The notes under the pieces are model-generated. The model was not told the DNA's origin. It was given only the letters and a program-made list of their open reading frames with translations, and did no database searches. From contig JARRNG010000020.1 of assembly GCA_037385265.1 (NCBI GenBank), positions 1 to 51,514 of the forward strand: a DNA stretch of 51,514 bases. Direction: 5' to 3'. Source of the DNA: Nitrospirota bacterium. Its GTDB lineage: Bacteria > Nitrospirota > Thermodesulfovibrionia > Thermodesulfovibrionales > JdFR-86. Shown here piece after piece: positions 1 to 51,514 of the stretch; positions within the stretch are counted from its first letter, which is position 1; each line of letters opens with the position of its first letter. The translations under genes were made by a program, and so were the position numbers.

Positions 1-77
1 CTCTCTTCACATTTTTAGTTTATCACAAGGGGCCGGTAGAGTAAAGCTAAAACAAGCAATAAGTGTGCCAGAAAAAA

Positions 78-896
78 CTATTTGCTCTCAAGGGTTTTGC
101 GCATTATTTTGTAGGGCGGGGGCTCGCCGGTCCAGAGTTCGAAGGCCAGGGCGCCCTGCCATATCAGCATGCCCAGGCCGTTGAAGACCCTGCAGCCTTT
201 CGACGCCGCTTCCCTCAGAAGCGGGGTCTCCCTGTAGATGAGGTCGCCTACAACTTTCTCCGGCCCCACGGCCGAGAGGTCGAAGGGGAGGGGGTCGCCC
301 TCCTTGAGACCGATCGGGGTGGCGTTGATGACAATGTCCGCCGCCGGCAGGGCCTTCTCCAGAGACTCCACACAGGCCACGTTGCCCCGCTTGCAGAGCA
401 CCGCGCTGAGCGCCTCGGCCTTTTCGCGGACGACGTCGAAGAGCGTGACCAGGGAGGCTTTTTCGCTCAGGTAGTATCCTACGGCGCGGGCGGCGCCTCC
501 CGCCCCGCAGATGAGGACCCTCGCCCCCTCGGCGCTTATTCCCTCTTCCTCGAGGCTCCGCATGAAGCCCCTTCCGTCGGTGTTGTATCCCTTGAGGCGG
601 CCGTTTTCGTTTACCACGGTATTTACGGCCCCGATGAAGGAGGCCTCGGAGCTTACCTCGTCGAGGTATTGAATTACGTTTTCCTTGTGAGGCACGGTGA
701 CGTTAACGCCCGCAAGCCCGAGGGCCCTGACCCCCGCCACGGCCTCTCCAAGATTATCGGGCATCACGTCGAAGGCCACGTACCGGTAGTTTAGGCCGAG
801 ATCCTCGAAGGCGGCGTTGTGCATCAGGGGCGAAAAGCTGTGCCCCACCGGGTGCCCCAGAAGGGCGACCAATTTAGTCTTTGCGTCAATTTTCAT
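78..896 (-). CDS. aroE: shikimate dehydrogenase
   Basis: 272-aa ORF. N-terminus is LLGHPVGHSFSPLMHNAAF (shikimate-binding motif). Contains a GAGGAARAV NADP Rossmann loop. Overlaps the upstream gene end by 11 nt. Confidence 0.9.
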   Translation of the reverse strand: MKIDAKTKLVALLGHPVGHSFSPLMHNAAFEDLGLNYRYVAFDVMPDNLGEAVAGVRALGLAGVNVTVPHKENVIQYLDEVSSEASFIGAVNTVVNENGRLKGYNTDGRGFMRSLEEEGISAEGARVLICGAGGAARAVGYYLSEKASLVTLFDVVREKAEALSAVLCKRGNVACVESLEKALPAADIVINATPIGLKEGDPLPFDLSAVGPEKVVGDLIYRETPLLREAASKGCRVFNGLGMLIWQGALAFELWTGEPPPYKIMRKTLESK

Positions 897-2178
897 CTTT
901 CAAGCCTTTCAGGAGACCATCCGGGGTCGATTCCACGACGACCGTACGCACCCCCAGGGCGGCTCCGAGGTCCTTCACCGTGACGTCGTCGAGGAACACG
1001 CTGCCGTCCTTGAGCGCCACGTCCGGGACGAGGAGCACGTTGTGCCCCTCGGCAATGCCCGAGAGAGATTTTATCACATCCCTGCCCGTGAGGAGTCCCG
1101 TCACGGTCACCGTCGGGCCGAAAAAGGTGTTTTCCACGGGGACCAGTGTTATGTCGACGCCTCTCCTTTTAAGCCTGTCGGTCAGTCTCTTGAGAAAAGG
1201 ATGAAAGGAAACCCCGGTGAACGTCAGGAACTTCCTTCCCGTCGGCTTGAGGTCCAGTTTCAGGCGGCGGGACCTGCTGACGAAGAGGGGGACCATGCCC
1301 ACCCCGTTTTCTACCTGGGGAAGCTCGCCGAAGTCCCTGAGGGGAGGGAAGGGGCGCCCGGCCCTTATGTAGAGCTCGTCGGAGGCATACACCACGGGGT
1401 CGCCGTGCTTCTTCTTGAACCTTCTCTGGAAGGACTCTATCGCGTCGAGGGCCTTCTCCGCGTCTTTCTGCGTCAGCGGGACGGGCTTGATCTTTCCGTG
1501 CCCCGTAAGCCCCACCGGCACCACGGCGATGGAGCTCACGTAGGGGTAAAGCGAGTAGAGGTCCCGAATGGTCTTTTTGAGCACGTCCCGGTCGTTCACC
1601 CCGGGGCAGAGGACTATCTGGGTGTGCATCCGGATCCTGTTGTCCCGGAAGAACATCAGGTCCTTCATGATGTCCGGGGCCTTGGGGTTTCCGAGCATCA
1701 TGTTCCGGACGGCCCTGTCGGTGGCGTGAACGGAGATATAAATGGGGCTCAGGCGCTGTTCGACGATGCGTTTCTTCTCCCTCGCCGTAAGGCCCGAGAG
1801 GGTGACGTAATTTCCATACAGGAAAGACATCCGGTAGTCCTCGTCGCGGAGGTAGAGGGTCTTTCTGAGCCCCTTCGGAAGTTGCGAGACGAAGCAGAAT
1901 ATGCACTTGTTCCTGCAGGTCTTGACCTTGAAATGCGCCAGCTCGAGCCCCAGCCCGGCCCCGGCGTCCTCCATGTCGAGCCCCACCGAGAACTTCCTGC
2001 CTCCCCTCGACAGGCTCAACCGGAGCTCCGGCTCGTTCCTGTAGAACATGTAGTCGATGAAATCGTTTATCTCGTGGCCGTTTATTGAGAGAAGCACGTC
2101 GCCCTCCGCTATGCCCGCGCGGCCTGCTGGGCTGTTTGGAGCAACCTTCTCTATGGCCGTTCCCTTGCTACTTGCCAC
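886..2178 (-). CDS. DUF512-family radical-SAM-like protein with N-terminal PDZ domain
   Basis: 430-aa ORF. PDZ-like segment AGIAEGDVLLSINGHEI, followed by the Cys cluster CRNKCIFCF. Length is typical of DUF512. Confidence 0.7.
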   Translation of the reverse strand: MASSKGTAIEKVAPNSPAGRAGIAEGDVLLSINGHEINDFIDYMFYRNEPELRLSLSRGGRKFSVGLDMEDAGAGLGLELAHFKVKTCRNKCIFCFVSQLPKGLRKTLYLRDEDYRMSFLYGNYVTLSGLTAREKKRIVEQRLSPIYISVHATDRAVRNMMLGNPKAPDIMKDLMFFRDNRIRMHTQIVLCPGVNDRDVLKKTIRDLYSLYPYVSSIAVVPVGLTGHGKIKPVPLTQKDAEKALDAIESFQRRFKKKHGDPVVYASDELYIRAGRPFPPLRDFGELPQVENGVGMVPLFVSRSRRLKLDLKPTGRKFLTFTGVSFHPFLKRLTDRLKRRGVDITLVPVENTFFGPTVTVTGLLTGRDVIKSLSGIAEGHNVLLVPDVALKDGSVFLDDVTVKDLGAALGVRTVVVESTPDGLLKGLKDEN

Positions 2179-2710
2179 TGGCTATCCTCAGCTCCCTGTA
2201 GACATAGTGAAGTCCCGAGAACATCACGAGCGCCGTGGTCAGCATTATAAGCGGTCTGTACAGGCCGGGCAGAATGCCGAAGTTCTTGTAAAGCAGGATG
2301 TAGCATATGAGAACGAATTGCGTGAATATGGCGGCCTTGCCGAAGACCGAAGGGTTCACGACCATCCTCCGGGTGGAAAAATACACTGCCATCCATCCCG
2401 CGACCACCATGAGGTCCCTGCTTATCACGATTATCGTGAGCCACGTGGGCAACCAGCCGAAATAGGCATAGAAGACGAAAGAGGTTATCAGCATGAACTT
2501 GTCGGCCAGGGGGTCGAGGATGGCCCCCAGGGCGGTCTTCTGGTGCTTGAGCCGGGCGATCAGCCCGTCGAGCCCGTCCGAGAGCGCGGCGGCGACAAAC
2601 AGATAGAGGGCAACGTCTGTCCTCCCGTACTGAAGCGCGATGACGAAGGCCGGTATTAGGACAATCCGGAGCACGGTAAGGGAGTTGGGAATGTTAAGGA
2701 CCATCTTCAT
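2168..2710 (-). CDS. pgsA: CDP-diacylglycerol--glycerol-3-phosphate 3-phosphatidyltransferase
   Basis: CDP-alcohol phosphatidyltransferase motif DGLDGLIARLKHQKTALGAILDPLADK, with multiple TM segments. The track ORF runs to 2866. I chose the internal ATG at 2710 (MKMVLNIPNSLTVLR) because the upstream TPR gene ends at 2757. Confidence 0.85.
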   Translation of the reverse strand: MKMVLNIPNSLTVLRIVLIPAFVIALQYGRTDVALYLFVAAALSDGLDGLIARLKHQKTALGAILDPLADKFMLITSFVFYAYFGWLPTWLTIIVISRDLMVVAGWMAVYFSTRRMVVNPSVFGKAAIFTQFVLICYILLYKNFGILPGLYRPLIMLTTALVMFSGLHYVYRELRIASGK

Positions 2711-2756
2711 TATGCTGATACCTCGCTGGCCGGGTGAGGGCTCGCTCAACCTCGGC

Positions 2757-3821
2757 TCAGGGTATCTCCATGGGGATCGACTTGACCCCCGGGAGCCTGA
2801 GCCCAAGTGTATTATAACAGCCGGGGCGTGGCCTCTCCTCGACGACGGCAAGGAGGGCGCGGGCATGACAGTGCTCGACTTTAAAACCCCTCTCCCTGGC
2901 CTGTTCCGCGGCCGAGCGAGCCAGTCTTGCCGCTTCAGCCTTCCTGCTTCCTAGGTATTTCAGTTCCGCAAACCCGAGGTTACAGTATATGATGCCCCGG
3001 GGGTCCCTGGTCTTCCTGAAGTGGAGCAGGGCGTCCCTAAGGTATCTCTCCGCAAGGCGGTTCCTGCCCTGGGCCATGTGGGTCTTCCCCATGCTCCAGA
3101 GGGTGTACGAGTAGCTTACGATGTCGCCCATGCCCCTGTAGAGAGCGATGGCGCGCCGGAAATGCGCCTTGGCCCCTTCGAGGTCTCCCTGCATCCTCAG
3201 GGCGTTTCCTATGCCGCAGTGGGAATAGGCGGTTCCGAAAGTGTCCCTCAGGCGCTTGAAGAGCCCGTTGGCCTTCTCGTAGTAGTTCAGGGAATCCTTG
3301 AAGCGCCCCCTCACGCGGCTCGAGCCGCCCATGCCGCAGAGGCAGTACCCCACCCCGTGGTCGTCGCCGAGCCTTTCGAAGGCCTTCCCGGCAGTTCTGA
3401 AGGTCTTGAAGGCCTCTTTGATGTCGCCCTTTATGCGGAGTGTGCCGGCCAGGGCCCACTGGGTAAAAGCCGTCCCCTCGCGGTCGCCCCCGCGGGAGTA
3501 AGAGGCGCGGGCCTTCTTGAGAAGCGGCATGGCCTTTCTCCAGTCACCCAGGGCCCTTCGCGCGAGGGCGAGCCCCACCGTGGCATCCAGGGCCGCCACG
3601 GCGTCGCCGGACTGCCGGGCCGACTTCATGGCGCGCTCGTAGTATTTCGAGGCCTCGACGAAGTCGCCCACCATGCGGGAGGTGTCGGCCACGGCGAGGA
3701 GGCAGCGCAGCCTGCCCTCTCCGCGGCTCCCCCTCAGGCACTGCCTGTAGAGGGCTATGGCGTCGCGGTACTTCGAGCGTTTCCTGAAGGCTTCGGCCCG
3801 CGCGAAGGCGTCCTCATTCAT
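2757..3821 (-). CDS. tetratricopeptide (TPR) repeat protein
   Basis: 354-aa ORF with reiterated ~34-aa A/Y/G-patterned repeats (e.g. ALYRQCL, YYERAMK, YYEKANGLF, HFRRAIALY). Confidence 0.7.
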   Translation of the reverse strand: MNEDAFARAEAFRKRSKYRDAIALYRQCLRGSRGEGRLRCLLAVADTSRMVGDFVEASKYYERAMKSARQSGDAVAALDATVGLALARRALGDWRKAMPLLKKARASYSRGGDREGTAFTQWALAGTLRIKGDIKEAFKTFRTAGKAFERLGDDHGVGYCLCGMGGSSRVRGRFKDSLNYYEKANGLFKRLRDTFGTAYSHCGIGNALRMQGDLEGAKAHFRRAIALYRGMGDIVSYSYTLWSMGKTHMAQGRNRLAERYLRDALLHFRKTRDPRGIIYCNLGFAELKYLGSRKAEAARLARSAAEQARERGFKVEHCHARALLAVVEERPRPGCYNTLGLRLPGVKSIPMEIP

Positions 3822-4476
3822 CGAGATTCTTTCTAACCTCCCGTACCAGGGCCTTGTAGTCTCCGGAGCCGTAGAACGCCGAGCCCATCACCAGTATCTC
3901 CGCCCCCGCCTCGACGGCCTGGCGGGCGTTGCCGGGCTTGATTCCGCCATCGACCTCTATCTCGGGCGGACTTTCGAGCCCCTTCGCCTTTATCATGTCC
4001 CTGAGCTGCCTGAGCTTATCCAGCGCATGGGGGATGAAGGACTGTCCGCCGAAGCCGGGGTTCACCGACATGATGAGCACCAGGTCGACGTCTTGGATGA
4101 TGTCCTCCAGCGTGGAGACGGGCGTCGAGGGATTTATCGATACCCCCGCTTTCACGCCGAGCTCCTTCATCTGCTGGACCGTCCTGTGGAGGTGAACCGA
4201 CGCCTCCTGGTGAACGGTCAGGTAGCTGGCGCCGGCCTTCGCGAAATCCTCTATGTACCTATCGGGTTCCACTATCATGAGGTGCACGTCCAGCGGCAGC
4301 CCCGTGCACTTCTTCACGGCCGACACCACCGGCGGCCCTATGGTGATGTTGGGGACGAAACATCCGTCCATGACGTCAACGTGGATGATGACGGCCCCGG
4401 CCTCCTCGGCGGCCCTGACCTCCTCGCCGAGCCTCTCGAAGTCCGCCGACAGGATGGATGGCGCAATCTTAATCAT
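3814..4476 (-). CDS. rpe: ribulose-phosphate 3-epimerase
   Basis: MIKIAPSILSADF, HVDVMDGCFVPN and MSVNPGFGGQSF motifs. 220 aa. Confidence 0.92.
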   Translation of the reverse strand: MIKIAPSILSADFERLGEEVRAAEEAGAVIIHVDVMDGCFVPNITIGPPVVSAVKKCTGLPLDVHLMIVEPDRYIEDFAKAGASYLTVHQEASVHLHRTVQQMKELGVKAGVSINPSTPVSTLEDIIQDVDLVLIMSVNPGFGGQSFIPHALDKLRQLRDMIKAKGLESPPEIEVDGGIKPGNARQAVEAGAEILVMGSAFYGSGDYKALVREVRKNLDE

Positions 4477-5182
4477 AGCTTTCGACCTCGCTGAATTTAA
4501 GGTATAAGATGTCTCCGGATGCTATTTGCCGGCCGGGGAGCGGCTTCTGCTCCTCAACTACCGACGCGGCCTCCGGCGCTTCGAGCTCCACGTTCAGGCC
4601 CAGCTCCCGTGCCAGCATGAGCGCATCGTCCTTGAGAAGCCCTATGAACGATGGGCAATAGTACACGACCGGATAGGGGCCGAGGCTCGCAAGGAGGGTA
4701 ATGCCCTGGCCTGTCCATTTTTCGGGAATGGGAGATTGGGCTATGACTGTCCCCTTCTCCACAGTGTTCGAGTGCACCTCCACGACCTTCACTTCCAGGC
4801 CCTCCCTGGTGAATAGCTTGAGGGCGTCGTCGAGCTTTTCTCCGACCGCGTCAGGAATCTTGGTGACCGCTGGCCCCTTGCTTACCAACACCTTTATCTC
4901 CGCCATGCCCTTTATGTCCGTGCCCGGCGGGACGTCCTGGCTGATGATGTGTCCCTTCGGTATGCCGGCGTCGTTTTCCTCTCCCAGGACCTTGAGATAG
5001 AGACCCCTGCCTTCCAGGGCCCTGTCCGCCTGCGTAAGGTCCATTCCCGTCCGATCGGGCTCTTCAACGGTCATGCGGGTTATCATGACCCTGTAGGTCA
5101 GGAAGGCCGAGCCTCCGAGCAGCGCGGCGAAAACCGCTACATAGACGGCGGGCCTGAGGAACCTCTTCATCCATTCCTTCAT
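4469..5182 (-). CDS. membrane-anchored PASTA-domain protein (no kinase domain)
   Basis: N-terminal TM helix (AVYVAVFAALLGGSAFL), then about three PASTA-like repeats (e.g. GHIISQDVPPGTDIKGMAEIKVLVSKGP; GTVIAQSPIPEKW). Confidence 0.7.
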   Translation of the reverse strand: MKEWMKRFLRPAVYVAVFAALLGGSAFLTYRVMITRMTVEEPDRTGMDLTQADRALEGRGLYLKVLGEENDAGIPKGHIISQDVPPGTDIKGMAEIKVLVSKGPAVTKIPDAVGEKLDDALKLFTREGLEVKVVEVHSNTVEKGTVIAQSPIPEKWTGQGITLLASLGPYPVVYYCPSFIGLLKDDALMLARELGLNVELEAPEAASVVEEQKPLPGRQIASGDILYLKFSEVESYD

Positions 5183-6495
5183 GCGTTCCTCTTGAGCCTT
5201 GCGCCGAAGAACCCGTCCATGTCGTGGCGGTGAGGGTAGGTCCTCATGAATTCCTCTCCAAAGGGGACATCATCTATATTAATGAAATCAGGGGAAGTCT
5301 TCAAGAACTGGCCTACCACGTGTTCTCCCTCTTCGGGCTCCGTGGAGCACGTGCAATAGACGAGGGTGCCCCCGGGCTTGAGGCACCCGGAGGCGGCGTC
5401 GAAGATGGCCAACTGCTTGGCCCCGAATTTCCGGAGGTCGCCCGCCCTGTGCCTGTACTTGACGTCGGGGTTGCGCCTTATCACGCCCAGCGAGGAGCAG
5501 GGGGCGTCGACCAGGACCCTGTCGAAGGGGCCGATATTGCCCAGGGCGGTCATATCTCCCTGAACGGTCTCGATGATGGATATGCCGAGGGCGGAGGCGT
5601 TGCTCCTCAGTGTGTCGAGCCTCTTTTCGCTTATGTCGACGGCTACTATCTTCCCCCGGTTCTTCATCAGCTGCGCCATGTGGGTGGTCTTGCCACCGGG
5701 GGCCGCGCAGGCGTCGAGGACTCTTTCGCCTGGTTTCGGCCCCAGGAGGTGCGAGACGAGCTGAGCGGCCTCGTCCTGAACGTAGGCCCTGTCGAGAAAT
5801 TCCCTGATATCTTCTATTGGGAGGGTCCCAGCGTGCCTGAGGCCCTCGGGGCTGAGCTCCGTGGGCTGGAGGCTCAACCCCGCATTTCTTAAATCTTCAA
5901 GAAGGTTCTCCCGAGTGGTCCTGAGCGTATTTGTCCTGATGGTGAGCGGGGGTATGCGGTTGTTGGCGTCGCAGAGGGCGAGCGCCCCGGGGGCGCCGAA
6001 GCGCTTAAGCCACCTTCTCACGAGCCACCTGGGGTGCGACGTCAGGGTTGCAATAGCCAAGACCCTTTCGGCGGCCGCGGCGGCCTCGCTTTCGGCCAGC
6101 GCTCTCATCGCTTCGAGCTCGCCGTTTATCGTTTGCTTCTTCCTTATGACGTTTCGGAGCACGGCGTTTACCAGCGAGGGGTGTCTGGCTTCGAGCTCGA
6201 CGGCCTCGTTGACTGCCGCCCAATCGGGCACGCGCATGTGTAATATCTGGTAGGCGCCGAGCCTCAGGTTGTTTCTCGTTCGGCCCCTGATGGCCGAGGG
6301 CCTCCTGAGGAACCGGTCCAGGGCCCAGTCCAGGCTGTCCCTGTGCCGGACCACCCCGTAGGCGGATTCCATGAGGAAGGACCTGTCGCGGTCATCGAGG
6401 CCCCGGGAGGCGGCTTCCACTGCCTCTCGCGGCGTGGCCCGACCGGAGAATACTTCGCTCAAAGCGCCGATAACGAGCCCGCGGATATTTAGCAT
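5179..6495 (-). CDS. rsmB: 16S rRNA (cytosine967-C5)-methyltransferase
   Basis: NusB-like N-terminal half. SAM methyltransferase motifs VLDACAAPGGKT, DRVLVDAPCSSLGV and YCTCS. Confidence 0.88.
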   Translation of the reverse strand: MLNIRGLVIGALSEVFSGRATPREAVEAASRGLDDRDRSFLMESAYGVVRHRDSLDWALDRFLRRPSAIRGRTRNNLRLGAYQILHMRVPDWAAVNEAVELEARHPSLVNAVLRNVIRKKQTINGELEAMRALAESEAAAAAERVLAIATLTSHPRWLVRRWLKRFGAPGALALCDANNRIPPLTIRTNTLRTTRENLLEDLRNAGLSLQPTELSPEGLRHAGTLPIEDIREFLDRAYVQDEAAQLVSHLLGPKPGERVLDACAAPGGKTTHMAQLMKNRGKIVAVDISEKRLDTLRSNASALGISIIETVQGDMTALGNIGPFDRVLVDAPCSSLGVIRRNPDVKYRHRAGDLRKFGAKQLAIFDAASGCLKPGGTLVYCTCSTEPEEGEHVVGQFLKTSPDFINIDDVPFGEEFMRTYPHRHDMDGFFGARLKRNA

Positions 6496-6532
6496 TTATA
6501 GATTATAGCCAATCGTAACAGGTGGCGCTGGC

Positions 6533-6561
6533 TTGCGTGGGTTCCGGCTATTTGTTAAAAT
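6533..6561 (+). promoter_or_regulatory. putative sigma-70 promoter upstream of the cytochrome c genes
   Basis: TTGCGT (6533-6538), 17-nt spacer, TAAAAT (6556-6561). AAGGAGG Shine-Dalgarno lies ~11 nt before the ATG at 6631. Confidence 0.3.
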
Positions 6562-6630
6562 CTTTCATTAGCAAAGGGGAGCAAGTAACGGGGAGAGGAC
6601 ATTTCGGAGGTTCAAGGAGGTATTGGCTGG

Positions 6631-7071
6631 ATGAGATTAATGAGGTTAGCGTTACTTGTCTCGATAACACTGGCTCTGATCGCAACGGCGGTCTTCGCCG
6701 TGGAGGGCTCCGCCGAAAGGGGCAAGGAGCTTTTCATGGACCCCGGTTTCGCCGGGGGCAATAAGGCGTGCAACAGCGCTAAGTGCCATCCCGGTGGCAA
6801 GGGCCTCGAGGAGGCGGGCACGAAGAAGAGCTTCACCATCTTCAACCAGAAGGTGGACAGCCTTGAGAAGGCCGTCAACCTGTGCATCGTCGGGGCAAAC
6901 AAGGGAAAAGCCATTCCCGAGGACTCTCAGGATATGAGTGACATCGTGGCCTATATCAAGTCCCTGGCGGTCGCCGAGACCCCGGGCTACGAGGCGCCAA
7001 GCTACGGGACCCCGGGCTACGGAGCGCCCGGCTACGGAGCGCCCGGTTACGGAACACCCGGAAAAAAGTAG
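6631..7071 (+). CDS. secreted mono-haem c-type cytochrome-like protein with CX4CH motif and Pro-Gly-Tyr repeat tail
   Basis: Signal peptide MRLMRLALLVSITLALIATAVFA. Class-I-like layout: GKELF helix, CNSAKCH, C-terminal DIVAYIKSL helix. Tail is PGYEAPSYGTPGYGAPGYGAPGYGTPG. Confidence 0.65.
   Translation: MRLMRLALLVSITLALIATAVFAVEGSAERGKELFMDPGFAGGNKACNSAKCHPGGKGLEEAGTKKSFTIFNQKVDSLEKAVNLCIVGANKGKAIPEDSQDMSDIVAYIKSLAVAETPGYEAPSYGTPGYGAPGYGAPGYGTPGKK
6982..7062 (+). repeat. 15-nt tandem coding repeat (PGYGA units) in the cytochrome C-terminus
   Basis: Roughly five imperfect copies of ccgggctacggagcg. Confidence 0.8.
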
Positions 7072-7125
7072 GCAAGGGAGGAGGGGGCCAGGCTCCCTCC
7101 ATTCCGGACCCCGGGAGGGACCCTG

Positions 7126-7905
7126 ATGCCCATATATCTCTTTAAGTCCATTCTCTCGATATTCATCGTCCTATCCGCGCTCCTCGCCGTCTTTTCGATG
7201 TTCGAGGTCCTCGGGCGCCCCGAGAGGAAGTTCTCGGCGGCGAAGATGACGCGCCTTCACAAAATAAACGGCTACATCTTCCTGCTGCTCTCTCTTTACA
7301 TCGCGTATTTTTGCCTGGGAATCCTCATGGGTACGAGGGGAGAGCTTTCCTCCCGGGTGGTCTTCCACTCGGTCTTCGCCCTCTCGGTGTTTCTCCTTCT
7401 GACCCTGAAGATTGCCATAAACAGAATATATAGGCAGTTCTACGGTCAGCTGAAGTCCCTGGGGCTCGTGCTGGCGCTTCTGGCCTTTGGGCTCGTGGGC
7501 ACCTCGGGGGGATATTACATGGTCGTCACCAAGCTCGGCACCGACCTGAGCATCGAGAGGGCCCTAAGAAGGTCGCCGGAGTCGGCCCGGGAGGCGCGTC
7601 TCAGGCTTCCCGAAGGGCCCCGGGCGCCTATTAAAATCAGCACGGACCCCAAAGACATAAAGCGTGGCAAGGAAATCTACGATTCAGAATGTACGCTGTG
7701 CCATGACCCCAATAGCAGGGAGACGATTATCGGACCGGGGCACAAGGGACTGCTCAAGAGGGACAAGCTTCCCGTCAGCGGCAGGCCCGCCACTCCGGAA
7801 AACGTGGTTCGACAGCTTCGCACGCCTTATAACAGGATGCCGTCGTTCGATTATCTCTCGGACGAGGAGATAAAGGACCTGCTGGCGTATCTGAATACAC
7901 TATGA
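7126..7905 (+). CDS. membrane-anchored c-type cytochrome (about 4 TM helices plus a C-terminal CXXCH domain)
   Basis: Hydrophobic N-terminal ~150 aa with conserved His residues (LHKINGY, FHSVF). C-terminal GKEIYDSECTLCHD ... MPSFDYLSDEEIKDLLAYLNTL is typical of a class I cytochrome c. Confidence 0.7.
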   Translation: MPIYLFKSILSIFIVLSALLAVFSMFEVLGRPERKFSAAKMTRLHKINGYIFLLLSLYIAYFCLGILMGTRGELSSRVVFHSVFALSVFLLLTLKIAINRIYRQFYGQLKSLGLVLALLAFGLVGTSGGYYMVVTKLGTDLSIERALRRSPESAREARLRLPEGPRAPIKISTDPKDIKRGKEIYDSECTLCHDPNSRETIIGPGHKGLLKRDKLPVSGRPATPENVVRQLRTPYNRMPSFDYLSDEEIKDLLAYLNTL

Positions 7906-7918
7906 GAGAGGTGACATC

Positions 7919-8131
7919 ATGAAGAAGAACGTAGGCAAGTATGACAGGGCCGTGAGGTACGTTATAGCGGCGGCCCTATACGTGGCCGGCCTGACAGCGC
8001 CGGTGGGTGAGGGCGTTAGAGCGCTTCTGTTCGTCCTCACGGGGGTGGCCGTCCTTACTGCGATTTTCGGTTTTTGACCGCTTTACAAGGTGCTCGGGAT
8101 AAGCACCCACAAAGAGTCAGAAAGCCGATAA
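7919..8131 (+). CDS. DUF2892 (YgaP-like transmembrane domain) small membrane protein. Needs read-through of the in-frame TGA at 8075-8077 (candidate selenocysteine); it is 52 aa if TGA is a stop.
   Basis: Not on the ORF track. AGGTGA Shine-Dalgarno lies 5 nt upstream of the ATG at 7919. My translation is MKKNVGKYDRAVRYVIAAALYVAGLTAPVGEGVRALLFVLTGVAVLTAIFGF-TGA-PLYKVLGISTHKESESR-TAA. As I recall it, the family hallmark is G-F/W-C-P-L-Y-x-L-L-G-I. Here TGA occupies the Cys position and the motif continues in frame. Confidence 0.55.
8081..8114 (+). promoter_or_regulatory. SECIS-like stem-loop downstream of the in-frame TGA
   Basis: Lower stem CTTT (8081-8084) pairs with AAAG (8111-8114). Internal loop follows. 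Upper stem GGTGCT (8089-8094) pairs with AGCACC (8102-8107). The 7-nt apical loop is CGGGATA. The upper stem starts 11 nt after the TGA. Confidence 0.4.
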
Positions 8132-8220
8132 GGCGCGCTTCTCACTGCCTATAGCCACATCCTGCGTGGCCGGAGCGGCGCGTTTCGCTGGCCTCCGGCT
8201 CGCGGACGCCACGACGCTCC

Positions 8221-8261
8221 TTGACATCACGGCGGGGACGAAGTATAATGTGCATATGCAC
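8221..8261 (+). promoter_or_regulatory. consensus sigma-70 promoter with an abutting 12-bp palindromic operator
   Basis: TTGACA (8221-8226), 17-nt spacer, TATAAT (8244-8249). The perfect palindrome GTGCATATGCAC (8250-8261) follows immediately. It lies 23 nt upstream of the DUF134 gene start. Confidence 0.55.
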
Positions 8262-8283
8262 ATAAGCACCGCGAGCGCCCTCC

Positions 8284-8619
8284 ATGCCTAGGCCGAGAAA
8301 GGACCGCATATGCGGATGCGAGTTTGCCGGTCGCGCCTTTAAGCCAACGGGAAAGCCCATGCCGGAACTCGAAAAGGTCACGCTCTACCGCGACGAGCTC
8401 GAGGCCCTAAGGCTCTGCGACAGCATGGGGCTGACGCAGAGCGAGGCCGGCACGAGGATGGGGGTCTCGAGGGGGACCGTCCAGAGGATACTCGCAAGCG
8501 CGAGAAAGAAGTCCGCGACGGCGCTCGCCAAGTGCATGGCAATCTTGCTCGAGGAGCCCCCGGGCTGTGCGGAGACGCGTCGCCGGGATCGGGCTAATGA
8601 AAAGAAAGGGAGGATTTGA
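8284..8619 (+). CDS. DUF134 (UPF0251) family putative DNA-binding protein
   Basis: Family-typical start MPRPRKDR. HTH-like segment GLTQSEAGTRMGVSRGTVQRILASARKK. Confidence 0.85.
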   Translation: MPRPRKDRICGCEFAGRAFKPTGKPMPELEKVTLYRDELEALRLCDSMGLTQSEAGTRMGVSRGTVQRILASARKKSATALAKCMAILLEEPPGCAETRRRDRANEKKGRI

Positions 8620-8620
8620 A

Positions 8621-9001
8621 ATGAGAGTATGCTTTCCAATCAGAGAGAACGTGGGGCTTAACAGCCAGGTCTACGGGCACTTCGGCTCCGCCCCGGCTTT
8701 CTTGGTCGTGGAGTCGGATACAGGAGGCATAGTGTCCCTGAATAACATGGACGCGAACCACGAACATGGCCAGTGCAGCCCAGTAAAGGCCCTTGGCTGG
8801 CAGGAGGTGGACTGCGTGGTCACGGGCGGAATAGGAGTGGGAGCACTCCTTAAGCTGATGTCTAACGGCATAGACGTCTACAGGGCGGGGGGCCCCACCG
8901 TAGGGGAAAACCTCGAGCTCATGCGGGCCGAAGGCCTCGAGAAGTTCAGGCCCGGGGAGGTCTGCTCAGGGCACGGACAAAAGGAAGGGTGTTCCCACTA
9001 A
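8621..9001 (+). CDS. NifB/NifX-family (dinitrogenase FeMo-cofactor-binding-like) small protein
   Basis: MRVCFPI...VYGHFGSAPAFLVVE...VVTGGIGVGA pattern. I chose the ATG at 8621 (AAAGGGAGG Shine-Dalgarno), 1 nt after the DUF134 stop. The track ORF starts at 8567. Confidence 0.8.
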   Translation: MRVCFPIRENVGLNSQVYGHFGSAPAFLVVESDTGGIVSLNNMDANHEHGQCSPVKALGWQEVDCVVTGGIGVGALLKLMSNGIDVYRAGGPTVGENLELMRAEGLEKFRPGEVCSGHGQKEGCSH

Positions 9002-9024
9002 GCGGGAAAGAAAGGAGAATTTGA

Positions 9025-9399
9025 ATGGCTGACAAGAAGTTCGTTTTCATCCTTACGTCCTCGTACGACAGGCCGGAGGTCGCCGCCGGGGCCATGCAGC
9101 TCGCCTCTAACATGCGCGCCTTCGACACCGAGGTGGACTTCTTCCTCATGGACAACGCCGCCCTCCTGGCCAAGAAGGGTTTCGCCGAGACCATAGTCTG
9201 GCAAAAAGAGGGTCAGTTCTCGCCCATACACGAGCTGATGAAGACGCTCGTCGAGGACTTCGGAGTCAAGTTCTACATCTGCGCCTCCTGCGTGAAGCAT
9301 AACGGTCTGGACAAAGCCGAGCTGATAGAGAACTCCGAGATAAAGCCGGGGTCCTTTCTCGGCGAGATGCTCCTCGAGAGGCAGGGCCTTACTTTCTGA
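9025..9399 (+). CDS. DsrE/DsrF-like sulfur-relay family protein
   Basis: 124 aa. FVFILTSSYDRPEVAAGAMQLA, FFLMDNAALLA and FYICASCV follow the DsrE-fold pattern. AAAGGAG Shine-Dalgarno. Confidence 0.75.
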   Translation: MADKKFVFILTSSYDRPEVAAGAMQLASNMRAFDTEVDFFLMDNAALLAKKGFAETIVWQKEGQFSPIHELMKTLVEDFGVKFYICASCVKHNGLDKAELIENSEIKPGSFLGEMLLERQGLTF

Positions 9400-9552
9400 G
9401 CCTTGGGCTGTTCGGCCAAGACAGTTTTATCTGACTTCGGACGCTGGCTCCTTCTCGACCCGCGAGATGTCATTGGTGATTCGCCACTGGCGCTGGAACC
9501 GCCGCGCGTAAGCGACCTTGCTCGTATCCGGCTGCAGGTTCTCCGGCGCGAA

Positions 9553-11733
9553 TCAGCGGTTGAGGTTCCAGTCGTAGTGCAGGTATTCGATTTCCAGGTC
9601 TACGGCACGGCTGTTTATGAATTCGCGGGCACTGTCGTCGGCGAGGAAATCGTATATGAAGTCTATTATCCCCTTCCTGCCTCCGAAGTCCTTTTCGTAC
9701 CACCTGAAGATCTCGGAGATGAGAATCTTGCCGTCCTCGGGCAACACCAGCACCTCGGAGGAGTTAACGAAGCTCCGGGCGGCCTCCTCGAGCTGCTCGT
9801 CGATGCGTTCCGGCTCGTAGTAGTTGATGGGGGCGCAGGAGCGCGAGCCGCAGACCAGGGCGAAGTGCACACGAGGGTCCACCGGGGATATGCTCAAGGG
9901 TAGCCTTGGGTCGGCGGGCCCGAACTGGCGGAAGGGGTGGAACCACGGCCGGGAGTTGGCCCTGAGTATCCCATGCTCCATGTCGTCCGGCGAAAACCTG
10001 TAGGGACCTATCACATACTTCACCTTGCTGAAAAACTCGGGGACCTCCTTGACGGACCGCGACATTCTCAGCGATGCTATGGCGTCCACTACGATGGTGT
10101 TGTAGAGGTTGACCCATAACGATATCTTCTCGCGGCGGCCCACGAGCGACAGGGGGTCGAATTCCCTCAGCCCGTTGGCCAAGGCGCGATAGCTCCGGTA
10201 TTCCTCGGAGTCCCTCAGAGCCTCGTAGTCCACACGCCCGCGCTTGGTGTCGTAGAACTCATCGCGCAGGGCCTGGATGCTCCCCATCAGGCGCTCGCCC
10301 AGCTCCTCGGTGGCAACATCCGGCATTTCGTCCCCCCCGTTTAGGATGTGTTCCCCCGCCGCTACGCCTCTGGCGAAGTCGGCCAGTTTCCTGCCCAGGG
10401 ATTTCCTCTCGGCTTCGTAGAAGTCGTCGACCAAATCTATGAATAGGGCCGCAGTCCAGCTGAAGTCGTCGCTACCGTAGCCGGTGCCGTCGAAGGAATC
10501 GAAGTACTCATGGAAGCCGAACCGGATAGGGAGCTGAAGGAGGTCCTTCTGTAGAGAGTCGGCCTTGAGGATATAGTCGTAGCGCCGGAGTCCGTGGGCC
10601 AGCATCCAGTTGATGTTTATCCACACAGGCCCCCGCCAGTAGTTCGAGGGGTCGAACCCCTTTTTTTGAGTGTCGTAGTTGGGCACGGTGAAACAGTTCC
10701 CCTGGTGAAGGGCGCAGAAGGATTTCGAATTGAGCCTCTCGTAGAGCTTCTCGGCCTGACCCCTCGATGCGGCCCCGGCGAAAAGGGGCAGGAAACCTGC
10801 CGCCGTGTCCACCTCTATGAGAGAGCCGTCTGCGAGGTCGTAGGCGTCGAATATCTCGTGTTCGCCGTGCCAGAGCTTGCCCTGTATCGCCCGGGCGGTA
10901 TTCTCGTACCACTTCTGCGGCCTCTCCGGGGTCTCCCCCGCCATCTCGGCGAGCTTTGCGAGGGACTCGTTGGCGCGGCAGAGCACGGAGTTGAAAAGAG
11001 GGTCCTGGATGAGAAAGGGGCACTCGCCGCGTATTTTGTCCTCGTCGTAGTCGTTCCGGCGGAAAAGGTCCACTAGGTAGACGTAGCGGTCGTAGTCCTC
11101 GTCGCTTGGGCGCATGGCGGGATCGACGTAATTGAGGTCCTTTCTCTCGTAGGGAGGGAGCTTTTCCTTGTCGATGGCTATCCTCTTGAGCGGCCCGTCC
11201 CACGTGGGCGAATTGTCTATACCTGATTCCCAGGGGTGGCGGATGTAGACCAGGCCTTCCCCGCCGGGGTCCCTCTCCCTGTAGAGGTAGTCGTGGAGGG
11301 CAAGGAGTTTCGGGTAGATCCTTTCGAGGAATCCGATGAACTCGCGCTTCCCGCCGAGGATTTCGTAAATCTTCTCGACAGCCACGGCGTGGATTGGAGG
11401 CATGGTGATGCCGGAGGTCAGCGCACCCTCGGGCGCGTTCGGAGACCTTTCGGACTGCCAGAAGTCGGGCTCTGGAAAGTAGTGCCCCAGGCGGTCGGGG
11501 TCGAAGACTATCTGGGGCAGCATGCCGTTTTTCCACTGGGCTGCGAAAAGGGTCTCCATCTCCTTCATTGCCCTGGCGGGGTCGAAATGCGCCGTGCCGA
11601 TGGCGATGAAGCCCGAGTCCCAGTTCCACTGGTGCGGATAGAGTTTTGGGGAGGGCTTGGTGGAGGAGCCGGTCCAGTTTTCGTCGAGTATCCGTTTAGC
11701 TTTCTCGACGTAGTCGGCGAATATTCGCGACAA
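9553..11733 (-). CDS. GH63-like glucosylglycerate/mannosylglycerate-hydrolase-type glycosidase fused to a C-terminal DUF547 domain
   Basis: N-terminal ~480 aa begins ENWTGSSTKPSPKLYPHQWNWDSGFIAIG, matching my recollection of MGH/GgH-type GH63 enzymes. C-terminal ~240 aa (LWVNLYNTIVVDAI ... HFALVCGSRSCAP ... FRWY) resembles DUF547. Confidence 0.7.
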   Translation of the reverse strand: MSRIFADYVEKAKRILDENWTGSSTKPSPKLYPHQWNWDSGFIAIGTAHFDPARAMKEMETLFAAQWKNGMLPQIVFDPDRLGHYFPEPDFWQSERSPNAPEGALTSGITMPPIHAVAVEKIYEILGGKREFIGFLERIYPKLLALHDYLYRERDPGGEGLVYIRHPWESGIDNSPTWDGPLKRIAIDKEKLPPYERKDLNYVDPAMRPSDEDYDRYVYLVDLFRRNDYDEDKIRGECPFLIQDPLFNSVLCRANESLAKLAEMAGETPERPQKWYENTARAIQGKLWHGEHEIFDAYDLADGSLIEVDTAAGFLPLFAGAASRGQAEKLYERLNSKSFCALHQGNCFTVPNYDTQKKGFDPSNYWRGPVWININWMLAHGLRRYDYILKADSLQKDLLQLPIRFGFHEYFDSFDGTGYGSDDFSWTAALFIDLVDDFYEAERKSLGRKLADFARGVAAGEHILNGGDEMPDVATEELGERLMGSIQALRDEFYDTKRGRVDYEALRDSEEYRSYRALANGLREFDPLSLVGRREKISLWVNLYNTIVVDAIASLRMSRSVKEVPEFFSKVKYVIGPYRFSPDDMEHGILRANSRPWFHPFRQFGPADPRLPLSISPVDPRVHFALVCGSRSCAPINYYEPERIDEQLEEAARSFVNSSEVLVLPEDGKILISEIFRWYEKDFGGRKGIIDFIYDFLADDSAREFINSRAVDLEIEYLHYDWNLNR

Positions 11734-11744
11734 TCCCTATCCTC

Positions 11745-12560
11745 CTATCCCCCATGACTGAATCCCGGGAAGAGTGTCATGCCGCCGTCAACGAAGAGCG
11801 AGGTGCCCGTCACGTAGTCCGACTCGTCCGAGGCCAGCCAGACGGCGGCCGCGGCGATGTCCTCCGTCTCCCCGACCCTCCTGTAAGGGATAAGCTCAAG
11901 GAGTTTGGCCTCCGCCTCCGGCGTCTCCCAGGCCGATCTGTTGATGGGGGTCTTGATGGCCCCGGGAGCGATGCTGTTGACGCGTATCTTGCGCGGCGCA
12001 ACCTCCTGGGCGACGCTTTTCATCAGAAGCATTATGCCGCCCTTCGACGCGGCGTAGTTGGCGTGTCCGGCCCAGGGTATGACCTCGTGAACGGAGCTGA
12101 CGAAGATTATCTTCCCGGCCGAGAGGGAGCGGCTCGGGTCAGCCCCGCGCCTGATGAACTCGCGGGCGGCTTCGCGGGCGCAGAGGAAGGCGCCGGTGAG
12201 ATTAACTCCTATCACCTTCCGCCACTGTTCGATGGTCATCTCCTCAAAGGGCGAGTCCTCCTGGAGCCCGGCGTTGCACACGGCTATGTCGACCGTTCCG
12301 AACTCCTCTACGGCGGCTTTGAACATAGCCTTTACTTCATCCTCGTCGCTGACGTCGGCGCCGACCGCTATAGTCTCTCCGCCGTTTTTCCTGATATTGG
12401 CGACTATCCTTTTGGCGGCCTCGGCTTCGGACCTGTAATTGACCGCCACCGCCACGCCCTGGGCGGCCAGCGCCCTGGCGATGGCCTCGCCAATGCCCGA
12501 GCTCGCTCCTGTTACCACCGCCGCCTGGCCTCTCAGGGGTCTTCTCTCAAGGTTGTCCAT
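11745..12560 (-). CDS. SDR-family oxidoreductase (glucose 1-dehydrogenase-like)
   Basis: TGASSGIG cofactor loop, NAG, and the catalytic YAASK motif. 271 aa. AAGGAGG Shine-Dalgarno. Confidence 0.88.
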   Translation of the reverse strand: MDNLERRPLRGQAAVVTGASSGIGEAIARALAAQGVAVAVNYRSEAEAAKRIVANIRKNGGETIAVGADVSDEDEVKAMFKAAVEEFGTVDIAVCNAGLQEDSPFEEMTIEQWRKVIGVNLTGAFLCAREAAREFIRRGADPSRSLSAGKIIFVSSVHEVIPWAGHANYAASKGGIMLLMKSVAQEVAPRKIRVNSIAPGAIKTPINRSAWETPEAEAKLLELIPYRRVGETEDIAAAAVWLASDESDYVTGTSLFVDGGMTLFPGFSHGG

Positions 12561-12648
12561 GGGCCACCTTTCGCCTCCTTGTTAAGTTTTTAATCTTTTT
12601 AAGAATTATATAGGATTTTCCATCTTTCGCAACCTCAGGGCGGAGCTA

Positions 12649-12677
12649 TTTACAGACTGCGGGGCGTGTGCTAATAT
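12649..12677 (+). promoter_or_regulatory. putative sigma-70 promoter of hsp20
   Basis: TTTACA (12649-12654), 17-nt spacer, TAATAT (12672-12677). About 50-nt leader with a TAGGAGGG Shine-Dalgarno. Confidence 0.4.
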
Positions 12678-12729
12678 CCGGTCTATGAGGGCCGTAATTT
12701 ATTGAAACCGAATCCATAGGAGGGTTGCC

Positions 12730-13245
12730 ATGGCAGAGAAAAAGGCAGTGGAGAAGAAGAAGGCGACAGGGAAAGAGCGCGGAGAAGTAGCCGTTCACAG
12801 ACCGCCTCGGCTGCCGATGATGTTTGACGAGCTTGACCGCATGTTCAACCGTTTCTTAGGCAGGCCCTTCGGGCTCATGCGCTGGCCCAGGCCGATGTGG
12901 CCGGAGGAGATTGGAGCCGGCTTCCCTTCGGTCGACATCTTCGAAGACAAGGACAAAATCGTTGTCAAGGCCGAAATACCGGGCGTCAACAAGGGGGACC
13001 TCGATGTGAACGTGACCGAGGACGCCATCGTCATAAGCGGCGAGAAGAAGAAAGAGGAGAAGGTCGAGGAGAAGGACTACTACAGGTATGAGCGCTCCTA
13101 CGGCTCTTTCCACAGGTCGCTTCCGTTGCCCGCGGAGGTCCAGAGCGACAAGGCCAAGGCCAAGTTCAAGGATGGGGTTCTCGAGATAACGGTTCCCAAG
13201 ACGTCGGAGGCCAAGAAGAAGGAAGTTAAAGTCAAGGTGGAATAG
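12730..13245 (+). CDS. Hsp20/alpha-crystallin family small heat-shock protein
   Basis: Alpha-crystallin domain VDIFEDKDKIVVKAEIPGV ... FHRSLPLP ... GVLEITVPK. Confidence 0.92.
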   Translation: MAEKKAVEKKKATGKERGEVAVHRPPRLPMMFDELDRMFNRFLGRPFGLMRWPRPMWPEEIGAGFPSVDIFEDKDKIVVKAEIPGVNKGDLDVNVTEDAIVISGEKKKEEKVEEKDYYRYERSYGSFHRSLPLPAEVQSDKAKAKFKDGVLEITVPKTSEAKKKEVKVKVE

Positions 13246-13270
13246 CTTTAATTGTTCCCGACGATTGAAG

Positions 13271-13287
13271 GCGGCCCTTAGGGCCGC
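13271..13287 (+). terminator. GC-rich hairpin after hsp20
   Basis: GCGGCCC-TTA-GGGCCGC. No U-tract follows. It sits where the dxr 5' end should be. Confidence 0.4.
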
Positions 13288-13316
13288 TATCCAGATACCC
13301 CGACCGTTTCAGGGTT

Positions 13317-14387
13317 GTGGGCCTTACGGCTCACCGGAACACGGAGCTTCTATCCAGGCAGATAGAGGATTTCGGACCCGAGGTAGTGGCCGTTTCCGAT
13401 TCCGCTCCCCGGGAGGCTCTTGGGGCGAAGAATTCGAAAACTAGAGTCCTCCAGGGTGAGGACGGCGTACGGGCGGTCGCGGCCTGGGAGGGCGCCGACT
13501 TCGTTCTCGCGGCCATCGTGGGCTCGGCGGGGCTGCTTCCCACCCTCGAGGCGGTGGAGGCGGGGAAGACCGTGGGCCTCGCCAACAAGGAGACCTTTGT
13601 GGCGGCCGGGGACCTAGTCATGAAGGCGGCCGAGAAGAGCGGCGCGAGGATACTGCCCGTGGACAGCGAGCACAGCGCCGTATTCCAGTGCCTGGAGGGC
13701 CAGGACAGGAGGGCCTTGAAGAGGATACACCTCACTGCCTCAGGCGGTCCCTTCGTGGGCAAGAGCCGCGAGGAGCTGGGAAGCGTCACACCGCAGGAGG
13801 CCCTGAACCACCCCAGCTGGTCGATGGGCAGGAAGATAAGCGTGGACTCGGCGACCCTCATGAACAAGGGCCTGGAGGTTATCGAGGCGCACCACCTCTT
13901 CGGGATGGGACCCGAGGGGATAGAGGTACTCGTGCACCCGCAGAGCATAGTCCATTCCATGGTGGAGTTCTCCGACGGTTCATGCATCGCCCAGCTCTCC
14001 GTGCCGGACATGCGCGGGGCCATCGCCTACGCCCTTTCATATCCGGAGAGGCTAGAGGGGGTCATCGAGCCTCTCGACCTGCCTGGCCTGGGCAGGCTCA
14101 CGTTTGAGAGGCCGGACTTCGAGCGATTTCCATGCCTGTCCTATGCCTATGAGGCCCTCGCGGCGGGGGGCACGATGCCGGCGGTCCTCAATGCGGCGAA
14201 CGAGGTCGCCGTGGAGGGCTTTCTGGCGGGGCGGGTCGGCTTCGGCGACATTCCTGTTATAATTAAGAACGTCATGAACGAACATCGCAGGGTAGACTTA
14301 GACGGCATCGAAGTGGTCCTTAAGGCGGACGCCTGGGCGCGCCGGCGCTCGGAGGCGCTTCTTGAGTCCTTCGCAGCCTCCGGATAG
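13317..14387 (+). CDS. dxr: 1-deoxy-D-xylulose-5-phosphate reductoisomerase, 5'-truncated (lacks the N-terminal GSTGSIG NADPH loop)
   Basis: LANKE, PVDSEHSAVFQ and NHPSWSMG motifs. In-frame homology (YPDRFRVVGLTAHRN) extends upstream only to ~13293. An in-frame TGA lies at 13266-13268. Confidence 0.85.
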   Translation: MGLTAHRNTELLSRQIEDFGPEVVAVSDSAPREALGAKNSKTRVLQGEDGVRAVAAWEGADFVLAAIVGSAGLLPTLEAVEAGKTVGLANKETFVAAGDLVMKAAEKSGARILPVDSEHSAVFQCLEGQDRRALKRIHLTASGGPFVGKSREELGSVTPQEALNHPSWSMGRKISVDSATLMNKGLEVIEAHHLFGMGPEGIEVLVHPQSIVHSMVEFSDGSCIAQLSVPDMRGAIAYALSYPERLEGVIEPLDLPGLGRLTFERPDFERFPCLSYAYEALAAGGTMPAVLNAANEVAVEGFLAGRVGFGDIPVIIKNVMNEHRRVDLDGIEVVLKADAWARRRSEALLESFAASG

Positions 14388-14396
14388 GCGAAACTT

Positions 14397-15803
14397 ATGC
14401 TATTTATATCGGCGATAATCCTCCTGGGGATACTTATATTCGTCCACGAGCTCGGGCATTTCCTCTTCGCAAAGCTCATGGGCGTCAAGGTCCTTAAATT
14501 TTCCATCGGCTTCGGCAGGAAGCTCGTGGGAAAGAAGCTCGGGGAGACCGAGTACCTCATAAGCGCCTTTCCCCTTGGGGGTTACGTCAAGATGTTCGGT
14601 GAGGAGAGCCGGGACGAGGACCGCGCCGAGGAAGAACTGGGCGAAGCCGTCACCGAGGAAGACCTCAAGCGCTCCTTCAGCAGGCAGCCGGTCTGGAAAA
14701 GGCTTCTGATAGTCCTCGCCGGGCCCACCTTCAACCTTGCCCTGGGAGTCGTGATATTCACCGTGATTTCCATGACCGGAATTCCCGACCTGTTGCCTTA
14801 TATCGGCGGCGTGGAGCAGGGCTCGCCGGCCCAGCGCGCGGGCATAATGATGGGCGACAAACTGCTCTCGATAAACGGCGTCCCGGTGGAGGGTTGGATA
14901 GACATCGAGTCGGCCTTGCAGAAGAACCCCTCGGAGCCCAGCGAGCTGGAGATCGAGCGCAAAGGCGGCGTAATAAAGGTGACCGTGGCGCCGGAGAAGG
15001 AGACAGTCGAGAACATATTCGGCGAAGAAGTCGGCATCTGGACCATCGGCATCGAGCCGCTTCGCTATCCCGTCATTGGAGCCGTTATGAGCGGAACTCC
15101 GGCCGACAGGGCCGGCCTCAAGAGCGGCGACCGCATCCTGGAGATAGACGGCATGAAGATCCAGATGTGGAAGGACCTGACCGCGTTAATTCATGCGAGG
15201 CCCGGGGAGCCCCTGGAGTTCAAGATCGAAAGGGACGGCGAAACCTTCACCAAGACGATAACTCCCGAGAGGAAGAAGCTCAAGGTGAGCGTGACCGAGG
15301 AAAGGGAAGTGGGCCTTATCGGCATCTCGCCCCAGGAGGCGCAGAGGTACGAGAAGTTCCCTCCCTTGAGGGCCCTTAGGAACGGCGTTGTACGCACAAT
15401 CCAGATATCCGCCCTCACCCTCGAGACGATAGTAAAGGTCGTTCAGCGGCTTATCCCCGCCCGGGAGACCCTCGGGGGGCCGATAACCATAGTCCAGATG
15501 GCTGGAGAGACGGCCGCCAGGGGGGCCATGGACTTCTTCATGTTCATGGCGGTCATCAGCATTGGCCTCGGGATAATTAACCTCTTCCCCATTCCCATTC
15601 TCGACGGAGGCCACGTGTTGTTCCTCGCCATAGAGGGCATCATCAGGAGGCCCTTGAGCGAGAGCATTACCGCCGTGGCCCAGAGGGTGGGCCTGGTAAT
15701 AATATTGACATTGATGGCGTTTGTGATATACCTGGACTTGCTGAGGGTCAAGGACGACATGTTTCGTTTCATAGGCGGCATCATAAACGCCGTCACGGGT
15801 TGA
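14397..15803 (+). CDS. rseP: RIP metalloprotease RseP (site-2 protease) with PDZ domains
   Basis: [10 protein letters not shown] zinc motif, two PDZ-like segments, and C-terminal [12 protein letters not shown]. Confidence 0.9.
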
Positions 15804-15807
15804 TTTC

Positions 15808-16275
15808 ATGGGTCGCATCGTCAAGGATTGGGAGGAGCTCGGGAGGGCCCTCGACGGCGAGCGCCGGAAGGGCCGCAAGCTTGTCTTTACGAACGGGTGC
15901 TTCGACCTCCTGCACGCCGGCCACGTCCGCTATCTCAGGGAGGCCAAGAAGCTCGGCGACATTCTGGTGGTGGGGCTTAATTCGGACCGTTCCGTATCGG
16001 AGATCAAGCCGGAGCGGCCCATAACGCCGGAAGATCAGAGGGCCGAGGTGGTTTCTTCGCTTGAGATGGTGGATTACGTGACCTTCTTCGACGAGGCCAC
16101 CCCGTACGAGATCATAAGAAAAATAATGCCCGACGTTCTCGTAAAGGGAGGCGACTGGAGGCCCGAGGACATCGTCGGCTCGGACATTGCCGCCCAGACT
16201 AGAAGCCTCCCCTATTACGAGGGACTCTCCACGACGGATATAATCCGGAAGATACGGAATATGAGAAAGGGCTGA
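15808..16275 (+). CDS. rfaE2: D-glycero-beta-D-manno-heptose 1-phosphate adenylyltransferase (cytidylyltransferase-like)
   Basis: [17 protein letters not shown] nucleotidyltransferase motif. 155 aa. Confidence 0.85.
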
Positions 16276-16280
16276 TTTCC

Positions 16281-19200
16281 GTGCCCCTTTCCCGGGTCTT
16301 CGACGATTTCCACTCCCGCCTCGCTCGCGCCAGGGGGCGGATTTACAACCTCACGGGCTCGTCCCTCGCCCTCTTTCTCGCTATGCAGGGGCGGCCCTTC
16401 CTCATGGTCGAAAAGACAGAGGAGGATGCGAGGAAACTCCATCGGGACATCCTCGTTTTCCGGAGCGTCCTCGGGCGGGGGGGCGAGGTCCTCTACCTGC
16501 CGCCGCCCGACGGCCCGTCCCTGGCGGGGCAGAGGGCCCTTGTGGTGCACGCCTTCAGTGAGCGCGGGGACTGTTCGGTAGTGACATCGGCGGAAGCGCT
16601 GGGCGGGAATCTCTGGAACCCGGGGGAGCTTGCTTCAAGGACGGTCGCGCTCGAAGTGGGAGACGAGAGGGAGCGCGACGATATCGAGGATGCCCTGAGG
16701 GGCCTGGGCTACCAGCGGGTGCCGCTCGTTACCGAGGTAGGCCAGTACAGCAGGCGCGGATTCATAATCGACGTGTTCACGGCCGGAGGCGTGAACAATC
16801 CCCTGAGGGTGGAATTTTTCGGCGACCGAATCGAGAGCATCAGGACCTTCGACGTGGAATCGCAGCGCTCGATGTCGACCTTGGATTTTGCGGCGTTTAT
16901 GCCTTGCTCGGAGCCCGATGGAGGGATATCGCTCGAGGACTTCGCCGCCGGACTGCAGGGCTTCGCGATAGAAGGGGTTTTTGAAGAGCCATCCGGGGGT
17001 ACGGTGGTGCTATCGAGGTTCGCCATCGAGGGAGAGGGGGTCGAAGCGGGCACGCTGCCTGTTTCGGGCCTCGGCATATTGCCCGAGGAGCGAAACAGGC
17101 TAGACGACATAGCCAGGTCCATAAAGAAGCTCAGCCGCGACCACAGGGTCGTCATCGTCGCTTCCTCGCGGGGCCAGGCCGAGAGGCTTAACGAGATACT
17201 GAGGGACGGCGATGTCATCGCCCCCCTCGTCGAGGCGGGCGAGGTCCTGGACTACGAGGGATGGGTGACGATATCCACGGGGGAGCTCTCCGCCGGCCTC
17301 CGGCTGCCGGGTCTCCTGGTGCTCACCGAGCAGGAGATATTCGGGGGCAGGCCTTCGTACAGGCCCCTTAAGAAATCGAAGGTCAAGGGGCTCCTCGCCC
17401 GCATAGAAGACCTGGAGAAGGGTGACCTCGTGGTTCACTACGACCACGGCATCGGAAGGTTCGAGGGCATGAGACACCAAAGCGTGGAGGGGATGGAAAT
17501 GGACCTCCTTTCCATAGAATACGCCGACGGAGGCCGGCTCTATCTGCCCATCTATGCCATAGACATGCTGAAGAAGTATCATTCCGAGGAGGCCTCCATG
17601 CCCAAGCTCGACAGGCTTGGCGCGAAGACCTGGCAGCGCAAGAGGGAGCGCGTCAGAAAGCGCATCAGGGAGATGGCCTCCAAGCTTCTGAAGATATACG
17701 CCGAGCGGCAGGTGTCCAGGGGGGTGCGCTTCAGCCCGGATACGGAGATGCACCGGGAGTTCGACAGCTTCTTCCCCTACGAAGAGACGCCGGACCAGCT
17801 GAGGGCAATCAGAGAGATAAAGGCCGACATGGAATCCGAGAGGCCCATGGACAGGCTTCTTGCGGGGGACGTGGGCTATGGAAAGACCGAGGTCGCCATG
17901 AGGGCAGCCTTCAAGGCGGTCTACGACAACATGCAGGTGGCGGTCCTGGTGCCCACCACTTTGCTTTGCGAGCAGCACCTGAGGATCTTCAGGAACAGAT
18001 TCGCGGCCTTTCCAGTGAGCATAGACTTCCTCAGCAGGTTCAAGAAGAGGAAGGAGCAGCTAAGTACCATAGAAGACATCAGACGCGGAAAGGTCGATAT
18101 AGTGATCGCCACGCACGCGCTTCTCAGAGAGGACATCTCGTTCCGCAGGCTGGGCCTTCTGATAGTGGACGAGGAGCACCGCTTCGGCGTGCGTCAGAAG
18201 GAAAAGATAAAGGAGATAAAAAGGGGGGTCGATGTCCTTTCCATGAGCGCCACGCCCATCCCCAGGACCCTTCAGATGTCCCTCTCCGGCATCAGGAGCA
18301 TGAGCGTTATAGAGACGCCGCCCGAGGAGAGGGTGGCGGTAAAGAGCAAGGTTTACTCCTTCGCTGACTCCGTCATAGCCGAGGCTCTCGAGAGGGAGCT
18401 TCAGAGGGGCGGGCAGGCCTTCTTCGTCCACAACCGGATTCATGATATAGAAAAATACCTCAGGCTCCTTAAGAGGCTGTCGCCTCACGCCCGGGTGGCG
18501 GTTGCCCACGGCAGGATGACGGAGAGGGCTCTGGAGGAGGTGATGCTTTCGTTTCTGAATAGGGAGATTGACGTGCTCGTGTCCACGGCGATAGTGGGCT
18601 CGGGACTGGATTTCCCCTCGGCAAATACCATAATGATAGACATGGCGCACAGGATGGGCCTGGCGGACCTTTATCAGTTGAAGGGAAGGGTGGGAAGAAG
18701 CAACGTTCGGGCCTATGCCTATTTCCTCATTCCCGGAGGGGCCCTGATACCGGAGGACGCCATGAAGCGCCTCCAGGCTATTCAGGAACTTAACTACATG
18801 GGCGCGGGCTTCAGGCTCGCCATGAAGGACCTTGAGATAAGGGGCGCCGGAAATCTCCTTGGCGCCGAGCAGTCAGGTTACATCGATGCTGTGGGGTTCG
18901 ACCTCTACATCGAGATGCTCGAGAAGGCGGTGGCCGAGCTGAAGGGCACGCGGAAAAGAGAGCACGTGCCTCCTTCCATAAAACTTCGCCTCGACGCCTT
19001 TATCCCCGAGAGCTACATGGAGGACATGACCCTGAGACTGAGCGCCTACAGGGCGGTGGCCTCGGCGGGCTCGGGCGAGGAGCTGGATTCCCTGAGGGAG
19101 GAGATGAGGGACCGGTTCGGCGACCCCCCGGAGGCCTTCCTAAACCTCCTGAGGGTCATGGAGATGAGGCTTCTCGCCGAGCCCCTGGACGTAACGGATG

Positions 19201-19385
19201 TCACCGAGACGAGCCGCGGCCTGAGGTTTACTTTCTCGCCCAAGGCCGATGTAAGGGCCGAAAGAATTGCCGGGCTCTTCGGCAAGGGCGTCAGATTCTT
19301 CCCCGACGGCTTTGAGATAGCGTTCCGGGGTAGTGCCCTCGAGGCCCTCCGGGAAACGCTGGATGGTCTCTCCGGCACTGATTAA
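16281..19385 (+). CDS. mfd: transcription-repair coupling factor
   Basis: 1034 aa. Helicase motifs GDVGYGKTEVAMRAA and DEEHRFGV, plus CarD/TRCF-like and C-terminal TRCF regions. GTG start. Confidence 0.93.
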   Translation: MPLSRVFDDFHSRLARARGRIYNLTGSSLALFLAMQGRPFLMVEKTEEDARKLHRDILVFRSVLGRGGEVLYLPPPDGPSLAGQRALVVHAFSERGDCSVVTSAEALGGNLWNPGELASRTVALEVGDERERDDIEDALRGLGYQRVPLVTEVGQYSRRGFIIDVFTAGGVNNPLRVEFFGDRIESIRTFDVESQRSMSTLDFAAFMPCSEPDGGISLEDFAAGLQGFAIEGVFEEPSGGTVVLSRFAIEGEGVEAGTLPVSGLGILPEERNRLDDIARSIKKLSRDHRVVIVASSRGQAERLNEILRDGDVIAPLVEAGEVLDYEGWVTISTGELSAGLRLPGLLVLTEQEIFGGRPSYRPLKKSKVKGLLARIEDLEKGDLVVHYDHGIGRFEGMRHQSVEGMEMDLLSIEYADGGRLYLPIYAIDMLKKYHSEEASMPKLDRLGAKTWQRKRERVRKRIREMASKLLKIYAERQVSRGVRFSPDTEMHREFDSFFPYEETPDQLRAIREIKADMESERPMDRLLAGDVGYGKTEVAMRAAFKAVYDNMQVAVLVPTTLLCEQHLRIFRNRFAAFPVSIDFLSRFKKRKEQLSTIEDIRRGKVDIVIATHALLREDISFRRLGLLIVDEEHRFGVRQKEKIKEIKRGVDVLSMSATPIPRTLQMSLSGIRSMSVIETPPEERVAVKSKVYSFADSVIAEALERELQRGGQAFFVHNRIHDIEKYLRLLKRLSPHARVAVAHGRMTERALEEVMLSFLNREIDVLVSTAIVGSGLDFPSANTIMIDMAHRMGLADLYQLKGRVGRSNVRAYAYFLIPGGALIPEDAMKRLQAIQELNYMGAGFRLAMKDLEIRGAGNLLGAEQSGYIDAVGFDLYIEMLEKAVAELKGTRKREHVPPSIKLRLDAFIPESYMEDMTLRLSAYRAVASAGSGEELDSLREEMRDRFGDPPEAFLNLLRVMEMRLLAEPLDVTDVTETSRGLRFTFSPKADVRAERIAGLFGKGVRFFPDGFEIAFRGSALEALRETLDGLSGTD

Positions 19386-19443
19386 TTCTTTAATATAAGG
19401 GAGTTTTGTTGACAGCACACGCATGTATCTGGTATGTTTAGCC

Positions 19444-20217
19444 ATGGGAAAGAGAGCGGCCTGCGCCCTCGTCATTTTATGTTGCCTTTTAATTCCGGGG
19501 CTTTCTTTTGGAGCTGACGTCTACGGCCTCAGGCCGTCCGCGCCCTTCGGAGTTTTCACAACCTTGTCCGCCCAGAGCCCGGCCAAGGGAGAGATGGCCT
19601 TCTCGGGCACGTATGAGACGATATTTAACAGCCCCTTTTACAGGTTCGGAGGGAATTTTTCCTATGGCCTTCTGGACAGGGTGGAGCTTTCCTTGAGCGT
19701 CTCAGAGCAGGAGGACGGCTTCGAGGACATAGCCCTCGGCGTGAAACACAGGTTCATCGACGAGGGCGCCACCGGCCTTTCGCTGGCCTATTTCGTTACG
19801 GCCTCTCTGGACACGGGAGACAATGCTGTGAGCACTGACGGGAGGTTCGGGGGCGGCCTTATCATGAGCAAGAAGATCGGACCAGTCTTCAGTCACACCA
19901 ACATCATGTATGCGGTGCCGGGGGACTCGGACCTGTACAGCGAAATTGGGTTCTCCACTGGCCTTGTCTTTTCCGCGGCCCATAACCTGTGGCTCCTCGG
20001 CGAGCTGGATGTCAGATCAAGCCATTTCTCGAACGAGATCGACGTCTTCGAACCGAAGCTCGGCTATCGGGTCAGGGTGGTCGAAAATCTTTATATCGAC
20101 TTGGGCGTGGGCGTGGATCTCAAGGGAGACCCGGCGGAATACAGGTTCATGACCGCCTTGTCTTTCGGCTATCCTTTCAGGCGGGAGGTCCAACGCATCT
20201 ACGAGGACAGGCGATAA
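19444..20217 (+). CDS. putative outer-membrane beta-barrel protein
   Basis: Signal peptide MGKRAACALVILCCLLIPGLSFGA. Alternating beta-strand pattern and a C-terminal aromatic-rich strand. The track ORF starts at 19423, and the start is uncertain. Confidence 0.5.
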   Translation: MGKRAACALVILCCLLIPGLSFGADVYGLRPSAPFGVFTTLSAQSPAKGEMAFSGTYETIFNSPFYRFGGNFSYGLLDRVELSLSVSEQEDGFEDIALGVKHRFIDEGATGLSLAYFVTASLDTGDNAVSTDGRFGGGLIMSKKIGPVFSHTNIMYAVPGDSDLYSEIGFSTGLVFSAAHNLWLLGELDVRSSHFSNEIDVFEPKLGYRVRVVENLYIDLGVGVDLKGDPAEYRFMTALSFGYPFRREVQRIYEDRR

Positions 20218-20218
20218 T

Positions 20219-20641
20219 ATGTTTGACCTCGGGATGCAGGAGCTCATCGTCATATTCGTAGTGGCCCTTCTCGTCTTCGGCCCCAAACGTCTGCCCGAAC
20301 TGGCCAAGTCGATGGGCAAGGCCATGGCCCAGCTGAGGAGCGCGGTTTCCGACGTCAAGACCGAGGTGGAAAGAGAGATACGCATGTCGGAGACCGGGCT
20401 GGACCTCGAGGACATGCCGGCCTGGAAGAAGCAGCACGAGGCCCCACCTTCGCAGCCTTCCGGGGAAGCGGAAGGCGAAGGGCCCGAGCCCGGGACGGGC
20501 GAGGGGGGCGAGGAGGCTAAGCAGGGCGAAGAGGACGAGGAGGCCAAGCAGGGCGAAGAGGACGAGGAGGCCAAGCCCCAGGAGACGCTTCCCTTTGAGC
20601 ACGAGTCCCAGGACTTAGAGGAAGATGGCCGAGACAGGTAG
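20219..20641 (+). CDS. twin-arginine translocase TatA/TatB-family subunit (TatB-like) with an acidic repeat tail
   Basis: MFDLGMQELIVIFVVALLVFGPKRLPELAKSMGKA is the Tat TM plus amphipathic helix. The tail is Glu/Lys-rich. Confidence 0.85.
   Translation: MFDLGMQELIVIFVVALLVFGPKRLPELAKSMGKAMAQLRSAVSDVKTEVEREIRMSETGLDLEDMPAWKKQHEAPPSQPSGEAEGEGPEPGTGEGGEEAKQGEEDEEAKQGEEDEEAKPQETLPFEHESQDLEEDGRDR
20510..20576 (+). repeat. 27-nt tandem coding repeat (EEAKQGEED units)
   Basis: gaggaggc(t/c)aagcagggcgaagaggac occurs twice, plus a partial third copy. Confidence 0.85.
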
Positions 20642-21455
20642 GATTCCTGAGGACAAGATGCCCTTTACCTCTCACCTGGGCGAGCTCCGCAAGAGAGTCA
20701 TGGTCTCTTTCATCGCGGTCCTAGTGTTATTCGTGGCCGCATTTCACTTTTCCGAAGACATTTTCAATATCCTCACGCTTCCGATGCATGCGGACATCAA
20801 GTTTATCTCCACGTCCCCTTTCTTCACTTTCGTTGAGAAGGCCGGAGCCACCAAGGAGCTCGTATTCCTCGCCCCTGCCGAGGCCCTGTGGGTTTACTTG
20901 AAGATAGCCCTGATAGCCGCGATAATATTGGCCTCTCCGATAATATTCCTTCAGTTCTGGAAGTTCATATCGCCGGGCCTCGTCGAGCGGGAAAAGAAAT
21001 ACGCCATTCCGTTCATATTGTCGGCCAGCGGACTGTTCGTTTTTGGAGCTCTTTTTTGCTTCGCCATAGTGCTGCCCTTCGCCATGAAGTTTCTTCTCAA
21101 CTACAGGACGGAATCGCTGGTGCCCATGATTTCCGTGGAAAGGTACGCAGATTTCTGTCTTAAATTTATTCTCGCCTTCGGGGTTATCTTCGAGCTCCCC
21201 CTGATAATTATTTTTCTGACCCGCATGGGCATCGTCACGCCTCAGACACTGGCAAAGAACAGAAAGTACGCCGTTCTCCTGGCCTTTGTCGCCGCCGCTA
21301 TATTGACACCCACGCCTGACGCCTTCAACCAGACCCTTATGGCCTTGCCCATAATTGTCCTTTACGAAGGCGGCCTCATAGCTTCGAGAATAATATTGAG
21401 AGGCAAAAAACATGACAATGATAAGGGGAAAAAGCCCGAAATCGGTGGCGTATGA
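20625..21455 (+). CDS. tatC: twin-arginine translocase subunit TatC
   Basis: SHLGELRKRV start motif and six TM segments. 276 aa. An alternative ATG lies at 20658. Confidence 0.9.
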   Translation: MAETGRIPEDKMPFTSHLGELRKRVMVSFIAVLVLFVAAFHFSEDIFNILTLPMHADIKFISTSPFFTFVEKAGATKELVFLAPAEALWVYLKIALIAAIILASPIIFLQFWKFISPGLVEREKKYAIPFILSASGLFVFGALFCFAIVLPFAMKFLLNYRTESLVPMISVERYADFCLKFILAFGVIFELPLIIIFLTRMGIVTPQTLAKNRKYAVLLAFVAAAILTPTPDAFNQTLMALPIIVLYEGGLIASRIILRGKKHDNDKGKKPEIGGV

Positions 21456-21690
21456 CATAGCGGAGGGGTATGTGGCTGTTAATCCCCTGTTTCTGAAACC
21501 TTTGGATGCCGAGGCGTTGAAGGAGCTTTACTGGGAAATCCAGAAGGTGCAGACATCGATAAGGTCGGAGAAATTTCCTCACTCGGACATAATGGCGATA
21601 AGGAGGCGCAATGTCCGCCTCTCCAAGCTCCATCAGGCCGCGATGGTGATACGGAATTTCGCCAGGGAAAGACGGACCGTTATTCTTTAA
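21412..21690 (+). CDS. hypothetical protein (92 aa)
   Basis: ORF with a GAGAGG Shine-Dalgarno ~9 nt upstream. Helical-looking, with no motif I recognise. Lower GC than its neighbours. Confidence 0.4.
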   Translation: MTMIRGKSPKSVAYDIAEGYVAVNPLFLKPLDAEALKELYWEIQKVQTSIRSEKFPHSDIMAIRRRNVRLSKLHQAAMVIRNFARERRTVIL

Positions 21691-21692
21691 TA

Positions 21693-21722
21693 TTGACACC
21701 TTTGAATTGGTATTGTAATAAT
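21693..21722 (+). promoter_or_regulatory. sigma-70-type promoter placing the transcription start at or next to the HEAT-protein ATG (leaderless)
   Basis: TTGACA (21693-21698), 17-nt spacer, TAATAAT (21716-21722). The ATG is at 21731 and there is no Shine-Dalgarno. Confidence 0.45.
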
Positions 21723-21730
21723 AATTCACG

Positions 21731-23389
21731 ATGTCCGAGCCCGAAGACGTAATAGGCGTGAGGAACCTTATCCATGCCATTCAGAAGGCCAGGAAGAACC
21801 TCAGGATCTATCCGGCGAATAACCCGGTATACACCAATATAGTCGAGCAGACGTACCAGCGTCTCGCTTCGGTGCTGGAGTTTCAGGACGAGTTGTCCCT
21901 CCGGTTTACCAAAAACGACATCCTCTACGGCAGCGATCCGGTCTTCCATAGCGAGGGAAAGGACGACAACCTCGCCCTGTTCTTCTCGAGGGACGGCGTA
22001 AAGGACCTCACTTTCAAGAGCGGCATATCCATGGACGAGTTCCAGGAGTTTCTGAAAATAGCCTCTTATGACCTCGACAAGGAGGACATAGCGGATGACG
22101 TCGTTACGCTCATGTGGGGCAAGGATTTCAAGAATATCAACTATACGGTGGACGAGAGCACGCTCATCGAGGAGGATGAGGAAAAGTACGAGGAAGGCGC
22201 TGTCAAGCAGGTCAAGGACCGTGCTGCCGAGAAGGACGATGTCCAGCGTGCCTACTCCGATGCCTTGAGGAGCGAAGAGACGGTCAAGGAAATCCGTCTC
22301 GTTCCGATTACCAACAAGGATCTCAAGATACTGGCATCGTTAAGGGAAAAGTTTTCTCAGGATAAGAAGAGCAAGCTCGCTGACATACTATACGAGATGA
22401 TTCTCCAGACGCAGGATCGCGCCGAGTTCCGAGAGATAGCGTCCCTGATAGGCAGTTGCCTCGAGTACTGCATGAGGGAAAGACGCATTGATACTGCGGT
22501 GGAGATAATGTGGAGGGCGAAGTCTTTCGATGACAAGTCGATTACCGGGTTTAACGCGCGAGAGGAGCTTTCGCTCGTTTTCCGCAAGGCCGAATCCGCC
22601 GAGATGATAAAGATATTGGGCGACATGCTGGACGAGGAGCCGGGGATCGAGGGCCGGGTCTTTCGTGACTATGTGAGCTTCCTTTCCAAGAACTCAATAC
22701 CCCAATTCATGATTATCCTGGGTGAACTCAAGACCATCAAGGCCAGGAAGAGCGTGGTCAACGCCCTCGTTTTTTTGGGGAAGAAGGATATCTCGACACT
22801 CGTAAGGGGACTCTCCGACAGCAGGTGGTACCTGGTCAGGAACATCATCTACATCCTCAGGAAGATCGGGGACCCCAAGGCCGTGGACTATTTGCTCAGG
22901 GCGTCGGGGCACAGCGACCCCCGCGTCCGGAAGGAGATGCTTAGGGCCCTGGGGGAGATTGGCGGGGAGAAGGCGGCGGCCGCCGTGGGCGAATGCCTGG
23001 ACGACCCGGAGCCTTTTGTCAGGACTTCCGCGGCCAGGGCCCTGGGAGCGATCGGAACCGAAACAGCGATGAAGATGCTTATGTCGAGGATCTCGCACAA
23101 GAACTTCCTGAACGCCGATTTTAACGAGAAGAAGGAATATTTTGAGGCGCTCTCTAGATGGCACGACTCGCGGGTTCAGGATTTTCTGCTTAAGATCGTA
23201 AAGAAGAGGGTGTTTTTCAAGAGGATGAAGTACGGCGAACTCAAGGCCGGGGCCGCTTACGCTCTGGGTCTAATGGGCAACAAGGACACTCTTCCCGCAC
23301 TCGACAAGCTAAGGAAGTCGGGCAACAGGCTGGTGAGTGGTCACTCGTATGCCGCCATCAAGAGGATTGAACATGGAAGACTGGCGTGA
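21731..23389 (+). CDS. HEAT-repeat (PBS-lyase-like) protein with an uncharacterised N-terminal domain
   Basis: C-terminal HEAT-like repeats: DSRWYLVRNIIYILRKIGDPKAV, HSDPRVRKEMLRALGEIGG, DPEPFVRTSAARALGAIG. Confidence 0.75.
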   Translation: MSEPEDVIGVRNLIHAIQKARKNLRIYPANNPVYTNIVEQTYQRLASVLEFQDELSLRFTKNDILYGSDPVFHSEGKDDNLALFFSRDGVKDLTFKSGISMDEFQEFLKIASYDLDKEDIADDVVTLMWGKDFKNINYTVDESTLIEEDEEKYEEGAVKQVKDRAAEKDDVQRAYSDALRSEETVKEIRLVPITNKDLKILASLREKFSQDKKSKLADILYEMILQTQDRAEFREIASLIGSCLEYCMRERRIDTAVEIMWRAKSFDDKSITGFNAREELSLVFRKAESAEMIKILGDMLDEEPGIEGRVFRDYVSFLSKNSIPQFMIILGELKTIKARKSVVNALVFLGKKDISTLVRGLSDSRWYLVRNIIYILRKIGDPKAVDYLLRASGHSDPRVRKEMLRALGEIGGEKAAAAVGECLDDPEPFVRTSAARALGAIGTETAMKMLMSRISHKNFLNADFNEKKEYFEALSRWHDSRVQDFLLKIVKKRVFFKRMKYGELKAGAAYALGLMGNKDTLPALDKLRKSGNRLVSGHSYAAIKRIEHGRLA

Positions 23390-24776
23390 TCCGAGGATCT
23401 GGAGATATTCCAAGGACGTAATACACGGCCTTGCCGTGATACTCAGATCTTCGCAGATCCACGACACCGGAAACGTGGCCGTCGTATCTTCGATAAACAA
23501 GTATGTGTCCATGGTCAACAAGCTGATGGAGGAGTCAGGCTTCATATCCGTGGAGCTGGTGGGAGAGTTCTTTTACGTCAACGGCAACAGGGTGAAGTTC
23601 CCCTCGGAGTATATGGCTAGCTTCGACTTTCTATCCAGGGAGTTCTCGGAGCGCAAGCTCGGGAGCGTGAGTTTCACAGAAACAGTATCGCCTGCCGACA
23701 TGCAGCTTCTCGCTAGGGCTTTTTTGAGCACGGCGGGCCTCGCTAACCCATTTAACGCTCTCGTGGCGGCCGTTAGCGACTCTCCACGAGTAGAGATAGG
23801 CAAGGCCAGGGTCCGCAGGGAGGAAGGGGAGTTAGACGCCCGGAAGACCATAAAGAAGACGTATTTCAATGCCGTCTCGTTTACGAAGGGCGTGATGAAG
23901 AAGATAAAGTCCGGCGAGAAGATCAGCGTCAAGAGGGCCAAGCGCGTCGTCCAGACAATGGTCGACCAATTGGTGGAGGAGCAAGACCTCCTCGTCGGGA
24001 TGACCGCGATAAAAGACTATGACGACTATACCTATCATCACTCGGTCAACGTCAGCATACTGTCCGTGGCACTCGGCCAGCAGCTTGGGTTCCCCAGGAA
24101 GACGCTTCTGGACTTGGGCCTCGCGGCGCTGTTCCACGATATCGGGAAGTTAGATATCCCGCCGCAGATACTCAACAAGCCGGCGGAGCTCACGGATGAG
24201 GAGTGGCGCACCATGAGGAGGCATCCCATCTGGGGCGTCAGGGAGATCCTCGACATCAGGGGATTCGACCAGAACGCCATCATGGCGGCAATAGTCGCCT
24301 TCGAGCATCACATCCATCACGACAGTACTGGCTATCCGCGCAGAAGGAACCATCCGGAGCCTGACTTCTTTTCGAAGATAGTCAGCATCGTCGACCAGTA
24401 CGACGGGATGACCTCGGCCCGGGTCTATTCGAGGGTCCCCATGGCGCCGGACAAGGCCCTGGAGCTCATGATGACAAAGTCGGGCACACAGCTCGACCCC
24501 GTGCTGATGAAGTTCTTCATCAACATGATAGGGATATATCCGGTGGGTTCCCTCGTCCTGTTGGATACGAAGGAGCTCGGGCTCGTCTACGGGGCCACCG
24601 ACGTTCCCTCCAGGCCCAAGGTTCTCGTGATCGTGGATGCCCAGGGTAAGAAGGTTGAGGAAGGGGTGCTCGTGGACCTGACCGACAGCGATGGGGAGGG
24701 TCGTTATGAGCGGAGCATTCTGAGGACCATGGACCCGAACAAGTACAAGATAAACCTCTCGGAATACCTGTTGTAA
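23373..24776 (+). CDS. HD-GYP domain phosphodiesterase (c-di-GMP-type) with an uncharacterised N-terminal domain
   Basis: HHSVNVS, LFHDIGK and HHIHHDSTGYPRR motifs. I chose the ATG at 23373 (MEDWRD), which overlaps the HEAT gene end by 17 nt. The track ORF starts at 23337. Confidence 0.85.
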   Translation: MEDWRDPRIWRYSKDVIHGLAVILRSSQIHDTGNVAVVSSINKYVSMVNKLMEESGFISVELVGEFFYVNGNRVKFPSEYMASFDFLSREFSERKLGSVSFTETVSPADMQLLARAFLSTAGLANPFNALVAAVSDSPRVEIGKARVRREEGELDARKTIKKTYFNAVSFTKGVMKKIKSGEKISVKRAKRVVQTMVDQLVEEQDLLVGMTAIKDYDDYTYHHSVNVSILSVALGQQLGFPRKTLLDLGLAALFHDIGKLDIPPQILNKPAELTDEEWRTMRRHPIWGVREILDIRGFDQNAIMAAIVAFEHHIHHDSTGYPRRRNHPEPDFFSKIVSIVDQYDGMTSARVYSRVPMAPDKALELMMTKSGTQLDPVLMKFFINMIGIYPVGSLVLLDTKELGLVYGATDVPSRPKVLVIVDAQGKKVEEGVLVDLTDSDGEGRYERSILRTMDPNKYKINLSEYLL

Positions 24777-24789
24777 GAACTGCCCGGCG

Positions 24790-26436
24790 TCAGCTGGAGC
24801 CCTTTTCTATTATCTCCCGCGCGTGCTTGAGCGAGGTGTCGGTTATCCTTCCGCCGAGCATCCTCGCCACCTCTTCCTGCCTTTCCCTGCCCGAGAGCTT
24901 CTTGACCTTCACCGTCACGCCCTTGCCGGCTCCCACCTTGAGGATGCGCAAGTGCACGTTGGCCACCGAAGCTATCTGGGGCAGGTGGGTTATGAGGAGC
25001 ACCTGGTGATTCTTTGACGTTTCCTTTAGCTTCCTTGCGACGTTGTGGGCGGTCTTTCCGCCGATGCCCGCATCGACCTCGTCGAAGACCAGGACCGGTG
25101 TCTCGTCGGCGTCCCTGAGGACGCTCTTTATGGCGAGCATTATTCTCGAAAGTTCTCCGCCCGAGGCGACCTTCGAAAGAGGCTTGGCCGCTTCTCCCGG
25201 GTTCGCGGAGAAAAGGACCTCTGCCTCGTCGGAGCCCGTGGCGGAGACGGGGGCACTGTCGAGCCTGACCTGGAAATCGGACTTTTCGAGAGCCAGGTCC
25301 TTGAGTATCCCCTTCACCGAGGACTCGAGCTTCGAAGCCACGGCCTTCCGCTTCTTCGAAAGCTCTCCGGCCAAGGCGCGGAGCTTTTCATCTTCGAGCC
25401 CCAGTTCCTTCTCCAGCTCCTCGAGCGACTCCTCCGATGTTTCGATTGCGCCAAGCTCATCCTTAGCCTTTTCGAGGTAAGCGATTACGTCGGCGATGGT
25501 GTCTCCGTATTTCTTCTTCAGCTTCTTTATCAGTTCGAGCCTGTCCCCCACGACCTCGAGCCTGGCGGGATCGGCGTCGTACCTTTCCTTGAGGGCCCTG
25601 AGGGAGTGCGAGGCGTCCTCGGCCAGGGCGAGGGCCTGTTCGAGGACCGCGGCGACCTCCTCGACGCTCCTGTCGATGGATGACGTCTCCCTGAGCGACG
25701 AAACGGCGCGGGCGAGGCGTTCCACCGCGGAGCTCTCGTCGCCGTAAATTTCGGCATGGGCTCCCTCGGTAAGTTCCCTCAGACGGCCCAGGTTCGAAAG
25801 TATGGCCCGTTCCTCCTCGAGCCTTTCGTCCTCTCCGGGCTCGAGGGAGGCGGATTCGATCTCGTTTACCTGGAACTTGAGGAGGTCGAGCTTCTGCTCG
25901 GCCGCCCTTCTGCCAGCCTTTAGGCCCTCTATCTTTCCTTTAAGGGCCTCGCTCCGGCGGAAGTGCAGGGCCACATCGTCCCTCAGGCGCTCGAGCCCCC
26001 CAAAGCGGTCCAGGAGCGCGAGCTGGTTATCCCGCGAAAGGAGGCTCTGGTGCTCGTTCTGCCCGTGTATGTCCACAAGGCGGGAGCCCAGGGAGGCGAG
26101 GCTCTGGACGTTGACCAGGGTGTCGTTTATGTAAGTCCTGGTCTTGCCGGCCCTGGAGACCACCCTGCGAATTATGATTCCCTCGGAGCCGTCTATGCCC
26201 ATCTCCGCCAGCAGGGGTTGGTTGCCGACGTCGAATAAGGCCTCCACGACGGCTTCCGGCGCGCCGGTCTTGATCATCTCGGTGTAGGCCCTCTGGCCGA
26301 GGGCGACGCCGAGGGCGCCGATGATTATTGATTTGCCGGCCCCCGTTTCCCCGGTGAGGACGTTCAGGCCCGGCTCGAATTCCAGGGAGAGTTCGTCGAT
26401 TATGGCGTAGTTCTTTACTCTGAGTTCCTTAAGCAT
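24790..26436 (-). CDS. recN: DNA repair protein RecN
   Basis: MLKELRVKNYAIID start, Walker A GETGAGKS, coiled-coil middle, ASGGELSRIMLAIK signature, and Walker B VLVFDEVDAGIGG. Confidence 0.92.
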   Translation of the reverse strand: MLKELRVKNYAIIDELSLEFEPGLNVLTGETGAGKSIIIGALGVALGQRAYTEMIKTGAPEAVVEALFDVGNQPLLAEMGIDGSEGIIIRRVVSRAGKTRTYINDTLVNVQSLASLGSRLVDIHGQNEHQSLLSRDNQLALLDRFGGLERLRDDVALHFRRSEALKGKIEGLKAGRRAAEQKLDLLKFQVNEIESASLEPGEDERLEEERAILSNLGRLRELTEGAHAEIYGDESSAVERLARAVSSLRETSSIDRSVEEVAAVLEQALALAEDASHSLRALKERYDADPARLEVVGDRLELIKKLKKKYGDTIADVIAYLEKAKDELGAIETSEESLEELEKELGLEDEKLRALAGELSKKRKAVASKLESSVKGILKDLALEKSDFQVRLDSAPVSATGSDEAEVLFSANPGEAAKPLSKVASGGELSRIMLAIKSVLRDADETPVLVFDEVDAGIGGKTAHNVARKLKETSKNHQVLLITHLPQIASVANVHLRILKVGAGKGVTVKVKKLSGRERQEEVARMLGGRITDTSLKHAREIIEKGSS

Positions 26437-26914
26437 CCCTGTTGAACACCGGGTGGAGCTTGTCGTAGGTGTCAAGCACGTGTTCCGGTATCACTCGTAT
26501 TTCGTCGAAGACGGTCATGAAGCTCACGTCCCCCGCCCAGCGGGGCACAATGTGGATATGCAGATGCTCCTCGATGCCCGCGCCGGCCACCCTGCCGAGA
26601 TTTATCCCGATATTGAAGCCATCGGGCGAGAAGGCCCTGGTGACGCACTCCACGGAGTACCGGGTGAGCTCCATCATCTCCCCCATCAGGCCCGGTTCGA
26701 GGCCCTCGAGGTCCGGGACGTGAACATAGGGGACGACCATGAGGTGGCCGTTATTGTAGGGGAAGCGGTTCATTATGACGTAGGTATTTTCGCTCCGGTA
26801 AAGGATGAGGTTGTCCCTGTCGCGGCCTTCGCCTGGCATGGTGCAGAAGATGCATTGGGTCGGCTTCTTGCCCAGGATGTATTGCATCCTCCAGGGGGCC
26901 CAGAGGTTCTTCAT
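26429..26914 (-). CDS. HIT-family nucleotide hydrolase/phosphorylase
   Basis: MKNLWAPWRMQYI start and the HLHIHIVPR histidine triad. ATGA overlap with the upstream gene stop. The track ORF extends spuriously to 27169. Confidence 0.85.
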   Translation of the reverse strand: MKNLWAPWRMQYILGKKPTQCIFCTMPGEGRDRDNLILYRSENTYVIMNRFPYNNGHLMVVPYVHVPDLEGLEPGLMGEMMELTRYSVECVTRAFSPDGFNIGINLGRVAGAGIEEHLHIHIVPRWAGDVSFMTVFDEIRVIPEHVLDTYDKLHPVFNRDA

Positions 26915-27585
26915 TTCACTTCCCTGCCCAGAAGCTCGAGCACCTGCCTGGCGTCGGACCAGACGTCGTGCTTGGCCCTCGGGTTCCTGAGCAGATACGC
27001 CGGGTGGAAGGTCGGCATGAGGGCGATGCCCTGGAAGGCATGGAAATGCCCCCTGAGCCTCGATATCGGCGTGTTCAGCCCGGTGAGCGTATGGGACGAG
27101 ACGCGACCGAGGGAAACTATCACCCTGGGGGAGATAATCTCCACCTGCTTCTTCAGGAAGGGCAGGCATGCGCTTATCTCGTCCGCTTCGGGGTCGCGGT
27201 TGCCCGGCGGGCGGCTCTTTATGATGTTCGCGATGTATACGTCTTCGCGCTTGAAGCCCATCTTGTTTATCAGGCTTGTGAGGAGCTTTCCGGCGTCTCC
27301 CACGAAGGGCCTGCCCTGGAGGTCCTCCTCGCGTCCCGGGGCCTCGCCTATGAACATTATCTCAGCCTCCGGGCTTCCCTCCCCGAAGACGAGGTTCTTC
27401 CTGCCCTTTCCGAGCTTGCACCTCTGGCAGTCGCCCATCTCCAAGCGAAGGGCCTCAAGCGCCCGGGCCTTTTCCGCGCCCGTCATCCTGGCGGCCCCCG
27501 GCACCTCTATGGGCAGGCGCTTGAAGCCGAGGGCCTCGTAATAGCTGAGCACCGTCCTGACTTCCCCGGTGGAGGAAAGCCTCAT
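26911..27585 (-). CDS. uracil-DNA glycosylase, family 4
   Basis: CQRC Fe-S Cys pair and GEAPGREEDLQGRPFVG motif. The ATG at 27585 forms an ATGA overlap with the nadK stop. The track ORF starts at 27597. Confidence 0.85.
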   Translation of the reverse strand: MRLSSTGEVRTVLSYYEALGFKRLPIEVPGAARMTGAEKARALEALRLEMGDCQRCKLGKGRKNLVFGEGSPEAEIMFIGEAPGREEDLQGRPFVGDAGKLLTSLINKMGFKREDVYIANIIKSRPPGNRDPEADEISACLPFLKKQVEIISPRVIVSLGRVSSHTLTGLNTPISRLRGHFHAFQGIALMPTFHPAYLLRNPRAKHDVWSDARQVLELLGREVK

Positions 27586-28384
27586 CTCTGGCCCCACTTG
27601 AGCTTGGTCCTCAGGATGTCGAAGTGATCCCTGCCTCCGGCCCGGAAGAGCGTGGCCACGTGGGGGGACTTCTCGACAATGATGGTGTCGCCCGACATGA
27701 GAGTGTAGCCGACCTGGCCGTCAAGCGAAAGAAGCACGCCGTCGCTATGCGACTTGAGGGTCATCTCTATCTCGGCGTCGTCCGGCAGCACGAGGGGCCT
27801 GTTCGTGAGAGTGTGAGGGCTTATGGGCGTGAGCACGAGGGCCGGGAGGGTAGGGTAGAGTATGGGGCCGCCGGCCGAGAGGGAATAAGCCCGAACGCCT
27901 TGTTCACCCTCACTTCCAGGTCGACTATCCGCACCATGGCGCCCTTGTTTATCACTATGTCGTTGAGGGCCGTGTAGCGCGAGATCTCCTCCCCCTCCCG
28001 GGTGAGTCGGGCCGAGAGCATCATCCTCTCCTCGGTGGGACATTCGCCCCTTATTATCTTCTCCATGGCCTCAAAGATCTCGTCCGTGTATATCTCGGTG
28101 ATGAAGCCCAGGCCCCCCAGGTTGACCCCCAGCACGGGGACGCCCGCCGGCGCCACCAGCCTCGCCGTGCCCAGCATGGTGCCGTCGCCCCCGAGGACCA
28201 CCACCATGTCCACGGAGCTTGGAAACTCGGAGCGCGGAATGCTCTGGGCCCCCTCGAAGGAGGCGATTTCTTCCTCCTCCAGGTACACCTCGATCTTCCG
28301 CTCGCGGAGCCAGGGGACGAAATCCCGGAGGATTTCCGGCGGCTCCGGCCTGTCAGGCTTGCAGATTATCCCAATCCTCTTCAT
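27582..28384 (-). pseudogene. nadK: NAD kinase, disrupted by an internal deletion and frameshift
   Basis: The N-terminal frame (28384 down to 27821) has VVLGGDGTML and GVNLGGLGFIT. The C-terminal frame (28043 down to 27582) has AYSLSAGGPILYP...TPISPHTLTNRP. The frames switch near 27885-27905. The DGLIVSTPTGST segment is not encoded in any frame. Confidence 0.8.
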
Positions 28385-28835
28385 CTATGCCCTCTATTAT
28401 AATCTCTCGGGAATCATTCTGCAGGACCTCCAGGATGACCTTGATGCAGCCTTCCGGGGCCTCCAGCTTCTCGGCCCACTCCACCACCGATATGCCGTCG
28501 CACCCGATGAAATCGTAGACGCCGGCGGCCTCAACGTCCTCTTCGCGGTCGAGCCTGTAGAGGTCGATGTGGTAAAAAGGCGGTCGGGACTCGTGTTCGG
28601 CCACGATGGTGAAGCTCGCGCTGGTTATGTCACGTTCCGGGACGCCGAGGGCGCGGCCGATGCCCTTCGCGAAGACCGTCTTGCCGGCCCCGAGCTCCCC
28701 GTAGAGGCAGACCGTTGAGCCGGCCTTGAGCATCCTGCCGAGCCTGTAACCGGCCTCAGCCGTCTCCTCCGGGCTATTGCTTAGGAGCCTCACCAGCCAC
28801 CCCGCGGATGACCTCGTGCTTGCCCACGACGCCAA
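28353..28835 (-). CDS. tsaE: tRNA threonylcarbamoyladenosine biosynthesis ATPase TsaE
   Basis: LYGELGAGKTVFAKGI P-loop, SASFTIV and YHIDLYRL. The start is uncertain, with a GTG at 28793 possible. Confidence 0.8.
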   Translation of the reverse strand: MASWASTRSSAGWLVRLLSNSPEETAEAGYRLGRMLKAGSTVCLYGELGAGKTVFAKGIGRALGVPERDITSASFTIVAEHESRPPFYHIDLYRLDREEDVEAAGVYDFIGCDGISVVEWAEKLEAPEGCIKVILEVLQNDSREIIIEGIDEEDWDNLQA

Positions 28836-29238
28836 CCACCTTGCCGTCCCGGACCACGGGGAGAAGGGTGATGTGCTTTTCGGCCATGATAGTGGCTATT
28901 TCCTCCAGGGGAGTGTCCTCGCTGATGGTCATGACATCCGTGGTGCAGATGTCAGAGACCTGCGAGGCCGCCATCCTCTGTATCTCCTTTTCGATGGCCT
29001 CGGAGCCCTTAAGCGGTATGATGGCGTCGAATATCCGGAGCATGGAGGGGATGTGGAACTTCTTGCTCTGGCTTATCAGGTCGTATTCGGTCACTATGCC
29101 TACCAGCTGCCCCTGGGCGTCCAGTACCGGCGCGCCGCTGATGTCGTGCTCGATGAAAAACCTGCCGAGCTTGTCGACCGGCATCTCCGGGTGCACCGAT
29201 ATGACTTCCTTATTCATTATGTCGCCGGCCTTGACCAT
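28774..29238 (-). CDS. CBS-domain pair protein
   Basis: Two CBS motifs (DIMNKEVISV..GAPVLD..LVGIVTEYDL; VSDICTTDVMTI..HITLLPVVRDGKVVGVV). Confidence 0.8.
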   Translation of the reverse strand: MVKAGDIMNKEVISVHPEMPVDKLGRFFIEHDISGAPVLDAQGQLVGIVTEYDLISQSKKFHIPSMLRIFDAIIPLKGSEAIEKEIQRMAASQVSDICTTDVMTISEDTPLEEIATIMAEKHITLLPVVRDGKVVGVVGKHEVIRGVAGEAPKQ

Positions 29239-29260
29239 GCGTGCTGAGCCTCCTTCCGGG

Positions 29261-29935
29261 CTATGGAATTCCTATGAAGCCGCCCTGCCTCCCCGTGGGG
29301 CCCTTGGCGTACCTGTAGGAGAAGTACCTGTCGGGGTGGCAGTAGGTGCATTCCTCTATTACGTCGATGTTTTCGACCTCTATTTTAACGGATAGGGCCT
29401 GGTATTTGTTGGCCGAGGGGAGGTCCAGGCAGAGCCTTCCGTTCTTTTCCATGTGGTAGTCGCCGCCTCCCGTGGCCCGTACCACTGGGTCGAGCACCTC
29501 CCGGCCCACCTCGTAGCAGCACCACCTTATCGCCGGGCCGATGGCAACGGCGATGTCCCGCGGGTCGGAGCCGAAGTCCCGGACCATCGCGGCGATCGTG
29601 TTCTTTAGAATGCCGGAAGCCGTGCCCCTCCAGCCGGCGTGCACCGCCCCAACGGCCTTTCGGCGGCCGTCGTAAAGCAGAATGGGCACGCAGTCCGCGA
29701 CCTTGAGGCCCAGGAGTATGCCTCTCTTTCCGGTCACCACGGCGTCGGCGACCTCCCGGGAGGCGATGTCCGTAACCGAGCTTACCAGGGAAGTATGCTC
29801 CTGTATCGGGAAGTGCACTGGCATGTTCGTCAGCCCGGAGACGTCTAATCCGGGGTCCCTGCCCGTGAAGAATGCCGTCAGCCCTTCTTCCGCCCGTGCC
29901 CTTTCGAAGATTTCGGGATGAATGACCAGGCTCAA
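29261..29935 (-). CDS. pgeF: peptidoglycan editing factor PgeF (YfiH/DUF152, laccase-domain protein)
   Basis: ADAVVT, VADCVPILL and HAGWRGTASGI motifs. Confidence 0.85.
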   Translation of the reverse strand: MSLVIHPEIFERARAEEGLTAFFTGRDPGLDVSGLTNMPVHFPIQEHTSLVSSVTDIASREVADAVVTGKRGILLGLKVADCVPILLYDGRRKAVGAVHAGWRGTASGILKNTIAAMVRDFGSDPRDIAVAIGPAIRWCCYEVGREVLDPVVRATGGGDYHMEKNGRLCLDLPSANKYQALSVKIEVENIDVIEECTYCHPDRYFSYRYAKGPTGRQGGFIGIP

Positions 29936-31455
29936 GGCTGCCTCAGGCTCCTGAAGGCTTCCGGGATGGCTGCTATTATGTCCGAGGCGAGAACGGACTG
30001 GAGCCCGAATTCGGCCTCTGCGAGGTCCCCGGCCAGGCCGTGGAGGTACACGGCGAGGGAAGCGGCGCCGGAGGAGTTCAGCCCCTGGCCAAGAAGCGAG
30101 GCCACCATTCCGGTGAGCACGTCGCCCGCGCCGGCCTTGGCCATGGAGGGGTTGCCGGTGGAGTTCAGAAAGGCCTTGACGCCCAGGTCGGCTACGACGG
30201 TCGGCACCCCCTTGAGAACGAGCGTCACTCCGTAGTCCTTGGAGAAGGCGAGGGCGGACTCTATCCTGTCCGTCTCTATTTCGTCTACCGGCTTTCCGGT
30301 CAGGCGGGAGAACTCTCCCGGATGCGGGGTGAGCACGAGAGGAGCGCTTGCCTCCCTGAGGACGTCGGCCTTGCCCTGAAGGACGTTGAGGGCGTCAGCG
30401 TCAAGGACTGCGGGTTTTTCGAGGGAGGCCAAGACGGCCCTGACAACTCCCGCCGTGTCCTCCGAAACCCCGATTCCCGGCCCCATGGCCAGGGCGTCGG
30501 CCTTTGCGTCGAGGAAGCCCAGTATATGCTCCGCAGCCTTCGGGGAAAGCGTGCCGTCGCCGCGGTCGGGCAGGGGGAGGCACATCTCCTCGGTGACCCT
30601 GGACTGGAAAACTCCCATGAGGCCCTCCGGAACTCCCAGCGTAACGAGACCGCACCCGCTCATCAGGCAGGCCCTGGCCGCCATCATGGCCGCCCCGGTT
30701 CTGCCCCTGGAGCCCGCCACTACGAGTACGTGGCCATAGTCGCCCTTGTGTGAGCGTTTCGGCCGGGCAGGCAGAAGGTTCCGCATGCCCTCGGGCTCGA
30801 GGAGCTCGCAGCACGCGTCGTTGAAAAAAGGCGCGGGAAAGCCGATGTCCTCCACGAAGAGTTCCCCCGTGTAATCCGCCCCGGGGTAAAGGTAGTGTCC
30901 TCTCTTGGGCGCCCCGAAGGTCACGGTGGCCGTGGCCCTCACGGCGGCGCCGAGGACATGGCCGTTGTCGGAGGAGATGCCCGAGGGGATGTCCACGGCT
31001 ATCACGGGGGCCTCCGAAGCGTTGAGCCTTTCTATGGTCTCCGCCAGGGAGCCCGTTATCTCCTTGCTCAGGCCGGTGCCGAAGAGGGCGTCCACGACCA
31101 CGGCGGCGTGCAGGTCGGACTGCTCGAAGGTCTCCCTGAAATCGATGGGTACCCCTATCTGCTTTGCCGCCCTGTACTGGGCGAGGCAGTCGGGACTGAG
31201 TCTGTCTTCCTTGAGGAGAAGGAGCACCCTTACGTGCCATCCGGAGTTATGGAGCTCCCTTCCCACCACGATGCCGTCGCCCCCGTTGTTCCCGGACCCG
31301 GCCAAGACTATGAGCTTCCCGGGAGGGTACATCTCAGCTATCTTCCGGGCCACGGCAAGCCCCGCCCTCTCCATGAGGACAGTGCCCGGGATGCCGCAGC
31401 CCTCAATGGTCCTGCGGTCAATCTCACGCATCTCTCTCGCCGTCACTATTTTCAA
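29932..31455 (-). CDS. nnr: bifunctional NAD(P)H-hydrate repair enzyme (epimerase/ADP-dependent dehydratase)
   Basis: YjeF-N GSGNNGGDG and C-terminal kinase-fold GAGDVLTG. I prefer the TTG start at 31455 (LKIVTAREMREIDR matches the family N-terminus), downstream of an extended -10 box. The track ORF runs to 31608. Confidence 0.85.
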   Translation of the reverse strand: MKIVTAREMREIDRRTIEGCGIPGTVLMERAGLAVARKIAEMYPPGKLIVLAGSGNNGGDGIVVGRELHNSGWHVRVLLLLKEDRLSPDCLAQYRAAKQIGVPIDFRETFEQSDLHAAVVVDALFGTGLSKEITGSLAETIERLNASEAPVIAVDIPSGISSDNGHVLGAAVRATATVTFGAPKRGHYLYPGADYTGELFVEDIGFPAPFFNDACCELLEPEGMRNLLPARPKRSHKGDYGHVLVVAGSRGRTGAAMMAARACLMSGCGLVTLGVPEGLMGVFQSRVTEEMCLPLPDRGDGTLSPKAAEHILGFLDAKADALAMGPGIGVSEDTAGVVRAVLASLEKPAVLDADALNVLQGKADVLREASAPLVLTPHPGEFSRLTGKPVDEIETDRIESALAFSKDYGVTLVLKGVPTVVADLGVKAFLNSTGNPSMAKAGAGDVLTGMVASLLGQGLNSSGAASLAVYLHGLAGDLAEAEFGLQSVLASDIIAAIPEAFRSLRQP

Positions 31456-31489
31456 TGGCCTGCGCCTTTCACCATATGAAATATAGCAG

Positions 31490-31498
31490 ATTATAGCA
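31490..31498 (-). promoter_or_regulatory. extended -10 promoter element (TGcTATAAT) upstream of nnr
   Basis: The reverse complement of 31490-31498 reads TGCTATAAT. It lies inside the long track ORF and ~35 nt upstream of the TTG start. Confidence 0.35.
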
Positions 31499-31597
31499 TG
31501 CTCCGGAAGCGTATGCCGCCTTTGCAACATCTTTGAGCCGCCTTGATTGATGAAAGCCAAAGGGGTTAGCCTATTAGAAAACCATCGAGGGGTCGGG

Positions 31598-31996
31598 ATG
31601 CTTTTCAAGCTCTTTGCGATATTCGCGGTGGTGCCGGTGATAGAGCTTTCGCTCCTGATTTACGTGGGCTCCCGCATCGGCACCCTGAACACCATAGCCA
31701 TCATACTTCTGACCGCGGTGGTCGGGGCCTTCATGGTCAGGTTCGAGGGGATGGGCGTCCTTTACCGCATCCGGCTGGACCTCGGCGAGGGCAGAATCCC
31801 GACCGAGGAGCTTATCAACGGGGCGTTGATACTCGTGGCCGGAGCGCTCCTTCTGACCCCGGGCTTCGTTACGGATTTCGTCGGATTCCTGCTTGTGTTG
31901 CCGGCCACCAGGGAGCTGATAAAGCCCCCGCTCAAGAGATATCTAAAAAGGCATATCTCGGATATCTCCATCCACATGGGCCCCCCTCACGGCTGA
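31598..31996 (+). CDS. fxsA: FxsA-family cytoplasmic membrane protein
   Basis: MLFKLFAIFAVVPVIELSLLIYVG...LLLTPGFVTDFVGFLLVLP. The internal ATG at 31598 fits the family N-terminus. Confidence 0.8.
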   Translation: MLFKLFAIFAVVPVIELSLLIYVGSRIGTLNTIAIILLTAVVGAFMVRFEGMGVLYRIRLDLGEGRIPTEELINGALILVAGALLLTPGFVTDFVGFLLVLPATRELIKPPLKRYLKRHISDISIHMGPPHG

Positions 31997-32015
31997 TTTC
32001 CCGCAGCAACGGCAT

Positions 32016-33107
32016 ATGTTATCCTTAAAAGCCATGGACGAACCCGCATACATGAAACGCGCCCTCGGGCTTGCCCGGCGCGCTTTGGGACGGACCAGCC
32101 CCAACCCCATGGTGGGCGCGCTCATAGTCAAAGACGGCAGGGTAATTGCAGAGGACTACCACAGGAGGCCCGGCACCCCCCACGCGGAGGCCCTGGCCCT
32201 CGCAAAGGCCGGAGCTTCGGCAAAGGGGGCCACGCTCTACGTGTCGCTTGAGCCTTGCAGCCACACCGGAAAGAGGACCCCTCCCTGCGCCGACGCAATC
32301 ATCAAGGCCGGAATAAGGCGCGTCGTGGCTGCCATGGTGGACCCCAACCCCCAGGTCCGGGGCAGGGGCATCAGGAAGCTCAGGGACGCCGGAATAGAGG
32401 TCTCCGTGGGCGTGCTCGAGGAGGAGGCCCGCCGGCTAAATGAGGCCTACGTGAAATTCATAACCACGGGGAGGCCCTTCGTCACCCTTAAGACCGCCAT
32501 GACCCTCGACGGGAAGATAGCCACCCCCACGGGGCAGTCCAAATGGATCACCGGCGAGAAATCCCGCCGCCTGGTGCACAGGCTGCGCGGGAGCGTGGAC
32601 GCCATCCTCACCGCCGTAGGCACCGTTAAGGCCGACGACCCCGAGCTCACCTGCAGGACCGGACGAGGTAAGAACCCCGTAAGGGTGATAATAGACCCCC
32701 GTGCCGAGACCCCGCCGGGCTCGAGGGTCTTAAGATGTCCCCCGGAGACCATAGTAGTAACCGCCGCTGGAAGTATCAAAATTAATAAGTTAAGTAAATC
32801 AGGGACAATCATTATTAAATATAAAGCAAAACTTGAATTTAATTGGCTTATGGAAGTCCTCGGCTCAAGGGGGATATCTTCGGTTCTCATAGAGGGCGGG
32901 GCCTCCCTTAACGCCCATGCCCTCATGGAGGGCGTGGTGGACAAGGTGATGTATTTCATAGCCCCGAAGATAATCGGCGGCGCAAAGAGCTACCCCGCCG
33001 TGGGCGGAGAGGTCTTCAGGCCCCTCGATGATGCCATAGCGCTCCGGGACGTTAAGGTCAGGCGCCTGGACGAGGACATCCTGGTAGAGGGATATATCAG
33101 GCAGTAA
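32016..33107 (+). CDS. ribD: bifunctional diaminohydroxyphosphoribosylaminopyrimidine deaminase / 5-amino-6-(5-phosphoribosylamino)uracil reductase
   Basis: SPNPMVGA, HAEALAL and PCSHTGKRTPPC deaminase zinc motifs. Reductase half has VLIEGG. The start could instead be 32034. Confidence 0.92.
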   Translation: MLSLKAMDEPAYMKRALGLARRALGRTSPNPMVGALIVKDGRVIAEDYHRRPGTPHAEALALAKAGASAKGATLYVSLEPCSHTGKRTPPCADAIIKAGIRRVVAAMVDPNPQVRGRGIRKLRDAGIEVSVGVLEEEARRLNEAYVKFITTGRPFVTLKTAMTLDGKIATPTGQSKWITGEKSRRLVHRLRGSVDAILTAVGTVKADDPELTCRTGRGKNPVRVIIDPRAETPPGSRVLRCPPETIVVTAAGSIKINKLSKSGTIIIKYKAKLEFNWLMEVLGSRGISSVLIEGGASLNAHALMEGVVDKVMYFIAPKIIGGAKSYPAVGGEVFRPLDDAIALRDVKVRRLDEDILVEGYIRQ

Positions 33108-33120
33108 GAGGGGGGAAGGG

Positions 33121-33471
33121 CTATTTGCCCCTTATTATGCGGTTCTTCCCGTCGACCTTGATTATCCTTGGCTCGAAGCCTTCCATCTCCGCCTCGTCAA
33201 GCCAGCTGTAGGAGAAGACGATTATCTTGTCCCCGGGCTGTCCCTTTCGCGCCGTGGGGCCGTTCAGGCACATCTCCCCCTTCTTGCCCGGTATGGCGTA
33301 GGTGTCGAAACGCTCGCCGTTATTGAGGTTGCTGATGGCCACCTGCTCGTAGGGCTTTATGTCCGCGGCCTTGAGGAGGGCAGCGTCTATGGTGATGCTG
33401 CCCTCGTAGTCGAGGTTAGCGTCGGTGATGGTTGCCCTGTGTATCTTGGCTCTCAGAAAAGGTCTGAACAT
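33121..33471 (-). CDS. panD: aspartate 1-decarboxylase
   Basis: LRAKIHRATIT and YEGSITID (Gly-Ser self-cleavage site). 116 aa. Confidence 0.93.
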   Translation of the reverse strand: MFRPFLRAKIHRATITDANLDYEGSITIDAALLKAADIKPYEQVAISNLNNGERFDTYAIPGKKGEMCLNGPTARKGQPGDKIIVFSYSWLDEAEMEGFEPRIIKVDGKNRIIRGK

Positions 33472-33479
33472 GGCTGATA

Positions 33480-33767
33480 TTACTCGATTATCTTGGGAAC
33501 CCTGTAGAAATTTCCGCTCCTGTCGGGGGCGTTGGCGAGGGCCTCGTCCACCGGCATCGAGGGCCGGGGCTCGTCCTCCCTCGATACGTTGGCGAGGTCG
33601 AGGACATGCGACGTGGGCTCCACGGCGCTTATGTCCAAACGGTTTAGCTTCTCGACGTAGGAGAGAATGTTGTTGAGGTCGGCCAGCAGGGATTCCCTTT
33701 CGTAATCGGAGAGCTTGAGCCTCGCAAGCCCGGCTATCCGATCGACTAGTTTTGAGTCGATTTTCAT
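33480..33767 (-). CDS. gatC: Asp-tRNA(Asn)/Glu-tRNA(Gln) amidotransferase subunit C
   Basis: 95 aa. IAGLARLKLSDYE...ILSYVEKL...VEPTSH pattern. Confidence 0.9.
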   Translation of the reverse strand: MKIDSKLVDRIAGLARLKLSDYERESLLADLNNILSYVEKLNRLDISAVEPTSHVLDLANVSREDEPRPSMPVDEALANAPDRSGNFYRVPKIIE

Positions 33768-33776
33768 ATAATTATT

Positions 33777-35773
33777 TTAAGCTATCTTCTCGAGATTCGC
33801 AAACTTGAGGGAGAGTCTCTTGATGCCGTAGTCGGGGAAATTCACGGTTATTTTCTGCTCGTCGCCTTCGCCGTAACAGTCCCTGACCACTCCCACGCCC
33901 CACTTGGTGTGCTTGACCCTGCAGCCCACCGAATACGGGGCAGGACGGCCCTTGGCCTTATGCCGGCGCAGGCCCTTGCCCGAGGAGACCCCCTTTAGGG
34001 ACTTGTCTATCTTATTGCAGATTTCTTCGGGAAGGTCGTTCAGGAACCGAGAGATCTCCTGCTCCTGGACCTTGGAAAACAGCCTCCTCTTCCTCGCGCC
34101 GCTTAGGAAAAGCATGTCCCGTGCCCTGGTGATGCCTACGTAGAGGAGCCTGCGCTCCTCCGAGACCTCCTTCGGGTCCTGGGCCTTGAAGTAGGGAAGG
34201 ACGCCTTCCTCGATGCCGACGATGCCGACCACGGGGAACTCCAGGCCCTTGGCGCTGTGGAGGGTCATTAGCGATATGGCGTTGTCAGAGCAGTCTTCGT
34301 CGAGGTTTGTGACCAGCGAGAGCTCGTCCACGAAATTCTTCGGCTCCCTGCCCTCGGCCGACAGGATGAATTCCTCGACAATCTCCGCCCGGTCCTCGTT
34401 CACGGACTTGGCGTAGCCGCTCTTGTCGTATATATGCCTCAGCATGTCCGCCGAGTCCTTGTACTTTCCGGAGGCTATTCCGTCTATGAGAGAAACGAAG
34501 CCCTCGAGCTTTTCCTTGACGGAGGCCGTTATGCTGTTGGCCTTTATAACGTTCTTGATAGAGGCGTAAAGGCTGATGGACTTCTTCTTTGCGTTCTGCT
34601 CGAGTTTCGAAAGGGTGGAGGCGCCGACGCCCCTCGACGGGGTGTTGATGACCCGCCTCAGGCTCACGTTGTCGTCACGGTTGAGGGCGAGCCTCATGTA
34701 AGCCGTCAGGTCCTTGATCTCCTTGCGGCGGTAGAAGCTAACGCCGCCGAGAACCCTGTAAGGCATCTTTTCGCGCCTCAGGGCCTCCTCGATGGCCCTC
34801 GACTGCGCGTTTATGCGGTAGAGGACGGCAAAGTCCCTGTAGTCGTATTCGCCCTTGAGGTAAAGCTCCTTTATCAGCTTGGCGACGTGCTTTGCCTCCT
34901 CAATCTCGGTGGAGAACCAGCACTGGGATATCTTCTCGCCCTCGGGCCTTGAGCTCCAGAGCTTCTTGTCCCTGCGCTTGACGTTGCTCTTGATGATCAC
35001 GTCCGAGATATGGATGATGTTCTTCGTTGAGCGGTAGTTCTGTTCGAGTTTTATGACCGTGGCATCTGGGAAGTCCTTCTCGAAGTTCAGGCGTACTGCG
35101 CGGTGTTGGTATCCTGGAACTCGTCGACCAGGATATGCGAGAACATTTCCCGGTATTTCCCCATCTCCTCCGGATGTTCCCTGAAGAGCTGTGTGGTGAG
35201 CAGTATGAGGTCGTCGAAGTCGACGGCGTTGCAGCGCTTGAGCTCGTCCTGGTAGCGGATGTATACCCTGGCCAGCTTCTCCTCGAAGCCGAACCCGTCG
35301 CAGTCCGAAAGGTAGGAGTCGGGGGTTACGCAGCACGACTTCAGGGAGCTTATCCTCGACAGGATGCCCTTGTACAGGGCCTCGTAGATCTTGAACTCCT
35401 TGAGGATGTGCCTTATGAGGTTGCTCTGGTCGTCTTCATCGTAAATGGTGAAGTCCGTCTGGTAGCCGAGCTTCCCTATCTCCCTGCGCAGAATCTTGTT
35501 GCACTGGGAATGAAAGGTGCCTATCCAGGTATTCCTGAGGTCCTTCCTGAGGAGCAGGGAGATGCGCTCCTTCATCTCCTCGGCGGCCTTGTTCGTGAAG
35601 GTGACGGCCAGCATGGAGCGGGGTCCGTGCTTCTTTGCGAGGTACGCGAATTTGTGCGTGATTACCCTGGTCTTGCCGCTTCCGGCGCCGGCCAGGATAA
35701 GGAGAGGCCCTTCGCAATGAGTTATGGCCTCTTTTTGCTGGGGGTTCAACTCTTCGAGTATGGGGTCCGCCAT
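33777..35773 (-). pseudogene. UvrD/PcrA/Rep-type SF1 DNA helicase, disrupted by an internal deletion and frameshift
   Basis: The 5' frame has LNPQQKEAI, Walker A GAGSGKT and ILVDEFQDTNTAQYA, then TGA at 35087. The 3' frame resumes at LNFEKDFPDATVIKLEQNYRS. Motif III (VGDxDQSIYxFRGA, about 33-35 codons) is absent from every frame. Confidence 0.8.
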
Positions 35774-35831
35774 GAGAATGAAGTATTTTAACAAATTACA
35801 GTTGGCATAGTCCAGCAATACATAGGGAGGG

Positions 35832-37658
35832 CTATTCCACCGTGACGCTCTTGGCGAGGTTCCGGGGCTGGTCGATGTTACAGCCCCTGAGGACGCCGAC
35901 GCGGTAAGCCAGGAGTTGCAGCGGCACGGTAAGCGCAAGCGGCATGGCCAGGGGTGTGCAGTCCGGGACCTCGATGACGTGGTCGGCGAATTCCCGGAGC
36001 TCGGCGGCGCCCCCCGAGGTCACGGCGATGATGCTGCCGTCCCTGCTCTTGATTTCCTGTATGTTTGAAAGCACTTTCTCGAACAGGCCATCCCTGGGGG
36101 CGAGGGCGATGACCGGGAAGCCCTCGCTTATGAGGGCTATGGGCCCGTGCTTCATCTCTCCGGCCGGGTAGGCCTCGGCGTGGATATAGGATATTTCCTT
36201 GAGTTTGAGGGCCCCCTCCAGGGCAATCGGGTAGTTTATTCCCCTTCCTATAAAGAGGAAGCCGTTCCGGTTGGCGTAGGCCTTGGCAATGTCCTCGACG
36301 GCCCCGTCCACGGCCAGGGTCTTTTCTATCTTGTCGGGCATTGCCAGGAGCTCCGAAAGAAGCTCCCGATTCCTCGCGTCGCCTATGGTCCCCCTGGAGC
36401 GTCCGAGGGCCACGGCGAGCAGATAGAGGGCCGCAAGCTGCGCCGTGAAGGCCTTGGTGGAGGCTACCCCTATCTCGGGTCCCGAGTGGGTATAGAACAC
36501 CGAATGGGCCTCCCTGGAAGCGGTGCTCCCTGTGACGTTGCATATGCTCAGCGTCCTGGCCCCGAGCTTGCGAGCCGTTCTCTGGGCGGCCAGGGTGTCG
36601 GCCGTCTCGCCCGACTGGGTTATGGATACGAAGAGCCCCTCGCTCCCCACTATGGGGTTTCTGTAACGGAATTCGGAGGCTATGTCCACCTCCACCGGCA
36701 TTCGGGCCAGTTCCTCTATGAGGTATTTCCCCACAATCCCGGCATGCCAGGAAGTGCCGCAGGCCACGATGTAAACCTTGCTTATCTTCCTAAGCTCCTC
36801 CTTGGTCAGGTGGAACTCGTCGAGGTTGACCTCGCCGGTCTCCACGTTGATGCGGCCGGCGAGGGTGTCGGCCAGGGAGCGGGGCTGTTCGAATATCTCC
36901 TTGAGCATGAAGTGTCTGTAGCCGCCCTTTTCCGCCATGGCGCTGCTCCAGGTAATGTGGCTGACTTCCTTTTCGATCTTCTCGCCCCCGGCGCTATAGA
37001 TCGAATAGCCGTCCTTCTCGATGACCACAAGCTCGCCGTCCTCGATGAAGACCACATCCCGCGTGCGGCCGAGGAACGCCGGTATGTCGGAGGCGAGGAA
37101 GTACTCCCCGTCTCCCAGGCCGAGCACCAGGGGGCTGTCCTTTCGCGCGCCCACCACCTTGCCGGGCTCTCTGTCGCTGATAACGGCAAGGGCATAGGCC
37201 CCCCTGATGCCCTTTACGGTCTCTCTTACGGCCTCCTCTAGGGAGCGCCCCGCGGAGTGCTTGTTTATGAGGTGGCTGATTATCTCGGTGTCGGTTTCGG
37301 AGGTGAAGACGAAGCCCTCGGCCTTGAGCGTCCTCTTTAGCTCCATGTAGTTTTCCACTATCCCGTTATGGACCAGCACGATGCCGTCGGACCTGTGGGG
37401 ATGGGCGTTTTCGGTGGAAGGCCTTCCGTGGGTGGCCCACCTGGTGTGGCCGATGGCCGTGGTGCTTTCGGGCTTGTCGTCCGAGAAGAGGGAAGCCAGG
37501 TCGCTTATCTTTCCCTTGCACCGCCTTACGTCTATAGAGTCGCCCGCGAAGAAGGCGATGCCCGCTGAGTCATAGCCCCGGTATTCGAGACGCTTTAGGG
37601 CCTCCAGGGTTACGGAGATGGCGTCGCTATGGCCGGTGTAACCGATGATTCCGCACAT
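35832..37658 (-). CDS. glmS: glutamine--fructose-6-phosphate aminotransferase (isomerizing)
   Basis: MCGIIGY Ntn-Cys start, two SIS domains, and C-terminal KSVTVE. Confidence 0.95.
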   Translation of the reverse strand: MCGIIGYTGHSDAISVTLEALKRLEYRGYDSAGIAFFAGDSIDVRRCKGKISDLASLFSDDKPESTTAIGHTRWATHGRPSTENAHPHRSDGIVLVHNGIVENYMELKRTLKAEGFVFTSETDTEIISHLINKHSAGRSLEEAVRETVKGIRGAYALAVISDREPGKVVGARKDSPLVLGLGDGEYFLASDIPAFLGRTRDVVFIEDGELVVIEKDGYSIYSAGGEKIEKEVSHITWSSAMAEKGGYRHFMLKEIFEQPRSLADTLAGRINVETGEVNLDEFHLTKEELRKISKVYIVACGTSWHAGIVGKYLIEELARMPVEVDIASEFRYRNPIVGSEGLFVSITQSGETADTLAAQRTARKLGARTLSICNVTGSTASREAHSVFYTHSGPEIGVASTKAFTAQLAALYLLAVALGRSRGTIGDARNRELLSELLAMPDKIEKTLAVDGAVEDIAKAYANRNGFLFIGRGINYPIALEGALKLKEISYIHAEAYPAGEMKHGPIALISEGFPVIALAPRDGLFEKVLSNIQEIKSRDGSIIAVTSGGAAELREFADHVIEVPDCTPLAMPLALTVPLQLLAYRVGVLRGCNIDQPRNLAKSVTVE

Positions 37659-39044
37659 CTATTTCTTCTTCCGGGGCCTTCTTCTGTTTATGTTCTTCTG
37701 AGGGGCCCTGCTTATGGCAAGGTGCCCCGGTGGTACGTCCTTCGTGACCGTAGTGCCGGCCCCTATGTAGGCGCCGCGGCCCACCTTGACCGGGGCCACA
37801 AGCTGGGTGTCGCTGCCCACGAAGACCCCTTTGCCGATTTTGGTCTTGTGCTTCTTGACGCCGTCGTAATTGCAGGTGATGGTGCCGGCCCCTATGTTCA
37901 CCCCGGAGCCCACGTCGGCGTCGCCTATGTAGCTCAGGTGCATGGCCTTGGTGCCCTCGCCGATGGAGGAGGCCTTCACCTCGACGAAATTCCCTATCTT
38001 CGATGCTCGGCCTATGAGGCTCCCGGGCCTGAGGTGGGCAAAGGGGCCCACCGCCGCCCCCGGGCCGACAACTGACTCCTCGACCAGGGAGGTGTCCTTG
38101 ATGACGGCGCCGTCCTTAAGGGTGCTGTCCACAATCCTCACGTTGGGATAGACGGTGCACCCCCTGCCAATTCTGGTGGCCCCCTGGAGATAGACGTTGG
38201 GGTATATGACCGTGTCCGCGCCTATGGCGACGTCCGGCTCGATGTGGACCGAGAACATGTCCACGAAGCTGACGCCGCGGGATATCCATTTTTCGATGGT
38301 CCTCTCGCGCATCACCTCGTGGGCCAGCGCCAGGTCCTCCCTCGTGTTGACCCCCAGGAACTCGCTCTCGCTGCCAAGGCAATAGGCGCCCGAGCGCAGA
38401 TTTTCCCTGGAAGCTATCTCGACGACGTCGGTCAGGTAATATTCGCCTTTCCTCTCGTTCAGCCTTATGGCGTCAAGCAGGCGGAGGGCAGGGCCCTCGA
38501 AGGCGTAGACCCCGCTGTTGACCTCTTCGATGTCAATCTGTTCCGGAGTGGCGTCGAGCCTTTCCACAATCTGTAACGGCCTACCGCCCGCGTCCCTGAG
38601 GACCCGGCCGTAGGCGCCGGGGTCGTCGGCCATGAAGGAGACGAAAGAGACGTCGTTGCGGTCCTTCCTGTGAAGGGCGATGAATTTCTTGAGGGTCTTT
38701 GTCAGAAGGAGGGGGGTGTCGCCGTTTACCACGAGCACCGTGCCCTTAAAGCCCCGGAGCTTCCGGGCCGCCGTCTTGAGGGCGTGGGCCGTGCCCCTCT
38801 GCTCCCGCTGAAGGACGAACTCCACGCCCTCGGGAGCCCCCACGGCTTCGCGCACGCGGGAGAGCTTCCCTCCGGCCACCACGACCGTCATCCGGGGTTT
38901 GAGGCCGCCGAGGGAGTCCAGCACGAGCTGCAAGAGGGGCTTGCCGTAGATCCTGTGCAGGACCTTCGGGGTTTCCGACTTCATCCTCGTGCCTAGGCCG
39001 GCGGCGAGTACCACGCAGGCAAGTCCGCTACGCCTTGCCGCCAT
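37659..39044 (-). CDS. glmU: bifunctional UDP-N-acetylglucosamine diphosphorylase / glucosamine-1-phosphate N-acetyltransferase
   Basis: VVLAAGLGTRMKS nucleotidyltransferase loop and a C-terminal left-handed beta-helix of hexapeptide repeats. Confidence 0.93.
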   Translation of the reverse strand: MAARRSGLACVVLAAGLGTRMKSETPKVLHRIYGKPLLQLVLDSLGGLKPRMTVVVAGGKLSRVREAVGAPEGVEFVLQREQRGTAHALKTAARKLRGFKGTVLVVNGDTPLLLTKTLKKFIALHRKDRNDVSFVSFMADDPGAYGRVLRDAGGRPLQIVERLDATPEQIDIEEVNSGVYAFEGPALRLLDAIRLNERKGEYYLTDVVEIASRENLRSGAYCLGSESEFLGVNTREDLALAHEVMRERTIEKWISRGVSFVDMFSVHIEPDVAIGADTVIYPNVYLQGATRIGRGCTVYPNVRIVDSTLKDGAVIKDTSLVEESVVGPGAAVGPFAHLRPGSLIGRASKIGNFVEVKASSIGEGTKAMHLSYIGDADVGSGVNIGAGTITCNYDGVKKHKTKIGKGVFVGSDTQLVAPVKVGRGAYIGAGTTVTKDVPPGHLAISRAPQKNINRRRPRKKK

Positions 39045-39799
39045 CAGGACTCCACTTCCTTTGCCACTTCTTCGGGGATGTCGAAATTGGCGTAGACGTT
39101 CTGCACGTCGTCGTGGTCTTCGAGGGCCTCCATCAGCCGGGCCATCTGCTCCGCGGTCTTGGCGTCGAGCTCCACGTAGTTTTTCGGAAGCATCGTGACC
39201 TCGGCGAGGGCCACAGGTATGTTTGATGCCTCGAGGGCGGCCTGCGCCTCGCTGAGATTTTCGGGCTCGGTGATGATCTCGTAGCTATCCTCCCCGGGTT
39301 CGTTCTTCATGTCTATAGCCCCCGCGTCGAGGGCCACCGCCATGAGTTTTTCCTCCCCCGCCTTCCTTTTGTCTACGAGAATGTAGCCCCTCTTGTCGAA
39401 TATCCACGCCACGCAACCGCTTTCGCCCATGCTCCCGCCGTTCTTTGACATCAGGTGCCTGATTTCCGAGACCGTGCGATTGCGGTTGTCGGTGAGGGCC
39501 TCGATGAGCACCGCCACCCCGCCGGGGCCGTACCCTTCGTAAGATACTTCCTCGTACGAGGTGCCGGGGAGCTCGCCCGTGCCCTTCATTATGGCCCTGG
39601 AGATGTTGTCCTGGGGCATGTTGACCTCTTTGGCCTTCTCGATGGCGAGCCTGAGCCGCGGGTTGGCGCCGGGGTCGCCGCCGCCCATGCGGGCCGCCAC
39701 GGCTATCTCCTTGACTATCTTGGAGTAGACCTTTCCCCTCTTTACGTCGGTGCGGGCCTTCTTGTGCTTGATCTGCGCCCACTTGGAATGTCCAGCCAC
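39044..39799 (-). CDS. yebC: YebC/PmpR-family transcriptional regulator
   Basis: (V)[22 protein letters not shown] start. GTG start with an AAGGAG Shine-Dalgarno. Its stop overlaps the glmU start by 1 nt. Confidence 0.92.
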
Positions 39800-39956
39800 G
39801 CGCGCGTCTCCTTATCCCTTTACTGTATTCTCCGGGCCCCGCGCGGAGCTCCAGGACCTCCGCATCTCAGGGCCGTCATTTTCCGTGATGCAACCGAGTT
39901 CTCCAGAGAAGCCGACCGTGGAGGCCATGGGGGTCTCCCGCGTTCCCGTCTTCTTC

Positions 39957-41321
39957 CTATTGGAGCCCATAGTCCTTTATCTTGGTCAGAAGCGTCTTAT
40001 AGCTCACGCCGAGCGTCTTGGCCGCACTGGTCTTGTTTCCTCCCGCCTCGTCGAGGGCCTTCCTGATGCGGCTTGTTTCCGCTATTCTCTGCGCCTCTCT
40101 TGCCGTTTCGGCGAGCGAGCCACCCATTGGCACTTCGTCGATGGGAAAGCCGTCGCGGGCGGGGCTCAGAGATATGTGTTCGGGAGATATCGCACCACCT
40201 TCGGACAGTATTATAGCACGTTCTATGGCGTTTTTAAGTTCCCTGACATTGCCCTTCCAGCCGTAGTTCTTGAGCTTTTCGAGGGCCTGGGGCGATACCT
40301 CTCCCATGCCGGTCTTCATCTCCGCAGCGCCTCGGGAGATGAAGTGCTCAACCAGGGCCGGGATATCCTCTTTCCTGTCCCTGAGAGGGGGTAGCAAGAG
40401 GGGAAAGACGTTGAGCCTGTAAAAGAGGTCCTCCCGGAACGCTCCCTCCGAGACCGCCCGTTCGAGGTCCTTGTTGCTTGCGGCTATCACCCTCACGTCC
40501 ACCTTGATGGGGCCCGAGCCTCCCAGGCGCTCGATCTCGCCTTCCTCGAGGGCCCTCAGGAGCTTAGCCTGGAGGGCCATGTCCATCTCGCCTATCTCGT
40601 CCAGGAATATCGTGCCCCTGTCGGCGAGGGCGAACTTGCCCGTCTTACTGGAGTCGGCCCCCGTGAAGGCCCCTCTTTCGTACCCGAACATCTCCGACTC
40701 CAGGAGGTTCCCCGGTATGGCGGCGCAGTTGATGGGAATGAAGGGGAATTCCTTGCGGTCGCTTAGCTGGTGGATGGCCCTGGCGAAAAGCTCCTTCCCC
40801 GTTCCGCTCTCCCCGAGAATCAGGACGGTGGTCTTTGTGGGGGCCACCTTTCGCACCTTCTCGGCCACCCCCCGCATGACCCTGCTTGTGCCAACTATTT
40901 CCGGCATGCCGAACCTGGAGCGGAACTCGTCCCTGAGGACGATGTTTTCGGTGAGGAGCCTGCGGTTTTCCAGGGCCCTGCGGACCAGCATCAGGAGATG
41001 GTCCACGTCGAAGGGCTTGGTTATGAAGTCGAAGGCCCCTTCCTTCATGGCCTCCACCGCCGTCTGGACCGAGCCGAAAGCCGTCATGACTATTACCGGC
41101 CTGAGGGGATTGTTCGCTTTGGAGGCCTTGAGCACCGCGATGCCGTTGGCGCCGGGGAGTTTCAGGTCCGTAAGCACTATGTCGGGGCTTTCCCGGGTGA
41201 TGGCGCCGATGCCGGTCTTCCCGTCGGGGGCGGTCACGGCCCTGTAGCCTTCGCTCTCCAGGGTCTCCTTCAGCATGCGGGCCATGGAGGGCTTGTCTTC
41301 CACAATCAGCACGGTCAGCAT
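39957..41321 (-). CDS. sigma-54-dependent response regulator (NtrC family)
   Basis: Receiver domain (LIVEDK, VLTDLKLPG), AAA+ domain GESGTGKELFARAIH, GAFTGA loop, and C-terminal Fis-type HTH AAKTLGVSYKTLLTKI. Confidence 0.88.
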   Translation of the reverse strand: MLTVLIVEDKPSMARMLKETLESEGYRAVTAPDGKTGIGAITRESPDIVLTDLKLPGANGIAVLKASKANNPLRPVIVMTAFGSVQTAVEAMKEGAFDFITKPFDVDHLLMLVRRALENRRLLTENIVLRDEFRSRFGMPEIVGTSRVMRGVAEKVRKVAPTKTTVLILGESGTGKELFARAIHQLSDRKEFPFIPINCAAIPGNLLESEMFGYERGAFTGADSSKTGKFALADRGTIFLDEIGEMDMALQAKLLRALEEGEIERLGGSGPIKVDVRVIAASNKDLERAVSEGAFREDLFYRLNVFPLLLPPLRDRKEDIPALVEHFISRGAAEMKTGMGEVSPQALEKLKNYGWKGNVRELKNAIERAIILSEGGAISPEHISLSPARDGFPIDEVPMGGSLAETAREAQRIAETSRIRKALDEAGGNKTSAAKTLGVSYKTLLTKIKDYGLQ

Positions 41322-41356
41322 AGTCCAATTATTCTAACATATGTATATAATAAATC

Positions 41357-42292
41357 ATGATTTTTGCAGTCGTCGACGTCGGCTCAAATACGCTTAGGCT
41401 CCTCGTCTCCGACGTTTCGGGGCGGGGGGCCAGGCCCCTGAGGTACGAGCGCGTGATAACGAGGCTCGGAGCCGGCCTCGGGGAAAGCGGCCTTCTCGGA
41501 GAAAAAGCTTCGGAAAACAGCCTCGCCGCACTTTCGAGGTTCGCCGAAATCATCCGCCAATCGGGGACCGAACGCACCTGGTGCGTGGGCACGAGCGCCC
41601 TGAGGGAGGCCCGGAACGCCAGGGACTTCGTAGAGAGGGCGAGGCGCGAGGCCGGCCTCGAGGTGGAGATAGTGGACGGTGAAAGGGAAGCCCGGCTGAC
41701 GGCCAGGGGGGTGCTGTCGGCCATAGACGGGCCCCGTGAGTATCTGATCATGGATATCGGCGGAGGCAGCACCGAGTTCATCTATTCCACCGATGAGCCA
41801 TCCGGCGCCCGACACCTGACGGTGCCGGTGGGGGTGGTGAAGATGGTGGAGGCCCACATGCATGCCGACCCACCGACGGATGAAGAGCTCGCGGCCCTGC
41901 GGGAAGCGGCGCGGGGGGTCTCGGTTGTCCTGAAAGACGAGTTCGGGGGTGGGGCGAAAGATGGCGCCAGGCTCGTCGGAACGGCGGGAACGGCGACCAC
42001 CCTGGCGGCTATCGACCTCGGGCTTGAGCGCTTCGATGCCGGGAGGGTCCATAACCACGTCATACCCCTCGCGCGGCTCGAAGAGATGGCCTCCTCCCTC
42101 TGCTCCATGCCGGCGTCGGAAAGGGCGGGCGTAAAAGGGCTTGAGCCCCAGCGCGCAGACTTGATTATACCGGGGATAATACTTACAATTAGCGTAATGA
42201 CGGCGTTTTCCTTCCCGGAAATCCTCATAAGCAGCGCCGGACTGCTTGAGGGAATGGCGGAAGAGCTCTACGAAAGGACGATCCGCCGGTAA
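41357..42292 (+). CDS. Ppx/GppA-family phosphatase (exopolyphosphatase / pppGpp phosphohydrolase-like)
   Basis: AVVDVGSNTLRLLV and MDIGGGSTEF ASKHA-fold motifs. 311 aa. Confidence 0.85.
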   Translation: MIFAVVDVGSNTLRLLVSDVSGRGARPLRYERVITRLGAGLGESGLLGEKASENSLAALSRFAEIIRQSGTERTWCVGTSALREARNARDFVERARREAGLEVEIVDGEREARLTARGVLSAIDGPREYLIMDIGGGSTEFIYSTDEPSGARHLTVPVGVVKMVEAHMHADPPTDEELAALREAARGVSVVLKDEFGGGAKDGARLVGTAGTATTLAAIDLGLERFDAGRVHNHVIPLARLEEMASSLCSMPASERAGVKGLEPQRADLIIPGIILTISVMTAFSFPEILISSAGLLEGMAEELYERTIRR

Positions 42293-42300
42293 TAGGCACA

Positions 42301-43668
42301 GTGGACAGGTTCATAGAGGGCAGGGCAGCTATCCCGATTATAGATCATCTCAGGGATTCGGTCGTCATCGCTTCGAGGAATGGAAAGATCGTCGAGGCAA
42401 ACGCGGCCTTTCTGAGCCTCGTCGGGACTTCGAAGGAAAAGGTTGTCGGCAGGGACTCAAGCGACGTGGAGCCCCTCGAAACGCTCGCCAACGTCATGAC
42501 GTCGACGGTGCTTCACAGGATGAAACACAGAGAGAGGTTTGTCTACAGGGGGCGTTCTCTCGAGGCCACCGTGACCCCTATTGTCATTGAGGGGGAAGTG
42601 GCCTACGTCCTCGTCGTGCTGGTGGACATCTCGGCGTTCGTCAACCTCGAGGCGCAGTACCTCAGGAAGAACAGGGAGCTCATCATAACCAACACTTTGT
42701 CGAGCGCATTCATAAGCTCAGGCGACATCGACTCGGTCTTCAGCGACCTGCTGGAGAAGGCCCTCATAATAGCCCACCTCACCCTGGGGTGGATAATGCT
42801 GAGGGACGGGGACGGGCACGAGATGAAGGTGTCAAATGGCCTTTCGGCGGACTTGAGGAAGCGCATCCAAAGGGGGAACCTCAACCCCCTCCTGGAGAAG
42901 GCGTTGTCCTTTCGCGCCCCCCTCCATGTGCTTGAGAAGGCCGACACGATGAAGGACGAGGTGCTGAGTGGGGAGGGCATTGCCTTCCTGGTCGTTATTC
43001 CCCTGCGGACCGGGGCCGAAGTGCTCGGATGCCTCGTGCTTGCGAGCAGGAAGGAGACCGTGTTCGACTTCGACCTGGCCTCGCTCCTGTCCCTCATAGG
43101 CAACAACCTCTCGATGATAGCCGACAAGGTGAGGCTCTTTCAGGAGACCGAGCGCCTGGCGATAACCGACGGCCTCACGGGACTTTACAATATCAGGCAC
43201 TTCTACGCCGAGTTGGACAAGGAGATTGCCAGGGCCGAGAGGTACTCGAGTTCTTTTTCCATAGCGCTCTTCGACGTAGACGACTTCAAAGTCATAAACG
43301 ACACCTTCGGCCATCAGGCCGGCGACGAGGTGCTTCGGGACGTGGCCGCTATGATTCTGCACGTCTCGCGAAAGACGGACGTAGTGGCAAGATACGGGGG
43401 CGAAGAGTTTATCACCCTTCTGCCCAATACCCCCAAGAAGGAGGCCTTCCACCACGCTTGCAGAATCAGGGATGCCGTGGAGCTCAAGCGATATCTGGGT
43501 TCCAAATCCGTTTCGCTGACCATCAGCGGCGGGGTAGCCTCCTATCCTGTGGACGCGAATGTCGCAAAGAACCTTTTGTCCGCTGCCGACGTGGCCTTGT
43601 ACAGTGCCAAGGCCGCGGGCAAGAAGAGCGTTCATTGCTATGGGCGCGATGGCTCGGGAAGATGCTGA
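42301..43668 (+). CDS. PAS/GAF-containing diguanylate cyclase (GGDEF)
   Basis: ITDGLTGLYNIRHF, FDVDDFKVINDTFGHQAGD and RYGGEEF. An RKTD I-site lies 5 residues before GGEEF. GTG start. Confidence 0.85.
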   Translation: MDRFIEGRAAIPIIDHLRDSVVIASRNGKIVEANAAFLSLVGTSKEKVVGRDSSDVEPLETLANVMTSTVLHRMKHRERFVYRGRSLEATVTPIVIEGEVAYVLVVLVDISAFVNLEAQYLRKNRELIITNTLSSAFISSGDIDSVFSDLLEKALIIAHLTLGWIMLRDGDGHEMKVSNGLSADLRKRIQRGNLNPLLEKALSFRAPLHVLEKADTMKDEVLSGEGIAFLVVIPLRTGAEVLGCLVLASRKETVFDFDLASLLSLIGNNLSMIADKVRLFQETERLAITDGLTGLYNIRHFYAELDKEIARAERYSSSFSIALFDVDDFKVINDTFGHQAGDEVLRDVAAMILHVSRKTDVVARYGGEEFITLLPNTPKKEAFHHACRIRDAVELKRYLGSKSVSLTISGGVASYPVDANVAKNLLSAADVALYSAKAAGKKSVHCYGRDGSGRC

Positions 43669-43674
43669 TGCGGC

Positions 43675-44154
43675 TTGGGTCGGAGGACTGTTGCCGTGAA
43701 GATTAGGAAGGCGAAGTCTTCCGACGTTCGGACGGTGCACCGCCTGATCAACTCCATGGCCGCCGAGGACCAGATGCTTCCCCGGTCCCTGAACGACCTG
43801 TACGAAAATTTGAGGGACCTTTCCGTGTGCGAGGACGAGGGGGCGATAAAAGGAGTTTGCGCGCTCCATGTCTTGTGGGAGGACCTTGCCGAGATAAGAA
43901 GCCTCGCTATAGCGGGCGACTCACGCAAGAAGGGCCTGGGCGGCCTCCTGGTGAAGCGCGCCCTGAAGGAGGCCAAGGCGCTGGGCATAAGGAAGGTCTT
44001 CGCCCTTACATACCAGCCGCAGTATTTCATCGAGAAGTTCAAGTTCAGGGAGGCCGACAAGGCGGAGCTCCCCCAGAAAATATGGGGAGAATGTCTGAGG
44101 TGCCACAAATATCCCGAATGCGACGAGACCGCTGTCATAAAGGAAATAAGATAG
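43675..44154 (+). CDS. GNAT-family N-acetyltransferase (short ArgA-like)
   Basis: Acetyl-CoA motif RKKGLGGLLVKRAL and a C-terminal Cys cluster CLRCHKYPEC. The start could be the GTG at 43696. Confidence 0.75.
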   Translation: MGRRTVAVKIRKAKSSDVRTVHRLINSMAAEDQMLPRSLNDLYENLRDLSVCEDEGAIKGVCALHVLWEDLAEIRSLAIAGDSRKKGLGGLLVKRALKEAKALGIRKVFALTYQPQYFIEKFKFREADKAELPQKIWGECLRCHKYPECDETAVIKEIR

Positions 44155-44164
44155 GAGGAAAAGC

Positions 44165-44830
44165 ATGCTGAAGCTCGGTGTCCTGGCGTCCGGAAGAGGC
44201 TCCAACTTTCAGTCGATAATAGACGCCATGGAGGAAGGCAGGCTGGCTGTCTCCATCGAGGTGCTGATAGTGGACAACGCGTCGGCCTTCGCAGTAAGGA
44301 GGGCTGAAAAGCACAACATCCCTCACCTTTACGTGAACCCGAAGGACTTCGGTTCCAGGGACGAGTTCTTCGCCAAGGTCGCCGGGGAGCTCAAGGCAAG
44401 GGAGGTGGGGCTGGTCGTGCTGGCGGGCTTCATGCGCATCGTGCGGAGGCCCCTCCTCGAGGCGTTCCCCATGAGGGTGATGAACATCCACCCCGCCATA
44501 CTTCCCTCGTTCCCGGGCCTCCACGGGCAGAGGCAGGCGGTGGACTACGGGGTCAGGGTGTCGGGCTGCACCGTGCATTTTGTCGACGAGGGGATGGATA
44601 CCGGACCGGTCATCGTCCAAGCCGCCGTGCCGGTGGTCCCCGGAGACAGCGAGGAGACCCTCTCGGCCAGGATCCTGACCCTCGAGCACAAGATATACCC
44701 CGAGGCCATAAGGCTCTTCTCGGAGGGCAGGCTCGAGGTGGAGGGAATGGCCGTGCGGATAAAGGAACGGCCCGGGGGCGCAAGGTACGACCCCTCGACG
44801 TTCCTCGTGAGCCCGCCCCTGGGCTATTGA
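44165..44830 (+). CDS. purN: phosphoribosylglycinamide formyltransferase
   Basis: ASGRGSNFQSI, NIHPAILPSFPG and TVHFVDEGMDTGP motifs. Confidence 0.92.
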   Translation: MLKLGVLASGRGSNFQSIIDAMEEGRLAVSIEVLIVDNASAFAVRRAEKHNIPHLYVNPKDFGSRDEFFAKVAGELKAREVGLVVLAGFMRIVRRPLLEAFPMRVMNIHPAILPSFPGLHGQRQAVDYGVRVSGCTVHFVDEGMDTGPVIVQAAVPVVPGDSEETLSARILTLEHKIYPEAIRLFSEGRLEVEGMAVRIKERPGGARYDPSTFLVSPPLGY

Positions 44831-44901
44831 CGCCCCCGGGAGTCGCCGTTGATATTCCGGGGTTTTGCTATTAAGATAGTTATTATCTTGAAGGTGAAGC
44901 T

Positions 44902-45423
44902 ATGGTGATAGGAAGGCCGCTGTTTACCGTCGAGCAGATTCAAAGGCGAGTGAAGGAGCTCGCCGACAGGATATCGCGCGATTATGAGGGCAAGGAGCTC
45001 CTGGTGGTGCCTCTTCTTAAAGGGGCCTTCATGTTCGCCTCCGACCTCGTAAGGGAGATACAGGTTCCCCTGAGGATAGATTTCATAAGCACCAGCAGCT
45101 ATGTCGAGACGGACACCACGGGGCAGGTGACCCTTCACTGGGGGCTGAGGGAGAAGGTGACGGGCAAGGACGTCCTGGTTGTCGAGGACATAGCCGACAC
45201 GGGCGTCACGCTGGATTTCGTCCGCAAGATGCTTCTCGAGGAGAAGCCCAGGAGCCTCAGGATATGCGCTTTCCTGGACAAGAAGGAGCGGCGGATTAAG
45301 AACGTCCCGCTGGACTATGTTGGTTTCGAGATACCCAACGAGTACGTCGTCGGATACGGCCTGGACTACGACGACAAGTTCAGAAACCTGCCCTACATAG
45401 CGATTTTCAAGAAGAAAGCATAA
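44902..45423 (+). CDS. hpt: hypoxanthine phosphoribosyltransferase
   Basis: VLVVEDIADTGVTL PRPP-binding loop and VVGYGLDY. 173 aa. Confidence 0.9.
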   Translation: MVIGRPLFTVEQIQRRVKELADRISRDYEGKELLVVPLLKGAFMFASDLVREIQVPLRIDFISTSSYVETDTTGQVTLHWGLREKVTGKDVLVVEDIADTGVTLDFVRKMLLEEKPRSLRICAFLDKKERRIKNVPLDYVGFEIPNEYVVGYGLDYDDKFRNLPYIAIFKKKA

Positions 45424-45437
45424 AGGAGAAAGCAACC

Positions 45438-45809
45438 TTGTACGAACTCACGATTGAGACCTCTTTTTCCGCGGCCCACCAGCTCAGGGGCTACAAGGGC
45501 CAATGCGAGAGACTCCACGGCCACAACTGGAAAGTAAATATCCATGTCGTATCGGACACCCTGAATGACCTCGACATGGTCATGGATTTTCATGAAATTA
45601 AGGCCATGGCGAAGGAGACCATATCGGTCCTGGACCATTCCTTTCTGAACGACCTCTTCCCTTTCACCGAAAAGAACCCCTCCTCGGAAAACGTGGCCAA
45701 GTGGATATTCGACTCGCTGAAAAGGAAGATCAACTCCGGCCCGGTCAGGCTTTCGGCGGTCACGGTCTGGGAATCCGATACGGCGTCGGCCACCTACTAT
45801 GAGGACTGA
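45438..45809 (+). CDS. queD: 6-carboxy-5,6,7,8-tetrahydropterin synthase
   Basis: FSAAHQL...CERLHGHNW motif. 123 aa. TTG start. Confidence 0.88.
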   Translation: MYELTIETSFSAAHQLRGYKGQCERLHGHNWKVNIHVVSDTLNDLDMVMDFHEIKAMAKETISVLDHSFLNDLFPFTEKNPSSENVAKWIFDSLKRKINSGPVRLSAVTVWESDTASATYYED

Positions 45810-47133
45810 CAGGGAGCTGGCCGAAAGAATACTGGAGCTGGCTCTCCGGGGCGGCGCCGAGGACGCCGAGGTATTTCAGCGGGCCTCCAGGATGCTCTCG
45901 GCCGAGGTGCGCTCGGGAGAGGTCTCGGCGGTGGAGAGAGCCGTGGGAATGGGTTACGGAGTCCGCCTCAAGAAGGACGGGAGGCCGGGCTTCTACTACG
46001 CGACCCAGGAGGAGGGGGCCGAAAGCGCCGTACAGGCGGCCCTGGAGGCCGCGTCATATGCGGAGCCCGACGAGTTCCTCGTCTTCCCGGAGGCCTCGGA
46101 GCCTGGCGACACTCCGACCTGGGACGAGAGGGTCGGCTCCATCACCGAGGAAGAGGCCATCGAGAGGGCGCTCCAGATAGAGAAATCCACCTTCTCCGCC
46201 GACGCAAGGGTAAAGCGCACGAGGAAGGCCATGGCGTCTTTTTCCGAGGGCGAGACCCTCGTGGTAAACACCAGGGGAGTCTCCCAGGGCTATCGTTCGA
46301 CCTCCTTGAGCGCCCACATTATGTCCGTGGCGGAGGAGGGCGGCGAGTCGCAGATGGGGTGGGGCTTCGGCACCGGCAGGTTCCTGGACGAGGTGGACTT
46401 CCGGGCCGTCGGGGCGGAGGCCGCTTCCCGGGCGGCGAGCATGCTCGGGGCCCGGAAGATCTCAGCGGTTAAGGCCTCCGTCGTGCTCGAAAGCCACGTG
46501 GCGGCGGAATTCCTGTCGATATTCGCGGCGATGCTCTCTTCCGAAAACGTCCAGAAGGGCAAATCCCTACTTGCGGGAAAGACAGGACAGAAAGTCATAA
46601 GCGAAAACATCGACCTGATAGACGACGGCCTCTTGCCCACGGGGCCCGGAAGGAGGCCCGTGGACGATGAGGGGGTGCCGACGTCGAGGAAGGTGCTGGT
46701 CAAGGGCGGGGTGTTGAAAGGGCTCATGTTTAATGCTCGAACCGCCAAGAAGGGGGGGACCGCCTCAACTGGCAATGCAGTGAGGGGACGCTTTTCGGCG
46801 CCCCCTGCCGTAGGCCCGATGTGCTTCTGCATAGACACGGAGATGGAGAAGAAGAGCCTAGAGGCCATGTTTGCATCAATCGGAGAGGGTTTGTATATAA
46901 TAGAGGCCATGGGCATGCACACAGCCAATCCGATCTCCGGCCAATTCTCCATAGGGGTTTCGGGCATTTGGGTTGAGGGAGGCAAGCCCGCTTACCCGGT
47001 AAAAGAGGCCGTGATCTCCGGCGACGTCCTCTCGTTTTTCGGAAACGTGATGGCCGTGGGCGACGACCTGAGGTTTTACGGCAACATCGGTTCTCCGGCG
47101 CTGCACATCGGACCTTCCGACATAAGCGCGTGA
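45799..47133 (+). CDS. TldD/PmbA-family metalloprotease
   Basis: 444 aa. C-terminal GMHTANPISGQFS and GIWVEGGK motifs typical of PmbA/TldD. Confidence 0.85.
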   Translation: MRTDRELAERILELALRGGAEDAEVFQRASRMLSAEVRSGEVSAVERAVGMGYGVRLKKDGRPGFYYATQEEGAESAVQAALEAASYAEPDEFLVFPEASEPGDTPTWDERVGSITEEEAIERALQIEKSTFSADARVKRTRKAMASFSEGETLVVNTRGVSQGYRSTSLSAHIMSVAEEGGESQMGWGFGTGRFLDEVDFRAVGAEAASRAASMLGARKISAVKASVVLESHVAAEFLSIFAAMLSSENVQKGKSLLAGKTGQKVISENIDLIDDGLLPTGPGRRPVDDEGVPTSRKVLVKGGVLKGLMFNARTAKKGGTASTGNAVRGRFSAPPAVGPMCFCIDTEMEKKSLEAMFASIGEGLYIIEAMGMHTANPISGQFSIGVSGIWVEGGKPAYPVKEAVISGDVLSFFGNVMAVGDDLRFYGNIGSPALHIGPSDISA

Positions 47134-47140
47134 TAGCGGA

Positions 47141-48493
47141 TTGATGAATTCCGAACCAGAATCGGCGGGAAAGGAGACGGTCTTCATCGTCGACGACGAC
47201 CCTGAGGTTCTGGACTCCCTTTCTGTCATCTTTACCTCCCTGGGCTTCAAGGTTAACACCGCCTCCTCGGGAGTTGAAGCCGTGGCCGCCTTCGAGAAAG
47301 AGCCGCTGCCGGTCGTAATCTGCGACTATTCGCTGCCCGACGCCAAGGGCACAGACCTGCTCCAGAAGTTCAGGGAGGTTAGCCCCGAGGTGCAGATGAT
47401 AATGCTCACCGGCAAGGGGACGATAGATATAGCGGTTTCCGCCATGAAGGCCGGGGTATTCGATTTCGTTACGAAACCCGTGGACCCCGAGCACCTTCTG
47501 GAACTGGCCAAGCGGGCGGGACAGCTTTACAACGCCCTTGCGGAGAACAAGTCACTGAAGGAAGAGGTAAGAAGGATATCCGAAGACCTGATTGTCGGAA
47601 GACATCCGGTTATCCAAAATCTCTACCGGTTAATTAACACGGTAGCCCCAACGGGCGCTACGGTGCTCATCGAGGGCGAGTCCGGCACCGGAAAGGAGCT
47701 GGTGGCAAGGCTCATACACAAGAGGAGTCCCCGGGCTGACAAACCCTTTGTAGCCGTGGACTGCGGGGCCATACCCGAGAGCCTCCTGGAATCGGAGCTC
47801 TTCGGCTACGAAAAGGGGGCCTTTACGGGAGCGACCGCCCGCAAGCAGGGGAGATTCGAAAGGGCCGATGGGGGCACTTTGTTCCTGGACGAGATTACGA
47901 GCCTGCCCCTTTCCTCGCAGGCCAAGCTCCTCAGGGTGCTCCAGGACAAGATGATAGAGCGTCTGGGGGGAAACAAGGCCATACCCATAGACGTGCGCCT
48001 CATCGCCGCCACCAACACGGACCTCGATGAGGCCGTCGCCAAGCAGAAGTTCAGGGAGGACCTTTACTACAGGCTCAACATAGTGAAGCTCAAAATACCC
48101 CCCCTCAGGGACAGGGCGAGCGACATCCCCTTGCTGGCGGAGCATTTCATACAGAAGCATAGGGCGAAGGTAAACAGCCCCGTCAGCGGCATGTCCAAGG
48201 AGGCCTTGAAGGCGCTCATGGAGCATGCCTGGCCCGGCAACGTCAGGGAACTGGAAAACGCCATCGAGCACTCCCTCATCATGGCCAAGGACTCGGCGAT
48301 AATGATCCACGACCTTCCGCCCCTGAGCGATTCCCAGAAGTCCTTCTCCAGGCTCGACGAGGCCGAAAGAAGTCTCCTTATCAAGGCCATCAAGGACGCC
48401 GGAGGCAACAAGTACAAGGCCGCGAAGATGCTCGGCATACCGAGGTCCAGCCTCTACAGCAAGCTCCAGAAGCACGGGCTCACCAAGATATAG
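47141..48493 (+). CDS. sigma-54-dependent response regulator (NtrC/Fis family)
   Basis: Receiver domain (FIVDDD, VICDYSLPD), GESGTGKELVARLIH, GAFTGA loop, and HTH AAKMLGIPRSSLYSKL. Confidence 0.88.
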   Translation: MMNSEPESAGKETVFIVDDDPEVLDSLSVIFTSLGFKVNTASSGVEAVAAFEKEPLPVVICDYSLPDAKGTDLLQKFREVSPEVQMIMLTGKGTIDIAVSAMKAGVFDFVTKPVDPEHLLELAKRAGQLYNALAENKSLKEEVRRISEDLIVGRHPVIQNLYRLINTVAPTGATVLIEGESGTGKELVARLIHKRSPRADKPFVAVDCGAIPESLLESELFGYEKGAFTGATARKQGRFERADGGTLFLDEITSLPLSSQAKLLRVLQDKMIERLGGNKAIPIDVRLIAATNTDLDEAVAKQKFREDLYYRLNIVKLKIPPLRDRASDIPLLAEHFIQKHRAKVNSPVSGMSKEALKALMEHAWPGNVRELENAIEHSLIMAKDSAIMIHDLPPLSDSQKSFSRLDEAERSLLIKAIKDAGGNKYKAAKMLGIPRSSLYSKLQKHGLTKI

Positions 48494-48587
48494 TTTCCCC
48501 GCCAGACATTTGTCCAGAAACTGACGCACTGTACAGTATTGACCACTCTTTTTTTACCTGATGGCCAATTTTTCAATACGTTAGTTC

Positions 48588-48604
48588 TGGCAAACATATT
48601 GCAA
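48588..48604 (+). promoter_or_regulatory. sigma-54 (-24/-12) promoter upstream of the stand-alone receiver gene
   Basis: TGGCAA-ACATA-TTGCA. GG is at 48589-48590 and GC at 48601-48602, exactly 10 nt apart. The 10-bp perfect palindrome ACTGTACAGT (48528-48537) lies ~50 nt upstream as a possible activator site. Confidence 0.45.
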
Positions 48605-48616
48605 CAGTAGGAGTGC

Positions 48617-48988
48617 ATGTCGATTCTACTTGTCGAGGACGAAACGAAAGTCAGGGAATCACTCGTCACCCTTTTGCGCGCCGCCGGCTACAGGGTGGTC
48701 TCCGCCGCTTCGGCCGAGGAGGCCCTTGAATCTCTTAGAAATAATAGGAAAGTCAGGCTCATGCTCGTGGACCAGTTCATGCCCGGGATGAGCGGCGAGG
48801 AGTTCCTGAGGAAGGCCTGGAGCGAGGAGCGCAGGCCGCCGGCCCTAATCATGACGGCCGTAGCGCCGTGGCGGACGTTGGGGCTGCTTGAATTCGGCGT
48901 GGGGTATCTGAGAAAACCCATAAGTGGCGACCTTTTATTGGGAGCAGTGGAAACATACATGAAGGAAGGAGGCTCAGGATGGGCGTAA
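48617..48988 (+). CDS. single-domain response regulator (CheY-like receiver)
   Basis: LLVEDE acidic pocket, LMLVDQFMPG phospho-Asp, IMTA, and YLRKP Lys. Confidence 0.85.
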   Translation: MSILLVEDETKVRESLVTLLRAAGYRVVSAASAEEALESLRNNRKVRLMLVDQFMPGMSGEEFLRKAWSEERRPPALIMTAVAPWRTLGLLEFGVGYLRKPISGDLLLGAVETYMKEGGSGWA

Positions 48989-49242
48989 AGTCACTTGCAG
49001 AAGCGATAATACTGCAGTCCATGGAGGATTTGTCGGACTCCAGGGCGAGGGCCGAGAGTCTGGAGTTTTTCTCCGGGGAAGCGTTCCGGATATGTGCCCA
49101 GATGGCCGGCATGAAGCCCGCTGAACAGATGAGGATCCTCCAGCTCGTTCAGAAGCTCTCGAAGATTCCGCACTCGGCCATAAGGGGCGAGAAGGTGCGC
49201 GAGGCAGTCAGGAAGATGGCTGTCCCGGTCCTCTATGGCTAG
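48979..49242 (+). CDS. hypothetical protein (87 aa)
   Basis: AAGGAGG Shine-Dalgarno. Overlaps the receiver gene end by 10 nt. No motif recognised. Confidence 0.5.
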   Translation: MGVKSLAEAIILQSMEDLSDSRARAESLEFFSGEAFRICAQMAGMKPAEQMRILQLVQKLSKIPHSAIRGEKVREAVRKMAVPVLYG

Positions 49243-49261
49243 GAACCCCTTTGCATTTTCT

Positions 49262-49295
49262 CAGGCGGGCGCGCTAATTTAGGCGCGTCCGCCTG
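49262..49295 (+). terminator. 13-bp GC-rich hairpin after the receiver/87-aa gene pair
   Basis: CAGGCGGGCGCGC (49262-49274) pairs with GCGCGTCCGCCTG (49283-49295), including one G-U pair, around an 8-nt loop. TT follows. Confidence 0.5.
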
Positions 49296-49342
49296 TTCCC
49301 GCTGGGCGAAGCAGATTCCGTCCCGCCCTGGAACACCCGAAC

Positions 49343-49351
49343 TGGTATAAT
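49343..49351 (+). promoter_or_regulatory. extended -10 promoter (TGgTATAAT) 9 nt upstream of the nucleotidyltransferase ATG
   Basis: TGGTATAAT at 49343-49351. The ATG is at 49361 with no Shine-Dalgarno, which implies a leaderless or near-leaderless mRNA. Confidence 0.45.
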
Positions 49352-49360
49352 CCCCCTACC

Positions 49361-50536
49361 ATGGGGTTAGCGCCTTCAAAGAGGACAATCCTGCGCGGCC
49401 GCGCGTGCTCCACGGTCTTCCGCATTTGTCCGGACGCCTATCTCGTTGGCGGCTACCTGAGGGACCTGTCGAGGGGAGGGCCGCGTTCAAAGGACATTGA
49501 TTTCATCTTCGCCGGGGATTTCCACGGCCTGTCGGTCGCGGTGGCCAGGGAGCTCGGGGGGAAGGTGGTGGAGCTCAAGGCCGAGACACTTACGAGGGTC
49601 GTCCTCCCGGGAGGCAGGACCATTGATTTTTCCAGGATGGAGGGCGATATATTGAATGACCTCGGCGGCCGGGACTTCACGATGAACGCCATGGCCTGGT
49701 CGCCCAGGGGAGGCTTTTTAGATCCCTTCAGAGGTCTCAGGGACATTGACCAGGGGATAGTAAGAGCCCTGTCCGCGGAGAACCTGCGAGCCGACCCGGT
49801 GAGGCTCGTCAGGGCATACAGGTTTTCCGCCGAGATGGACTACGCCCTTGAGCGCCGGACCCGCGCCATGATTAGGGACCTCGCCGGCAGCCTGGAGAGG
49901 GCCGTAAGTGAAAGAATTACTTTAGAGTTTTTCAAGCTCCTCAATGCCGACGCCCCCTGGAAGGCTCTGGGCATGGCCCTCTCCGACGGTCTCCTCAGAA
50001 AGATAATTCCGTTATCTATCAAGCAGTTGCATTCCAACATTAAATCTATTTCAAATCTTGAACGTAACATTCAGAAATTACATGAAATTTCCCACATGAG
50101 GGAATTCTCCCAAGGCCTCAGCGTCAGGGGCCTCCTGAGGCTTGAGAGGCTCATGGTGGGCGCTGGCAGTCTGCCCGGGAGGCTTTCCCTGAGCAACGAC
50201 ATTGCGAGAAGGCTCGAAGCCTGCCGGCGGTTGTATGCCGCATTTAAGAGGGCCGATGCGTCGGACCTTCACGCGCTGTTTGAGATATTCCATGAAGCTG
50301 GCGAGGCCTCCTTCGACATAGTGGTGATTGCCGGAAGGATGGAACTCATGGGGGAGTTAAAGCGATTTCAAAGGATTAGCGGAAAACCCCTTATAAGCAC
50401 GGAAGAGGTGATGGAGATAACCGGGGTAGGCGGTGGGCCTAAACTCGGGCGGATTCTGAAGGACCTGGCGAAGCACAGGTTCAGTCGAGACATCAGGGGC
50501 CGGCGCGATGCGACGAGGTGGCTTTCGGCACAATAG
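49361..50536 (+). CDS. CCA-adding enzyme / poly(A) polymerase-family tRNA nucleotidyltransferase
   Basis: LVGGYLRDL...KDIDF head-domain motif, GRDFTMNAMA, and RAYRFS. Confidence 0.8.
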   Translation: MGLAPSKRTILRGRACSTVFRICPDAYLVGGYLRDLSRGGPRSKDIDFIFAGDFHGLSVAVARELGGKVVELKAETLTRVVLPGGRTIDFSRMEGDILNDLGGRDFTMNAMAWSPRGGFLDPFRGLRDIDQGIVRALSAENLRADPVRLVRAYRFSAEMDYALERRTRAMIRDLAGSLERAVSERITLEFFKLLNADAPWKALGMALSDGLLRKIIPLSIKQLHSNIKSISNLERNIQKLHEISHMREFSQGLSVRGLLRLERLMVGAGSLPGRLSLSNDIARRLEACRRLYAAFKRADASDLHALFEIFHEAGEASFDIVVIAGRMELMGELKRFQRISGKPLISTEEVMEITGVGGGPKLGRILKDLAKHRFSRDIRGRRDATRWLSAQ

Positions 50537-50640
50537 GGTTATCAGAATCAGCGGGCTTTATTATAGACAGTCGTTTAAAAAAGCCGTATAAATAGCAGAA
50601 ATCGCTGAAGTCGTTTGCAGATAAGCTAATCAAGCAAGCC

Positions 50641-51224
50641 TGTCAATGAGCGAAAGGGGAGGCCAAATTGACAATACAAGCACGGAGAAGATAGGATTAC
50701 TACTTTACTACTGTAAAGGAGAAAAGTTTCCTAATGATCACGAAACAAATACTGTTAAAGACCTTTATTATAACCGTTGTTGCAACCTTTTGTGTTTTCC
50801 TACTGGTTCTTACATTTAAGCTCAATGAAATGATAGCATTTGGTTCAGCCATCCCCATAGCAATAGTACTAATATGGCTGATCAATAAAGTAATTAAACG
50901 TACTTAATTCCACAGAACATGTCGTATTTGAAAGAGGGCGTCAAGCTAACGAGCTAGGGACAAAAATGTAACGACGCCTAGGGCGATAAAAAGGCCAGAG
51001 AAGCAGAAAATATACAATAAATCACGCGACATAATTTCGACATAATATACCGTATTTGAATCAGAGTGTCAATGAGAGAAGAGGGCGACCCAAATTGACA
51101 GTGCGTAGCACGAGAGGATAAAATTACTACTTTACCATTGTAAAGGCACTAATATGGTCGATTAATAAAATAATAAAGCATCCTTAGTTTCACAGAATAT
51201 CTCGTATTTGGAAGAGGGTGTCAA
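50641..51224. repeat. tandemly duplicated promoter/small-ORF cassette (copy A 50641-50944; degenerate copy B 51044-51224)
   Basis: Both copies share TGTCAATGAG..AAATTGACA, ATTACTACTTTAC..TGTAAAGG, and ACTAATATGG..CACAGAA.AT.TCGTATTTG.AAGAGGG.GTCAA. Copy B lacks ~147 nt of the ORF body. Confidence 0.7.
50734..50907 (+). CDS. 57-aa hydrophobic small membrane peptide (candidate type I toxin)
   Basis: Not on the ORF track. AAAGGAG lies ~12 nt upstream. Translation is MITKQILLKTFIITVVATFCVFLLVLTFKLNEMIAFGSAIPIAIVLIWLINKVIKRT, with two hydrophobic segments and a basic tail. Preceded by TTGACA-N18-TAGGAT (50668-50697). Confidence 0.45.
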   Translation: MITKQILLKTFIITVVATFCVFLLVLTFKLNEMIAFGSAIPIAIVLIWLINKVIKRT

Positions 51225-51386
51225 TGTGAAGATGAGTGCACTTACTCCTAAATCGAAAAAACATATGATATTTTATAGAGAAGAAATGCCCAAACTTGAT
51301 GGGTGATACTAAAATCGGCGTATTAAGACCATAGAAAATTCAGTCAGTGCTAAAGATGGTTTGGATAATATTCGGAAGAGGACTGT

Positions 51387-51514
51387 ATGCCTAATCGCAA
51401 GATATTAACAGATTATGATAAGAAGATTGATGATTTTAAGAACTTTACGGTGCGTGTCAAGGGTTTGATTGAACAACTAATTAGCGAAGCTGGAATCAAA
51501 CTTCATTCGATAAC
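51387..51514 (+). CDS. RelA/SpoT-domain (small alarmone synthetase / toxSAS-like) protein, 5' fragment running off the window
   Basis: MPNRKILTDYDKKIDDFKNFTVRVKGLIEQLISEAGIKLHSI matches the N-terminal pattern I recall for stand-alone RelA_SpoT proteins: Y-x-x-x-x-x-x-F, then a helix, then I-K/N-x-H-S-I. Only 42 codons are visible. Confidence 0.45.
   Translation, partial: MPNRKILTDYDKKIDDFKNFTVRVKGLIEQLISEAGIKLHSI

Follow-up and report, generated by a model that had tools for sequence, protein, structure and literature searches.

A candidate selenoprotein of the DUF2892/YgaP-like membrane family in Nitrospirota, with UGA at the position of the conserved cysteine

Directly downstream of a membrane-anchored cytochrome gene in a Nitrospirota contig, a short open reading frame (ORF) stops at a TGA, after which the same frame runs on to a TAA. 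Does this TGA terminate a 52-residue peptide, or is it decoded, and if so, as which amino acid? The original prediction, made from the letters of the sequence, was a selenoprotein of the DUF2892/YgaP-like family. We analyzed this locus in its window, i.e., the whole stretch of 51,514 nucleotides, together with related genes from public data. With a probability of about 0.88, positions 7919 to 8131 encode a 70-residue PF11127 protein with two transmembrane (TM) helices, in which the invariant cysteine of the GF-C-PLY motif is replaced by a UGA-encoded selenocysteine (Sec). The features of the locus are the following.

6631..7071, + strand: c-type cytochrome of 146 aa that carries the motif CNSAKCH and ends in a tail of PGYG repeats, first gene of an apparent operon
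7126..7905, + strand: membrane-anchored cytochrome c of 259 aa (DUF6529 and Cytochrom_C), ending at an ordinary TGA stop, 7903-7905
7908..7911, + strand: GAGG, Shine-Dalgarno sequence of the putative selenoprotein gene as read from the sequence, 7 nt 5' of ATG 7919
7919..8074, + strand: codons 1 to 52, with a basic N-terminus MKKNVGKYDRAVR, TM helix 1, the short loop APVGEG, and TM helix 2, which ends in TAIFGF
8075..8077, + strand: in-frame UGA, codon 53, at the family's invariant Cys and putatively read as selenocysteine
8078..8131, + strand: codons 54 to 70, PLYKVLGISTHKESESR, then TAA 8129-8131
8081..8114, + strand: lower stem, CUUU 8081-8084 with AAAG 8111-8114, enclosing the upper stem-loop
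8089..8107, + strand: upper stem-loop, GGUGCU 8089-8094, loop CGGGAUA 8095-8101, and AGCACC 8102-8107, starting 11 nt past the UGA
8221..8263, + strand: unit boundary, with a 12/12 sigma-70 promoter TTGACA-17-TATAAT (8221-8249) and the palindrome ATGTGCATATGCACAT

The original prediction had placed a 52-codon ORF at ATG 7919 behind a Shine-Dalgarno sequence, its TGA at 8075-8077, and the end of the continued frame at the TAA of 8129-8131, and all of these coordinates are correct. The frame is open for 17 codons past the TGA, of which the first 10 residues had been cited at the time. Two hydropathy peaks, at approximately residues 15 to 25 and 34 to 51, predict two TM helices with a short loop between them, and for Cys homologue P0006, AF2 places helices at residues 5 to 25 and 32 to 49 with moderate confidence (pLDDT 68.5). 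A sequence search of PDB chains found no real match. Foldseek, queried with the modeled Cys homologue, gave none at E ≤ 0.001, which is unsurprising for a plain helical hairpin. Gene callers had been foretold to report a 52-aa stub or nothing, and the stub is what GenBank lists under MEJ2323762.1 and MEJ2313561.1, both labeled "DUF2892 domain-containing protein."

When U is replaced by C, the 70-aa product matches PF11127 (YgaP-like_TM/DUF2892; gathering cutoff, 25.3 bits) with 66.3 bits and an E value of 2.8e-18 over profile positions 1 to 65 of 66, compared to 36 bits for the 52-aa stub alone, so that the read-through product aligns with the family over its full length, as had been anticipated. 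Read-through products of three related genes, L013, L045, and L042, score 85.1, 52.3, and 68.6 bits, respectively. In an alignment of homologues (A1), F52, C53, P54, L55, and Y56 are invariant. The expectation that the U column would be Cys in Cys-type homologues also held, since this residue is invariant in the 49 aligned and present in the best 120 matches of a full-length profile search with A1, all of them Cys forms. The family hallmark given in the original prediction was roughly right; in aligned homologues the motif reads G-F-C-P-L-Y-x-[PV]-[FL]-[GK]-[IL]-[SN]-T. The window product has the G-F-x-P-L-Y motif with TGA as the codon at the Cys position, where it would carry Sec, a functional analogue of Cys, if the UGA is so decoded. 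Sec and Cys forms also occur in pairs among close relatives, with stub P0161 (ending in LFGT) beside P0160 (ending in LFGTCPLYTVLGISTEEKEK), and the Planctomycetota Sec form L013 resembles Cys form P0007.

We compared 14 distinct genes (the window gene, L001, L002, L005, L011, L015, L023, L013, L041, L042, L043, L045, L046, and the L004 variant), whose N-terminal parts are 35 to 83% identical. The TGA and the frame downstream of it are kept in all 14, and the in-frame extension invariably runs for 13 to 22 codons before reaching a stop. Taken with the profile match, this recurrence goes far beyond chance. The first 11 extension codons follow PL[YW]xVLG[IFL][SN]T and so spell out, as amino acids, the C-terminal motif of the family itself; in L045, which reads FWWKVLGIST, the otherwise invariant PLY is changed to FWW and the hairpin is unaltered. 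Between the window and L002, nucleotide identity is 60% over codons 1 to 52, 97% over the 36 nt past the UGA, and 28% over the 60 nt past the final stop. The same two genes differ past the UGA by five synonymous changes and no non-synonymous change, including an AGC to TCG serine switch. Among codons for the same amino acid, third positions are identical in 136/193 cases (70%) past the UGA versus 77/235 (33%) before it, the pairs compared not being independent of each other.

These comparisons bear on the reading in which UGA 8075-8077 is a true stop, the two-helix peptide of 52 residues is functional, and the conserved hairpin, then lying in the 3' untranslated region (UTR), is regulatory or stabilizing. 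Such a product is exactly what gene callers and PGAP give, and the stub passes the Pfam threshold by itself. In addition, because termination by RF2 always competes with Sec insertion, the 52-aa form is probably produced to some extent anyway; a recoding efficiency of 30 to 40% in E. coli is quoted within one report (PMC4513850). A true stop is, however, difficult to reconcile with an extension that is retained in all 14 genes and spells the family motif, with changes beyond the hairpin that, between the window and L002, are all synonymous, and with conservation that ends at the second stop codon instead of the first. Moreover, the stub would be left without CPLY, the family's only invariant motif, and the hairpin is followed by no U-tract, which rules it out as a terminator. 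We therefore consider a functional 52-residue end product extremely unlikely.

A different objection is that the gene is a pseudogene or that sequencing or assembly has turned a TGC or TGT into TGA. The contig does have errors, since at least two housekeeping genes on it (NAD kinase and UvrD/PcrA) are frameshifted. Against this, the species group has this TGA in more than 11 contigs that were assembled independently (JGI, ENA, Logan, and NCBI), and it recurs in 13 further distinct genes, and purifying selection is apparent on both sides of it. A read error, which the original prediction had named as a possible flaw, is thus not the source of the TGA, and the pseudogene or error reading is effectively refuted. 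DNA pattern scans for G-F-UGA-P-L-Y...T gave mostly chance matches (5 of 8 matches among genome contigs and 15 of 18 among metagenome contigs). A mechanical scan of the window listed 67 in-frame TGA candidates, a number that is uninformative at 59% GC.

The hairpin past the UGA has the form originally described for it, with a 6-bp stem starting 11 nt past the UGA, a G-bearing loop of 7 nt, and a lower stem of 4 bp. The minimum free energy fold also pairs UGAC 8075-8078 with GUCA 8116-8119, and for positions 8075 to 8135 RNAfold gives -17.2 kcal/mol (z = -2.66), with 2 of 200 shuffled sequences folding as well. The stem-loop of the minimal E. coli fdhF SECIS is likewise spaced 11 nt from its UGA. 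The candidate SECIS of the window is unrelated to fdhF in sequence and varies unusually little over a deep clade. It shares with bacterial SECIS elements (Zhang and Gladyshev consensus, PMC13188914) the position of a stem-loop inside the coding region just past the UGA. Published bSECIS criteria call for 16 to 37 nt between the UGA and the apical loop and for a G at loop position 1 or 2 (PMC13188914); here 17 nt separate the UGA from the loop, and this loop, CGGGAUA, has G at positions 2 to 4, so that the claim of a SECIS-like placement stands. No SECIS family of Rfam was found in the whole window at the gathering threshold or in 7900-8300 at E ≤ 10, the only hit being a chance match to a lncRNA.

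The sequence GGUGCU-CGGGAUN-AGCACC is kept in the 14 genes, in Planctomycetota L013 as a variant with a C-A mismatch and the loop CGGUCUG. An alignment of 12 sequences shows no variation at four of the six stem pairs. Of the other two, G15-C33 is replaced by G-U in two sequences, and C19-G29 does not form in L013. The final base of the loop can be A, U, or C. The lower stem is less conserved (pair 9-38 is UA in five sequences and CG in two). With RNAalifold and pair counts over 9 to 12 sequences, no compensatory covariation was detected in the upper stem and weak hints were seen in the lower stem. Covariation lends no support because the upper stem is invariant, and the evidence at the RNA level comes from suppressed synonymous change. 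Val (GUN) and Thr (ACN) codons by themselves account for part of the stem's complementarity, and Cys homologue L038 is able to form a similar 6-bp stem; typical Cys DUF2892 forms are without the hairpin that the Sec-form codons build after PLY. The two kinds of protein differ accordingly in this segment, usually C-PLY-x-P-F-G-x-S-T in Cys forms and U-PLY-[KR]-VLGIST in Sec forms, because the hairpin is built from Val-Leu and Ser-Thr codons. A 19-nt hairpin that is near-identical across proteins diverged to about 35% identity offers a clean case for the study of SelB recognition and of an RNA signal that constrains coding sequence, as well as a search model for further members.

A conserved full-length frame fits any mechanism of read-through, and an alternative is that the UGA is read by a standard tRNA, either a near-cognate Trp or Cys tRNA or a suppressor, with the hairpin acting as a generic read-through stimulator. 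In agreement with this, neither selA, selB, selD, nor tRNA-Sec was found by full annotation and tRNA scan within the 51.5-kb window or in the fetched related loci. On the other hand, published work describes selB and selC for the phylum Nitrospirae (PMC8124441; PMC13188914), from which we infer that the source organism is probably Sec competent. In groundwater Nitrospirae, selC overlaps selB. The UGA also shows the classic Sec/Cys signature, as it falls exactly on an invariant Cys that is presumably reactive, and both the position of the hairpin and its G-rich loop match the SelB-dependent bSECIS model. Furthermore, UGA otherwise serves as an ordinary stop, the commonest on the contig: of 42 genes in the window with Pfam support, 19 have TGA as their terminator, among them the one directly upstream. 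Decoding by a standard tRNA thus appears very unlikely. The same count of 19/42 rules out a reassignment of UGA in the genetic code.

Under the selenocysteine reading, the ribosome would meet UGA 8075-8077 while the hairpin at 8089-8107, 11 nt downstream, remains folded. From the anatomy of the element, SelB-GTP-Sec-tRNA(Sec) would bind the G-rich apical loop and deliver Sec in competition with RF2, after which 17 further residues would be added up to the TAA at 8129. The positive-inside rule and the analogy with YgaP predict a position for Sec53 at the end of TM2 that faces the cytoplasm. Where Sec and Cys replace each other, the Cys is by common agreement taken to be redox-active or catalytic. 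Based on this pairing, residue 53 may be a reactive center for redox chemistry or sulfur transfer and not a structural residue. Its probable role is that of a membrane-anchored thiol/selenol relay linked to sulfur or oxidative-stress chemistry.

How does such a protein compare with known systems? The Cys DUF2892 proteins, exemplified by P0006, P0009, and "YgaP family membrane protein," are alike in having 67 to 75 aa, an end-to-end match to the profile, two TM helices, an MKKNVG...D..R N-terminus, and a GF-x-PLY...ST C-terminal motif, and they differ in having a Cys codon where the window gene has UGA. In E. coli, the membrane-bound thiosulfate sulfurtransferase YgaP (b2668) joins a rhodanese domain to a TM domain that belongs to PF11127 too. 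Its C159 (GFC159G) aligns with U53, although the similarity is distant (hhalign E value of 5e-4 over 31 columns). C159 is located at the cytoplasmic end of TMH2, near the SCN- binding site at the dimer interface (PMC4730233). Unlike YgaP, the window protein carries no fused rhodanese, has no rhodanese gene nearby, and would have Sec in place of Cys. A conserved functional Cys of an integral membrane protein has given way to Sec in some lineages of other families in a 2026 catalogue (PMC13188914), namely the YeeE/YedE thiosulfate transporter family (GUxSG), a MerT-like transporter, and the SO_0444 Cu/Zn efflux family. These are unrelated in fold and family to the window protein, which is far smaller (70 aa), and, unlike them, the Nitrospirota Sec-DUF2892 forms have a single Sec and no partner Cys. 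Regarding physiology, a DUF2892 gene of Azospira is induced about 10-fold by sulfide (PMC5358917).

For a very large family that is uncharacterized, the Sec/Cys pairing is the first clue to what the conserved Cys does, E. coli YgaP C159 included. A tentative extension, which we regard as possible and on balance doubtful, is that the invariant Cys of DUF2892/YgaP proteins, including C159 of YgaP, is a catalytic nucleophile at the cytoplasmic face, that dimers of the 70-residue protein carry a persulfide, selenide, or other thiophilic ligand, and that the selenium version of Nitrospirota is wired to c-type cytochromes or oxidative-stress genes. If this extension is true, selenium would be a so far unrecognized need of a widespread part of Nitrospirota, and the codon-level invariance of the SECIS would provide a natural, portable, and minimal element in which RNA structure dictates protein sequence.

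Sec-DUF2892 is not catalogued in the sources that we checked. PF11127, DUF2892, and YgaP are absent from Table 1 of the 2026 catalogue, which covers 119 prokaryotic selenoprotein families (PMC13188914), and neither the deep-Sep and BSepDB papers nor full-text literature searches yielded any mention of Sec-DUF2892. NCBIfam release 20 gave 0 matches at E ≤ 1. Truncated forms are nonetheless abundant: in a search with a profile of the stub, 112 of the best 120 database matches stop exactly before the Cys position, as do approximately 28 of 72 cluster representatives at 50% identity. Public data thus contain no fewer than 112 clusters of proteins (90% identity) that are cut at residue 52 and labeled hypothetical or DUF2892; selenoproteins would therefore be under-counted in Nitrospirota and in one Planctomycetota lineage or more.

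The gene neighborhood connects the window gene with cytochromes. Only 13 nt separate the TGA of the DUF6529 cytochrome gene (7903-7905) from ATG 7919, and the putative selenoprotein gene may be co-transcribed with the two c-type cytochrome genes. In the window and in L001-L003, L005, and L007-L009, the gene directly 5' of the Sec gene is the DUF6529 cytochrome gene; L004 and L006 have a cut ORF at this place. The cytochrome gene at 6631..7071, which is syntenic in L001, L005, and L007, encodes a product with weak SoxA/TsdA-like similarity (PF21342, 23.6 bits, short of the gathering score, which is 27). Neighborhoods of DUF2892 relatives vary by lineage, which makes the inference of function from them weak. 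Cys forms are found in TauE-rhodanese-DUF6132-DUF2892-DUF302-thioredoxin clusters, and one Sec form has P460, AhpC/Redoxin, SOD, DsrC, DJ-1, and DsbH-thioredoxin genes as neighbors. Downstream of the window gene, the promoter and palindrome at 8221..8263 start a separate DUF134/NifX-like/DsrE-like operon, and both are kept in L005 and L001, while the remaining spacer diverges.

Direct reading of the window showed that the positions originally given for the open reading frame (ORF), its internal TGA, and its TAA are all exact. The UGA-containing DUF2892 gene (here, the Sec gene) is the third and last of three closely packed genes, an arrangement that is syntenic in related contigs:

6631-7071 (+): first gene, 146-aa cytochrome with weak SoxA/TsdA similarity (23.6 bits; Pfam threshold, 27)
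Directly upstream of the Sec gene (+): second gene, DUF6529-cytochrome c membrane protein
7903-7905 (+): TGA ending this membrane cytochrome gene
7908-7911 (+): GAGG
7919 (+): ATG start of the Sec gene
7919-8074 (+): 52-codon ORF ending in ...TAIFGF, followed by TGA at 8075-8077
After the UGA, up to the TAA at 8129-8131 (+): translated in-frame continuation PLYKVLGISTHKESESR

The 146-aa cytochrome carries an unusual CX4CH motif (CNSAKCH) instead of CXXCH and a run of PGYG[AT] repeats at its C-terminal end. As anticipated, the gene caller reported only a stub: PGAP entry MEJ2323762.1 has 52 residues and is named "DUF2892 domain-containing protein."

The 70-residue product, with U replaced by C, matched PF11127 (YgaP-like_TM, formerly DUF2892) at 66.3 bits (E = 2.8e-18; profile positions 1-65 of 66), compared to only 36 bits for the 52-residue stub, and the UGA indeed falls on the invariant Cys of the family. 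Aligned full-length homologues show little or no variation at F52, C53, P54, L55, and Y56, and the counterpart of the UGA residue in E. coli YgaP is C159, within GFC159GMARLL. A profile search found 6,633 family members, the best 120 of which are all Cys forms (Cys codon at the UGA position) of 67-95 residues. As an ordinary stop, UGA is used more often in the contig than either alternative, ending 19 of 42 Pfam-supported genes, and a reassigned genetic code is therefore excluded; the gene directly upstream of the Sec gene also ends in TGA.

The nearest relatives in databases, P0001, P0002, and P0003 (98%, 83%, and 60% identity), are all stubs of 52 residues, and their DNA contains the same TGA and the same 17-codon extension, followed by a stop. 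Between the window and L002, the 60%-identical orthologue, nucleotide identity is 60% over codons 1-52, 97% over the 36 nt 3′ of the UGA, 86% over the post-UGA codons, and 28% over the 60 nt beyond the final stop. The post-UGA codons differ by five synonymous changes, including an AGC-to-TCG serine switch, and no non-synonymous ones. Pattern scans and look-ups added further lineages (Nitrospirales MAG L011, Nitrospirota MAG L015, metagenome contig L023, and Planctomycetota MAG L013) and five more divergent stubs (L041, L042, L043, L045, and L046). In 14/14 distinct genes, the TGA is followed by 13-22 further in-frame codons and then a stop, with the first 11 of these codons reading PL[YW]xVLG[IFL][SN]T except in L045 (FWWKVLGIST). 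At least two housekeeping genes in the contig are frameshifted, so the contig is not error-free; nevertheless, a sequencing error at the TGA, or a pseudogene, is scarcely credible, given that four data sources supply many independently made assemblies with the same TGA and that both of its flanks are under purifying selection. That the UGA is a true stop followed by a regulatory 3′ hairpin is also very unlikely, as this would leave unexplained the maintained frame after the UGA, the amino-acid-level match to the C terminus of the family, the synonymous-only changes beyond the hairpin, and the way conservation ends at the second stop.

An exhaustive search with a stub profile (E ≤ 1e-3) retrieved 72 representatives of 50%-identity clusters, about 28 of which end exactly before the Cys position, and which include a close pair made of a stub (P0161) and a Cys form (P0160). 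When the profile was built from 26 stubs, 112 of the 120 top-scoring clusters (90% identity) end before the Cys position (85 with exactly 52 residues and 27 with spurious N-terminal extensions), the remaining 8 being Cys forms. Source names include Nitrospiraceae and Thermodesulfovibrionales MAGs.

RNAfold of 8075-8135 (-17.2 kcal/mol, z = -2.66) recovered the hairpin as originally described:

8089-8094 paired with 8102-8107 (+): upper stem GGUGCU/AGCACC
Between the upper-stem arms (+): 7-nt loop CGGGAUA
Below the upper stem (+): lower stem CUUU/AAAG

The consensus bacterial SECIS summarised in a review (PMC13188914) calls for 16-37 nt between UGA and apical loop and for a G at loop position 1 or 2; here the UGA-to-loop distance is 17 nt and the loop starts with C-G-G-G. 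Each Nitrospirota-type Sec gene retrieved carries the 19-nt element GGUGCU-CGGG(A/U)UN-AGCAC(C/U) once, always at the same position, while the hairpin of the Planctomycetota gene L013 differs by a single C-A mismatch and by its loop, CGGUCUG. Variable positions are the last loop base and bases outside the stem, and in L045, where FWW replaces the otherwise invariant PLY, the hairpin is unaltered. No compensatory covariation was seen in the upper stem among the aligned Sec genes because the stem never varies. Among codons for the same amino acid, third-position identity is 70% in the 11 post-UGA codons versus 33% in the 30 preceding codons, although the sequence pairs are not independent and the p-value is indicative only. 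The RNA-level evidence thus consists of this suppression of synonymous change after the UGA, the location of the variable positions, and the unaltered L045 hairpin. The stem is composed of Val-Leu and Ser-Thr codons, which accounts for the [KR]-V-L-G-I-S-T of Sec forms, unlike the usual x-P-F-G-x-S-T of Cys forms. Judged from sequence, the hairpin behaves as a predicted SECIS, and SECIS-independent read-through fits poorly with a UGA on the conserved Cys followed by a model-conforming element. A caveat is that GUN (Val) and ACN (Thr) codons pair with each other by nature, and the Cys form P0007 (L038 3001-3216), CPLYTVLGLNTC, can also form a 6-bp hairpin (GGUGUU-GGGAUUG-AACACC) where the SECIS would lie, perhaps left over from a Sec ancestor. 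The C terminus of P0007 is very similar to that of the L013 Sec form, a likeness that may reflect a recent switch from Sec to Cys or from Cys to Sec.

PF11127, DUF2892, and YgaP have no entry in the May 2026 catalogue (PMC13188914), which covers 119 prokaryotic selenoprotein families, and the family goes unmentioned in the papers on deep-Sep and BSepDB. NCBIfam release 20, including its curated selenoprotein models, gave no match to the Sec-gene product, and full-text searches turned up nothing joining DUF2892, YgaP, or PF11127 with selenoproteins. On these grounds, we rate the predicted Sec-DUF2892 as a new selenoprotein family using a known bacterial recoding mechanism. No Sec-machinery genes were found in the window, the remainder of which is housekeeping; support for the presumed Sec competence of the organism comes from the phylum, as Nitrospirae with selB and selC are known (PMC8124441).

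Based on the basic N terminus and the analogy with YgaP, both protein termini would be cytoplasmic, and thus so would Sec53, at the end of TM2. The YgaP dimer has C159 close to its thiocyanate-binding site, and SCN- binding brings the two C159 positions nearer each other (PMC4730233). In Azospira suillum, a DUF2892 gene is strongly induced by sulfide (PMC5358917). Structure searches (PDB chain sequences, and Foldseek with an AF2 model of a Cys homologue of moderate confidence, pLDDT 68.5) returned nothing useful. Neighbours of the Sec gene vary between lineages: a DsbH-type thioredoxin in L011, P460 in L041, and, on one strand of L042 (7569-12752), cytochrome P460, Redoxin/AhpC, Fe-SOD, DsrC-like, an 84-aa ORF, Sec-DUF2892, DJ-1/PfpI, and a DsbH-type thioredoxin (DUF255). 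The JGI sample of L042 also has a second, different Sec-type gene (L045). Cys forms (L037 1032-2695 and L039 1611-4036) lie in a conserved (TauE)-rhodanese-DUF6132-DUF2892-DUF302-thioredoxin cluster, which links DUF2892 to sulfur and thiol chemistry even without a rhodanese fusion. Considering YgaP, the sulfide induction, and these thiol-redox and sulfur neighbourhoods, the protein most likely provides a membrane-anchored reactive selenol for redox chemistry or sulfur transfer, possibly by way of a diselenide between subunits.

A separate DUF134/NifX-like/DsrE-like operon begins at a promoter about 90 nt past the Sec-gene stop:

Within 8221-8263: sigma-70 promoter TTGACA-17-TATAAT (12/12 consensus), overlapping the perfect 16-nt palindrome ATGTGCATATGCACAT
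About 8306-8317: second palindrome CCGCATATGCGG, just inside the DUF134 gene, sharing the core GCATATGC

The promoter and first palindrome are kept in L005 and L001 despite a divergent surrounding spacer, and the palindromes probably serve as an operator to which the DNA-binding DUF134 (UPF0251) protein binds. The DsrE-like protein (9025-9399, +) has a C-A-S-C motif; since Table 1 of PMC13188914 lists UxxC-type DsrE-like proteins among known selenoprotein families, it would represent the Cys form in a family that elsewhere uses Sec.

Elsewhere in the window, the sizeable ORFs 19423-20217 (+), 41329-41781 (-), 41782-42228 (-), and 43638-44138 (-) had no Pfam match, and dxr (13317) and cca (49361) start part-way into their own Pfam profiles. 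The NAD kinase gene (27582-28384, -) is split over two overlapping ORFs in different frames, probably by an assembly indel error or else as a pseudogene, and the UvrD/PcrA helicase gene (33777-35938, -) is likewise split between frames:

27821-28384 (-): NAD kinase N-terminal domain
27582-28043 (-): NAD kinase C-terminal domain
35087-35938 (-): UvrD-helicase N-terminal domain
33777-35336 (-): UvrD/PcrA C-terminal domains, in another frame

Follow-up and report, generated by a model that had tools for sequence, protein, structure and literature searches.

Does a tandem pair of small-peptide cassettes near the end of a metagenomic contig constitute a type I toxin-antitoxin locus? The sequence-only reading of this DNA had proposed so, on the basis of a 57-aa hydrophobic peptide gene with an opposing promoter just past its stop and a decayed duplicate next to it. 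We followed this up in the window, by which we mean the whole 51514-nt contig, and in sibling metagenome contigs carrying the same locus (designated by L numbers).

Both cassettes lie in an AT-rich, strain-variable islet whose left end was recognized by a drop in GC and by comparison with sibling contigs. In the window it occupies positions 50537-51514, where the contig end truncates it, and GC falls from ~0.60 to ~0.46 or lower on entering it. Its left neighbor is a CCA-enzyme/PolyA_pol gene (cca, 49361-50536) and its right neighbor, visible in sibling contigs only, is the minus-strand gene mtaB. The complete islet, running from cca to mtaB, is present in L024 and L002, where it is mosaic and 2.7-5 kb in size, while in three related species (L065, L067, and L062 together with L068) the cca-mtaB site is unoccupied and retains a single, ancestral copy of a 37-nt repeat described below. 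The next islet unit in the window contributes the first 42 codons (51388..51514, plus strand) of a 363-aa RelA/SpoT gene, small alarmone synthetase-like and toxSAS-like, and the islet RelA_SpoT protein matches PADLOC model PDC-S33 (1e-19). Other units encode a trypsin-like protease, which matches LmuA and RT-protease models, and a HEPN-like protein. Sibling contigs also carry a leftward, non-coding element of ~430 nt downstream of the 37-nt repeat; we rejected the ORFs within it as coding, given 38% amino-acid versus 74% nucleotide identity. The islet borders carry neither tRNA nor tmRNA genes, and Rfam returned zero families for the window at the gathering threshold and no meaningful match for the sibling loci at E<=1. 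Contigs L059-L061, which stop shortly after the CCA gene, were considered as alternative islets and rejected as SNP-level strain splits. Our best explanation is that an uncultivated Nitrospirota-type bacterium carries here a small mosaic islet built of self-contained units, toxin-like or defence-like in content, of which the window shows the left end.

Cassette A starts with the inverted repeat TGTCAAT-N19-ATTGACA (50641..50673), whose right arm doubles as the -35 box of the sigma-70-type promoter of the peptide gene, pepA (TTGACA-N18-TAGGAT, 50668..50697, plus strand, 10/12 consensus positions). Inverted repeats of the form TGTCAAT-N19/20-ATTGACA had been pointed out before, and they do stand out from chance, with two matches in the window and none in 100 shuffles. 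The predicted 5'UTR (50704..50733, plus strand) forms two small hairpins in the minimum free energy fold, CTTTAC/GTAAAG and AGGAGA/UUUCCU, the latter of which pairs the Shine-Dalgarno (SD) sequence AAAGGAG (50715-50721, plus strand) just ahead of the AUG. The equivalent structure of the second cassette is weaker, and the fold energy of the whole pepA mRNA is ordinary (z +0.70). The pepA gene itself (50734..50907, plus strand) encodes a 57-aa hydrophobic peptide (GRAVY 1.52) that is apolar over residues 10-28 and again over 33-50 and ends in a basic tail, NKVIKRT. An AF2 model is all-helix over residues 2-56 (pLDDT 83) and renders the peptide as one long helix; hairpin versus single span is not settled by the model. 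Codons 34-49 (50833..50880), at 88% nucleotide identity between the paralogs, include a CAGCCAT...ATGGCTG stem, and this block is a candidate for the region of sense/antisense contact. None of the contigs seen has a broken pepA, and nothing suggests that the gene is counter-selected. An antisense ORF across it (50700-50885; 50-61 aa, open in both paralogs) was rejected as a coding frame, since most changes hit the second position of its codons and the replacements are radical.

Cassette B repeats this layout, with the inverted repeat TGTCAAT-N20-ATTGACA at its left end (51067..51100) and the promoter TTGACA-N18-TAAAAT (51095..51124, plus strand, 11/12). In the window only a remnant of its gene, pepB, is left, the final 13 codons and the stop, ALIWSINKIIKHP (51146..51187, plus strand), which we identified by alignment to intact copies. 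Those copies, also 57 aa long, 58% identical to pepA and ending in the tail NKIIKHP, are found in sibling contigs L001, L003, L004 and L024-L026. Against them the loss, earlier estimated at ~147 nt with ~13 codons remaining, is a deletion of exactly 147 nt. It takes out 44 codons together with the SD and start codon and spares both promoters. Its junction at 51145-51147 shares only 1-2 nt of sequence, so the deletion is not a k-mer assembly artefact. An independent second deletion, of 302 nt, occurs in L007, from another assembly, and likewise costs copy B its SD and start. We take the window's own copy B to be an inactivated module. That both independent deletions hit the SD and start, and that the neighboring units are toxin- or defence-like, we counted in favor of a type I reading.

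The promoter scan and ORF list thus recovered both rightward promoters, the AAAGGAG, the 57-aa ORF and the leftward promoter of copy B where the sequence-only reading had placed them, and its tandem duplication can now be described as that of a small, hydrophobic, C-terminally basic and lineage-restricted peptide gene, each copy of which has a conserved promoter, an SD hairpin and a convergent element. The convergent element has to be described differently. Having been taken as an antisense promoter specific to the peptide, it is instead a 37-nt repeat (the P element) that stands at the end of every islet unit, units with unrelated genes included, always in the same orientation, and that would drive the small ORF pep28 and the ~430-nt element as well. 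The repeat comprises a whole -35/-10 promoter with the right spacing and stops exactly at the -35 hexamer. Copy A (50908..50944, minus strand), which reads TTGACG-N17-CATGTT-CTGTGGAA on the minus strand, is indeed present with its boxes at 50944-50916, but it matches only 8/12 positions, below the scanner threshold, and is the weakest version, with a degenerate -10 box. Its predicted start site is at ~50909, 2 nt beyond the pepA stop, and this distance is ~2 nt in both paralogs. The TTGACA at 51067-51072, listed earlier as a further leftward box, belongs to a full leftward promoter, TTGACA-N17-TATATT, in a second P element (51036..51072, minus strand, boxes 51072-51044); with 11/12, it ranks as the region's best promoter match. 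Copy B (51188..51224, minus strand) has the boxes TTGACA-N17-GATATT at 51224-51196 and scores 10/12 in the promoter scan; it reads TATATT, at 11/12, in the sibling contigs that carry intact pepB, and nothing lies leftward of it but the antisense of pepB, with a 10-aa ORF only.

A 22-nt part of the repeat, CGTATTTGRANNAGRGYGTCAA, occurs three times in the window and in none of 100 shuffles. We found no further copies of the 37-nt repeat in the 51-kb window, and in representative genomes and in metagenome and viral collections the 22-nt sequence gave single chance matches only, without the flanking consensus; by these searches the repeat is lineage-specific. Neither strand of 50537-51514 has terminator-like sites, and the fold energy of the antisense stretch is as ordinary (z -0.38) as that of the pepA mRNA, which leaves the discrete 100-200-nt antisense RNA of the sequence-only reading with neither a terminator nor a folding signal in its favor. 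We counted against a type I reading that the promoter is a generic repeat which also drives other leftward products and need not exist for the peptide, and that the weakest opposing promoter sits at the copy that is always intact, with no terminator and with ordinary folding.

Comparison of the two cassettes, which like all sequences compared here derive from one population and offer no independent evolutionary replicate, separates conserved from diverged blocks. Identity between A and B is 82% over the inverted repeat and -35 box, 87% from the -10 box to the SD, 72-88% over the ORF and 86% over the opposing promoter. All three of A, B and the L010 allele keep the rightward promoter hexamers; the 18-nt spacer between these is 44% identical between A and B and variable in L010, and the SD-ATG linker is 33% identical. 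With the parts at 72-88% and the spacers at 33-44%, selection appears to act on the parts. Both paralogs have the same SD, the same start codon and the same length of 57 codons, and pepA and pepB align over 171 nt without an indel or stop, where a stop was gained in 66% of permuted sequences. Their differences fall 19/9/13 by codon position, the second position being best conserved, and hydropathy is maintained (p=0.04). Third codon positions are nevertheless 77% identical, versus 40% identity in the spacers (Fisher p=0.0009). This conservation points to a constraint at the nucleotide level, as would be expected if the same DNA also specified a functional complementary RNA. Amino-acid identity between pepA and pepB was not above the permutation null; we counted this, and the two apolar segments, against a type I reading.

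We found no match for the peptide pair in Pfam, NCBIfam, PHROGs, PADLOC, phages, plasmids or viral contigs. As had been suspected, the peptide lies outside known families, in that no Pfam or NCBIfam profile reached its cut-off, those of type I and type V toxins (Hok, Ldr, Fst, TxpA, GhoT and others) included; the best Pfam E-value was 0.015, to an unrelated DUF, and there was only noise up to E<=10. Among 1.84 billion representative proteins the paralog is the only relative. Since the libraries searched contain no other, the peptide is not a subunit of a conserved larger complex, one of the outcomes that had been named as refuting a toxin-antitoxin locus. By these searches it is an ORFan, as is typical for type I toxins.

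Between the cassettes, the second P element directly fronts pep28, a 28-aa hydrophobic ORF (MSRDLLYIFCFSGLFIALGVVTFLSLAR, 50946..51032, minus strand) that starts ~5 nt past the predicted transcription start and has a single apolar stretch at residues 5-27. In L066, a relative with 90% CCA-gene identity, 16 codons and the stop are visible in frame, 7 of them identical, 4 synonymous and 6 conservative, and the differences fall 7/1/5 by codon position. We conclude that pep28 is probably a hydrophobic peptide gene driven by the 37-nt repeat. It is convergent with pepA, 38 nt separating the stop codons, and the two are separable units, L002 having pepA but no pep28 and L066 pep28 but no pepA. The interior of the 128-nt unit was also considered as a decayed or inverted peptide cassette and rejected; local alignments were no better than shuffles on either strand, and we therefore attribute the inverted repeat I1 to chance.

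Taken together, we regard a type I toxin-antitoxin-like mechanism as the best reading of the A and B units, with a probability of about 45%. The anatomy, the duplication and the conserved convergent element of the original proposal support it, while its promoter specificity did not hold up and its discrete antisense RNA gained no support. In such a mechanism, the sigma-70-type promoter would yield a short mRNA, its SD partly buried in the 5' hairpin, that encodes a 57-aa membrane peptide. The opposing conserved promoter would fire ~2 nt past the stop codon, and at copy A the stronger promoter, 128 nt to the right, may contribute further antisense transcript by read-through. The resulting RNA would be a perfect complement of the peptide mRNA over its 3' part and possibly over its whole length, so that duplex formation and degradation would keep peptide synthesis low; if the antisense RNA dropped, the peptide would enter the membrane and arrest or kill the cell. 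We infer transcription from either strand, control via RNA pairing and toxicity, whereas the anatomy, duplication, deletion, selective conservation, ORFan status and islet context are observed.

A rival explanation gives the P element another role. The islet could be a cassette array in which the repeat, ending in GTCAA, serves mainly as the junction for gain, loss and swap of units, either by a site-specific enzyme acting in trans or by homologous exchange, its promoter look being secondary and the peptides being cargo with their own promoter. Islet variants do diverge exactly past GTCAA: L002 passes from pepA to the protease unit at window position 50944, and in L066 the pep28 unit adjoins a different left flank, again at GTCAA. 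The repeats all point the same way, the first site (50641-50646) has only TGTCAA in common with them, as an attI- or attB-like site would, exchange between repeated ~430-nt elements would be enough to turn a variant-2-like array into layout variant 1, and the site is vacant in three related species. The array shares with integron arrays and CALINs the direct repeats at unit 3' ends, the swaps exactly at the repeat end, a core-only first site and, among the cargo, many toxin-like and unknown small genes. An attC site, which lies at the 3' end of a cassette, is an imperfect palindrome of 57-141 nt carrying two cores, R'' (RYYYAAC) and R' (GTTRRRY). The islet junction has the core GTCAA, neither of the attC cores and no palindrome, and no inverted TTGAC partner lies within 150 nt upstream of the junctions; with no integrase either, we rejected an integron model. 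No recombinase-type Pfam family was found in the gene calls of the 10 kb upstream, in either complete islet variant or among the scanned islet proteins. Unlike in integron arrays, the repeat is a full, well-spaced promoter ending at the -35 hexamer; related species have one native copy of it at their empty site, and further copies are lacking in the 51-kb window and in the collections searched. We consider the array explanation unlikely as the main one; it is compatible with the type I reading and does not exclude it. Rather less likely still is a combination of the two, an undescribed gene-cassette array in which the 37-nt repeat, derived from the native cca-mtaB intergenic promoter, would be both the expression signal of a leftward regulatory RNA or peptide and a junction for assembling and exchanging toxin or defence units (the membrane peptides, the toxSAS, the protease and the HEPN-like protein), without integrase or attC, and each rightward effector would be paired with a leftward RNA. 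An IS200/IS605-like (PATE) element was considered for the TTGAC (minus strand) that precedes units and rejected, since end hairpins and a transposase are lacking and copies are not scattered through the 51-kb window.

The peptides might also be ordinary small membrane proteins, such as accessory or immunity factors of the islet, with no antisense control, the leftward repeats being relics or there only for pep28 and the ~430-nt element. It is indeed pep28, and not an antisense RNA, that the best repeat copy (51072-51044) fronts, the copy A repeat has a degenerate -10 box, the repeat in L002 sits behind a 252-aa secreted-protein gene with just a ~45-nt relic of a peptide cassette, and pepA is whole throughout. 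Yet repeat B drives only pepB antisense and still scores 11/12 where pepB is intact, the repeat is 86% conserved between paralogs against 33-44% for neutral spacers, and the synonymous sites of the ORF are constrained; we judge this explanation improbable. That pep28 is the real small toxin, with the pepA transcript or its read-through as convergent antisense partner or with mutual repression, seems very unlikely to us: it has the classic size of a type I toxin, one apolar stretch, the strongest promoter, a near-leaderless start, coding-type substitutions and a convergent arrangement, but the two genes occur separately, the support comes from just 16 codons of one relative, and cassette B, which has no pep28 partner, is left unexplained. 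Least credible is that neither ORFs nor boxes have a function and both simply come with AT-rich foreign DNA. Such DNA yields many promoter-like matches and T-rich hydrophobic ORFs, an antisense ORF is likewise open in both paralogs, and amino-acid identity is within the null; against this, 50537-51514 holds 11 promoter-like sites versus 3.2 +/- 1.4 in shuffles of that AT-rich stretch, conserved blocks stand beside saturated spacers, SD, start and length are common to both paralogs, and the antisense ORF does not change like a coding frame.

How would a type I module of this kind compare with known systems? The bsrG/SR4 and txpA/RatA loci of Bacillus subtilis are type I systems with a convergent, 3'-overlapping antisense RNA. 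For yonT/SR6, PMC5848175 describes a 58-aa toxin and a 100-nt antisense RNA overlapping the yonT 3' end. The A and B units share with such systems a promoter of their own, an opposite-strand promoter just past the stop and a location in variable, horizontally acquired DNA. They differ in having no sequence similarity to known toxins, no predicted terminator to bound a short antisense RNA, an opposing promoter that is common to unrelated units, and a Nitrospirota-like host. Duplicated chromosomal type I loci are described in PMC3919570 for zorO-orzO and zorP-orzP. As there, the whole toxin-plus-RNA unit is tandemly duplicated and the copies have diverged. The sRNA gene of zor/orz is divergent and its product pairs with the 5'UTR, unlike the candidate RNA here, which is convergent; in addition, one copy is deleted in some strains here. 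The type V toxin GhoT has 57 aa and two predicted membrane helices, and pepA shares this length and two-segment hydrophobic architecture; it differs in lacking a Pfam match and a GhoS-like RNase gene in the islet, and its control element would be an RNA. Class II (two-TMD) phage holins are likewise small, with two hydrophobic segments and a charged C-terminus, but a holin was rejected, with no endolysin or other phage gene in the islet, no PHROGs match and no relative in phage genomes or viral contigs.

According to a 2021 review (PMC8309996), membrane type I toxins are shorter than 60 aa, hydrophobic and helical, have cationic residues at the C-terminus and a single transmembrane domain, and had been described only in Proteobacteria and Firmicutes. 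The pepA peptide resembles them in its length, GRAVY of 1.5 and helical model, both peptides do so in their basic tails, and pepA differs in its two apolar segments. If the modules work as proposed, they would represent a new two-segment toxin family and would extend membrane-peptide type I systems to Nitrospirota; the functional steps are those we infer, and no major open question is altered. The islet is in any case a compact natural example of toxin- and defence-like units accumulating at one chromosomal site via a shared promoter repeat. Its variants comprise the empty site, two full layouts and two deletions, a set useful for studying the build-up and loss of such loci.

The window is a complete contig (51,514 nt) whose GC content stays near 60% as far as the end of the CCA-adding-enzyme (PolyA_pol) gene (49361-50536) and falls sharply thereafter. 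On the plus strand of the AT-rich stretch, cassette A carries the promoter TTGACA-N18-TAGGAT (50668-50697), an AAAGGAG SD (50715-50721) and pepA, a 57-aa ORF (50734-50907), while cassette B has TTGACA-N18-TAAAAT (51095-51124) opposed by a minus-strand TTGACA-N17-GATATT (51224-51196). These elements, the leftward boxes and the two TGTCAAT-N19/20-ATTGACA inverted repeats all lie where the sequence-only reading had placed them, although two of the boxes need re-describing. The leftward promoter proposed for copy A, TTGACG-N17-CATGTT (50944-50916, minus strand), exists, but with only 8/12 consensus matches it escaped the promoter scanner. The additional TTGACA noted at 51072 is no lone box but heads TTGACA-N17-TATATT (51072-51044, minus strand), at 11/12 the region's best promoter match. 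The cassette features are beyond chance: 11 promoter-like sites were observed versus 3.2 ± 1.4 when only the AT-rich stretch was shuffled, and shuffled sequence contained no inverted-repeat patterns (two in the window) and no 22-nt repeats (three in the window).

Comparison with sibling contigs, retrieved from the same metagenome series by exact-protein look-up, indicates that copy B in the window is a deletion derivative. Six siblings (L001, L003, L004, L024-L026) carry an intact second 57-aa ORF, pepB, at the position of the window's stump. Exactly 147 nt are missing relative to these copies, bearing out the suggested loss of about that length; the deletion takes the SD, the start codon and 44 codons, has just 1-2 nt of microhomology at its junction, and leaves the remnant of 13 codons plus stop that had been proposed (51146-51187, plus strand). 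In the public MAG contig L007 a different deletion, of 302 nt, removes the same start region together with the repeat behind copy B. At the end of this contig (12000-12089; GCA_037385325.1) the match to the window runs up to the window's final base (…CATTCGATAAC) and is followed by 90 nt of unrelated GC-rich DNA, absent from the window and from all loci fetched; this reflects either a misjoin or a strain that lost the remainder of the islet.

Searched exhaustively with phmmer, 1.84 billion representative proteins yielded the paralog as the sole match to the peptide, a word-indexed search of 5.8 billion clusters recovered the query alone, and no match was found in Pfam, NCBIfam, PHROGs or PADLOC, or among phage genomes, plasmids and viral contigs. 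The peptides are thus an ORFan pair rather than subunits of a conserved complex, the case that had been named as contrary to the original proposal, and the description of the peptide as of no recognised family holds. A holin cassette was rejected as the identity of the genes, there being no phage or viral match.

The two proteins are 58% identical, and both have apolar stretches at residues 10-28 and 32/33-50 followed by a basic tail. Cassettes A and B share 82% nucleotide identity over the inverted repeat plus -35, 44% in the promoter spacer, 87% from the -10 to the SD, 33% in the SD-ATG linker, 72-88% in the ORF and 86% in a 37-nt element behind the stop. Because both spacers are near saturation, selection, and not recent duplication or gene conversion, appears to hold the conserved blocks. 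Differences between pepA and pepB by codon position are 19/9/13, the second position changing least; hydropathy is kept (p=0.04), and the frame has no indels or stops (66% of permuted versions gain a stop). At the residue level, identity does not exceed the permutation null, and what constrains the protein therefore looks like a demand to remain hydrophobic. Third positions of the ORF are 77% identical versus 40% in the spacers (p=0.0009), a nucleotide-level constraint that would be consistent with a functional RNA being read from that DNA as well. Both paralogs leave an antisense ORF of 50-61 aa open (minus strand; window 50700-50885, L003 2938-3090); we rejected it as a coding frame because its own second codon positions change most, and its replacements are radical.

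The repeat behind each peptide gene has the 37-nt consensus GTTCACAGAATATATCGTATTTGAAAGAGGGTGTCAA and reads TTGACA-N17-TATATT-CTGTGAAC on the minus strand. It terminates every unit of a small islet, and the opposing promoter first proposed for the peptide is thus generic. In three related species, whose CCA proteins are 69-74% identical, the site is empty and spans 310-330 nt with one well-conserved copy each, P', so the repeat family derives from a native intergenic promoter. No copies were found elsewhere in the window or in the scanned public collections.

The 128-nt unit between the cassettes is probably a gene. Its predicted promoter (51072-51044), the strongest copy of the repeat, precedes a 28-aa hydrophobic minus-strand ORF, pep28 (MSRDLLYIFCFSGLFIALGVVTFLSLAR; 50946-51032), which is almost leaderless, with ~5 nt separating it from the predicted transcription start. 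In a related contig whose CCA protein is 90% identical (L066), the 16 visible codons plus stop stay in frame, with 7 codons identical, 4 synonymous and 6 conservative and differences of 7/1/5 by codon position; there the unit directly abuts the CCA flank at GTCAA, without a pepA cassette. On neither strand is the interior of the unit related to the pepA cassette.

Sibling contigs span the complete islet, whose right border is minus-strand mtaB. The names given to homologues of the CCA enzyme and MtaB suggest a host in Nitrospirota/Thermodesulfovibrionales. Variant 1 consists of pepA, the 128-nt unit, pepB, a 363-aa RelA/SpoT gene and mtaB; variant 2 (L002, L070, L071) of pepA, a trypsin-like protease, a 252-aa secreted protein, a 223-aa HEPN-like protein, a 134-aa ORF and mtaB. 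They part exactly after ...GTCAA (window 50944). The RelA/SpoT gene (first 42 codons at 51388-51514, plus strand; full in L003, 3345-4436) encodes a small-alarmone-synthetase-like N-terminal half and a ~150-aa C-terminal extension. Its product matches PADLOC PDC-S33 (1e-19), phrog_9640 over its full length and, weakly, 7ztb, a 373-aa RelA/SpoT structure, and is a possible single-gene toxSAS defence protein. In L002 (genes at 833-1588, 2596-3354, 3472-4143 and 4695-5099 (-), in the above order) the protease matches Lamassu LmuA and retron/DRT protease models and the 223-aa protein has a weak HEPN-type match; the last ~45 nt of a peptide cassette persist as a relic behind the 252-aa gene. Both the RelA/SpoT gene and the protease are convergent with the same conserved minus-strand element of ~430 nt (L024 1821-2262; L002 1672-2110 and 5100-5440), and a second copy in variant 2, 74% identical, precedes the 134-aa ORF. 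This element, putatively driven by the 37-nt repeat, ends in a 12-bp hairpin, has compensatory changes in 10 of 102 predicted pairs (three sequences only) and matches nothing in Rfam or among phage, plasmid and viral sequences; coding was rejected (amino-acid identity 38% versus nucleotide 74%).

The reading with the most support, to which we give a probability of about 45%, makes cassettes A and B type I toxin-antitoxin-like modules. The promoter of each would drive an mRNA encoding a small membrane peptide, with the SD partly sequestered, and the 37-nt element would start an opposing RNA ~2 nt past the peptide stop, to which read-through from the stronger 51072 promoter may add in copy A. 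The locus has a clean anatomy and instructive population variants, but its function, with transcription, RNA pairing and toxicity, is inferred. The cassettes agree with the features published for membrane type I toxins (PMC8309996) and share with yonT/SR6 a convergent layout with 3' overlap (PMC5848175). In their proposed working they are most like such 3'-overlapping type I loci. The peptide falls in none of the known toxin sequence families, and shares with GhoT its length and two-segment architecture, nothing more. To our knowledge type I modules have not been described in this phylum; one here would not surprise a specialist.

Synonymous-site constraint, the ORFan distribution, repeated loss of the copy B start region and toxin-rich neighbours favour the type I reading. 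Several points weigh against it: the opposing promoter belongs to the islet at large and is weakest behind the always-intact copy A, a terminator scan of the cassette region found none, folding is ordinary (z = +0.70 and -0.38), the peptide has two apolar segments, with an AlphaFold model of one long helix that does not decide its topology, and all data come from one population. It is unlikely that the peptides are simply small membrane proteins of an ordinary kind, with the repeats behind them being relics or serving other products made leftward. We consider it just as unlikely that the repeat serves mainly as a site where cassettes are exchanged, site-specifically in trans or homologously between copies, which is compatible with type I modules: three independent junctions all fall at GTCAA, and variant 1 is derivable from variant 2 via a swap between the ~430-nt copies, but recombinase and att-type structure are absent and the repeat forms an entire promoter, one that has a native ancestor. 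No recombinase was found in the islet or among the gene calls of the 10 kb upstream, and no attC-like site, tRNA or known RNA family goes with the islet; an integron array was rejected on the first two counts. A promoter-delimited cassette array pairing each effector with a leftward RNA seems improbable. It is harder still to credit that pep28 is the true toxin, with the transcript of pepA as its antisense partner; least probable is that the entire region is non-functional AT-rich DNA, a reading against which the shuffles count.

A near-consensus leftward promoter-like site (TTGACA-N16-TAAAAT, 51460-51433, minus strand, 11/12) lies within the first RelA/SpoT codons, and the predicted RNA would be antisense to the 5' end of that gene. 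At the right border, the ~130 nt from the mtaB stop to P' (L024 2265-2420; L065 3057-3210; L067 and L068, reverse strand) has neither covariation nor an Rfam match; its conservation across species exceeds that of the flanking proteins, and it includes a tandem TTTGTAAT(A/G)T motif.
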